A stretch of 34,680 bases of DNA from a virus (Duplodnaviria > Caudoviricetes): positions 1 to 34,680 of the IMG/VR virus record IMGVR_UViG_3300005326_000096. One strand, written 5' to 3'. The position numbers and the translations under genes were made by a program. The notes under the pieces were generated by a model. The model was not told the DNA's origin, made no database searches, and worked only from the letters and a program-made list of their open reading frames with translations. This document shows, piece after piece, positions 1-34,680 of the stretch (positions are counted from its first letter, which is position 1; each line of letters opens with the position of its first letter).

Positions 1-2
1 TC

Positions 3-95
3 TCTAGGATTGAAAAACTTCCAAAAGGACATGTAGTTGATGGAGGGAATTGGTGGAAAGTTGATAGATCGAAAAAGATCAAAAAAGGAGCATAA
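3..95 (+). CDS. 3' end of a gene truncated by the window edge
   Basis: Open frame SRIEKLPKGHVVDGGNWWKVDRSKKIKKGA* ending at TAA 93-95, followed by a hairpin. Confidence 0.55.
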   Translation, partial: SRIEKLPKGHVVDGGNWWKVDRSKKIKKGA

Positions 96-108
96 AAGTA
101 CATAAAAT

Positions 109-137
109 GAGTGCGTAGGCTGAGTCCTACGCTCTTT
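109..137 (+). terminator. hairpin / probable intrinsic terminator
   Basis: GCGTAGG(113-119)/CCTACGC(126-132) stem followed by a short T tract. Confidence 0.45.
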
Positions 138-156
138 AATTAAAATATGAAGGGGA

Positions 157-342
157 ATGTATATGTTAATTGAAAGAGATGAAAAGACTGGATTGGTTAC
201 TATTACAATGACAAGTGAACAAGCAATTAGCATAAAACACTTTTTAGGATTACCGCAGGTAAAAAGTATGTCCTCTTATTTAAAAATAGGAAGGGTAGTT
301 GATCTTTTAGAGGAAGTTATCTCTATTATGTTTGAAAAATAG
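157..342 (+). CDS. hypothetical protein, 61 aa
   Basis: ORF track; purine-rich GAAGGGG upstream. Confidence 0.65.
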   Translation: MYMLIERDEKTGLVTITMTSEQAISIKHFLGLPQVKSMSSYLKIGRVVDLLEEVISIMFEK

Positions 343-345
343 TTG

Positions 346-374
346 TAGACAATCCACCAGTGGTTGTGTATACT
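346..374 (+). promoter_or_regulatory. sigma-A-type promoter
   Basis: TAGACA-17 bp-TATACT with TG extended -10. Confidence 0.6.
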
Positions 375-411
375 ATCAATAGTGAATAAAACAAGCAGGA
401 GGAAAGAAGAA

Positions 412-636
412 ATGGGATTAGGAAATCAAATGGTAGTTAAAATCTTTCGCAAAACTAAGGATGTAATGGAGTATGCGCGTGAATTAGGTTTTAATCTTCA
501 ATTAGATCAGGGACGTTTTAGTAAGCAAAAGAAGATTAATGGTGCTACTTGGATTTTTGAAGGATTTGTACACTCTTTAGCTGATGGACTTTGCAATATT
601 AAATTAATTGTACGTGGAGGAATTGAGGAGGTTTAA
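412..636 (+). CDS. hypothetical protein (start re-assigned to ATG 412)
   Basis: AGGAGG at 397-402 precedes ATG 412 (MGLGNQ...). Confidence 0.7.
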   Translation: MGLGNQMVVKIFRKTKDVMEYARELGFNLQLDQGRFSKQKKINGATWIFEGFVHSLADGLCNIKLIVRGGIEEV

Positions 637-736
637 AACCTTCTCCCCAAATTCCCTGTTGACAATTATTAAGGGTGTAGTATTCTATAATTGTAGCAAG
701 TAAGTGCTACCAATACATAAAAGGAAGTGCGGTAAA

Positions 737-1198
737 ATGGGAATGAAAGCAATAATGGAATATAAAACAATTGTGGTTGTTTGCAGTAATTGTAAGGATA
801 AATTAGAACCTAGTTTTGAAAAATATATTACCACTGGTGCAAACGTTACTTTCTATCAATGTGACTGTGGTCAAACTAGAGTAACCAGTGAAATGTATCA
901 CAGATACCGAGATAATGCAATACTCAGGGTAAAACAAGATCAAGTTGAAAATGCGGTTGAAGTTATGATTAATCTAGTAAATGTGATGAGTAATGACAAG
1001 AGTGTAATGTTTGCACAAGAAATGGCTAAACAACACCGCACTCTCCAACAATCTTTCACAGGTCTATGTATGGAGTGGATGAAAGAATTGGCGCGGATGG
1101 ATGAGTGTAATTGTTATGATGGAAGAAATGAAGCAAGTGTGAAATTAGGAACGGCAATAGTGACTCAAATTGATAACATTAATTTACCAATGGTATAA
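737..1198 (+). CDS. hypothetical protein with N-terminal Zn-ribbon (CSNC...CDCG)
   Basis: ORF track 704..1198; likely ATG start at 737; Cys pairs; TTGACA at 659 upstream. Confidence 0.65.
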   Translation: MGMKAIMEYKTIVVVCSNCKDKLEPSFEKYITTGANVTFYQCDCGQTRVTSEMYHRYRDNAILRVKQDQVENAVEVMINLVNVMSNDKSVMFAQEMAKQHRTLQQSFTGLCMEWMKELARMDECNCYDGRNEASVKLGTAIVTQIDNINLPMV

Positions 1199-1210
1199 GG
1201 AGGAATACAT

Positions 1211-1372
1211 ATGTTGAGTTCTGAATTAAAAGGTTATTTACTAGCAGAAAGAGAGATATTAACTTCTTTAGTTTCTCCACTTAACCACAGGTTAACAAAT
1301 GATGAAAAACTGAAAGCAAAAGGTCAGTTGGAAATGATTAAAAAAATATTGATAAAAAGTGTGGGTTATTAA
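1211..1372 (+). CDS. hypothetical protein, 53 aa (not in ORF track)
   Basis: AGGAGG 1198-1203; MLSSELKGYLLAEREILTSLVSPLNHRLTNDEKLKAKGQLEMIKKILIKSVGY*. Confidence 0.65.
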   Translation: MLSSELKGYLLAEREILTSLVSPLNHRLTNDEKLKAKGQLEMIKKILIKSVGY

Positions 1373-1380
1373 ATAAAAGT

Positions 1381-1408
1381 TTGACAACCTCACTAGGTAT
1401 GATATTAT
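1381..1408 (+). promoter_or_regulatory. sigma-A-type promoter
   Basis: TTGACA-16 bp-TATTAT with TG extended -10. Confidence 0.6.
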
Positions 1409-1446
1409 ATATCTAGTGAGAGAATACACAAAGGAGTGAAAAAGAG

Positions 1447-1632
1447 ATGCGGAAATGGTTATTAGTTGTGTTTATGATGTTTATAATGCAAAATACATAT
1501 AAGGCGGATAATACCTTTCGTTGCGATTTTATTCTCAATGACCACCAATACAAGGGCGTAGCTATTCAAGTTATGGATACTATGTTAGATATGGCGATTG
1601 AAGAAGAAATTGATAAGGTGGGAGTAAAATGA
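1447..1632 (+). CDS. small protein with hydrophobic N-terminus (signal or anchor)
   Basis: AAGGAG RBS; MRKWLLVVFMMFIM. Confidence 0.6.
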   Translation: MRKWLLVVFMMFIMQNTYKADNTFRCDFILNDHQYKGVAIQVMDTMLDMAIEEEIDKVGVK

Positions 1633-1769
1633 ATTTCAAAAGATTAGCTTGTTGGATGTTTGGTCAGCATCTCTACAGATGTGTAGATGAGTATGTAACT
1701 GGTGATAAGAAAGTTGTTATTTATAAATGTTCTCATTGTGGCTCTACTTACCGCAAAACTTACAGATAG
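1629..1769 (+). CDS. 46-aa Cys/His Zn-binding microprotein (DUF1660-like pattern)
   Basis: ATGA overlap with the previous gene; MNFKRLACWMFGQHLYRC...YKCSHCGSTYRKTYR*. Confidence 0.6.
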   Translation: MNFKRLACWMFGQHLYRCVDEYVTGDKKVVIYKCSHCGSTYRKTYR

Positions 1770-1809
1770 GAGTGTCGAATTTTGTCGAAAAGTTTTTATG
1801 TTCAGCCTA

Positions 1810-1838
1810 TTGCAATGTGCCAACTGGTGATGTATACT
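1810..1838 (+). promoter_or_regulatory. sigma-A-type promoter
   Basis: TTGCAA-17 bp-TATACT. Confidence 0.55.
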
Positions 1839-1888
1839 AAAGACAGTGGAGGACAGGACAATCCCCACAATAAAGGAGGAAATGGCAA

Positions 1889-2233
1889 ATGGACATCATC
1901 AACTACAAGGAAGAACGAAAAGGATCAAAAGAATACTACGAAATGGCAATCATTCAATACTGTCTTGAAAAACGAATTAGCAAAGATACAGTAGAACGCA
2001 AACCATCCCGAAAATTATCTTCTACTGAACTGGGTGCAATCGTAAGTGTGTTTAATAATGAAAATACCCTAGCTACCTTGCAATCTTGTTTGGACTGTGT
2101 TGATGGAATTATGGCAATAATTGCAAGAGGGATAGTCGCGGAAAATATATTTCTAAAGGCAAATCCTTATAGCAATTTTGATAAGTGTTTATCCTATATT
2201 GATCCTACAATGATGAAAGAGCAGGGTGCATAA
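1889..2233 (+). CDS. hypothetical protein, 114 aa
   Basis: AAAGGAGG RBS upstream; ORF track. Confidence 0.7.
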   Translation: MDIINYKEERKGSKEYYEMAIIQYCLEKRISKDTVERKPSRKLSSTELGAIVSVFNNENTLATLQSCLDCVDGIMAIIARGIVAENIFLKANPYSNFDKCLSYIDPTMMKEQGA

Positions 2234-2264
2234 GCACTCTCTCAAATAAGGAGGAATCGCGGTA

Positions 2265-2453
2265 ATGAGTAAGAAAAGAGTGTATTGTCCTGTTTGTGGG
2301 AATACAGAAAGCACAGAAAGAAAAGGGTCAACAACTATTAGTGCTGAGAGTGAAGGGGTAGAAATGAAAACTGTTACTGTCGCATATAATTGTTTCTTCT
2401 GTGACACAGTTTTCTCCATAATTGAAAGCCAAGAGGTAAAAGAGGTAGATTAA
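2265..2453 (+). CDS. Zn-ribbon protein
   Basis: CPVCG...CFFC; AGGAGG RBS. Confidence 0.7.
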   Translation: MSKKRVYCPVCGNTESTERKGSTTISAESEGVEMKTVTVAYNCFFCDTVFSIIESQEVKEVD

Positions 2454-2478
2454 AAATTACAAGGAGGTTCAAGCAGGT

Positions 2479-2661
2479 ATGGATATTACAGGAGAAATTA
2501 ATGTTAAAGTTTATATTACATTAGATAATGAGGGTGAAATCAAAGACCTCATGGAAGTGTTAGAAGCGGCGGATGAAAGTGATATTTGTATTTCACCAAA
2601 AGCAGAGAAATTGCGGTTAAAAATGTTAGAAGTATTGCGCGACCATACAATTGGTCTGTAA
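2479..2661 (+). CDS. hypothetical protein, 60 aa
   Basis: AAGGAGG RBS; ORF track. Confidence 0.65.
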   Translation: MDITGEINVKVYITLDNEGEIKDLMEVLEAADESDICISPKAEKLRLKMLEVLRDHTIGL

Positions 2662-2698
2662 TAAATAAGTAAAATATAAATGAAAGAAGGAATGTAAC

Positions 2699-2875
2699 AT
2701 GGCAAAAGTATTTAAAGGATTTAATATTCACTTGGAGTCAAAGACAAAAGTAAAACAATTGCGGGAATTATTAGCAGGAAATGCAGAAGACGGAGATGAT
2801 TTTCAAGAAATAGCACAAGAAATTATTGATGCAATTGATGAAAAGGTAACCTTTGATTCTGATTCTGCCGACTAA
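2699..2875 (+). CDS. acidic hypothetical protein, 58 aa (not in ORF track)
   Basis: MAKVFKGFNIHLESKTKVKQLRELLAGNAEDGDDFQEIAQEIIDAIDEKVTFDSDSAD*; AAGG upstream. Confidence 0.6.
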   Translation: MAKVFKGFNIHLESKTKVKQLRELLAGNAEDGDDFQEIAQEIIDAIDEKVTFDSDSAD

Positions 2876-2917
2876 TACCAACTAAAATTAACTACAAATA
2901 CCAACTAAAATGGCATT

Positions 2918-2983
2918 AAAAGGACTTGGAATACACAATAAATAATACCACTAAAAGGTATGATGTGTAATCTGAGTCCTTTT
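2918..2983 (+). terminator. long imperfect hairpin, possible terminator
   Basis: AAAAGGACTT/GAGTCCTTTT, TACACA/TGTGTA and ATACC/GGTAT arms around loop ACTAAAA. Confidence 0.45.
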
Positions 2984-3478
2984 TGTATGTCTATCCTAGC
3001 TAAAAAGGAAAAGAAGGCGCGGGAAGAATTATAGTTAGTAGAACTAATAATAGTAATAATGATAGAAATGATAGTACGCATAATAATGGGATTTTGATTT
3101 GAATAATGCTCCGCAGTAGGTGGCTCATGTGTGAGGGTGTAACAAATTTGGTGAGTTGTGGTGTTAAAGGCTGAGAAAATTGGTTAATACTTTGCCTTAA
3201 TGGGAGGTAAAATTGATCATAAATCTTTGGTTTGGTCATGGTGAAAAGTGTGTAAAAGGTGATTGGTTGGTTAATAGTATTAGAAGAGAGGTGTATTTTG
3301 TGGATGGTAAAAGGTTTATACTTTCGCCTAGGAAAAACCGATACTTTTGGTTGGTAAAATGTTGCGCGATTTCTTTTCTCCATAGGTGGTGTCCGTATAC
3401 CAACACACATCTTCTTAAAATTGTTTGTCTACCTACCGACAAACAAATAAATATAAAATAATAAATTTAAAATTGCTA

Positions 3479-3506
3479 TTTACAAATAATATGGGTTTGA
3501 TAAAAT
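3479..3506 (+). promoter_or_regulatory. sigma-A-type promoter, early cassette 1
   Basis: TTTACA-16 bp-TAAAAT with TG extended -10 and an A/T-rich UP region. Confidence 0.5.
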
Positions 3507-3557
3507 GTCAATAGTGGATGAAATACCACACTAAAATGATAAAAGGATGCGATTTTA

Positions 3558-3782
3558 ATGACAATTGCGGATTTAAACAAACTTGGAATTTATGAGATTA
3601 AAGAAAATGAAAAACAAGAATGTGATATTTGTGGTCAAATAAAATTCCTTAATGCTGATGAAGACCTTTTAGTATGTGATGATTGTTTTGATTTTAGAAA
3701 TTCTATTAATACCGAAAATTCCTATCCTCGCCCGAAATCTTCTCCAAAAAGAATTAAAAAGGAGGTAAATAGTAATGCCTAA
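3558..3782 (+). CDS. small Zn-finger protein
   Basis: CDICG...LVCDDC; AAAAGGATG RBS. Confidence 0.7.
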   Translation: MTIADLNKLGIYEIKENEKQECDICGQIKFLNADEDLLVCDDCFDFRNSINTENSYPRPKSSPKRIKKEVNSNA

Positions 3783-3987
3783 TACAATTATCATTAAAAA
3801 AGAAGAGATTTTCCGCGAAATTCTTATCAGAGGATTTTGGAAAGGTTATGCTAATATTGAACGTTGTATGAAAGCAGAAATTAGTAAAATTACATTCAAT
3901 TCAAGAATTGAGGTACATAAGTATTTAAACCAAATTTCCTCTAATAAATTAAATGTAGTATTTTTAAATGAAAAAGGGGTGAATTAA
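3775..3987 (+). CDS. hypothetical protein, 70 aa
   Basis: AAGGAGGT RBS; overlaps the previous gene. Confidence 0.65.
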   Translation: MPNTIIIKKEEIFREILIRGFWKGYANIERCMKAEISKITFNSRIEVHKYLNQISSNKLNVVFLNEKGVN

Positions 3988-3988
3988 A

Positions 3989-4246
3989 ATGAGAACAAAT
4001 CGCGAAAAGGGAAAAATGATGGATTTATTAAATGCAGGTACTCCAATCACTATAATTAAAATGGATAAAACTGAAAAAGGTAATCTAATATTTCATACCT
4101 CCGAAAATCCCTCTACATATTATGTGACAAAGGTGAATCATTTATTTGCAAATGTATATGAAGATTGGAAGAAAAACGGCAAAGTAAAAATGTCATTTAC
4201 TAATGAAACATTACCTAATGGTGCAGGATGGATGAGAGAGAAGTAA
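3989..4246 (+). CDS. hypothetical protein, 85 aa
   Basis: AAGGGGGTG RBS; ORF track. Confidence 0.65.
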   Translation: MRTNREKGKMMDLLNAGTPITIIKMDKTEKGNLIFHTSENPSTYYVTKVNHLFANVYEDWKKNGKVKMSFTNETLPNGAGWMREK

Positions 4247-4362
4247 TTCTCTCTTTTGTCTTTCTACCTACGAACATATTTGTGTGTCTACCTACCAACA
4301 AACAGGTTTGATTTTCATACAGGTATTTTCGAGCAGGTAGGAAAATAAATTTTAGAAAAAGC

Positions 4363-4390
4363 TTGCAATATACTATAGGCATTATATACT
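4363..4390 (+). promoter_or_regulatory. sigma-A-type promoter, early cassette 2
   Basis: TTGCAA-16 bp-TATACT, then hairpin AGTGTAGG/CCTACACT (4394-4416). Confidence 0.55.
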
Positions 4391-4441
4391 ATGAGTGTAG
4401 GGAATTGACCTACACTAAAATAAAAAAGGATGGGATTTAAA

Positions 4442-4768
4442 ATGAAATTATCAGCAATGCAAATGATCGAGTACAAAAAGTTAAAAGAAGTGGTTGATCT
4501 GTATGAAGTAGCTGATGCGCTGTCCACTAAAATTTATATGAAGAAAATGAGCACACGCACCGATTCTCTTCCAAATTCTTCTCTTCATCCAAATACTCTC
4601 CTTTGTTTAAGTAATATGGCAAGCAATCTTGCTAGAACAATCAATGATATTATGTATGAAGGAATGGACTTGGAAATGAGTCAGGCGAAAGAAAAAATCG
4701 CGGAATTTGAATCCTTCATGGATGAAGATGATAAAGAAATATATCTAAGAAGTGTAGAGGGCATATAA
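4442..4768 (+). CDS. hypothetical protein (start re-assigned to ATG 4442)
   Basis: AAAGGATGGG RBS before ATG 4442 (MKLSAMQ...). Confidence 0.7.
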   Translation: MKLSAMQMIEYKKLKEVVDLYEVADALSTKIYMKKMSTRTDSLPNSSLHPNTLLCLSNMASNLARTINDIMYEGMDLEMSQAKEKIAEFESFMDEDDKEIYLRSVEGI

Positions 4769-4808
4769 GCCCTCCCTCGGATTAAAAATATAAAAGGATG
4801 GGATTAAA

Positions 4809-4970
4809 ATGATTAGAGTATTATGGTCGGGAAAAGCAAAAGATATGCCAAAAAGAATGGAGAATGGTTATACCACAAATATGACAATAGTAGAAATGAT
4901 GGGTTTTCTAAATGCAAAAACAATTGTCACAAAAGTTGAAGATGGTGTAGCTACAACAATTAGACAATAG
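4809..4970 (+). CDS. hypothetical protein, 53 aa (not in ORF track)
   Basis: Same AAAAGGATGGGATT RBS; MIRVLWSGKAKDMPKRMENG...ATTIRQ*. Confidence 0.6.
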   Translation: MIRVLWSGKAKDMPKRMENGYTTNMTIVEMMGFLNAKTIVTKVEDGVATTIRQ

Positions 4971-4992
4971 AGGGCGAAAGCCTTCTTTTTTT
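4970..4992 (+). terminator. intrinsic terminator
   Basis: GAGGGC-GAAA-GCCTTC followed by a T run. Confidence 0.75.
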
Positions 4993-5115
4993 ATGCCTAT
5001 TATGGTTGGTTCACGCATGTAAAAATGGTATTATGATGGTTAATTAACTGCCTTAACCTACGCATAATATGTATGGTTGGCGCGCCACAAGTGCATGATG
5101 AATGGTTGGTGGGTT

Positions 5116-5250
5116 CGAGAATGATTATCACTGAGAACCACTGAGAATGACTGAGAATGAGAATGATTATTAGTGAGAATGAGAATGATTATTAGTGAGA
5201 ATGAGAATGGGAATGATACTCAATGATAATGAGAATCAGTTGAGAATGAG
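5116..5250. repeat. tandem GAGAAT/GATAAT hexamer array (Fur-box-like)
   Basis: 22-bp unit TGAGAATGAGAATGATTATTAG at 5152-5173, 5174-5195 and partially 5196-5209; 10-bp CTGAGAAYSA units at 5131-5160. Confidence 0.85.
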
Positions 5251-5435
5251 CGTGTTTCTAGGACATACACCTAATAATTGTTAACAAAATATTGTGCATA
5301 AGTATGCACTATTTATTCATGTATATTATTCCTTTTGCTTGTATACATATATTCACACAATTAAATATAATTTTTGTGTGTTATATAGAAGAAAAAAATA
5401 ATTACACTTTTTTCGAAAATAATTAAAATATTTGC

Positions 5436-5464
5436 TTGACATTGCTTGTCTCTTAGTTTATCAT
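5436..5464 (+). promoter_or_regulatory. sigma-A-type promoter, early cassette 3
   Basis: TTGACA-17 bp-TATCAT, then TGAGTGTAAGG leader hairpin. Confidence 0.7.
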
Positions 5465-5529
5465 AATGAGTGTAAGGATGAACCTTACCGCAAGCAAGAG
5501 CGAACTTGCACTAAAAGGGGATTTTTAAA

Positions 5530-5991
5530 ATGACAAATGCAAACGTATTAACAACTGAAAAACTAGAGGGACTTTTAGAAGTCAAAGAAGTAGTAGCACA
5601 AACAGTAATTGAAAAAGTAATTGAAGCACCTGCAAAAGAAACAAAAAAATCCAATAAAGCTAAAAAGCCTGTTGCCATTGTTCGCGTTCCAAGTGTAGGA
5701 CAGACTCTTTTAAGAGTAGAAGGAACAGATACTAAAGAATATGAATTTAAGGATATTTTCGAATCAGTGGACGATATGGAGTATGTCTGCTTAGTGCCTA
5801 GAAAGAACAGAAAAGATGATTGCATACCTCTTCAAGCCTTCTATGAAAAAGTGGAAAGAATCGGGACAGAGGGAAGACAAAAAGGATGTAAATATATATA
5901 TACACCAGTGAAGAAAGACAATTGCATTATGATGGAAAAATTCAACCAAGATAATTCACGCTGTAATACAGTAGTCTATAAATATAAGTAA
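5530..5991 (+). CDS. hypothetical protein, 153 aa
   Basis: AAAGGGGG RBS; Lys/Glu-rich linker followed by a globular region. Confidence 0.75.
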   Translation: MTNANVLTTEKLEGLLEVKEVVAQTVIEKVIEAPAKETKKSNKAKKPVAIVRVPSVGQTLLRVEGTDTKEYEFKDIFESVDDMEYVCLVPRKNRKDDCIPLQAFYEKVERIGTEGRQKGCKYIYTPVKKDNCIMMEKFNQDNSRCNTVVYKYK

Positions 5992-6063
5992 GAATTGTAC
6001 AAGCAAGGAGGGGACACGTTCCCCTCTTATACCCTGCTCAAATCAAACATAAAGGGGAATAAA

Positions 6064-6189
6064 ATGAATAAAGTAGAATGTTTAGAACGTGCTAGAATTA
6101 TAACTAGAAGGATTAATAAAAACAGTAATAAAGGAAAATACACTTTAGAAATATACTATATGCTATTAAGTAAAAACGGATTAAGATAA
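6064..6189 (+). CDS. small basic hypothetical protein
   Basis: AAAGGGG RBS before ATG 6064 (MNKVECLERARII...). Confidence 0.5.
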   Translation: MNKVECLERARIITRRINKNSNKGKYTLEIYYMLLSKNGLR

Positions 6190-6207
6190 TAAAAGGAGAA
6201 TGAATAA

Positions 6208-6363
6208 ATGAAAACTTCAATTCTATTTTCAGTTTGTAAGAATACAGGATTAAAAAGATTTTTGCAAATGCAAAGAAATGATATTAAGGAATTAGGGGAT
6301 ATTAAAGTAATAGATTTAATCAATATGAATATTGCACCTGCTGTACATAGTGTATATAGATAG
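6208..6363 (+). CDS. hypothetical protein, 51 aa (not in ORF track)
   Basis: AAAGGAG RBS; MKTSILFSVCKNTGLKRFLQM...VHSVYR*. Confidence 0.55.
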   Translation: MKTSILFSVCKNTGLKRFLQMQRNDIKELGDIKVIDLINMNIAPAVHSVYR

Positions 6364-6371
6364 ATATAATT

Positions 6372-6397
6372 AAGGGACTATACAACTAGTCCCTTTT
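6372..6397 (+). terminator. intrinsic terminator
   Basis: AAGGGACTA/TAGTCCCTT stem plus T tract. Confidence 0.7.
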
Positions 6398-6674
6398 CTC
6401 TATGCTGATTATCAAATATAACCTACCTAGCAAGCCCTACAAGCGTATATATACATATACCCTATACCATAGTATACCCTGCACTATACACCTACTAATA
6501 TAGTACAATACATATAGTCATATATACACATGATCTGCATATAATAATATAAAGATATAAATGTATATTACAATGTATATATACATTATTAATTATGTAT
6601 GAATATACATAGTATGCAACCAATATACATTGATACCCTTCCGCCTGTGTCCTCCCCACATAGACCCGCCCACC

Positions 6675-6700
6675 TTCATTCTCAGCGATTCTCATTCTCA
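6675..6700 (-). repeat. inverted copy of the GAGAAT array motif
   Basis: Minus strand reads TGAGAATGAGAATCGCTGAGAATGAA. Confidence 0.6.
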
Positions 6701-6815
6701 CCCTCGGTTAGTGATTTAATTTGGCTAAAATTTCGTAGGTATTGTGGGAGTAACTAATAACAACTAAAATAGCTAGTCGTGCTGTGAATAAGCTTGACTA
6801 GCTTTATTTTTGGTG

Positions 6816-6844
6816 TTGACGAAGAAGTTAGCATATGTTACAAT
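6816..6844 (+). promoter_or_regulatory. sigma-A-type promoter
   Basis: TTGACG-17 bp-TACAAT with TG extended -10. Confidence 0.7.
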
Positions 6845-6874
6845 GTGCCCAACGAAGCGAAGGAGGGATAACAA

Positions 6875-6943
6875 ATGGGAATTATTAGTGTGACTATGGC
6901 ATTTATTATAATGTTATCTTTAATACTATTAATTATTTATTAA
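6875..6943 (+). CDS. 22-aa hydrophobic membrane peptide
   Basis: AAGGAGGG RBS; MGIISVTMAFIIMLSLILLIIY*. Confidence 0.5.
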   Translation: MGIISVTMAFIIMLSLILLIIY

Positions 6944-6963
6944 ATAAATGTTGAGGTGAGGAA

Positions 6964-7140
6964 ATGATTCGAGTTAGTAAAATGGATGCTGATTACTTTG
7001 ACCATTGTGATAATTGTGGTGAAGTAATTGATAGAGTGCATATGTATGATATAGAAGTTGGCTGTTGATCATTAGAATTATGTTATTCTTGTGCAGAACA
7101 ACTTAGAAAAAAATTAAATCGGGAAATGGAGGATTATTAA
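6964..7140 (+). pseudogene. Zn-finger microprotein interrupted by an in-frame TGA (7066-7068)
   Basis: GAGGTGAGG RBS; MIRVSKMDADYFDHCDNCGEVIDRVHMYDIEVGC*SLELCYSCAEQLRKKLNREMEDY*. Confidence 0.6.
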
Positions 7141-7142
7141 TT

Positions 7143-7301
7143 ATGGGAAGGGAAGCAAGCTGTGGATATTTTAATGACTTTAAGTGTACTGATATTTGCA
7201 AGATAACTAATAATAATACTTGTTGTACTTATTGTGAAACTCCTTGTGGAGACGGTTGTCTTAATTCTGAAGCAGTAAATAAATATGTAAAGGAGGATTA
7301 A
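7143..7301 (+). CDS. Cys-rich microprotein, 52 aa, 8 Cys
   Basis: GGAGG RBS; MGREASCGYFNDFKCTDICKITNNNTCCTYCETPCGDGCLNSEAVNKYVKED*. Confidence 0.6.
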   Translation: MGREASCGYFNDFKCTDICKITNNNTCCTYCETPCGDGCLNSEAVNKYVKED

Positions 7302-7303
7302 TT

Positions 7304-7414
7304 ATGTTTATTACATTTACAGGGTCAAGTGTTATGTATGTTGCCCTAGTTTCATTTGCAAGTGGTTTGCTTATTGGAGCATATGCAGAGTATAGGATAA
7401 GGGGGAGTAAGTAA
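7304..7414 (+). CDS. 36-aa single-TM peptide
   Basis: AAGGAGG RBS; MFITFTGSSVMYVALVSFASGLLIGAYAEYRIRGSK*. Confidence 0.55.
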   Translation: MFITFTGSSVMYVALVSFASGLLIGAYAEYRIRGSK

Positions 7415-7415
7415 T

Positions 7416-7487
7416 ATGTGGAGATACGCAGTTATTTATGGAGGACTTGCTTTTGGATATATTTTAGGGTTGGTGACTTTAGGATGA
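7416..7487 (+). CDS. 23-aa hydrophobic peptide
   Basis: GGGGGAG RBS; MWRYAVIYGGLAFGYILGLVTLG*; ATGA overlap with the next gene. Confidence 0.45.
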   Translation: MWRYAVIYGGLAFGYILGLVTLG

Positions 7488-7630
7488 GTGAAGAAAAAAC
7501 TGAGTGTCATAATTTTTTTATTGACTGTCCAGGGAAAACAGGATATAATAGTATCAGTTGCAGGGAATGTTGGGAACTCGTAAATAAAACATACTCGGTA
7601 AACTATTATGAATTATTGGAGGTAGTATAA
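7484..7630 (+). CDS. Cys-containing microprotein (start re-assigned to ATG 7484)
   Basis: MSEEKTECHNFFIDCPGKTGYNSISCRECW... Confidence 0.55.
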   Translation: MSEEKTECHNFFIDCPGKTGYNSISCRECWELVNKTYSVNYYELLEVV

Positions 7631-7860
7631 TGCAAAAGACTAAAACTAAGAAGTATACTAAGGAACACAAGGAATTATTTATGGCTATTTTTCAAGGAAC
7701 TGCTGATGTAAATTCAGAGGGTAAAGTAGTTGTTAACGGAAAAGAGTGGGAATGGACAGATGTAGATGTTCAATATTTTGTTCGCAGAGCAAGACAGATT
7801 AAAACTGAAATGATGAAACTGGTTGATAAAGAAATGACTAGTATTTTTGGGAAGCTTTAA
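7630..7860 (+). CDS. hypothetical protein, 76 aa
   Basis: GGAGGT RBS; TAATG coupling to the previous gene. Confidence 0.7.
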   Translation: MQKTKTKKYTKEHKELFMAIFQGTADVNSEGKVVVNGKEWEWTDVDVQYFVRRARQIKTEMMKLVDKEMTSIFGKL

Positions 7861-7893
7861 TTAGCTTCCTTTTAATTTAAGGAGGAAATAAAT

Positions 7894-8256
7894 ATGAAAA
7901 GACAAGCGTATATGTGTAGTTGCGGAAAAGAATTTACTCAAACAGAAAGAACTAATATACAATACAACGGAAATAGATGCCCTAATTGCAGAGCGTATAA
8001 AGAAATTAGTGAAGTTGACGTGTATATCCTTCCCGATGGTTCTGAAACTACTGAATTTTTTACTACGGAAGTATTAAAAATGGAAATAAAAGAAGTGTGG
8101 GACTCTGGAGTAGAAGGAAAAGTAAAATTAATATTAATTGCTATGGCATTATTAATCGTAGTACCAATTGTAATTGGATTAGCACTTTGTTTGCTTAAAT
8201 TATTTTTGATTATTTTGAGTTTAATTTTCAAATTCATATTTTGGGCATTATTTTAA
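7894..8256 (+). CDS. Zn-ribbon protein with C-terminal membrane anchor
   Basis: CSCG...CPNC followed by a long hydrophobic C-terminus; AAGGAGG RBS. Confidence 0.7.
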   Translation: MKRQAYMCSCGKEFTQTERTNIQYNGNRCPNCRAYKEISEVDVYILPDGSETTEFFTTEVLKMEIKEVWDSGVEGKVKLILIAMALLIVVPIVIGLALCLLKLFLIILSLIFKFIFWALF

Positions 8257-8270
8257 AGGAGGAATTATTA

Positions 8271-8648
8271 ATGATTAAATTAAAAAAAGGAAGTCCTGTG
8301 GAAGTCCCTGTGTACAAAAACATGTATGAACTTGTTGTGGAAACAATGCAAGGGGACGCTGATGATTACCATGACTTCACACTTCACTTCCCTATAGTAG
8401 ATGGTGAACCTTCTGACGATTTATTTAAAGCTATTCGCCTATTAGAGAAAATTGAATCAGAAGCAGATTGGGACACTTCGTTAAATAAATATGATGGATT
8501 TGAAAGACTATTTTCCGATGAGTGGTATTTTGAATGTGACTATGGATATTGGGATTCTTTAGAGGGGTATACTTTATTTTTATATGATTCTAGCGGAACT
8601 AAATTCGTGATTGATATTGAAATATTTGATGAGGAAGATGATGAATAA
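8271..8648 (+). CDS. acidic hypothetical protein (start ATG 8271)
   Basis: AAGGAGG RBS before MIKLKKG... Confidence 0.7.
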   Translation: MIKLKKGSPVEVPVYKNMYELVVETMQGDADDYHDFTLHFPIVDGEPSDDLFKAIRLLEKIESEADWDTSLNKYDGFERLFSDEWYFECDYGYWDSLEGYTLFLYDSSGTKFVIDIEIFDEEDDE

Positions 8649-8802
8649 TTATACAGATAAATGTATAAAATGCAATCAACAAATAGAACCACAGTATAAT
8701 TACTGTCCTAATTGTGGAAAGCAACTTGTAGCTGTGGTATTTTCGCCAGTGTATAAAAATTCATGTATATACAGAGTATGCAAAAGGAGGAAATTGGAAT
8801 AA
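8641..8802 (+). CDS. Zn-ribbon microprotein
   Basis: CIKC...YCPNCG. Confidence 0.6.
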   Translation: MNNYTDKCIKCNQQIEPQYNYCPNCGKQLVAVVFSPVYKNSCIYRVCKRRKLE

Positions 8803-9044
8803 TGTTAAAATGCAAAATAATAAATAGAACTAGATATGAAGATTTGGAAAAAGAAGTAGAAACATTTTTAGCTAAAATTAAAAATAATTATAGAGATATT
8901 AAATATTCTACCACATTAGGTGATAGATTTTATTATTCAGCTATGATTATCTATGAAATGCAAACAGAGGAAGAGAGAATCACATGGGAGAGAAGAGTTG
9001 AACAATTATCAGAGATGGTTTATGGGCAAATAAATAAAGAATAA
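8802..9044 (+). CDS. DUF2758/Cse60-like small protein
   Basis: AAGGAGG RBS; pattern EDLEKEVETFL...DIKYS...YSAMIIYE. Confidence 0.55.
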   Translation: MLKCKIINRTRYEDLEKEVETFLAKIKNNYRDIKYSTTLGDRFYYSAMIIYEMQTEEERITWERRVEQLSEMVYGQINKE

Positions 9045-9064
9045 AATCTGGAGTTATTAGTTTA

Positions 9065-9290
9065 ACGGCGGAGCGAAGCGGAGTCCCTTGAAGCGTAAGC
9101 GGAGAGGGATTTTATTTGTATCCAAAACTTGTGCGTATACCAACACACAATTGTTGACTCTCCGAGAAACACAGGATGAATAAATTTTTGTGGTACATTT
9201 ATTATAATATAATATATATATAAAGTAAATATATATTTATATATTATATATAATATAAATAACGTGCGTGTGCGAGTAATAGTATATTAT
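9065..9290. other. non-coding region with GCGGAG/GCGAAGCG repeats and an A/T palindromic tract (origin-like)
   Basis: GCGGAG three times in 9067-9104; palindrome TAAATATATATTTA 9227-9240 inside an almost pure A/T run. Confidence 0.35.
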
Positions 9291-9308
9291 TAGGGGAAAA
9301 TATTTTCC

Positions 9309-9337
9309 TTGACCTTTTTATATTTTATGTGTATAAT
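9309..9337 (+). promoter_or_regulatory. sigma-A-type promoter
   Basis: TTGACC-17 bp-TATAAT. Confidence 0.7.
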
Positions 9338-9360
9338 GTGAAAGCAAGGGAGTGAGTGAA

Positions 9361-9570
9361 ATGTTGAGAAAATTAATTGACTATGGAGCGTTTTTAGAGG
9401 AAATCCTTTACAACTTAATGATTTTTGTTTCCTTTTTTTGTCTAGTAATACTGCCATTTGTTGTTTTATACCACGCAATAATGGGAAGTATGATTATGAG
9501 TATGTTTTATATGCTGTTAACCTCGTTTTTTGGGGGAATTAATATTATATTAAACAAAAAGGAGAGATAG
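9361..9570 (+). CDS. small membrane protein (2 TM)
   Basis: Hydrophobic segments; AAGGGAGTG upstream; start could be 9352 or 9361. Confidence 0.6.
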   Translation: MLRKLIDYGAFLEEILYNLMIFVSFFCLVILPFVVLYHAIMGSMIMSMFYMLLTSFFGGINIILNKKER

Positions 9571-9574
9571 CCTT

Positions 9575-9709
9575 ATGAAGATTTGTCCGATATTACTCTT
9601 AGCAAAGTATGACAATCCTGAGTGTAAGGGAAATAGATGTGCATGGTACGAAACACTAAATAGCGAGGGCGCTTTAGTAGCAATCGCAGACACAATAAGG
9701 GGGAAATAA
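9575..9709 (+). CDS. 44-aa Cys microprotein (not in ORF track)
   Basis: AAGGAG RBS; MKICPILLLAKYDNPECKGNRCAWYETL... Confidence 0.55.
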   Translation: MKICPILLLAKYDNPECKGNRCAWYETLNSEGALVAIADTIRGK

Positions 9710-9710
9710 G

Positions 9711-10031
9711 ATGGATATAAAAAATATTGACGAATTAGTAGACTTAAAACTAGTTGATTTTGGGCAAAAATGTTCCAATTATGATGTGAATGATCTTTCC
9801 GTACTGAAAAGTATGTTAGTAATGGCTAAAGGAGAGATCCAGTTCAAGCTGAATGATATTATTAATTATAAATACACTAATATTAATATGACGGATGAAG
9901 AATACCTTCAGTTTGTTACCCAAGTTGCTTCAATGGGAGGACTTATTAGTAATATTGTTAGTAAAGTGGAAATTGTTGACTATTACTTTGAAGTTTTAAC
10001 ACCTTCTTGCTTTAAAAATAACAAAACTTGA
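9711..10031 (+). CDS. hypothetical protein, 106 aa
   Basis: AAGGGGG RBS; ORF track. Confidence 0.7.
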   Translation: MDIKNIDELVDLKLVDFGQKCSNYDVNDLSVLKSMLVMAKGEIQFKLNDIINYKYTNINMTDEEYLQFVTQVASMGGLISNIVSKVEIVDYYFEVLTPSCFKNNKT

Positions 10032-10056
10032 CAACAAATGTGGCATCTGTTATACT
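10028..10056 (+). promoter_or_regulatory. sigma-A-type promoter
   Basis: TTGACA-17 bp-TATACT with TG extended -10. Confidence 0.75.
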
Positions 10057-10112
10057 AAAAGCAAGTCAAACGACAACAAAACACAAAACATGAAATTTTA
10101 GGAGGAATAATT

Positions 10113-10931
10113 ATGAACGAGAAAGATTTAAAAGTAGCAATTGACCAGTTAACCGCAATGAGTGATTTTGCATTGGATTTGAAAGGGAAACTTACTGATA
10201 TGTTAGATGCCCCAAAGGATGCAAAGCAACCTGACGTTGTTGAAGCTAAAGCACCAGAAGCTAAAAAACAAAAACAAGCCACAGTTGCTGATGATTTAGA
10301 CCTTGAAGCTTCCGAAGATGTGGAAGATGCAGTTGATTTAGATGCAATCGCGGATAAGTATGAGTTAAAAGACATGAAAATTGGGGAATTGAGAGAGTTC
10401 CTTGAAGGTTATGAAATTGAGTTCCCTGTAAAAGCTAAAAAGCCAGAATTAATCACTATTCTAGCACAAGCTATTGCAGATGGGAAAATTCCATTAGATG
10501 ATGATTCTGAGGATGCCCCTGTTGAAGCAGAAACCGAGGTAGATGAGGACGTAGAAGTTGATGCTGATGATTCTGTTGTAGATGATTTTGAAGCAAGTGA
10601 CGAGCGTATTGAAGCTGAAAACAAAGTTGAAGATAAAATTCGTGCAACATTCCCTAAAAAGTTAAAAATTAGTGCGATTAAAAAGTTCCTTAAAACCTAC
10701 TATGATGGAGATGCGGAAATGTCCAACCTTGATGATAGAGACGATGAAGAACTATTAGACATGTATATTGAAGTTCAGCAAGCATTAGTCGGGGATGATG
10801 GAGATGTTAATGAAATGGAAAATGCCTATTTCAGAAATGATGTAATCTTCTGTTGTGGTAAGGAAACTAAAGCTATGGAAGACACAGATAACATCTACTG
10901 CGAAATCTGCGGAAACGAGTACGAAGGATAA
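10113..10931 (+). CDS. highly acidic protein with HeH/Rho-N-like motif and C-terminal Zn-ribbon
   Basis: DMKIGELREFLEGYEIEFPVKAKKPELITIL; CCG...CEICG; D/E-rich linkers. Confidence 0.7.
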   Translation: MNEKDLKVAIDQLTAMSDFALDLKGKLTDMLDAPKDAKQPDVVEAKAPEAKKQKQATVADDLDLEASEDVEDAVDLDAIADKYELKDMKIGELREFLEGYEIEFPVKAKKPELITILAQAIADGKIPLDDDSEDAPVEAETEVDEDVEVDADDSVVDDFEASDERIEAENKVEDKIRATFPKKLKISAIKKFLKTYYDGDAEMSNLDDRDDEELLDMYIEVQQALVGDDGDVNEMENAYFRNDVIFCCGKETKAMEDTDNIYCEICGNEYEG

Positions 10932-10935
10932 AATT

Positions 10936-10958
10936 AGGGGAGCAAGTCTCCCCTTTTT
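10936..10958 (+). terminator. intrinsic terminator
   Basis: AGGGGAG-CAAGT-CTCCCCT plus T run. Confidence 0.75.
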
Positions 10959-10982
10959 ATTTTATTAATGTGGAGGGATAAT

Positions 10983-11375
10983 ATGCCAGTTGAAATTAAT
11001 GGAAAATATTACTCTGAGACTTCCAAAGGGATGATAGAAGTTCATCCTTTTAGAACTCACCAGTTTCAAAATGAATTTAATAGGGAGACAGTGGTAGCAA
11101 TGAGTTTTGATAACTTTATGTTGCAGTATAATGATATTACTGTAGAACAAATTATTAGAGAACTAGCGAGAAGAGTTGCGGATAAAATTATTGAAGACCA
11201 TTTCCAAGAGATTGTTGCTAATATTGATATGCAAGCAGTTTCTAATATGGCTGTTGCTAATGCAGGAGCAGAAATTAAAAAGAAACTGGATACCTTGCCT
11301 AGTGATATTGCAAATAAAATGCCAAGAACCATTGTGAAAAATGAAGCCCACTTTCACAAACACACTTTATGGTAG
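10983..11375 (+). CDS. hypothetical protein (start ATG 10983)
   Basis: GGAGGG RBS before MPVEING... Confidence 0.7.
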   Translation: MPVEINGKYYSETSKGMIEVHPFRTHQFQNEFNRETVVAMSFDNFMLQYNDITVEQIIRELARRVADKIIEDHFQEIVANIDMQAVSNMAVANAGAEIKKKLDTLPSDIANKMPRTIVKNEAHFHKHTLW

Positions 11376-11388
11376 GAGGAGTAAATAT

Positions 11389-11787
11389 ATGTATAGTATT
11401 GAGGACATAAGAAATTCGCAAGATGTTCTGTATTGGATGAGAGATAGAGCAGAAGAAATTATTGTATTTAAACAATCCCTGTTAGGGTATGATAGTTTTG
11501 CCAGATATGGACGTATTAATAGTATTGACATAGCAGGAAATTTTGTAGAGATTGAAACAATTGAGAGTTCTCGTTGTAGTTGCTGTTCAGATGACCATGA
11601 TTATTTAAGGATTCCTTTAGAATATTTCCTATCAGATGATTGGAAAGATAAAGTGAAACAGGAAGCTGAACAGGAAAGACTAGCTAAAATAAAAGTTCAA
11701 GAGCAATTAACAGAACAAAAAAGGATTAAAGATGAAGCCAACCGCAAGAAATTATTTGAGGACTTGAAAAAGGAATTTGGGGATTAA
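11389..11787 (+). CDS. hypothetical protein with C-terminal coiled coil (start ATG 11389)
   Basis: AGGAGGAG RBS before MYSIEDIR... Confidence 0.7.
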   Translation: MYSIEDIRNSQDVLYWMRDRAEEIIVFKQSLLGYDSFARYGRINSIDIAGNFVEIETIESSRCSCCSDDHDYLRIPLEYFLSDDWKDKVKQEAEQERLAKIKVQEQLTEQKRIKDEANRKKLFEDLKKEFGD

Positions 11788-11800
11788 GGAGAGGATATAA

Positions 11801-12262
11801 TTGAGAAAACTCATAGCCTATGCCATTGTTATGATGATTGTCTTTGGAGTGCATAACCCAATGGCTAATTCAAATGATGAAACAGGACTAGGAGTTGTGG
11901 AACAAGAGACTGTTGTTGTGCAACCTGTAGTGGAAGAACCTGTTTTAACATATCGTGAGAGATTAGACCAACAAGTTAGTAGAGGTGAAGTTCGTTCCTT
12001 TACTGTAGTAGCAACTGCGTATACCCATACTGGTAATGCAACCTTTACAGGGATCATGCCTTATGTTGGAGTTATTGCTGTTGACCCAAATGTTATTCCT
12101 TTAGGAACTAGAGTATATGTAGAGGGATATGGGGAAGCAATCGCGGCTGATACTGGAGGATTAATTAAAGGACATAAGATTGACTTGTTTATGAATTCAG
12201 AACAAGAATGTGAAGAATGGGGTATTCAACCAAGAAGGATTTATATTTTAGGGAGGAACTAG
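11801..12262 (+). CDS. secreted or anchored 3D-domain peptidoglycan-active protein
   Basis: Signal-like N-terminus; ATAY...AVDPNVIPLGTRVYVEGYG...DTGGLIKGHKIDLF (three-Asp 3D domain). Confidence 0.85.
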   Translation: MRKLIAYAIVMMIVFGVHNPMANSNDETGLGVVEQETVVVQPVVEEPVLTYRERLDQQVSRGEVRSFTVVATAYTHTGNATFTGIMPYVGVIAVDPNVIPLGTRVYVEGYGEAIAADTGGLIKGHKIDLFMNSEQECEEWGIQPRRIYILGRN

Positions 12263-12266
12263 TTTA

Positions 12267-12722
12267 GTGGAAAATTTAAAAATGATATTTTATGCCACTC
12301 TAACTCTTGTTGGGATTACTTTGGCAATATTTTTAATTGGAAATTTAATTATTAAGTTGATTGGATTATCTCTTATATTTACTATTAACCACGCAATTGC
12401 AGGGGTAATCTCAATGGTATGTTTAAAATACCTAATCAACTTTTTAGTTATTAATGCTTCACCACAAATGAGTAATCAGCATTTAGAAGATGAGATTAAG
12501 TATTTAAAAGATGCAAACGTTGGATTGACAATTATTTTAGGATCATTTATTAAGTATTTTGGCGGATACACAATGGAAGTTCAGATTCCAAAGTATATTG
12601 TTAATCAAATAAAAGAAGATGTTGAAGTAATTTATTCCTCTGATGATAAAAACCAATTAGAAGTTTTTAGACTTAAAGGGGAGACTACGGAGGGAACAAA
12701 TGGCAAAAATAGTCTTAATTAA
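12267..12722 (+). CDS. membrane protein
   Basis: Two N-terminal hydrophobic helices; GGGGAGG RBS with GTG start. Confidence 0.65.
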   Translation: MENLKMIFYATLTLVGITLAIFLIGNLIIKLIGLSLIFTINHAIAGVISMVCLKYLINFLVINASPQMSNQHLEDEIKYLKDANVGLTIILGSFIKYFGGYTMEVQIPKYIVNQIKEDVEVIYSSDDKNQLEVFRLKGETTEGTNGKNSLN

Positions 12723-13488
12723 TAAAAATGAGATTGAAAAAGAACTAAAATTAGCAGGATGGCACGCTTCTGTTTCTTACGATTCTAAGAATTTTAATGA
12801 AACAGTAGTTGCTAAACATTGTATTGAAGCAGGACATGGAACTACTACAAGAGGTATGCGTTTTATATTTGAAATTTCAGAAGTTTCAAGAGCATTTTCA
12901 CATGAGTTTGTTCGCCATGAATTGGGAGTGTATAAGGTGCAACGTAGTCAACGTTATGTTAATGAGGATGGATTTAAGTATGTAACCCCTGATGCTTTAG
13001 TAGACATTAGGGTTCTTGCAAAGATTCCTTTAGTAACCTTTGACCCAGTTAGTAATAATTATACCTATGAAGACACTATTGAGACTTGGCTGTCTTACCA
13101 TGACTTCCAAGATATTGTTAAACAAATGTATACTGGATTCGTTAAAGCAGGTGCTAAACCAGAAGATGCACGATATGCTTTAACAAATGCTACCTTCACC
13201 AAAATTCATGTAATTATGAATTGGGAAGGACTAGACCAGTTTTGTTATCGTAGATGTTGCACTAGGGCACAGTGGGAAATTCGTGATGTTGCATTTCAAG
13301 CTAAAGCAGAAGTAACCAGTGTTAGTGAGTTTTTAGGAAATAAATTAGGTGCACATTGTTTAAAACATGGATATTGTCCAGAGTTGCCTAAAGGATGTGG
13401 GATTGCCCCAAATAAAAAAGATTTTCTGGACACTTTTCTTATTGGTAAGGAAGTTATACAGAACCAGAAGTACAAATTAGCCGATTAA
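12700..13488 (+). CDS. thyX: FAD-dependent thymidylate synthase
   Basis: SRAFSHEFVRH...QRSQRY, EDARYAL and RAQWEIR motifs. Confidence 0.93.
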   Translation: MAKIVLINKNEIEKELKLAGWHASVSYDSKNFNETVVAKHCIEAGHGTTTRGMRFIFEISEVSRAFSHEFVRHELGVYKVQRSQRYVNEDGFKYVTPDALVDIRVLAKIPLVTFDPVSNNYTYEDTIETWLSYHDFQDIVKQMYTGFVKAGAKPEDARYALTNATFTKIHVIMNWEGLDQFCYRRCCTRAQWEIRDVAFQAKAEVTSVSEFLGNKLGAHCLKHGYCPELPKGCGIAPNKKDFLDTFLIGKEVIQNQKYKLAD

Positions 13489-13517
13489 ATTTATTTTATG
13501 CAAAGATGGTCTAACTA

Positions 13518-13546
13518 TTGACCATCTTCTATTTTTAATATATAAT
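13518..13546 (+). promoter_or_regulatory. sigma-A-type promoter overlapped by an inverted repeat
   Basis: TTGACC-17 bp-TATAAT; AAGATGGTC(13503-11)/GACCATCTT(13520-28). Confidence 0.65.
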
Positions 13547-13577
13547 AAAAACAATCACATTAAAGGGGATATGAAAT

Positions 13578-14162
13578 ATGAATGTAATTAAAGTAAAAAA
13601 ATTAAGTGAAACAGCAGTAATACCTAAATATACTCGCGCAGGAGATGCGGCATTTGATTTAGTGTCTAATGAATTTCATTTAATTCAGCCACAAGCTACT
13701 GTAGGAGTAGGAACAGGGTTAGCATTTGAAATTCCAACAGGATTTGAAGTAGAGGTAGTACCAAGAAGCGGTATTAGTTTAGAAACACCTTTAAGAGTAG
13801 CTAACACACCAGGTACAATTGATGAAAATTATCGCGGAGAGTTAAAAGTTATTCTAACTAATTCAATTCCACAGACCTTTAATTTATTTACGGAGGAAAA
13901 TGGTATTGTGTCCTCCGATGAAAAGTGTGTTCCATTTGTATTTGATTTAAAATGTAATCAAGTATCAATTGAAGATGTTCAAAAGGAAACTGGTGCGAAG
14001 TTTGATGGAGAAGTAGTAGCTTACCCTACATTTTATATTCGTAAAGGAGATAGAATCGCGCAAGGTAAGTTAAGAGAAGTATTTGTAGCTAGTTTTGAGG
14101 AAGTAACAGAACTAAGTGATAGTAATCGAGGGACAGCAGGATTTGGAAGTAGTGGTGTCTAA
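13578..14162 (+). CDS. dut: trimeric dUTPase with internal insertion
   Basis: Motifs AAFDL, PRSG, GTIDENYRGE, GDRIAQ, RGTAGFGSSG. Confidence 0.95.
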   Translation: MNVIKVKKLSETAVIPKYTRAGDAAFDLVSNEFHLIQPQATVGVGTGLAFEIPTGFEVEVVPRSGISLETPLRVANTPGTIDENYRGELKVILTNSIPQTFNLFTEENGIVSSDEKCVPFVFDLKCNQVSIEDVQKETGAKFDGEVVAYPTFYIRKGDRIAQGKLREVFVASFEEVTELSDSNRGTAGFGSSGV

Positions 14163-14181
14163 AATTTAGGAGGGTTTATAT

Positions 14182-16080
14182 TTGATTATAGATGTAAGTT
14201 ATACGCAGGAGTTTGAGAACAAGTTCGAGAAATTAAAAAAATTACCTCATGCACAAGAGTTGTTGGATTTAGATGGAATTGGAGCGCAGACTGATTTAGC
14301 GGCTTTTTCTCGCCAGTTCTTTTCTAAAAAAGGAGTAACTACCGCAGATGTTAGTATTGATAGTAACGCTAATGTTGATGATATGTCAGTTATTAGTTTT
14401 GAGGTAGAATCAACTAAACCTCAACACAAGTTAAATTCTTACTTCCTTTTGTATAAGTATGGAAAGAAGTTATTTGATGAAGAAACAGCATATAAAATGA
14501 TGGAAGCACAATTCAATAAGGATATTTATATTAATGATTTTTACGCTTTTAATAAACCTTATTGTTTTAATTTTAGCTGTGTTGATATAATGTTCCAAGG
14601 GTTGCCATTCGTAAAGAAAATTAAATCAGAAGCACCAAAGAATTTCATTTCAATTAATGGACAGATTCAACAATTCATTAATTATGCTTCTAATTCAATT
14701 GCAGGAGCAGTAGGATTGGCAGACTTCTTGTTAGTATATAGTTACTACACAAAGAAATTGCTTACTGAGTATGAAGATGTACCAGAACATTTCAAATGGT
14801 ATTTAATTAAACAGGAACTTCAAAGCACAATTTTTACAGTAAACCAACCTTTTAGGGGAGGAATTCAATCTCCATTTACTAATATAAGTATTTATGATGA
14901 TGTTTTCTTAGCTAAATGGTGTTCAGAGTATTATTTTCCTGATGGAAGTCAGCCTGACATTGAGATTGTTAAGAAGTTACAAGAGTTATACATTGATATA
15001 ATGAATGAAACTTTGTGTAGAACACCTGTTACTTTCCCTGTTACTACTGCTTGTTTGGCAGTAGATGAAAATAGAGAAGTTATTGATAAAGACTTCCTTA
15101 AATTTATTAGTCAAAAGAACTTAGAGTTTGGATTCATTAACATTTATGGTGGAGCAACTTCTACTTTGTCCTCATGTTGCAGACTTCGTTCTGACAGCAC
15201 TAAGGAATACTTCAACCAGTTTGGAGCAGGTGGAACTAAAATCGGGAGTTTGGGAGTAGTTACAGTTAATTTACCAAGACTAGCAGTAAGAGCGCAAGGA
15301 AACATTAAAAAGTTTTATGCAATGCTTGATGAGTTAGTTGAATTAGTGGCTAAAATTAACCATGTTAAACGCTTCATTATTTTGAAACGTGTAGAAAATG
15401 GAAACCTACCATTATACACCCATGGTTATATGGACACCAGAAAACAGTATAGCACAGTTGGATTAACTGGAATTAATGAATCTGTTAACCTTTTGGGAGC
15501 AGATATTTTGACAGAAGAAGGGCAAGAAATTGTTAAAGAACTTCTAATGTCAGCCAATGATAGAAATGACCGCATGGAAGCTTTATTTGGTACTCCACAT
15601 AATTGTGAGCAAGTTCCTGCTGAGAATAGCGCAATTAAGTTAGCGCAAGCTGATATTCTATTAGGATACCAAGATGATTATGAGGTATATTCTAACCAGT
15701 TTATTCCTTTAATTACTAAAGCAGATTTGCTTGATCGTATTAAACTACAGGGAATGTTTGATTCGTTTATGTCTGGAGGGGCTATTTGTCACTTAAATAT
15801 AGACACTAGAATTGAAGACGTTCAACAAATGATAGACTTAATAGAATACTCTATTAAAGCAGGAGTAATTTACCAAGCTATTAATTACAACATTCAAAGA
15901 TGTGAAAATGATCATATGAGTGTAGGAAAAGCCCATAAATGTCCAACTTGTCAAGGAAAAATTACAGACAATTTCACAAGGGTTGTTGGATTCCTAGTTA
16001 ATACTAAGAATTTCCACAAGAAAAGAAGAGAACACGATTACCCAAATCGCCAGTTCTATAAAGGAGTAGGACTTAATTAG
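14182..16080 (+). CDS. nrdD: class III (anaerobic) ribonucleotide reductase, no ATP cone
   Basis: Finger loop SSCCRL, EQVPAE, CENDH...CPTC metal site, glycyl-radical motif RVVGFL. Confidence 0.93.
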   Translation: MIIDVSYTQEFENKFEKLKKLPHAQELLDLDGIGAQTDLAAFSRQFFSKKGVTTADVSIDSNANVDDMSVISFEVESTKPQHKLNSYFLLYKYGKKLFDEETAYKMMEAQFNKDIYINDFYAFNKPYCFNFSCVDIMFQGLPFVKKIKSEAPKNFISINGQIQQFINYASNSIAGAVGLADFLLVYSYYTKKLLTEYEDVPEHFKWYLIKQELQSTIFTVNQPFRGGIQSPFTNISIYDDVFLAKWCSEYYFPDGSQPDIEIVKKLQELYIDIMNETLCRTPVTFPVTTACLAVDENREVIDKDFLKFISQKNLEFGFINIYGGATSTLSSCCRLRSDSTKEYFNQFGAGGTKIGSLGVVTVNLPRLAVRAQGNIKKFYAMLDELVELVAKINHVKRFIILKRVENGNLPLYTHGYMDTRKQYSTVGLTGINESVNLLGADILTEEGQEIVKELLMSANDRNDRMEALFGTPHNCEQVPAENSAIKLAQADILLGYQDDYEVYSNQFIPLITKADLLDRIKLQGMFDSFMSGGAICHLNIDTRIEDVQQMIDLIEYSIKAGVIYQAINYNIQRCENDHMSVGKAHKCPTCQGKITDNFTRVVGFLVNTKNFHKKRREHDYPNRQFYKGVGLN

Positions 16081-16115
16081 TCCTACTTTTCCCTTATAAG
16101 GCAACAGGAGGAAAC

Positions 16116-16553
16116 ATGAAAATAGCAGGAACTCAGTTTACGTTGAAGGATAGAGCATTTGAGATTTATATTAGTGGATGTAGTATTCACTGTAAGGGAT
16201 GTCATAATCCCGAATTATGGGATTTTAATTATGGGGAAGAATTAACTATTGATTACATTAGTGATCTTATTGATAAAATTGAAGATGCAGGGAAACTTGT
16301 AAAGGAAATTAGAATATTAGGTGGAGAACCATTACAAAATAATCAAGATGAATTACTTGATTTAATACTAGACCTTAAACTATTTTTTTGTGGAGATATT
16401 AAATTTGTTTTGTTCACTGGATTTGATTTAAAAGAAGTTCCTCACTGGTGTTTAGATGTATTTGATTCTGTTAAGTATGGAAGATATATTGAGGAATTAA
16501 GAGTAGATGGGCAAGATTATGCTAGTAGTAATCAAGGAGTATGGATTAAATGA
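16116..16553 (+). CDS. nrdG: anaerobic RNR activase (radical SAM)
   Basis: GCSIHCKGCHNPELW, LGGEP, ASSNQ; adjacent to nrdD. Confidence 0.92.
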   Translation: MKIAGTQFTLKDRAFEIYISGCSIHCKGCHNPELWDFNYGEELTIDYISDLIDKIEDAGKLVKEIRILGGEPLQNNQDELLDLILDLKLFFCGDIKFVLFTGFDLKEVPHWCLDVFDSVKYGRYIEELRVDGQDYASSNQGVWIK

Positions 16554-16735
16554 TTGGGAAAAGGGATATAGTTGTTACAATTGTATATACTTCTGATTAT
16601 ACTAACGGAACAGGAAAAATTAATGAATTAAGAGTAAAAACAACTGCCAATTCTGAAATTGTTGAATACCCAACGATATTAGGAATATTAGAAATGGCAA
16701 AAGAAAAATTTATAAAAATGGGAGATAGTAAATGA
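16550..16735 (+). CDS. hypothetical protein, 61 aa
   Basis: ATGA-coupled on both sides. Confidence 0.65.
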   Translation: MIGKRDIVVTIVYTSDYTNGTGKINELRVKTTANSEIVEYPTILGILEMAKEKFIKMGDSK

Positions 16736-17301
16736 AAATATTTCTTATTAGTGGAAAAGCAGAAAGCGGAAAAGATACTTTTCATAATATTGGAGCAGAT
16801 TATATTGAAGCAACTCAACCTCAACTAATTCCTGTTAGAATAGCATTTGCGGATGCAGTAAAACAAAGTGCTAAAGATATGGGATGGAATGGGGAAAAAG
16901 ATGATAATGGTCGATCTGGATTAATTATGATCGGGGATGGAGCAAGAAAGTATTTTGACCCTCTTATTTGGGTTAAGAAAGCAGTAAACAAATTAGAAAG
17001 TTACCATTATAGTAATACTAGAAGGGATGATTTTGTAATTTTTATTACTGATTGCAGATACCCAAATGAAGTAGATATGTTAAAAGAATGGGCAGAACAA
17101 AAGGGAGTTAAAGCATATGCTCTACGTGTTGAAAGACCTAACCATATTAGTAAATTAACTAAAGAGCAGTTATTAAATGATAGCGAGATTGCTTTAGATA
17201 ATTATGGTCAATGGGATTTCATTGTTGAAAATTCTGGAACTTATCAAGATTTTATTGATAGTGTGGAAACTGTAATTGATTGTGTTGTAGAGGGGAAATA
17301 A
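16732..17301 (+). CDS. deoxynucleoside monophosphate kinase-like P-loop protein
   Basis: SGKAESGKDT P-loop, AFADAVK, ITDCRYPNE. Confidence 0.8.
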   Translation: MKIFLISGKAESGKDTFHNIGADYIEATQPQLIPVRIAFADAVKQSAKDMGWNGEKDDNGRSGLIMIGDGARKYFDPLIWVKKAVNKLESYHYSNTRRDDFVIFITDCRYPNEVDMLKEWAEQKGVKAYALRVERPNHISKLTKEQLLNDSEIALDNYGQWDFIVENSGTYQDFIDSVETVIDCVVEGK

Positions 17302-17315
17302 CCCCTCTTTTATTA

Positions 17316-17344
17316 TTGACAGGCAGTATTTAGTATGTTATTAT
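17316..17344 (+). promoter_or_regulatory. sigma-A-type promoter
   Basis: TTGACA-17 bp-TATTAT with TG extended -10, just after the terminator-like AGAGGGG/CCCCTCT hairpin. Confidence 0.7.
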
Positions 17345-17360
17345 AAAGGAGAAATGAACA

Positions 17361-17606
17361 ATGACTATTAACAGAGATAACTACAGAAAGTGGGCAATTA
17401 AAAATGGATATGGGATTATAGAAGAAAATGCTGAAATGACTTTTAATGGACTTGATTTAAAGAAAGAAAAATTTGGGGTAGCCTACTGTCCATGTATTGC
17501 GCCTTTTGCACATTCAAAAGAAATGATCTGCCCTTGTGAACCTACTAAGAAAAAAAGTACAGGGAACGTTGGAGAATGTCATTGTGGTCTTTTTAAATGG
17601 GAGTGA
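17361..17606 (+). CDS. ferredoxin:thioredoxin reductase catalytic-subunit-like protein
   Basis: Diagnostic CPC...CPC...CHC motifs (YCPC, ICPC, GECHCGLF). Confidence 0.85.
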   Translation: MTINRDNYRKWAIKNGYGIIEENAEMTFNGLDLKKEKFGVAYCPCIAPFAHSKEMICPCEPTKKKSTGNVGECHCGLFKWE

Positions 17607-17611
17607 TATAA

Positions 17612-18817
17612 ATGTATATACTTCATAACGGAAAAATTGTTGACAATGAAACAGGAGAGATTGTAGTAAACGACCCTTCCCCTAAGTTTCAAGATTGGAA
17701 GTATGATGATTACTACAACGAGTTTATTAAAAACGGGCAAATAAGATTCCTAGAACCAATGACAGCAAAAGAGTTAAAAGCAGGGGAGGAAATTCCTCTA
17801 AAAGGGCATATTGCGGAGGAGAAATTAGATGGACACAGAGCAACAATGTCTATTACTAGCAATGGAAATAGATTTTTTAGCAGAAGAATTAGTAAAAAGT
17901 CAGGATGGTACTCAGAAAACTCAGACAGTCTTCCGCACTTGCGAGACTTCAACTCTAAGAGATTCATGGGAACAATACTTGACGGAGAAATTACAATGTC
18001 TACGTTTTCAGATGTTCAAGGGGTTACAGGAGCATTGCCTGATACTGCTTTGCAGAATCAAGCGGAAAGAGGATTTGCTGTTTTTAATGCCTTTGATATA
18101 CTTTATTACAATGGAATTAATGTCCAAGCTATGCCTTTGTGGAAGCGGAAGTTATTTTTGGGGAAAGTCATTGAAGGAATCAACTGCCCATATATTAGAC
18201 GAGTACGAGTTTTTGCAACGGCAGACACGTATGCAGAGTATAAAGATATTGTTGATGAAAGAGTAACCAACTTTAAAGACCTTTTAGCAAAAATGTGGGA
18301 AGAAGGAAAAGAAGGACTAATAATTAAAGACCTAGGTGCTAGATATGAGCAGAAAAGAAGTAAATATTTCTTGAAGCTGAAAGACTGTATCTATCGTGAT
18401 GTAGTAGTAATGAATTATGAAGAACCTACTAAATTCTTTGATGGAAAGTCTCCAACTTGGGATTATTGGGTATGCTATGACGACCCTGATTTTGTATTAG
18501 AGGAAACAAGAGTTGTAGCTGATCAAGATGAATATGCACCTGTTACTAAACCTTATGCTAATGGTTGGATAGGAGCAATAACTTGTGGAGTGTATAAAAA
18601 CGGAGAATTAATTCCTGTTGTTAGTCTTAAAGGGTTTACTGATGAAGAACTTGAATATATTAAGAATAATAAAGAAAAATTAATTGGAACTGTACTTGAA
18701 GTTAAGGCGCATATGATTTCAGATAGGGAATTAGGAACATTAAGACACCCTAGATTCAGTAGATGGCGACCAGATAAAGGAGCAGAACAATGTGATTGGG
18801 AAAGTCATGTTATCTAA
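17612..18817 (+). CDS. ATP-dependent DNA ligase
   Basis: EEKLDGHR (motif I), LDGEI, AFDIL, EGLIIK, LKLK, LRHPRF. Confidence 0.9.
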   Translation: MYILHNGKIVDNETGEIVVNDPSPKFQDWKYDDYYNEFIKNGQIRFLEPMTAKELKAGEEIPLKGHIAEEKLDGHRATMSITSNGNRFFSRRISKKSGWYSENSDSLPHLRDFNSKRFMGTILDGEITMSTFSDVQGVTGALPDTALQNQAERGFAVFNAFDILYYNGINVQAMPLWKRKLFLGKVIEGINCPYIRRVRVFATADTYAEYKDIVDERVTNFKDLLAKMWEEGKEGLIIKDLGARYEQKRSKYFLKLKDCIYRDVVVMNYEEPTKFFDGKSPTWDYWVCYDDPDFVLEETRVVADQDEYAPVTKPYANGWIGAITCGVYKNGELIPVVSLKGFTDEELEYIKNNKEKLIGTVLEVKAHMISDRELGTLRHPRFSRWRPDKGAEQCDWESHVI

Positions 18818-18947
18818 AATAAAATGCGATTGTAAAAATTGCGTAAATACATTAAAGACAAATCCTCTTTGCAGATTAGGGAGGACTCAAAACAAATCTA
18901 AGTGTAAATGGTTTGTCTTTAAAAGTAATGGAGGAAAGCGTAAATGA
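18807..18947 (+). CDS. 46-aa Cys-rich microprotein (not in ORF track)
   Basis: MLSKIKCDCKNCVNTLKTNPLCRLGRTQNKSKCKWF...; ATGA overlap with the NUDIX gene. Confidence 0.5.
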   Translation: MLSKIKCDCKNCVNTLKTNPLCRLGRTQNKSKCKWFVFKSNGGKRK

Positions 18948-19381
18948 TAGAAAATGTAGCGAGTGCTTATATTTTAAGCAAGGATAATAAACTTTTATTA
19001 ATTATGCACAAGAAATATGGAGTGTATATGCCTGTAGGTGGACATTGTGAGGGAGAAGAAGAAACTTGGGAAACAGCAATTCGTGAAGCCAATGAGGAAT
19101 CAGGTATTGAGATTACATTACCATCTTTTAATATTCACCCAAATTGTGTGTCAGTTCCAGTTCCATTTGCTATTCAATTGGAGAAGATTACTGATGAACA
19201 CATTCACCGAGACTATTTATATGTAACAAGAGTCAACAAACTTGCTAGAAATATTGATGTTGTTACCGAGAATGATTTACCTTATAATTGGTTTACATTT
19301 GAAGAAGTTTATAATAGTGATAATTTATGGTCTGATGTAAAAACACACGCATTAGCAGTATTATCGGGGGTAGTAAGATGA
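18944..19381 (+). CDS. NUDIX hydrolase
   Basis: Nudix box GGHCEGEEETWETAIREANEESG. Confidence 0.9.
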   Translation: MIENVASAYILSKDNKLLLIMHKKYGVYMPVGGHCEGEEETWETAIREANEESGIEITLPSFNIHPNCVSVPVPFAIQLEKITDEHIHRDYLYVTRVNKLARNIDVVTENDLPYNWFTFEEVYNSDNLWSDVKTHALAVLSGVVR

Positions 19382-19605
19382 TTCCTAAAGGACATTTATT
19401 TTTCTGCCCAAACTGTAATAAACCATTATACAAAGTTATGGAAGATGTTAAGATAAGTGAGCAAATTCACGATACACTGGGAAGATTTGTGGCAATCTTC
19501 CCTCAACCCTTACTAAAACATTCAAGCAATATAGTGCAAGAGTGTCATTATTGTAGAAATAAATTTAATTTTTTAGATTTAATAAGAGCATACTGGAGGA
19601 AATAA
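19378..19605 (+). CDS. Zn-ribbon protein
   Basis: CPNC...CHYC. Confidence 0.7.
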   Translation: MIPKGHLFFCPNCNKPLYKVMEDVKISEQIHDTLGRFVAIFPQPLLKHSSNIVQECHYCRNKFNFLDLIRAYWRK

Positions 19606-19607
19606 AC

Positions 19608-20534
19608 ATGACAATTTTAAAAGAAAACATACAAGATTTTAAAAAGTATACTGATATTCTTCGCATTGAAAAGTGTAAGGAGATTATGGATGCTAAAGAA
19701 GTGGTTGTTACTGAAAAGATTCATGGAAGTAATTTTAGAATTAAAGTAACCAAAGAAGGATTAATTCTAGGTAGCAGAAATTTAACCCTCGATGGAACTA
19801 ATGATAACTTTAGTCAATTTATGCCTATTTTTGAAGCACTCGACCATGATAAAATTATTGCAGAGTTTGTAGCAGAATTAATTGTAGGTAGCGAAGTAAT
19901 TATCTTCGGGGAAGTATTTGGAGCAGGATATGCTAAAGGATGTACCTATAAAGACGTTCATGCTTTTAGAGTGTTTGATATTTTTATTAATAATAAACCA
20001 GTAGATTATGATGAATTAGAAGCAATTTGTATTAGACTTGGTTTAGTAACAACCCCATTTTTGTATCGAGGAAAACCTGATTATGAATTATTCCTTTCTT
20101 TAATTGGAAAATCTAATCTTACAGTAGAACAAGATACAGGAGAGGGAATTGTAATTAAAGCATATGGACATTATGATCGTAACGGAAGACCTTTATTTGC
20201 TAAAATGGTAAGTGAAAGATTTGCGGAAGCTAAGTCTGTACCAGTGCCAATCTCCGCTGAAAAGATGGCGGAAAGAGAAGTATGTCAATTATTTGCTGAA
20301 ACGTATGTAACAGAGGGAAGAATTAATAAAATGATTGCCCAGTTAAAAGAAGCAAATATCTATACAGGGGAAATGCAAGATATGAAAAACTTAATTCCTG
20401 CTTTATGGAAAGATTTGGAGAAGGAAGAAAGTGATGTATTAGAGATTTTATACAATAAAGGTATTAACAAGAAGTCTATTAATGGAGCATGTACTAAATT
20501 ACTAGGAAAAATTTATGCAACTATGCAAAAATAG
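19608..20534 (+). CDS. RNA ligase, Rnl2 family
   Basis: TEKIHGSNF (motif I), FGE, FDI, EGIVIK, FAK motifs plus an Rnl2-like C-terminal helical domain (YVTEGRINKM). Confidence 0.88.
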   Translation: MTILKENIQDFKKYTDILRIEKCKEIMDAKEVVVTEKIHGSNFRIKVTKEGLILGSRNLTLDGTNDNFSQFMPIFEALDHDKIIAEFVAELIVGSEVIIFGEVFGAGYAKGCTYKDVHAFRVFDIFINNKPVDYDELEAICIRLGLVTTPFLYRGKPDYELFLSLIGKSNLTVEQDTGEGIVIKAYGHYDRNGRPLFAKMVSERFAEAKSVPVPISAEKMAEREVCQLFAETYVTEGRINKMIAQLKEANIYTGEMQDMKNLIPALWKDLEKEESDVLEILYNKGINKKSINGACTKLLGKIYATMQK

Positions 20535-20537
20535 TTG

Positions 20538-20566
20538 TTGACTTTGATACTAGGTAGTGCTATAAT
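20538..20566 (+). promoter_or_regulatory. strong sigma-A-type promoter for the ncRNA array and Ro60 gene
   Basis: TTGACT-17 bp-TATAAT with TG extended -10. Confidence 0.8.
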
Positions 20567-20707
20567 AATAAATGTAAAGAGGAACTGCAAAGTTGTTATA
20601 ACTTTAGTACCTCCAAGCTAAACCTCCTTTATTGATTTGTGTTAGTTTGTTGTCGGACAGAGGGGAAACGAGAAGTGAAAACCTTCTCCATCCCCTCACA
20701 ACTACAT

Positions 20708-20835
20708 AAGAGGTGCTAGAAAGATTACATCTTTTGCCATTATAAAGAGTAGTTCAGAGGTAGAACACCGAGATATGCTTCTCGGAGGACGTTGGTTCGA
20801 ATCCAACCTAAAGTTATCTTTCATTATTTCCTCTT
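20708..20835 (+). ncRNA. Y-RNA-like clamp unit 1 carrying a permuted tRNA-like domain (CCA end upstream)
   Basis: AAGAGG/CCTCTT and GAAAGAT/ATCTTTC stems; D arm, anticodon-like arm and T arm (GTTGG-TTCGAAT-CCAAC); TCTTTTGCCA lies 5' of the body. Confidence 0.8.
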
Positions 20836-20840
20836 TACAT

Positions 20841-20967
20841 ATGGGGTGCTAGAAAAGTTTACATCACTTCTAATGACGATTTGTGAGTTCGAATCTCACT
20901 CTTGCGTAAACACGCAGGATAGTTTAACTGGTAAAACGCGAAAATAAACTTTTCATTATTTCCCTAT
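20841..20967 (+). ncRNA. Y-RNA-like clamp unit 2 carrying a circularly permuted tRNA-Arg(UCU)
   Basis: ATGGGG/CCCTAT and GAAAAGTT/AACTTTTC stems; order is anticodon loop CTTCTAA, T arm, loop-closed acceptor stem, D arm. Confidence 0.85.
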
Positions 20968-20974
20968 TACATAC

Positions 20975-21075
20975 CCTGTGAGGATAGAACACGCGGCTAT
21001 CACCCAAATCCCGAATGATACTAGTAAATGTCGGGAGGATTGTAGGAGATGTGGGACATGCGACCCCACTACAGG
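20975..21075 (+). ncRNA. orphan four-way-junction RNA
   Basis: CCTGTG/TACAGG closing stem enclosing GATAG/CTATC, TCCCGA/TCGGGA and GTGGG/CCCAC hairpins. Confidence 0.55.
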
Positions 21076-21084
21076 ATATTAATT

Positions 21085-21159
21085 ATGAGGTGCTTGTAAG
21101 ATTACATCAACAAATTATTTGAATTAGTTACACATTTAGTCTTACACCTTTTTCCTCAT
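21085..21159 (+). ncRNA. clamp unit 3, short AU-rich cargo
   Basis: ATGAGG-TGCT-TGTAAGAT-TACATC...GTCTTACA-CCTTTTT-CCTCAT. Confidence 0.75.
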
Positions 21160-21220
21160 TACATATTAATGTCGTCACTTATGGGACTGTGACGTTAAGT
21201 ATAGTCTCAAACCAATTTAA

Positions 21221-21281
21221 TTGAGGTGCTCGTAAGATTACATCTAGGAAAATGAAACGTTATCTTACACTTTTTCCTCAG
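21221..21281 (+). ncRNA. clamp unit 4, minimal cargo
   Basis: TTGAGG-TGCTC-GTAAGAT-TACATC...ATCTTAC-ACTTTTT-CCTCAG. Confidence 0.75.
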
Positions 21282-21297
21282 CTAATTAAAACTAAAT

Positions 21298-21467
21298 ATG
21301 GGGTGCTTAGAAGTCTACATCAAACATTAATAAGAAGACAGTTTACCAATTTTGAGTGTGAGATTCCTGAGTTATTTAAACGTCCTTCGGGACAACAATT
21401 ATTCTTGATAACGGATAGAGTATCTAAGTCGTTACCGAGACAAGTTGACTTCTTAAATCTTCCCCAT
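21298..21467 (+). ncRNA. clamp unit 5, multi-hairpin cargo
   Basis: ATGGGG-TGCTT-AGAAGTC-TACATC...GACTTCT-TAAATCTT-CCCCAT; internal GTCC-TTCG-GGAC tetraloop hairpin. Confidence 0.75.
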
Positions 21468-21560
21468 TTTTATTTTATAAGCCGAGTGTGAAAGTGAAGC
21501 GTACATCACTAACCACTTGGCTTTTATTTATCCAAATTTAAAATTAAAGGAGAGATTATT

Positions 21561-23081
21561 ATGACAGTAAAAACATTTGTAAGTGCAAACCCTAAGTCAA
21601 GACCAGTAGTAGGATTTGAGGGTGGAGTAGTTTATGATATGGAACTTAAAGAGTCCATCGTAAATATGCTTTGTTTGGGATTAATTCAAGGAAATTTCTA
21701 TCAAGACGAAAAAGAAGTTATTCAACGTACTAAGGACGTTTATACAAATGCTCTTAAAAAATGCCCTGATTTCCTAGCTAAAGCGGCAGTATACGCACGT
21801 AACACAGTTGGAATGAAATTACAACCAAATATTGCATTAGTTTATCTTTCCACACTAACAGATAAAACTTTGTTTAAGGCTGTGTTCCCACAAATTATTA
21901 AGAACCCTAAAGACTTAAATGACTTTGTTAACATTTGTCGCAAAGCAGGGATTCGTGAAGGATTGGGACGTTCTGTAAAGAAAACAGTAAACATGTGGCT
22001 GAATCACTTTATGACAGAATACCATGCTTGCCGTTATGGTGGAAAACTTGCGGAAGTATTAAAAGCTACTAGACCAGTACCTTGTGATAGTGAAGTACAA
22101 GAAATATTCTCTTATATCACTACAGGGAAAACTGATTGTGGAATGTTACCAAGAGCAGAAGCATTACAAACTGTTATTAGTGCATTAAATAGTGGAATGG
22201 TAAACCAATTAGTTCTTTCCACTATTACTGTTCATGGATTACAAATGGAGGAATTAAAACATACTTTTGGAAACTTAGATGCAGACCAAAAGAGAAAAGT
22301 TTTTGAGTTCTTCATTCCTAAGTTAGCTTTTATGGCTACTGTGTCAAACTTAGTTACTATTGAACGTGTTTATGATGGGAAAGTTCCAAAACATGTTGTT
22401 GATATGGTTTCAGCTAAGTTGATGGACGTTGAAGCATATAAAAAGTCTCGTATGTTACCTTTCAGACTTATTACTGCAAGGGATATGACTTCTGTTAGAG
22501 ATTGGCAACGTGCTATTGAGAGATTAATAACCGCAGGAGTTAAAGGAAACTTTGATGTACTAGAAGGTACTAGAACATTAGTAGCAGTAGACACATCTAG
22601 TTCAATGAATAGTGCATTAACACCATCTTTAACTTGTAAAACTGTAGCTTCAACATTTGGAGCAATGTGTATTCTTGGAATCGAAGGTTCTTCTGCTTAT
22701 GCAGTAGCAGACACAATGAAACCAGTACGAGTTATGACCGATGAAGTCTTTACACTTGCTAAAGAAATTGCTAGTTTAAATGTTGGATATGGGACTTATT
22801 TTGAGCAGATTATGCAACATTACACAGATCAGAAATATGTAATTCTTATTACAGATGGTGAGTCTGCGGATAACTTAGAGAAAAAATGGATAAGTAATAA
22901 AAAAGTAGCTGGGGCTAAGTTAATCATTTGGCAGTTACAACCTTATGGACATACCCTAGCTTCTCAAAAACGTAAAGATGTAATTTATTTTCAAGGATAT
23001 TCCGAGTCAATCTTAGGAGCGATTCGTAATGTAATTGAAGGCAAGGGACAACTTGACGATATTGAAAAAATTACATTATAA
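21561..23081 (+). CDS. rsr: Ro60-related protein (TROVE + vWA domains)
   Basis: TROVE signatures (GNFY, KAAVYAR, GLGRSVKKTVNMW, SRMLPFR) and vWA MIDAS residues (VDTSSSM, GT, ITDGE); adjacent Y-RNA-like elements. Confidence 0.88.
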   Translation: MTVKTFVSANPKSRPVVGFEGGVVYDMELKESIVNMLCLGLIQGNFYQDEKEVIQRTKDVYTNALKKCPDFLAKAAVYARNTVGMKLQPNIALVYLSTLTDKTLFKAVFPQIIKNPKDLNDFVNICRKAGIREGLGRSVKKTVNMWLNHFMTEYHACRYGGKLAEVLKATRPVPCDSEVQEIFSYITTGKTDCGMLPRAEALQTVISALNSGMVNQLVLSTITVHGLQMEELKHTFGNLDADQKRKVFEFFIPKLAFMATVSNLVTIERVYDGKVPKHVVDMVSAKLMDVEAYKKSRMLPFRLITARDMTSVRDWQRAIERLITAGVKGNFDVLEGTRTLVAVDTSSSMNSALTPSLTCKTVASTFGAMCILGIEGSSAYAVADTMKPVRVMTDEVFTLAKEIASLNVGYGTYFEQIMQHYTDQKYVILITDGESADNLEKKWISNKKVAGAKLIIWQLQPYGHTLASQKRKDVIYFQGYSESILGAIRNVIEGKGQLDDIEKITL

Positions 23082-23088
23082 TTTTATG

Positions 23089-23114
23089 GAGTGGAGAAAT
23101 CCACTCTTTTTTTT
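23089..23114 (+). terminator. intrinsic terminator
   Basis: GAGTGGA-GAAA-TCCACTC followed by T8. Confidence 0.85.
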
Positions 23115-23207
23115 CTTACCCCACTTCACAATAACATAAAAATAATGATAAAATAAGCGTAGGCTATATATGCCTACGTTTTTTTATGTTTATAAAGAGG
23201 TGAAATA

Positions 23208-24803
23208 ATGATAACTACCGCAGAATTAGTAGACAAAATCTTTGCATTTTGTGAAGCGTATGCTTATGGTAATACAGGAAAAAGTTTCTTTCCTTATCAA
23301 GCACAATTCGCAAAAAGAATTATAAGAAGTATGTTAGAAAATGATGGGGAAGAAATTTCTGCACTATTTAGTAGACAGTCAGGTAAGTCTGAAACTGTTT
23401 CTATTATTGCAGGGGGAATGTCTATAATTCTCCCAATTTTAGCTAATATGCCTATGTTCTTAAATGATAAGAGATTAATGCCTTATCGTACAGGACTAAT
23501 GATTGGTATATTTGCTCCTGCCCTTCATCAAGCGCAAATTTCTTTCGTTCGTATTAAACAGTATATGGCAACAGACAGTGCAGACGAGATATTTAATGAC
23601 CCTGATATTAACGCAGTATTTGATACTAATAATGGACAGAACGTAGTAATACGTTTAGCTAATATTAATGTATCTTCTGTAATTACTTGTATGTCAGCTT
23701 CCGAGGGAAGTAATATTGAGGGAAAATCGTACCATTTAATTATTATAGATGAAGCACAAGATGTAAGTAACTTTAAATATTTAAAATCTATTTCTCCAAT
23801 GGGTGCTTTCTACAATGCCACAAAAATTCTAATTGGGACACCAACAACTCAAAAAGGATTTTTCTTTGAAGCAATCGAGAGAAATATGAAAGACCATGAA
23901 GCAGGAACAAGAAAAAGAAACCATTTTCAGTATAATTATGAAACAGTAAGCAAGTATAACCCTAATTATGCTAAATACATTGAAGGGGAAAAGCGCAGAC
24001 TTGGAGCAGATAGTGATGAGTTCCAGATGTCCTATAACCTTAAATGGTTATTTGAACGTGGTATGTTTGTTGATGTTGATAGACTAGAGAGACTTGCTTG
24101 CCATGAAATTGGAAGAACTATTTTTGATAAATCTAAACCTCATGTAGCAGGAATAGATTTGGGCAAAAAATCAGATAGCACTATTGTTACAATAGGAGAA
24201 GTTGATTGGGATAACCCTGTTATAGCACAGGTTTCTAATGACCCTAATGTACCTGATTATATTGTTTATGATGTTTGTGTTAAGGATTGGCTAGAGATTC
24301 AAGGAGATAACTGGGAAGATCAGTTCCACCAGATTATTAGCTACCTTTCTAACTTTGATGTTAAGAGAATTGTTGTAGATGCCACAGGAGTAGGAAGTCC
24401 AATGGCTGATAGATTAATGGTAGCAACAGATGCAGAAGTTATTCCTTATGTATTTTCAACTTCTGCTAAGTCTGAAATGTATAAGCACTTTGACAGTCAA
24501 ATTAAACAAGGAAGATTCCACTACCCTGCAAATGAGGATACTAAAAGCACTATTGAATACCAAAGATTTGTAGAGCAGATGCTTAACTTAACTAAAGAGT
24601 ATTCTGGACAAAATATGGTTTGTAGACACCCTGATGTACGTGGAGCGCATGATGATTACCCAGATAGTGCAGGATTAATGTGTTGGGCGGCAAAGGGAGA
24701 GGGAGTTTCAAAGCCTACTACTGAACTAGATAACCCTTTCTTAATGAAAAATTCTAGTAGTTTTTATAATTCAAGAAACAGAGTAACCGCAAGAAGAAGA
24801 TAA
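23208..24803 (+). CDS. terL: terminase large subunit
   Basis: Walker A SRQSGKS, Walker B IIIDEAQD, nuclease motifs GIDLG, VVDATG and HDDYPD. Confidence 0.92.
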   Translation: MITTAELVDKIFAFCEAYAYGNTGKSFFPYQAQFAKRIIRSMLENDGEEISALFSRQSGKSETVSIIAGGMSIILPILANMPMFLNDKRLMPYRTGLMIGIFAPALHQAQISFVRIKQYMATDSADEIFNDPDINAVFDTNNGQNVVIRLANINVSSVITCMSASEGSNIEGKSYHLIIIDEAQDVSNFKYLKSISPMGAFYNATKILIGTPTTQKGFFFEAIERNMKDHEAGTRKRNHFQYNYETVSKYNPNYAKYIEGEKRRLGADSDEFQMSYNLKWLFERGMFVDVDRLERLACHEIGRTIFDKSKPHVAGIDLGKKSDSTIVTIGEVDWDNPVIAQVSNDPNVPDYIVYDVCVKDWLEIQGDNWEDQFHQIISYLSNFDVKRIVVDATGVGSPMADRLMVATDAEVIPYVFSTSAKSEMYKHFDSQIKQGRFHYPANEDTKSTIEYQRFVEQMLNLTKEYSGQNMVCRHPDVRGAHDDYPDSAGLMCWAAKGEGVSKPTTELDNPFLMKNSSSFYNSRNRVTARRR

Positions 24804-24816
24804 GGAGAGTGATTTA

Positions 24817-26448
24817 ATGGCTATTACAAGAGGAATGTTTGCAAATTTTAGTACAGGATACAGTGTAGTAAACCCAAACTTAATTGCATTTGAGGAAATG
24901 TTAAACGCGGAAGATGTTCAGCGTATTAGAAAATATATGTTGAATTGGAGTTTCTATGATGGTTTCCATTGGGAGCAAATAGATGCTTCTGATAAACCAG
25001 AAGTAACACAAAACTGGTGCAGAAGATTTGTAAATAAATTTGTGTCAGCAGAGTTTAATGGAGGAATATCTTTTAAGTTTGATGAAAGTGTAGAAGATGT
25101 GGTACTTCCATATCTAAATGATATTTGGGAAGATAATAAAAGAGACATGTTTCTACAAGAGATTGGACAATTAAAATCTGTAACAGGTGATGCCTATATT
25201 CATGTCCATTTTGAACCAAAATATAATGAAGATGGATCATTAAACCCTGATTTTGAAGACCCATTTGATATGTATGAAAAGGGCAGAACTAGATTATTTC
25301 TTGTACCTTCTAGTATTTGTTTTCCAACTTTTAAAGATGGATATGATACAAATGCAATGGAAAGTTGTACTGTTATGTTTCCAATTAAACAACAACCAAC
25401 AGTGTTTGGATTAACAAATGCAAATAAGTATAAAATTATGAAGTATAAATATACTAGTAGTCTTATTGAAGTATGGGAAGGAAAAGAGTTAAAAGATAGC
25501 TACCCTAACCCATACGGAGTAATACCAATAGTTCATGTTAAGAACCTACAATTAGCAGGAAGACATTTTGGTCTATCTGACTTAGATGATATTATTCCTT
25601 TAAATACTGAGTTAAACTTAAAGAGTGCAGATATTTCTGAGATTCTTGAATACCACTCTGCCCCTCTTACTATTGTTAGTGGTGCTAGAGTTAGCCAGTT
25701 AGAAAAAGGAGCAAATAAAATTTGGGGAGGATTACCTAAAGATGCTAAAGTTTATAACTTAGAATTAGACAGTGATCTTCAAGCGGCTCAAAATTACAAA
25801 AGTGATATTAAAACTTCAATGCACGAAGTTGGAGGAATACCAGAGTTTGCATTAGGTGGAGGAAAAGTTCCTAGCAATTTAAGTGGAATAGCCTTACAAA
25901 TTGCTTTTATGCCTTTACTCGATATTATAAATAGTAAGCGAATGATTACAGAGGAAGCAATTAAAAGAATTAATTCCATTATAATCAAGATAGGATTAAT
26001 TGAAGGTTTAATTTCAATTCCAGATGGAGTTAAAACTATGAAATTCTATAAGCATGATGTAGTATTTGGAGAAATTCTTCCTAAAGATTTAGTAATGGAA
26101 TTAGAACAACTTCAACAAGAATTTAAACTTGGATTAGTAACAAGAGAAGATGCTCTTAAACGATTGAAGAAGGACAATATTCAAGAGACTATTACTAAAA
26201 TTGACGAAGAACGTAAACAATACCCAATGATTTCTGGATTAACACCAGTTATGGTTGGAGCAGGACAGAAATTAGTAAGTCCTGAGAGTGGGGAAGTTAT
26301 TATTGACAACCCTGCCCCAATTCTTCCTACCACAGGGGAAACCCCAAAATCGGAAGATAAAAGTAAACCAGTAGGAACTAACAAAGAAGGAAAGGACATT
26401 AAAGTGAATTCTGGTTTAACTAATAAAAACCCTGGTAAAAAAGATTAA
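24817..26448 (+). CDS. portal protein
   Basis: Follows terL; 543 aa; NPYGVIPIVH, GLSDLDDII and NLSGIAL patterns typical of SPP1-like portals. Confidence 0.85.
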   Translation: MAITRGMFANFSTGYSVVNPNLIAFEEMLNAEDVQRIRKYMLNWSFYDGFHWEQIDASDKPEVTQNWCRRFVNKFVSAEFNGGISFKFDESVEDVVLPYLNDIWEDNKRDMFLQEIGQLKSVTGDAYIHVHFEPKYNEDGSLNPDFEDPFDMYEKGRTRLFLVPSSICFPTFKDGYDTNAMESCTVMFPIKQQPTVFGLTNANKYKIMKYKYTSSLIEVWEGKELKDSYPNPYGVIPIVHVKNLQLAGRHFGLSDLDDIIPLNTELNLKSADISEILEYHSAPLTIVSGARVSQLEKGANKIWGGLPKDAKVYNLELDSDLQAAQNYKSDIKTSMHEVGGIPEFALGGGKVPSNLSGIALQIAFMPLLDIINSKRMITEEAIKRINSIIIKIGLIEGLISIPDGVKTMKFYKHDVVFGEILPKDLVMELEQLQQEFKLGLVTREDALKRLKKDNIQETITKIDEERKQYPMISGLTPVMVGAGQKLVSPESGEVIIDNPAPILPTTGETPKSEDKSKPVGTNKEGKDIKVNSGLTNKNPGKKD

Positions 26449-26471
26449 AAAAATTAAAAGTTTTTCGGTAA

Positions 26472-26572
26472 AGTCACTTGTTAGAAATGGTATTTTGATT
26501 TACAATAGATAACGAGTAGTAAATTAATTATGATTTTTTAAGTCATATTAATCAATTTTCTAACAAGTGACT
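26472..26572. repeat. perfect 16-bp inverted repeat pair around a putative promoter
   Basis: AGTCACTTGTTAGAAA (26472-87) / TTTCTAACAAGTGACT (26557-72); TTGTTA-17 bp-TACAAT. Confidence 0.8.
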
Positions 26573-26593
26573 AAAATTAAGGAGGAAAATTAA

Positions 26594-26758
26594 ATGGCTG
26601 AAAAGGATTTATTTCATGGAACTGGTAATAGTACATTAGCAGATATGAAAACTGCAATGGGGCTAAAAGACAATACTGGGACTAATAAGTATGCTAAACA
26701 AAGCAAAGCACCATTCCTACCTACTACTAAAGTGGTAAAAGACGGATGGAGTAAGTAA
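26594..26758 (+). CDS. 54-aa protein in the head module (not in ORF track)
   Basis: AAGGAGG RBS; MAEKDLFHGTGNSTLADMKTAMGLKDNTGTNKYAKQSKAPFLPTTKVVKDGWSK*. Confidence 0.65.
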   Translation: MAEKDLFHGTGNSTLADMKTAMGLKDNTGTNKYAKQSKAPFLPTTKVVKDGWSK

Positions 26759-26789
26759 TTTAATTACCCACACAGGAGGATAAAAATAA

Positions 26790-27509
26790 ATGGATGATGT
26801 AATTGTGGATGAGAACTTAGAAAAAGACAAAACATTAGAAACGACAGGAAACACTACTAATGATGGAAAACTTTTTGATCATGAGGATTTAGCAAAGGCT
26901 CGTGCAGATGAGAAGAATAAACTTTACCCTCAAATTGAAAAGTTAAAAGCAGAAGTTGTTAAACTTAGTGATAAACTTAGTGCTAATCTCCTTTCGATTT
27001 CTGAAAAAGAAGATGCGATCAAAGAAAAGGATACTAAAATATCTGAACTTGAAGCAAAAATTTCTAAATTAGATGAGAAAGGGGCAGAACAAAAAGTGTC
27101 TGATAAATTAGTTAAAGAATTACAAACCAAATTAGATGAAGCCTTAAAACTATTAGGTGATAAGGAATCAGAAGTTGCAGAAATTAAACTATGTGCTTAT
27201 AAAGCGGAGAAGATTAAAGACCTTGATGAAAGCGTAGTTGATTTAGTTACAGGTAATACCGAAGCTGATATTGATGCTTCTATTGAGAAAGCCAAAGCAA
27301 TTTTTGAGAAAGTTTCTGCTAAATTTGCAGATAAAAAAGTAGATACTTCTGCCCAAACAAAATCTACTTTGCCAAAGGTTAATCTTTCTACAATAAATGA
27401 AAATACGTTTAAAGATGTAAAACCAGAGGATATTATGACTCTCGATGTTAAGACAGCAGAGGGACGTAAAGCGTGGCAGGAAATGAAAGCCCGAATGGGA
27501 ATGAAATAA
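26790..27509 (+). CDS. capsid scaffolding protein
   Basis: Charged coiled coil directly upstream of the capsid gene. Confidence 0.75.
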   Translation: MDDVIVDENLEKDKTLETTGNTTNDGKLFDHEDLAKARADEKNKLYPQIEKLKAEVVKLSDKLSANLLSISEKEDAIKEKDTKISELEAKISKLDEKGAEQKVSDKLVKELQTKLDEALKLLGDKESEVAEIKLCAYKAEKIKDLDESVVDLVTGNTEADIDASIEKAKAIFEKVSAKFADKKVDTSAQTKSTLPKVNLSTINENTFKDVKPEDIMTLDVKTAEGRKAWQEMKARMGMK

Positions 27510-27533
27510 TAAATTATTAAGGGAGATGAATAG

Positions 27534-28532
27534 ATGTCAAATTTAATTAATACCGTAGTTTCGACTGCTACTGGTTTAGCAGGTGGAGATAGTGTACAAT
27601 TAACTAACCATGTACGTGCTGTTTATAGTAAGGAAATTGAATTTTATGCAATGCCTATTATGAAGTTCATTCAGTTTGCTAAAGTAAAAACTGAGTTAGG
27701 AACTCAACCAGGTCTTACTATTCAAATGATGACTTACAACAACCTAACTAAAGGTGGAGCGTTAACAGAGGGTGTTCGTATGGGAACACAAGCATTGTCA
27801 AGCACAATGAAGTCTATTACTATTGGAGAGCGCGGAAACGCTGTTGCAGTAACAGAATTAGCACTTCGTGTTAGTTTTACTGATGTTATGGCGGATGCTG
27901 TTACTCTTTTAGGAAGAGATATGGCTCTAGTGTTGGATTGCGAACTTCGTGATACTGCTCTTACTGGTGGAGTTGGAACTTCTGTAATTTATGGACGTAA
28001 AACAGGGGCGGCTAAAGTTTCTTCAAGAGGAACAGTTGCAGTAGGTGCTAATGAACTTAGCGTTGCTACAATTAAAGATGCTGTTGAAATTCTTGCTACT
28101 GCTAATGCGCCTAAATTCGGAGGAAACTACTACATTTGTATGGTTCACCCTCACCAAAGTAGAACTTTGCGTGATGATAGTGCATGGATTGAAGCTAGTA
28201 AATATGGTGCTCCAGAGCAATTATTCACAGGAGAAATTGGACGTATTGATGATGTTCGTTTCATTGAAACAACATTAATGTCAAATGGTGCTTGTGCTAC
28301 TACTGATTTAGCATATAAAGCGGCTCTTGATGGAACTGGTGCTACTGGTGCTGATATTTACCAAGCAATTGTAATGGGAGAAGATTATTTCGGTTATGCA
28401 GTTGGACTTCCAGTTGAATTGCGTGATAATGGAGTAACTGACTTCGGAAGAGAACACCAACTTGGATGGTACGCTATCTGGGGAACAGGTATTCTTAGTG
28501 CTGATAGAGCAGTTGTAATTGAAACTGCCTAA
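27534..28532 (+). CDS. major capsid protein (N4-gp56-like family)
   Basis: 332 aa; ALTEGV, YICMVHP, LFTGEIGRIDDVRFIET, DFGREHQLGW patterns; position after scaffold. Confidence 0.88.
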   Translation: MSNLINTVVSTATGLAGGDSVQLTNHVRAVYSKEIEFYAMPIMKFIQFAKVKTELGTQPGLTIQMMTYNNLTKGGALTEGVRMGTQALSSTMKSITIGERGNAVAVTELALRVSFTDVMADAVTLLGRDMALVLDCELRDTALTGGVGTSVIYGRKTGAAKVSSRGTVAVGANELSVATIKDAVEILATANAPKFGGNYYICMVHPHQSRTLRDDSAWIEASKYGAPEQLFTGEIGRIDDVRFIETTLMSNGACATTDLAYKAALDGTGATGADIYQAIVMGEDYFGYAVGLPVELRDNGVTDFGREHQLGWYAIWGTGILSADRAVVIETA

Positions 28533-28546
28533 TAAATAATAACCTT

Positions 28547-28585
28547 AAAGGTTGAGGGTAATATTCTTGCCTTCAACCTTTTTTT
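28547..28585 (+). terminator. intrinsic terminator after the capsid gene
   Basis: AAAGGTTGAGGGTAA/TTGCCTTCAACCTTT plus T run. Confidence 0.75.
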
Positions 28586-28614
28586 ATAATAATAAAGTAA
28601 GGGGAGAAAATAAA

Positions 28615-28857
28615 ATGGCTAAAAATGATAAAGCAAGTGCTAATGTAGAAGTTGCCACTGTAGTAGTAGAGGAAAAAGCGGAAGTATTAGTTATTGAACC
28701 TGTAGCAACCGAGAAGAAAGTCAAAATTAAACTTAAAGTTTCTTTTAGACAATATATCGGGGATAAATGGTATGACTTTGTTGCAGGAGAGGAAAGAACA
28801 GTTCCAGAGCATATTAAAGAAATGCTTCAAGAAAGAGGAGCATTAGACGTTTTATAA
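28615..28857 (+). CDS. small head-associated hypothetical protein (start ATG 28615)
   Basis: AAGGGGAG RBS before MAKNDK... Confidence 0.7.
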   Translation: MAKNDKASANVEVATVVVEEKAEVLVIEPVATEKKVKIKLKVSFRQYIGDKWYDFVAGEERTVPEHIKEMLQERGALDVL

Positions 28858-28870
28858 GGAGTGATTTACT

Positions 28871-29596
28871 TTGGCAATTTTAGCTGATTTAAGCACATTT
28901 CTAAAAAGTAGTATTTACACTCCACAGATGGAAGCTGACCCTTCCTATATTGCTATTATTGCAGATGTTGATAATATTTTTAAGCAAGTAGTAAAGGAAA
29001 TGGAATATTCCGCAGTAGAAGATGTACCTTCTAAAGATGAGGGATTTTTAATTCTCTTAGCTAAGAAGGAAGTATACTGGAGATTAGCAATGGCTACTGC
29101 TCCAAACTATGATTTAGAAACTGAGTTTACAAAGTTAGTAAAGTCTAAAAGATTTGACCACTATTTTAAACTTGTTGCTCAGATTCAACTTGAAATTGAT
29201 AAAGCACTACCTTCTATAAGTGTGGCTGATGTTACACTAAGAAGCAGGGAAGGAAGTATGAGAAATTATAACCTTGCTAAATCAATTACAACTGGGATAA
29301 CTGTTAGTGGTATTACCCAAAACTCTGTTAACCTTGATTGGATAGCTTATGACATTGCCAAAGGGACATTCGTTTTATATGATGTTTTAATTAGCAAAGT
29401 ACCCATCTATGATGAGTATTCTGACCCTATAGTGGATTATGGAAAAGCGGAACAGAGAATTACTCTTACAGATGTTAAGAGAACAAAATACAGAGTGATT
29501 AATTTAACAGCGAATACAACTTACTATTTAACTCTTGTTTATAGAGCATTAAGTGGAGTTTATTATACTAGTGAAGATTTTACTACTTTAGCATAA
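28871..29596 (+). CDS. putative head-tail adaptor with C-terminal fibronectin type III domain
   Basis: Position; FN3 pattern ITVSGITQNSVNLDW...YRVINLTANTTYYLTL...FTT. Confidence 0.6.
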   Translation: MAILADLSTFLKSSIYTPQMEADPSYIAIIADVDNIFKQVVKEMEYSAVEDVPSKDEGFLILLAKKEVYWRLAMATAPNYDLETEFTKLVKSKRFDHYFKLVAQIQLEIDKALPSISVADVTLRSREGSMRNYNLAKSITTGITVSGITQNSVNLDWIAYDIAKGTFVLYDVLISKVPIYDEYSDPIVDYGKAEQRITLTDVKRTKYRVINLTANTTYYLTLVYRALSGVYYTSEDFTTLA

Positions 29597-29606
29597 GGAG
29601 GACATA

Positions 29607-30038
29607 ATGTTACAAAGTGATATAGATTACCTTTCTCAGGGTATTTCAGAAATGTATGCAGAACTTGGGACTTTAAAATATGTTCCTCTATTGCAAAGTA
29701 GTAATGTTACTAATCGTTATGGAGAAATTAATCTGCTTTTTGATGAAGCTAACGCTTTTACTGTTTATGGACTTCTTGTTGCAGAAGCAGATAAAGGGAA
29801 AGATTTGGATAGAAAAGACCCACAATCAACTAATAGACAGGATGGAACTATTAAACTAGTTTTTAAAGAAGTCCATGATAAAGGATTGAGAATTAATGTG
29901 GGGGATGCTATTGATGTTTTAAATGAGTACAATGAATATGATAGATATATCATAATGGGACTAGATAAAAAAATTGAAACTCCATTTCTATTAACCAGAC
30001 TTTCCGTAACTAAGAAGTCAAGAATGGCGAGTGAGTAA
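29607..30038 (+). CDS. putative head closure/stopper protein
   Basis: Synteny and size. Confidence 0.5.
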   Translation: MLQSDIDYLSQGISEMYAELGTLKYVPLLQSSNVTNRYGEINLLFDEANAFTVYGLLVAEADKGKDLDRKDPQSTNRQDGTIKLVFKEVHDKGLRINVGDAIDVLNEYNEYDRYIIMGLDKKIETPFLLTRLSVTKKSRMASE

Positions 30039-30040
30039 TT

Positions 30041-30517
30041 ATGAATGTTGAAGATTTAATGAGTCAAATTAGAAGTGCAGTTGATAGAGAATTAGAAAGT
30101 TGTGCAAAAGAACTTTTGGGAAGAGCAAAAACTCTTGCACCAAAAGGAAAAGATGAGATTAGAAAAAGTGATGGAAAAGTAGTTCATACAGGAGGTATGT
30201 TAGAGCAATCTGGATTTGCAGAAGCTAGACATATTAGTTCTGATGTGAGACGATTCGTTGTTGGATTTGATACTCGTAGAACTGATGCAGGATCACAACA
30301 AAAGAACTTCAACTATGCTATTATTCAACATGAAAGACCTACTTCCCACCCACAAGGTACATGGAAATTCCTAGAGACTCCTTATAAAGAGCAAAGAACT
30401 GGATATAAAACCAGAATATCTAAGGCTATTGGAAATAATGGGCTAGGAAAAGTCACACTAAGTGGTGGAGTTACTTTTACTCCAAAATCTGGAGTTAAAA
30501 ATTCAAGAAATTTCTAA
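30041..30517 (+). CDS. HK97 gp10-like neck protein
   Basis: AKTLAP...TGGMLEQSG, NYAIIQHE and KFLETP patterns. Confidence 0.7.
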   Translation: MNVEDLMSQIRSAVDRELESCAKELLGRAKTLAPKGKDEIRKSDGKVVHTGGMLEQSGFAEARHISSDVRRFVVGFDTRRTDAGSQQKNFNYAIIQHERPTSHPQGTWKFLETPYKEQRTGYKTRISKAIGNNGLGKVTLSGGVTFTPKSGVKNSRNF

Positions 30518-30529
30518 GGAGGACTTGCA

Positions 30530-30919
30530 ATGTTAATAGATGATATTGGGGAGTTCCTCCAGAGTAAGGGTATTGCAACTTTGGGGGAAGATATGTACTT
30601 AGGGGAGAAAAGAGATAAACCTAATAACTTAGTAACAATCTTCCCTACAGGTGGATATGCAATGGAACTGCGAATAAAAGATATTAAACCCACTTTTCAA
30701 ATTCTCATAAGAGATGTATCATTTATAAGTGGGTATAAAAAAATAAATGATATTTTTAATTTATTGGATGATGGGGAACAAAAAAGCAAGGTAGTACCTC
30801 CAAGTGGAAGACATATGATTGTTAGAGCAATGCAACCTCCATTTTATTTAAGTAAGGATGAAAATAATAGACACGAATTTGCGTTTAATATTGTAGTGCT
30901 TACTTGCAGGGATTACTAA
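30530..30919 (+). CDS. tail terminator / minor structural protein
   Basis: PTFQILIR...QPPFYLSKDENNRHEFAFN; precedes the tail tube gene. Confidence 0.7.
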   Translation: MLIDDIGEFLQSKGIATLGEDMYLGEKRDKPNNLVTIFPTGGYAMELRIKDIKPTFQILIRDVSFISGYKKINDIFNLLDDGEQKSKVVPPSGRHMIVRAMQPPFYLSKDENNRHEFAFNIVVLTCRDY

Positions 30920-30982
30920 ATTTTGTTCCTAAAATTCATCTTCATAAGTTTAAATTAATTAAATTAAAGGGGGAAAACTTAA

Positions 30983-31549
30983 ATGGCTTTACAAGATACT
31001 GCTATTAAATTAATGGAATTGGATGATGTGGCTATTGCTCAGTTACTAACTGACTCTACTACTGCACCAACTTATTCTACTTCGGTTAACCTAAATGGTT
31101 CAACTAAATTGCAAGTTAGTCCTAAAACAGAGACTAAAAAATTGCATGGTGACAGCCAACTCTTAGACGTTTATCAACGTACTACAGAAGTTGAGATTAA
31201 TGTAGAATTTGCGTTACTTTCTTTACAAGCACTAAAAGTTATGATGGGAGGTTCTTATACTTCAACAGGAGTAACACCTGACCAAACTACAACTTATAGT
31301 CTAAAAGGTACTGATACTGCACCTCCTTACTTCAAATTAGAAGGACGTTGGACATATGCAGGAGAAGGAATTGGGGATGCTCACGTTGTACTTTACAAGT
31401 GCAAAGCAACAGACCTTCCTGACATTGAAATTAATGATGCCAATGGTAACTTTGGAACTGTAAAAATGAAAGGTATTGCATTACCTTGTGTTTCAAATAG
31501 TTCTTGGTTCGATATTGTGTTGAATGAGACTAGAACCGCAATTGTCTAA
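30983..31549 (+). CDS. major tail (tube) protein
   Basis: 188 aa, beta-rich; lies between terminator and chaperone genes; no sheath gene present. Confidence 0.75.
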   Translation: MALQDTAIKLMELDDVAIAQLLTDSTTAPTYSTSVNLNGSTKLQVSPKTETKKLHGDSQLLDVYQRTTEVEINVEFALLSLQALKVMMGGSYTSTGVTPDQTTTYSLKGTDTAPPYFKLEGRWTYAGEGIGDAHVVLYKCKATDLPDIEINDANGNFGTVKMKGIALPCVSNSSWFDIVLNETRTAIV

Positions 31550-31554
31550 TTAAG

Positions 31555-31585
31555 TTGAGGGAATTTATTTTCCCTCAATTTTTTT
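31555..31585 (+). terminator. intrinsic terminator
   Basis: TTGAGGGAA/TTCCCTCAA plus T run. Confidence 0.75.
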
Positions 31586-31586
31586 G

Positions 31587-31615
31587 TTGCATTTTACTCA
31601 AAATACTGGTATAAT
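31587..31615 (+). promoter_or_regulatory. sigma-A-type promoter
   Basis: TTGCAT-17 bp-TATAAT with TG extended -10. Confidence 0.6.
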
Positions 31616-31658
31616 AGTATTGACTAAAAAATAAAACTACGGAGGTTTGAAAATATTT

Positions 31659-31991
31659 ATGGCTTCAAATTTAAAAAAAGTTAAACCAGAGAAAGTTAAA
31701 ATTGTATTAGATAAGACACGTACTCTAGTATATGATTTAAACGCATTTGCGGAATTAGAGGATCAGTTTGGAAGCATTGAAGATGCTATGAAAGCATTGG
31801 AAGGCGGAAAAATTAAAGCTATTATTGCCATACTTTGGGCAGGATTAGTACATGAAGAAGAAACTTTAACTCCTAAACAAGTTGGAAGTATTATTGGATT
31901 AGGTGACTTACAACAAGTAGCAGAAGCATTAGGAAAAGCAATTAATACTGCTTTACCAGAAGTAGAGAGTGGTTCTGAGGGAAAAAACTAA
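31659..31991 (+). CDS. tail assembly chaperone (gpG-like)
   Basis: YDLNAFAELEDQFG...ILWAGL; ends EGKN*; GGAGGT RBS favours ATG 31659. Confidence 0.8.
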   Translation: MASNLKKVKPEKVKIVLDKTRTLVYDLNAFAELEDQFGSIEDAMKALEGGKIKAIIAILWAGLVHEEETLTPKQVGSIIGLGDLQQVAEALGKAINTALPEVESGSEGKN

Positions 31992-32230
31992 AAACCCCCA
32001 ACATTAAAAAAGATGATAATGGGGGATGGGATTGGACTTGGTTCTATTATGTTGGAACAGTAGTCCTAAATATGACTGAATCTGTTTTTTGGAGATGTAC
32101 TCCTATAAAGTTATTTGCCCTATTAGATGCTCATAATAGAGCGAATACACCTGATGAAGAGAATAATGCAAAACCGAAACAAAAAGCAGAAAAATTAACG
32201 TTGGAAGAAGCAATGTCGTGGAAGAGATAA
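31979..32230 (+). CDS. -1 frameshift extension of the tail chaperone (gpGT-like)
   Basis: Slippery G-GGA-AAA / A-AAA-AAC; the -1 frame reads KLKTPNIKKDDNGGWDWTWFYYVGTVVLNMTESVFWRCTPIKLFALL...WKR*. Confidence 0.8.
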   Translation, partial: GKKLKTPNIKKDDNGGWDWTWFYYVGTVVLNMTESVFWRCTPIKLFALLDAHNRANTPDEENNAKPKQKAEKLTLEEAMSWKR

Positions 32231-32281
32231 CTACACGATACCCTCTTCCTTTTTTTATATAAATATATAGGTGGTGAATTT

Positions 32282-34680
32282 ATGAATATTAATGACGGAG
32301 AATTATTAGTAGAACTCCGAGCAGATATAAGTGGTTTAAGAACTAGTTTGAATCAAGCAAGTAGTATTTTACAAGGATTTAGTAGTTCTGTTAGCGGAAT
32401 GGAAAGACAAATACAAGCACAAACTACAATGATGGGAACATCATTTAGTGCTATGGCTAAAGCAATGACAGCCTCTTCTGCACAAATGACAGCAGATACA
32501 ACTAGAGTTATTTCGGCAATTGGAGGACTAACTAGTGCTTTTGCTTCTGCCCAATCAGGGGTTACTTCCTCAATTTCTGCTATGCAAGGAAGTGTTGGAA
32601 GACTTCCAACTACTTTAGCTGATGTTGCACGTAGAGTCTCTGGTTCTACAAGTGCTATTAATGCAGGATTTAAAGGACTAAGAAGTGATATTGCTATGCA
32701 GTCTGCCCAAATTAATAGTTCCCTAGGTTCTATTGGAACTCAAATGGATAGACTTGCAAGTAAGATGGTTAATGTTCGTACACAAATTACTCGTCAAGGA
32801 AATATGACTAGAGATGCTTTAAATCAAATTAACTCTTCTATTGCACAACAAACTCAAAGATTAGCAGATTCTATTAGATTAAATGGGAGAGGAATCTCGG
32901 AAAGTATTAGAGAAGGTATTAGAGAGATGGGTGGGTTTGGAAGTGCTACTCAAAATGCAAACAGACATGCTAATACCTTATTAGGAACTTTTAAACAGTT
33001 TGCAATTAATACTTATATTATACGTGCATTTATGGAGTTTCTTGCTAACTCACTATCTTCCCTAATAAGTCCAGGTTTGAAATTTTCCGCAGAAATTGAG
33101 CAAACTGGACTAGGAATGGCAGGAATTTTAACTTCAATGACTACAATTGAAGGAAAGGCTACTACATTTAATCAAGGATTAGCTATTTCTGGACAATTAA
33201 TGGAGAAAATTAAAGACGCGGCTCTTATTACCTCTATGACAACTGCTGAGATGTCTAAAGTGTTTATGACTGCTTTAGCACCAGGAATGAAGGCATTTGC
33301 CAAAGATACCTCAGAAGCAGGAAAAGGGATGTCAACTCTTGATAAAATTATGGATTTTACAGTAATTGCTTCTAACGCAGTACGCTCAATGGGGCTACCT
33401 GCACAGCAAGTAACTCAGGAAATTCGTTCTCTACTAGGTGGAGGAGCAGTAAGACCAGGTATTGACTACCTTGCTACTACTTTGGGATATACAACAGCGA
33501 CCTTGAAATCATTGCGAGAACAAGGAAAGCTTTATGGAGACTTAGTAGATAGAATGAAAGGATTTGACTTAGCGGCTAGAGCATACGCAGGGACTATGGA
33601 TGGATTAATGTCCAACCTTAGAGATGGATTTGAGCGTATCTCAGGAATGGGTTTTACAGCCTTATTTGAGAAATCAAAGAAGGAACTGAAAGACTTTACT
33701 GATAAGTACCTATTTACTGTTGAATATATAAAATCAGAAAGCGGAAAAATGACACCTAAAGCCATAGTAAACCAAGATACAATTCAATCTTTTAAAAAGT
33801 TTGGAGATTTTATTGTTCAAATGTGGGATACTGTTAAGGTTGTTATTTCCACAATTTCTCCTTATGTTATACAACTTGGAAAAGTAATTTATGAATCTTT
33901 AGTAGTCTCAATGAGAACAGTAACTAAAATGTTCTATGCTTTAGGAGGAAATAATAACTTTAATGTTATTACTACTGCGATTACTTTAGCAGGAAAAGCT
34001 TTAATGTTTATGGCGCAAAATTTAGACTTAATTATTATTTACCTAACTACTAGGGGAATGGTAAGTATGGTGCTTAATTTTACAACAGCATTATGGGGAG
34101 CAAACACAGCTACAAGTACATTAGCAAGCACTATTTGGACTAGATTAATTAGTGCTTTTACTGCGTGTACTGTTGGAATAAACCTATTTAAAAATGCTTT
34201 TATCGGAGCAAGAATAGCAGGAATGAGCTTAATTTCTTCTACTGTAGTTGGATTTAGAACATTATTTGCGGCTATTAATACTGTAACAGGAGCAGTAACC
34301 GTCCTAAAAGCAGCGTTTAGAAGTTTAGCAATTTCTACAGTATTTGGAGCAATTTTAGTTGCGGCAGGTTTTGCTTTAGAAAAAGCTTGGGAGATGTATG
34401 AAAATTCTCGTGAATTATCTCGCAGAGTTGATGAGCAAGCGGCAGACCAAGAGAGATATAAGGATAGAAGTCCTGCCGATTTAAAAAGAGATAGTGACGA
34501 GAAAGTCCAAAAAGATACTGTTGAAGTTGTACCACCTAATGCAGATTTAGGTTTAAGATATGGAAATGAGGAAAAGGAAGATAAGTCAAAATCTGCGGCT
34601 AATAAAGCTAGGAGCATTTATAAAGCACAAGAAGAGAAAGAAATAGCAGAAATTGAGGAAGCTAGAAAACAACAAATTGA
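32282..34680 (+). CDS. tail tape measure protein, runs off the window (absent from ORF track)
   Basis: ATG 32282 (MNINDGELLVELRADISGLRTSLNQA...); same frame open at the window end; Ala/Ser/Gly-rich helical sequence after the chaperones. Confidence 0.88.
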   Translation, partial: MNINDGELLVELRADISGLRTSLNQASSILQGFSSSVSGMERQIQAQTTMMGTSFSAMAKAMTASSAQMTADTTRVISAIGGLTSAFASAQSGVTSSISAMQGSVGRLPTTLADVARRVSGSTSAINAGFKGLRSDIAMQSAQINSSLGSIGTQMDRLASKMVNVRTQITRQGNMTRDALNQINSSIAQQTQRLADSIRLNGRGISESIREGIREMGGFGSATQNANRHANTLLGTFKQFAINTYIIRAFMEFLANSLSSLISPGLKFSAEIEQTGLGMAGILTSMTTIEGKATTFNQGLAISGQLMEKIKDAALITSMTTAEMSKVFMTALAPGMKAFAKDTSEAGKGMSTLDKIMDFTVIASNAVRSMGLPAQQVTQEIRSLLGGGAVRPGIDYLATTLGYTTATLKSLREQGKLYGDLVDRMKGFDLAARAYAGTMDGLMSNLRDGFERISGMGFTALFEKSKKELKDFTDKYLFTVEYIKSESGKMTPKAIVNQDTIQSFKKFGDFIVQMWDTVKVVISTISPYVIQLGKVIYESLVVSMRTVTKMFYALGGNNNFNVITTAITLAGKALMFMAQNLDLIIIYLTTRGMVSMVLNFTTALWGANTATSTLASTIWTRLISAFTACTVGINLFKNAFIGARIAGMSLISSTVVGFRTLFAAINTVTGAVTVLKAAFRSLAISTVFGAILVAAGFALEKAWEMYENSRELSRRVDEQAADQERYKDRSPADLKRDSDEKVQKDTVEVVPPNADLGLRYGNEEKEDKSKSAANKARSIYKAQEEKEIAEIEEARKQQI

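Follow-up and report, generated by a model that had tools for sequence, protein, structure and literature searches.

A noncoding array next to a phage Ro60 gene contains a Y RNA of the YrlA type (unit 1) in which a tRNA-like module is permuted and joined to the handle through its acceptor stem, between positions 67 and 68. In our preferred reading, to which we assign a probability of about 0.6, Ro60 probably binds this RNA and RNase P probably opens it, yielding a tRNA mimic of two pieces that is not spliced. The Y RNA identity and the topology are highly probable, opening by RNase P, argued by analogy, is slightly favored, and the partner enzyme is a guess. What appears to be new is the acceptor-stem graft at 67/68. 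The permutation as such was already known because YrlA has been described as a circularly permuted tRNA look-alike, and its origin from a dimeric tRNA transcript has been discussed (Wang et al. 2018, 10.1101/312249).

The Ro60 locus and its Y RNA array

The window, that is, the entire 34,680-base stretch analyzed here, is a virus record with terminase, portal, and capsid genes. A noncoding Y RNA array of approximately 1 kb lies between an RNA ligase gene and a Ro60 gene (Table 1). Ro60 chains with solved structures match residues 14–491 of the product of the gene at 21561–23081 (E-values 2e-8 to 5e-8). Because the named relatives of this protein (38–45% identity) are found in Clostridia and Bacilli, the phage probably infects a member of the Bacillota. 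Of 399 genomes scored in the class that was searched, one contained the Ro60 subfamily, namely the genome on which the search was centered, and no related viral locus was found with the RNA ligase as the query.

By pattern count, the handle motif occurs five times in the array (0.03 expected). UACAUC is present at all six handle sites of the window, only two of which carry a tRNA module. A short variant of the handle unit is located at 21481–21521, and handle-less hairpins at 20575–20700, between the promoter candidate and unit 1, and at 21164–21200, downstream of the UACAUA at 21160. The array also includes a skipping-rope RNA (RF02924) that begins at a MazF motif; Ro60 is not mentioned in the available text of the paper reporting the discovery of this RNA. 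Contigs of an independent run are 98–99% identical to parts of the array that include 20779–20914 and exclude the displaced acceptor strand. One of these contigs, at a depth of 2, has T at window position 20870, which would change the unit 2 anticodon from UCU to UUU but may be an error. Elsewhere in the window, an AT-rich noncoding region (6340–6630) that contains UACAU six times along with numerous TATA-like repeats is possibly an origin or promoter region.

Table 1. Coordinates of the array, its units, and the flanking genes in the window
Feature	Position	Strand	Basis or remark
RNA ligase gene	19608..20534	+	PF09414, E 2e-23; upstream of array
Sigma-70-type promoter candidate for array	20538..20566	+	11/12 matches, extended -10; consensus match only
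UACAUA (exact Bacillota MazF motif), 5' boundary of unit 1	20703..20708	+	motif match; putative cleavage site
Unit 1, flanked by two MazF motifs; predicted Y RNA of 133 nt	20704..20836	+	4-nt 5' overhang, closing stem, one 3' U
5' arm of Y handle, unit 1	20708..20730	+	outer stem 20708–20713, inner stem 20719–20725, UACAU 20726–20730
Displaced acceptor 3' strand (68–72), G73, CCA	20731..20739	+	register and pairing
3-nt linker closing acceptor stem	20740..20742	+	predicted RNase P/3'-trimming site, by analogy with PMC4201824
tRNA body 1–67	20743..20809	+	acceptor 5' strand, D arm, anticodon arm (8-nt loop), variable loop, T arm, C66-U67
3' arm of Y handle with preceding 6-nt spacer	20810..20835	+	inner stem 20816–20822, outer stem 20830–20835
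UACAUA between units 1 and 2	20836..20841	+	motif match
Unit 2, YrlA order	20837..20968	+	Arg(UCU) anticodon hairpin kept, break near 28/29; YrlA 29.1 bits, gathering 69
UACAUA at unit 2 3' end/skipping-rope RNA start	20968..20973	+	motif match
Skipping-rope RNA inside array	20973..21077	+	RF02924, 45.7 bits, gathering 36.7
Handle unit lacking tRNA arms; UACAUA at 21160 downstream	21086..21158	+	pattern
Short-loop handle unit	21222..21279	+	pattern
Handle unit with long non-tRNA cargo	21299..21466	+	pattern
Ro60/TROVE-vWA gene	21561..23081	+	TROVE E 6.5e-9; presumed binding partner

The handle of unit 1 corresponds to that of YrlA RNAs, which have been described as neighbors of Ro60 in 254 bacteria and in 22 phages and share a conserved YUAY (Chen et al. 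2014, PMC4201824); in Salmonella and Pseudomonas YrlA, the 5' arm ends in UACAU (PMC4201824, supplementary text 2). As in YrlA, a long stem forms from the 5' and 3' ends of unit 1, with YUAY on top, and the unit lies within ~4 kb of a Ro60/TROVE gene (~730 nt upstream, same strand). The GNCGAAN0-1G motif is absent from unit 1 (there is no CGAA in its 5' arm) and present in the related array L041. The combination of a T arm located 5' of the D arm with a handle in the anticodon stem is found in unit 2 and not in unit 1, and the YrlA model RF02553 failed to match unit 1 and matched unit 2 below the gathering score. Unit 2 is an ordinary YrlA-order unit with the anticodon loop kept. The loop of its anticodon-like hairpin consists of the same seven letters as that of the "V" arm of Mycobacterium smegmatis YrlA (PMC4201824), and unit 2 is therefore not a fresh capture. 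The published "V" arm itself resembles an anticodon arm.

A permuted tRNA module in unit 1 and in other phages

All tRNA positions are present in unit 1, in a permuted order: 68–72, N73, CCA, the linker, 1–7, D arm (20752–20766), anticodon arm (20768–20785), T arm (20791–20807), and 66–67, with the handle grafted at 67/68. The acceptor comprises six of the seven pairs followed by G73 and CCA, with U1-U72 mismatched. All segments named in the initial annotation are present, including the displaced strand with G and CCA (20730–20739) and the body (20743–20808), and its description of a permuted tRNA module with an encoded upstream CCA, on the same handle as unit 2 but with a different breakpoint, holds, as does the abnormal 8-nt anticodon loop. 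The break itself, placed in that annotation at about 66/67, can be placed with equal justification at 67/68, behind the complete UACAU, because T20809 supplies U67 on the 3' side, and 67/68, the register common to the homologs described below, is preferred. In this register, the 3' spacer of unit 1 is 6 nt long and hence equal to that of unit 2, so the previously noted difference (7 versus 6 nt) disappears.

On the linear window, ARAGORN detected no tRNA, and the Rfam tRNA model covered only its positions 6–65 in unit 1 (20748–20809, 39.9 bits). When circularized in silico, the cargo of unit 1 scored 112.4 with ARAGORN; this score was rejected as a test of chance because shuffling the 12 nt upstream reached it in 57 of 500 trials. 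A direct test, requiring at least six of the seven acceptor pairs and CCA in register, was passed by 838 to 1109 per 1,000,000 random 12-mers and by 438 of 200,000 shuffles, that is, with a chance probability of ~1e-3. Replication of the layout in six other phage records is stronger evidence than this figure. Thermodynamic folding alone does not favor the cloverleaf and prefers another fold: in ViennaRNA predictions, the handle, anticodon, and T stems have pair probabilities of 0.73–1.0, the acceptor pairs ~0.25, the D stem 0.33, and pairs 6-67 and 7-66 near 0, and the cloverleaf model (−29.4 kcal/mol) lies 3.7 kcal/mol above the minimum (−33.1 kcal/mol; z −1.5). A blastn search of phages with units 1 and 2 returned generic tRNA-level matches only, and the closest array available, L001, contains no unit 1 ortholog.

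Viral contigs were scanned for the handle motif, followed by CCA and then a D arm. The first scan gave 103 matches, 25 of them with a downstream T arm; these were 22 ordinary tandem tRNAs, one sequence that was not tRNA-like, and two acceptor-first units (L353 and L366). The second scan used the UACUUC version of the motif; the 120 matches listed of approximately 180 included 29 with a T arm, 17 without an upstream T loop, and four acceptor-first units (L410, L439, L490, and L503). Thus, the layout of unit 1 is present in at least six further phage records, and each of these homologs sits amid other handle units. TROVE is adjacent in five of the seven cases (the window, L366, L410, L439, and L503); for L353 and L490, whose fragments are 24% and 38% complete records, respectively, no TROVE match was found. 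Because both scans required CCA and the motif, and thus covered CCA-bearing units of this layout, the occurrence of these two features in the homologs is not independent evidence; the independent evidence for the layout is the register, the pairing, the closing handle, and the link to Ro60.

An automatic test of all 182 tRNA-like cores in the fetched loci singled out exactly unit 1 and its six homologs as cores that lack a downstream acceptor strand and have an upstream one with CCA in register; of the other cores, 139 were normal, six passed both tests, and 30 passed neither. Acceptor pairs were counted from anchors since a MAFFT alignment lost the acceptor register. Cognate pairing of strand 68–72 in the seven acceptor-first units amounts to 4, 5, 5, 5, 5, 5, and 5 of five pairs, compared with a mean of 1.45 for non-cognate combinations in a swap control, none of which (0/42) reached 4. 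The stems differ in sequence, with two to four different letter pairs at each of positions 1–5. Pairs 6-67 and 7-66 form in strict register in five of the seven units and in L353 after a 1-nt shift by hand; L490 fails. N73-CCA follows the five-pair strand in exact register in all seven, with linkers of 3–8 nt. The graft site in the tRNA is constant, and the handle ends 3, 4, 5, 5, 5, 5, or 6 nt into the motif. The anticodon loops are 8, 7, 7, 7, 6, 4, and 6 nt long; five are abnormal, including the 7-nt loop of L410, which lacks U33, and the 7-nt loops of L353 and L366 are plausible. The acceptor-first pattern was matched in 15 of the 401 genomes of the phylum searched, none with the layout of unit 1, and a sequence-only model built from the seven units recovered, across 64 sources, its own members and ordinary tRNA-level matches only.

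For a broader survey of the handle, we started from 42 Ro60-linked or pattern-found loci and, requiring UACAU, obtained 113 distinct handle units in 36 loci. By arm pattern, 68 have no T arm, 25 follow the YrlA order, 16 show just a T arm (on inspection by eye, several are YrlA-order or D-first), three are D-first, and one, unit 1, is acceptor-first. Handle-only scans of viral contigs yielded mostly chance matches, and a single generic classifier for both handle families, which recovered one known unit, was too crude. In distant phage arrays, UACUUC replaces UACAU, and one of these has the GNCGAA motif. A parallel family of this kind (L038–L062) is located 700 nt upstream of Ro60, and none of the 18 UACUUC-family loci scanned reached the Rfam gathering score for YrlA.

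The survey brought to light several further arrangements. A third topology, with the D arm, an anticodon arm (an intact Lys, Asp, or other 7-nt loop), the T arm, and the acceptor hairpin last, has its break near 7/8 and occurs at L065:2458, L067:3290, L081:3348, and L243:2256; in the last of these (2256–2440), an insertion of ~100 nt flanked by 4-nt direct repeats lies in the acceptor loop. YrlA-order units with complete anticodon loops (Lys, Ile, Asp, Leu, Asn, and Val), which rebuild to high-scoring tRNAs, include L067:3007, L073:1984, L074:3157, L081:2591, L258:1501, and L001:210. Bacillales contigs and megaplasmids (L069 633–3200, L070 989–3200, L226, L227, and L229) contain as many as nine handle units whose long cargos are not tRNAs, and in L069 and L070, a degenerate tRNA directly precedes Ro60. 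At L065 1460–2070 and L083 2740–3320, a gene that by eye resembles elongation factor Ts is located in or just before the array, beside tRNA clusters.

Proposed processing and alternative explanations

UACAU is the most overrepresented 5-mer in the array (10 versus 1.17 expected); six copies belong to the handle UACAUC and four to UACAUA in unpaired spacers at unit boundaries (20703, 20836, 20968, and 21160; 4 versus 0.48 expected). The MazF of Bacillota, present in 80% of reference species, is described as cutting strictly at U^ACAUA (10.64898/2026.08.06.743204; PMC10893535) and shapes phage decisions in Bacillus (10.1101/2023.04.27.537455). Cutting at these sites would yield a unit 1 of 133 nt and a unit 2 of 132 nt, both closed by a six-pair stem and bearing a 4-nt overhang and a single 3' U, which suggests that host MazF may cut the array into units. 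L001 (1–1388) has seven spacer UACAUA sites versus 0.51 expected, and no enrichment was found in the other 22 of the 24 arrays tested, a set that left out the six further acceptor-first loci. Because only two of the 24 arrays are enriched, the putative MazF route would be lineage-specific and not a property of the topology. The internal UACAU was considered as a MazF site and rejected, given that the strict site is UACAUA (10.64898/2026.08.06.743204) and the internal sites of the window read UACAUC; moreover, the motif is found in Salmonella and Pseudomonas YrlA (PMC4201824) and in Treponema loci, and distant arrays have UACUUC. In the genes of the window, UACAU occurs 10 times versus 22.4 expected from codon shuffling (rank 16 of 682) or 14.7 from a Markov model, and UACAUA is absent (2.9 expected), a weak depletion of MazF sites.

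We propose the following route for unit 1. The array would be transcribed from the promoter candidate at 20538, and in the lineage of this phage, host MazF would release the units at the spacer UACAUA sites. Ro60 would then bind the handle. A cut by RNase P before position 1 and 3' trimming would expose the encoded CCA, with the two resulting pieces held together by the handle and acceptor stems. The Ro60 particle could thereby present the tRNA elbow and the acceptor end, along with a non-decoding anticodon arm, and tether or distract a host enzyme acting on tRNA ends; the first candidates would be PNPase or another 3' exonuclease. A Ro60-bound, two-piece mimic is proposed because RNase P cuts M. 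smegmatis YrlA, which gains a CCA end in vivo (PMC4201824), and because the Ro60 of a Thermus phage, together with its Y-like RNAs, is described as binding and attenuating host PNPase (PMC12135203). Some observations argue against parts of this proposal, among them the ViennaRNA preference for another fold, the plausible anticodon loops of L353 and L366, and the failure of pairs 6-67 and 7-66 in L490. The cleavage of YrlA by RNase P has been attributed to a seven-pair acceptor stem (PMC4201824), unlike the stem of unit 1, which is U1-U72 mismatched and split by the graft, and the GNCGAA Ro60 motif is missing from the window handle.

The same U-U end and interruption of the stem are consistent with a doubtful but serious alternative, in which the Y RNA topology is retained, the acceptor loop stays uncut as in most YrlA RNAs, the elbow shape alone is used, and the CCA is a tRNA relic. 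Most YrlA acceptor stems are, by prediction, poor substrates for RNase P (10.1101/312249), and the CCA of the homologs was required by the search. However, the exact register of N73-CCA behind the five-pair strand in seven unrelated sequences, with short linkers, argues against this alternative, as does the usual absence of CCA from the closing loop of YrlA-order units in these arrays.

It is improbable that unit 1 is a true permuted tRNA gene from which the handle is excised and positions 67 and 68 are ligated via a circle, by the phage RNA ligase, to give a decoding or repair tRNA. The constant graft site would fit such a gene, and in many units the circularized cargos are complete tRNAs (for example, Arg 117.5, Lys 125.2, Asp 124.7, and Asn 124.4); an RNA ligase gene flanks the window array, PF09414 is also present in the L410 and L490 records, and possible processing of YrlA to a canonical tRNA has been raised (10.1101/312249). 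Yet PF09414 is missing from the records of L439 (98% complete), L503 (100%), L366, and L353, and RtcB was found in none of the five records tested, such that the L439 and L503 phages have neither ligase. The anticodon loop of unit 1 is not the canonical 7 nt, most of the seven loops are abnormal, and a fixed splice geometry is not observed, with the distance from the handle to position 68 varying by 3 nt and the 3' spacers varying as well. Known permuted tRNAs are described as using bulge-helix-bulge junctions at 20/21, 37/38, 50/51, and 59/60 (PMC3978253). A structural graft accounts better for the slipping register and the decayed loops than a site of cutting and joining does.

Even less probable is the capture model of the initial annotation, in which circularized tRNAs are broken directly ahead of a UC and become attached to the handle at a fixed UACA|UC boundary. 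Several breakpoints on one handle family (in the anticodon stem or loop, near 7/8, and at 67/68) are compatible with capture. A defined processing or capture site at this boundary is not supported: UACAU is the published YrlA motif and is also found in units with non-tRNA cargo. C follows UACAU in a minority of units, the next base being T in 70, C in 25, A in 13, and G in 5 of the 113. Assignment of the conserved UC to the tRNA fared unevenly; the best join uses the handle U in window unit 2, L033:3272, L073:2241, and L081:3059, but in several YrlA-order units, for example in L067, L073, L074, and L083, the anticodon stem closes without it. Given that the next base varies, that 3' spacers in YrlA-order units range from 2 to 8 nt, and that distant arrays use UACUUC, a fixed UACA|UC site is unsupported, and these comparative data on motif, next base, and breakpoints weaken the capture model. 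An origin at the DNA level from tandem tRNA genes, as proposed for YrlA (10.1101/312249), explains the CCA and the short linker, so no RNA step is needed. Equally remote is a functionless pseudogenized unit with the hairpin and CCA as leftovers or chance; the U1-U72 mismatch, the 8-nt loop, the weak predicted fold, and the lack of an ortholog in L001 would fit, but the ~1e-3 chance probability, the covarying stems in six independent records, and the intact handle and flanking MazF motifs argue against it.

Comparison with known RNAs and biological implications

Unit 1, as a putative Ro60-bound, two-piece mimic, combines features of several described RNAs. With YrlA (RF02553; PMC4201824, 10.1101/312249) it shares the same-strand Ro60 neighbor, the long terminal handle whose end is YUAY/UACAU, D and T arms like those of a tRNA, and a loop-closed acceptor stem of the kind likened to a circularly permuted tRNA. 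In YrlA, as described, the order is T, acceptor, and D, with the handle in the anticodon stem, whereas in unit 1 it is acceptor, D, anticodon, and T, with the handle at 67/68 and the anticodon arm free; unit 1 also lacks GNCGAA and a match to RF02553. M. smegmatis YrlA, in which the closed acceptor loop is opened by RNase P, is the model for the proposed processing of unit 1 but differs in the anticodon-stem graft, the intact seven-pair stem, and the addition of CA, the CCA of unit 1 being fully encoded (PMC4201824). Deinococcus radiodurans Yrn1 resembles unit 1 in having D, anticodon-like, and T arms in tRNA order, a Ro60 handle, and an abnormal loop; by its published description, it differs in that the anticodon arm lies between the D and T arms, no separate acceptor hairpin with N73-CCA is reported there, and its handle, unlike that of unit 1, resembles metazoan Y RNA (PMC4201824). 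Algal and archaeal permuted tRNA genes and two-piece tmRNA likewise have the 3' part before the 5' part and a short loop that closes the acceptor stem, and permuted tmRNA stays unligated in two pieces (PMC3978253), as proposed for unit 1. By contrast, the permuted tRNAs are ligated, at junctions located elsewhere, and decode, and neither they nor tmRNA are described as carrying a Ro60 handle.

In the literature searched, with some reviews and supplementary tables outside its scope, we found no description of an acceptor-grafted Y RNA, and none of MazF sites in Y RNA arrays; a prior mention of either is possible. tRNA scanners miss or mis-call acceptor-first units.

The role and origin of the tRNA-like domain of bacterial Y RNAs are an open question in the literature. 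A second conserved graft site indicates that the position of the handle can change while the elbow and the acceptor end persist and decay of the anticodon loop is tolerated; this pattern points to the acceptor end as a working surface. The window array offers matched natural variants, one anticodon-grafted and the other acceptor-grafted. The exact MazF sites suggest that the phage Ro60 particle is linked with a toxin of the host that had previously been implicated in phage decisions. More speculatively, and with low confidence, phages might carry a distinct class of Y RNAs that mature into two-piece, CCA-ended, possibly aminoacylated tRNAs with a Ro60 handle on the acceptor stem; tRNAs grafted at no fewer than three positions on one handle family would then be interchangeable baits for host tRNA-handling factors, in an array switched on, in this lineage, by host MazF. 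At the far edge of these possibilities, the intact-loop units (L353, L366, and the YrlA-order Arg, Lys, Asp, and Asn units) could be ligated, which would make them the first functional permuted tRNAs in bacteria or phages. If the array is indeed triggered by MazF, it would be a phage sensor of host stress or defense.

Follow-up and report, generated by a model that had tools for sequence, protein, structure and literature searches.

Published bacterial Y RNAs mimic the elbow of tRNA without having an anticodon loop, and the purpose of their tRNA module has been a standing question since 2014. In the available text of Wang et al. 2018 (10.1101/312249), YrlA has no anticodon loop and most YrlA RNAs are look-alikes of circularly permuted tRNAs whose acceptor stems are closed. 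The permuted order as such is therefore not new. Hughes et al. 2020 (PMC7790460, partial text) suggested that YrlA might be a competitive inhibitor of an anticodon nuclease. The permuted tRNA genes described in the accessible part of PMC3978253 are processed at a bulge-helix-bulge by a splicing endonuclease.

Phage Ro60 has been linked to countering the Ppl defence (PMC11482910, partial text) and, in jumbo phages, to RNA repair (PMC7824862, partial text), and abundant RNAs have been found upstream of Ro60 in a Listeria phage (PMC12282133, partial text). The sole phage Ro60/Y RNA pair that has been studied biochemically acts on PNPase, and the anticodon is not mentioned in the portion of that report at hand (PMC12135203). 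A pattern of evasion has been described for phage tRNAs facing anticodon nucleases (van den Berg et al., PMC10264068, partial text). Our literature search, which covered few subscription papers, found no Y RNA with an intact anticodon arm and no matured permuted tRNA in a phage.

Here we describe Y2, a 127-nt element on the plus strand of the 34,680-nt viral record IMGVR_UViG_3300005326_000096 (Caudoviricetes). The whole of this stretch was analysed and is called the window below. Our leading explanation, drawn from sequence comparison and held with about equal belief and doubt, is that Y2 is a divergent YrlA-like Y RNA that keeps an anticodon loop and decoys the anticodon nucleases of the host.

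Results

An array of RNA units fills a gene-free stretch of about 1 kb between an Rnl2-type ligase gene and a Ro60/Rsr gene (Table 1). The record is about 36% complete and has terminase, SPP1-type portal, capsid and tail genes. The capsid protein is 67% identical to its counterpart in Bacillus phage BCD7, and we infer that the host is a low-GC member of the Bacillota. The region 12700-19381 encodes ThyX, dUTPase, anaerobic NrdD/NrdG, a dNMP kinase, a ferredoxin-thioredoxin reductase-like protein, DNA ligase and a NUDIX protein, and this block of nucleotide metabolism suggests an anaerobic host. The AlphaFold model of the Rsr protein (mean pLDDT 82) resembles Ro60 structures (E 2e-14, TM about 0.7). 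The promoter-like site ahead of the array has 11 of 12 consensus matches and ranked first of seven sites in the region.

Table 1. Positions of the ligase gene, the RNA array and the Rsr gene in the window, and of clamp arrays in other loci (numbering of the named locus).
Feature	Position	Strand	Basis and remarks
Rnl2-type ATP-dependent RNA ligase gene, 308 aa	19608..20534	+	PF09414, E 2e-23; phrog_548; best solved relative T4 RNA ligase 2, E 2.8e-11
Sigma70-type promoter-like site, extended -10, predicted driver of the RNA array	20538..20566	+	Consensus match only
Structured leader ahead of the first clamp unit	20572..20700	+	Three hairpins predicted, -35.1 kcal/mol
Y1	20709..20835	+	Clamp unit with arms of a tRNA ordered D, anticodon-like, T; 39.9 bits to Rfam tRNA (20748-20809)
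Y2	20841..20967	+	YrlA-like Y RNA holding a complete permuted tRNA body; Rfam YrlA 29.1 bits; ARAGORN, re-ordered, 117.5
Y2 clamp 5' strand	20841..20863	+	Predicted Rsr-binding handle; terminates in a YUAY-containing motif; common to five units
Y2 tRNA positions 29-43	20864..20878	+	Anticodon loop (UCU 20869-20871) plus the anticodon stem's 3' strand; sequence, and covariation in relatives
Y2 variable loop (4 nt) and T arm	20879..20899	+	Sequence; compensatory changes in relatives
Y2 closed acceptor hairpin	20900..20919	+	Positions 66-73, 5-nt linker, positions 1-7; C1-G72, U73, no CCA
Y2 U8A9, D arm (U20, G18G19), G26, C27G28	20920..20940	+	Partners of C27/G28 are positions 43/42
Y2 clamp 3' strand	20941..20967	+	Pairs with the clamp 5' strand
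Skipping-rope RNA (Rfam RF02924)	20973..21077	+	45.7 bits, gathering 36.7, E 6.9e-8; within the array, no clamp
Y3, short clamp unit without tRNA core	21085..21159	+	Clamp motif
Y4, minimal clamp unit	21221..21281	+	Clamp motif; no tRNA core
Y5, long clamp unit without tRNA core	21298..21467	+	Clamp motif
Ro60/Rsr gene (TROVE and vWA), 506 aa	21561..23081	+	PF05731, E 6.5e-9; AlphaFold match to Ro60
Bacillales/giant-plasmid arrays	L087 1130-3700; L090 1680-3700; L136 4400-4750; L137 4020-4800		

Several other features of the array were observed. In Y1, the D, anticodon-like and T arms stand in normal order, with a non-canonical loop of 6-8 nt and nearly no acceptor stem. Unpermuted (Y1) and permuted (Y2) tRNA mimics adjoin in one array and have the same clamp. 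The first 13 nt of the leader (20572-20584) are the full complement of 20828-20840 (the end of Y1 and the spacer) and match 92% of 21152-21164 in the same way; this complementarity, as read from the sequence, could compete with clamp formation or guide processing. TACATA recurs in spacers beside the units (20703-20708, 20836-20841, 20969-20974 and 21161-21166) and is a candidate processing signal. The presence of a skipping-rope RNA in the array hints at a link between the orphan family RF02924 and Ro60 loci.

Y2 contains a complete tRNA body in permuted order. The first-pass annotation had placed a circularly permuted tRNA-Arg(UCU) at 20841-20967, and the sequence read out from the record agreed with it in coordinates and letters. 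In tRNA numbering, positions 29-73 (20864-20907) come first, followed by the 5-nt linker (20908-20912) and positions 1-28 (20913-20940). U8, G18G19, A15/U48, a standard T loop, the loop CUUCUAA, U20 and the absence of an encoded CCA had been described, and all were found. The acceptor stem has the seven base pairs that had been assigned to it (one of them G.U) and also an eighth, between U73 and A-1, which leaves a loop of 4 nt. Joining 20940 to 20864 gives a canonical cloverleaf, as had been proposed: ARAGORN called tRNA-Arg(TCT) with a score of 117.5 in the re-ordered sequence, versus no tRNA in the window in genomic order at the default threshold and only a pseudogene-level call at a relaxed one. 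The 28/29 joint scored highest among the 77 joints tried with ARAGORN (the runner-up scored 112.9), and some call was obtained from 49 of the 77. No ARAGORN call was obtained in any rotation from 1000 dinucleotide shuffles of the 77-nt core.

The clamp forms a long end-to-end stem with an internal loop, the defining shape of the Y RNA class. It consists of 6-bp and 10-bp stems with compensatory changes, and the 10-bp inner stem (20852-20861/20945-20954) is complementary throughout. The first bases of the 3' part of the tRNA body belong to the clamp motif that all five units of the array (Y1-Y5) have in common. The claim that the anticodon stem is fully paired only across the 28/29 junction needed qualification, because an anticodon stem with four of five pairs also exists in genomic order without the junction. 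In addition, a single linear RNA supplies both strands of the stem, which can therefore pair across the junction with no covalent link between its two sides. If the anticodon stem pairs in intact Y2, the 28/29 junction is the branch point of the flanking stem.

Y2 belongs to a family of clamp units found next to related Rsr genes. A profile search with the Rsr clade gave 2 viral, 26 metagenome (one of them the window record) and 10 genome loci, and three plasmid regions were added; the loci come from Bacillota and spirochaetes. The clamp motif had 92 matches in 27 of the 37 Rsr-neighbour loci examined, with up to 10 in one locus. Six of 149 genomes of one clostridial order had matches, which gave two further arrays; a class-wide scan matched 2 of 401 genomes. 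The closest relatives, P0001-P0007, have 63-84% identity and stand outside this set. Pattern scans of viral contigs (56, 40 and 42 stretches) gave no Rsr loci additional to L001 and L058, and the named phages had distant Ro proteins only (18 records, 21-31% identity).

From this small, related and hand-picked set, we chose by eye 20 units with a T arm, an acceptor hairpin and a D arm inside the clamp. When re-ordered, 17 of the 20 passed ARAGORN (scores of 105-125), versus none in genomic order; L092 and L058:3095 parsed poorly and did not pass. The class-II-like units L061:3745, L072:3882, L088:2356 and L089:3691 have less regular loops and were excluded from the loop counts, and a count of hairpins with U33 and a purine at 37 was left unused because it was confounded by T loops. 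Eleven anticodons are represented among the 17 class-I units. The point at which the clamp enters the tRNA varies from 26/27 (L001) through 28/29 (the window, L091 and L089) and 30/31 up to 33/34 (L093), where loop bases 32-33 are supplied by the clamp motif itself. Compensatory changes were found within the T arm and the clamp stems, and five relatives had Rfam YrlA scores of 28.8-56 bits.

The contents of the clamp differ between loci. Bare anticodon hairpins, with neither D arm nor acceptor, are held in clamps at L088:2207, L091:1478, L091:3797, L058:2857, L188:1300 and L094:2104. Further clamp units carry a hairpin plus a T loop, and most of the Bacillus-type units hold no tRNA parts. Arrays of as many as 10 clamp units lie upstream of the same Rsr clade in Bacillales genomes and on giant plasmids, and their inserts are long, AU-rich and free of tRNA parts (Table 1). 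The spirochaete units (L093 956-1093 and L094 1942-2080) have one more small hairpin, which is placed after the D-side strand and before the 3' strand of the clamp.

Clostridial islands (L061, L072, L086, L088, L089 and L091) combine tRNA clusters, clamp arrays and Rsr with Rnl2, RtcB, R2K ATP-grasp and RNase T-like genes and an extra EF-Ts gene, and are translation-rescue islands. A Pfam match of an EF-Ts protein to a toxin domain scored 21 bits against a cut-off of 52 and is put down to chance. Ligases of the Rnl2 or RtcB type were neighbours at 5 of the 12 relative loci scanned, with Rnl2 in L072, L086, L089 and L091, and RtcB in L061 and L086. The RtcB of L061 (6073-7275) is spread over two consecutive ORFs and is either split or frameshifted. 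In the L058 record, the ligase is about 55 kb away from the array. Second, truncated islands (L189, G001:C1:2598745-2601795, and L190, G004:C85:6051-9101) retain the tRNA cluster plus a single Lys(UUU) clamp unit; the stretch examined contains no Rsr gene.

The split anticodon stem covaries in the family. In the ViennaRNA ensemble of Y2, the clamp and the acceptor hairpin had pair probabilities of 0.57-1.0, the anticodon arm about 0.05 and the junction pairs about 0. The anticodon arm is thus weak in the energy model, and support for it comes from comparative evidence. We set the register by U33 and a purine at 37 only, which was unambiguous in 11 of the 17 units. The cross-junction pairs 27-43 and 28-42 held in 21 of 22 cells, compared with 10.2 +/- 2.3 with permuted partners, and five pair types were seen at each of the two positions in class-I units. 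In an 8-sequence alignment, 97.5% of anticodon-stem cells pair, compared with 20-48% in slid controls, and four of the five pairs change on both sides; the aligned sequences are related to each other, so that counts from shuffling them are not probabilities. U33 was kept in 13 of 14 class-I units and the purine at 37 in all 14; neither was part of the scoring. Based on these comparisons, we conclude that the split anticodon stem of the family covaries and, as far as sequences can tell, is able to pair within the uncut RNA, with no ligation step.

The anticodon changes faster than the rest of the unit. In 22 pairs of units that are at least 75% alike (pairs that are non-independent, with groups assigned by eye), anticodon sites differed in 31 of 66 comparisons (0.47), compared with 0.18 for the rest and 0.11 for positions 32/33 and 37/38. 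For example, L061:3557 and L188:1501 are 96% alike and have the anticodons CCA and GUU, respectively; a further unit, L089:3505, has Lys(UUU). In one series of orthologous units, an unchanged 5-bp stem holds a Lys(UUU), Lys(CUU), Asp(GUC) or Glu(UUC) loop, and position 38 switches with the anticodon.

These observations bear on whether the anticodon arm is a functionless remnant, left behind as tRNA genes were captured by the clamp time and again, with only the D/T elbow mattering, as in YrlA. Real tRNA gene clusters beside the array in the islands would be a ready source, many clamp units are without any tRNA part, and the break points vary. However, the cross-junction pairs covary, U33 and the purine at 37 are retained while anticodon turnover outpaces change in the body, and bare anticodon hairpins persist without an elbow. 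We consider it quite unlikely that the arm is a relic, and believe instead that the anticodon loop is probably the working part of Y2.

Clamp-borne loops match host tRNA loops where we checked. Hairpin loops identical to loops of real tRNAs were present in 10 of 96 inserts, versus 1.2 +/- 1.1 in 200 shuffles (maximum 6), with 76 ARAGORN-called tRNA genes of the examined loci as the reference and with some of the ten being near-duplicates or chance. The clamp-borne Asp and Glu loops (three clamp units) have C38 and are identical to the loops of chromosomal tRNAs in 5 of 5 genomes. The islands' own tRNA-Asp genes (2 genomes) and tRNA-Glu genes (3 genomes) deviate at positions 37/38. Host-type loops in clamps beside deviating island tRNA genes are the pattern expected of a bait next to evading tRNAs, as evasion is presented in the available text of PMC10264068. 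The loop of Y2 recurs in chromosomal genes for tRNA-Arg(UCU) in 4 of those 5 genomes, which are clostridial.

The same anatomy and family data would be expected if intact, Rsr-bound Y2 used its loop to recruit or titrate some other reader of the anticodon, such as an aminoacyl-tRNA synthetase, a modification enzyme, a T-box riboswitch, a repair enzyme or a PNPase-type effector. Y RNAs are known as tethers to effectors (10.1101/312249 and PMC12135203, each in partial text), C38 is an identity element for Asp (Table 1 of PMC9976931, partial text), and genes for EF-Ts, RtcB, Rnl2 and an RNase T-like protein adjoin the arrays of relatives. Still, quick turnover of the anticodon on near-identical bodies suits a conflict better than a fixed housekeeping partner, and we regard another reader as unlikely.

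AGA had also been noted as common in the genes of the window. It accounts for 169 of 277 Arg codons and for 2.4% of 7057 codons in 31 window genes, which bears out the remark and says little without the host genome. Codon compensation by Arg(UCU) was considered and set aside: AGA is the main Arg codon, yet chromosomal Arg(UCU) tRNAs with the same loop are present in those 4 clostridial genomes.

Maturation of Y2 into a working tRNA is highly improbable. The first-pass annotation had offered, as its second alternative, that the core is excised from the clamp, that the neighbouring Rnl2 closes the 28/29 nick and that the acceptor linker is opened, which would give a tRNA-Arg(UCU) reading AGA. 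Rnl2-type ligases are suited to sealing nicks inside helices, a property of T4 Rnl2, and the nick would here lie inside the anticodon stem with such a ligase encoded next to the array. RNA ligases are also frequent neighbours of relative arrays, the re-ordered sequence is a good tRNA whose 28/29 joint was the best of the 77, and junction positions vary among the true permuted tRNAs of C. merolae too (PMC3978253, partial text). Y2 also has the Arg identity elements C35 and U36, and its U73, G2-C71 and C3-G70 are in the bacterial Arg row (and also the Cys row) of Table 1 of PMC9976931, as extracted. If Y2 were matured in this way, it would be the first such permuted tRNA in a phage or bacterium.

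The evidence against this alternative comes from both Y2 and its relatives. There is no bulge-helix-bulge at the junction, which is flanked by 2 and 4 unpaired nt and then the 10-bp stem, and no member of the splicing endonuclease family was found among 32 window proteins scanned (from a record that is about 36% complete). A20 is the main determinant of Arg in bacteria (PMC9976931, partial text), and Y2 has U at this position. No single cut site in the clamp motif yields a perfect stem for all members of the family, many clamp inserts are unable to give a tRNA (those without a D arm and acceptor among them), anticodons are swapped on near-identical bodies, and the distance between ligase and array in L058 also weighs against sealing by a neighbour. 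None of the seven Trp/Asn-type units has G73 on a 7-bp stem, and the Ala, Leu and Ile types lack G3.U70, a long arm and C4-G69, respectively. Contigs of sequencing runs X1-X3, which have low depth and cover Y2 in part, contained no junction joints, a result that bears on maturation in neither direction; run X2 is labelled RNA-Seq and flagged 'probably DNA'. A record of depth 2 from X2 has T at 20870 (UCU to UUU) and, at 20914, a loose end of 12 letters; either may be an error, and neither was used.

A variant of this idea, which we regard as a long shot, is that tRNAs are kept in reserve inside the clamp, as in a cage, to become working tRNAs on infection: the core would be trimmed out, Rnl2 would seal the nick, and host RNase P together with the CCA enzyme would open the acceptor, with no need of a splicing endonuclease.

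Processing of the acceptor end without ligation is very unlikely as well. In M. smegmatis, host RNase P opens the acceptor loop of YrlA, which has a 7-bp stem, and CCA is added (PMC4201824); the same events here would give a two-piece, possibly chargeable mimic on Rsr. Acceptor stems are 7-8 bp in most units of the family, and A73-CCA is encoded by L001:208 and L058:3190. However, Y2 has an 8-bp stem closed by a loop of 4 nt, has C1-G72 and lacks both CCA and A20, several relatives have stems of 5-6 bp, and only 5 of 17 units have a discriminator that fits their anticodon (two units with short stems being scored as misses). Of those five, four miss another listed determinant, the exception being L001:208. 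Based on these results, we are fairly confident that Y2 remains unligated and uncharged.

Discussion

The analysis supports the first of the two alternatives in the first-pass annotation, a Y RNA that displays an intact anticodon loop, through the Ro60 neighbour, the shared clamp and the comparison with the family. Y2 is very probably a Y RNA whose clamp is bound by the phage Rsr; the 5' motif GNCGAAN0-1G of YrlA is absent, so this prediction comes from position and shape. If Y2 is a decoy, the array would be transcribed from the promoter-like site at 20538-20566 and the transcript processed into units, and Rsr would hold Y2 by its clamp. Folded Y2 would be L-shaped, the clamp helix leaving the anticodon stem on its 5' strand, between positions 28 and 29, with a host-like Arg(UCU) loop exposed and the acceptor end sealed. 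Because of the sealed end, Y2 could be neither charged nor used by ribosomes. It might then compete for, or be sacrificed to, an anticodon nuclease that cleaves tRNA-Arg. In the most speculative step, the ligase encoded next to the array might re-seal cut loops, since the two halves of the cut RNA would stay together in the clamp.

Two sets of observations limit the proposal that Y2 is a decoy or count against it. The Bacillus-type clamps are mostly without tRNA parts and three of the five units in the window have no tRNA core, so decoying is not the general job of the clamp. Moreover, A73-CCA lies inside the acceptor loop in the two closest phage relatives (2 of 17 units). One of these, L001:208, has the main Val set together with the encoded CCA, which fits a chargeable form, and has degenerate D and T loops.

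What sets the family apart is that it keeps the anticodon loop, that the anticodon varies fastest, and that the loop copies that of the host where checked while the island tRNA genes deviate. The idea of a Y RNA as a competitor of a nuclease (PMC7790460, partial text) becomes directly testable with matched pairs of nuclease and anticodon. If Y2 is such a decoy, phage Ro60 loci would gain a concrete role, as an RNA-based counter-defence that can be re-targeted.

Y2 resembles YrlA (RF02553) in several respects. It is on the same strand as, and 594 nt upstream of, the TROVE gene, within the 4-kb criterion for YrlA; it has the order of T arm, closed acceptor stem and D arm, with the tertiary bases of tRNA (U8A9, G18G19 and the Levitt pair); UUAC at 20859-20862 corresponds to the YUAY ahead of the tRNA module; and the stem of 5' and 3' ends and the several Y RNAs per locus are also alike. 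In contrast, the Rsr-recognition motif of YrlA has no match in 20501-21600, Y2 has a canonical anticodon loop and a covarying stem where YrlA has no such loop and a handle that continues the anticodon stem, and the RF02553 score of Y2 (E 0.018) is under the gathering threshold of 69 bits. Y2 differs from YrlA on these three defining points and is therefore a variant, not a member of RF02553. The earlier description of YrlA as having no arm before the T arm holds in part: Chen et al. 2014 (PMC4201824) show a poorly conserved stem-loop there, 'V', which is not described as an anticodon arm. Deinococcus radiodurans Yrn1 is a Y RNA that has been modelled with an anticodon-like arm (PMC4201824), and Y1 has the same D-anticodon-T order and a non-canonical loop. 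Unlike Yrn1, which is unpermuted and has a 6-nt loop, Y2 has a canonical 7-nt loop and the order of YrlA.

The permuted tRNA genes of C. merolae, green algae and Thermofilum pendens (Soma 2014, PMC3978253, partial text) also have the 3' part first, a short linker at the acceptor end and a cloverleaf on re-ordering, and Y2 has the same inverted halves and canonical tRNA. It differs from them in having no bulge-helix-bulge and a 28/29 junction that is outside the four C. merolae types in the available text of that paper. Y2 is also phage or bacterial, its ends are locked in a shared clamp, and identity elements in its family do not track the anticodon, nor does Y2 have the full cognate set.

Two phage systems are close in function or layout. 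Thermus phage phiLo has a Ro60 with Y-like RNAs, Yrl1 and Yrl2, directly upstream (PMC12135203, partial text; PDB 9kop and 9l5y), and the window Rsr matched these structures with E values of 6e-13 and 4e-12. Yrl1 and Yrl2, unlike Y2, carry the CGAA motif; the activity shown for that system is to bind and damp PNPase, and the word 'anticodon' is absent from the main text at hand. Finally, phages counter anticodon nucleases with tRNAs and RNA repair, and Rnl2, RtcB, tRNA clusters and TROVE proteins co-occur there (PMC10264068 and PMC7824862, each in partial text), as they do in the loci described here. Those phage tRNAs are functional and avoid the loop that is cleaved, whereas the clamp-borne loops that we checked match the loop of the host.
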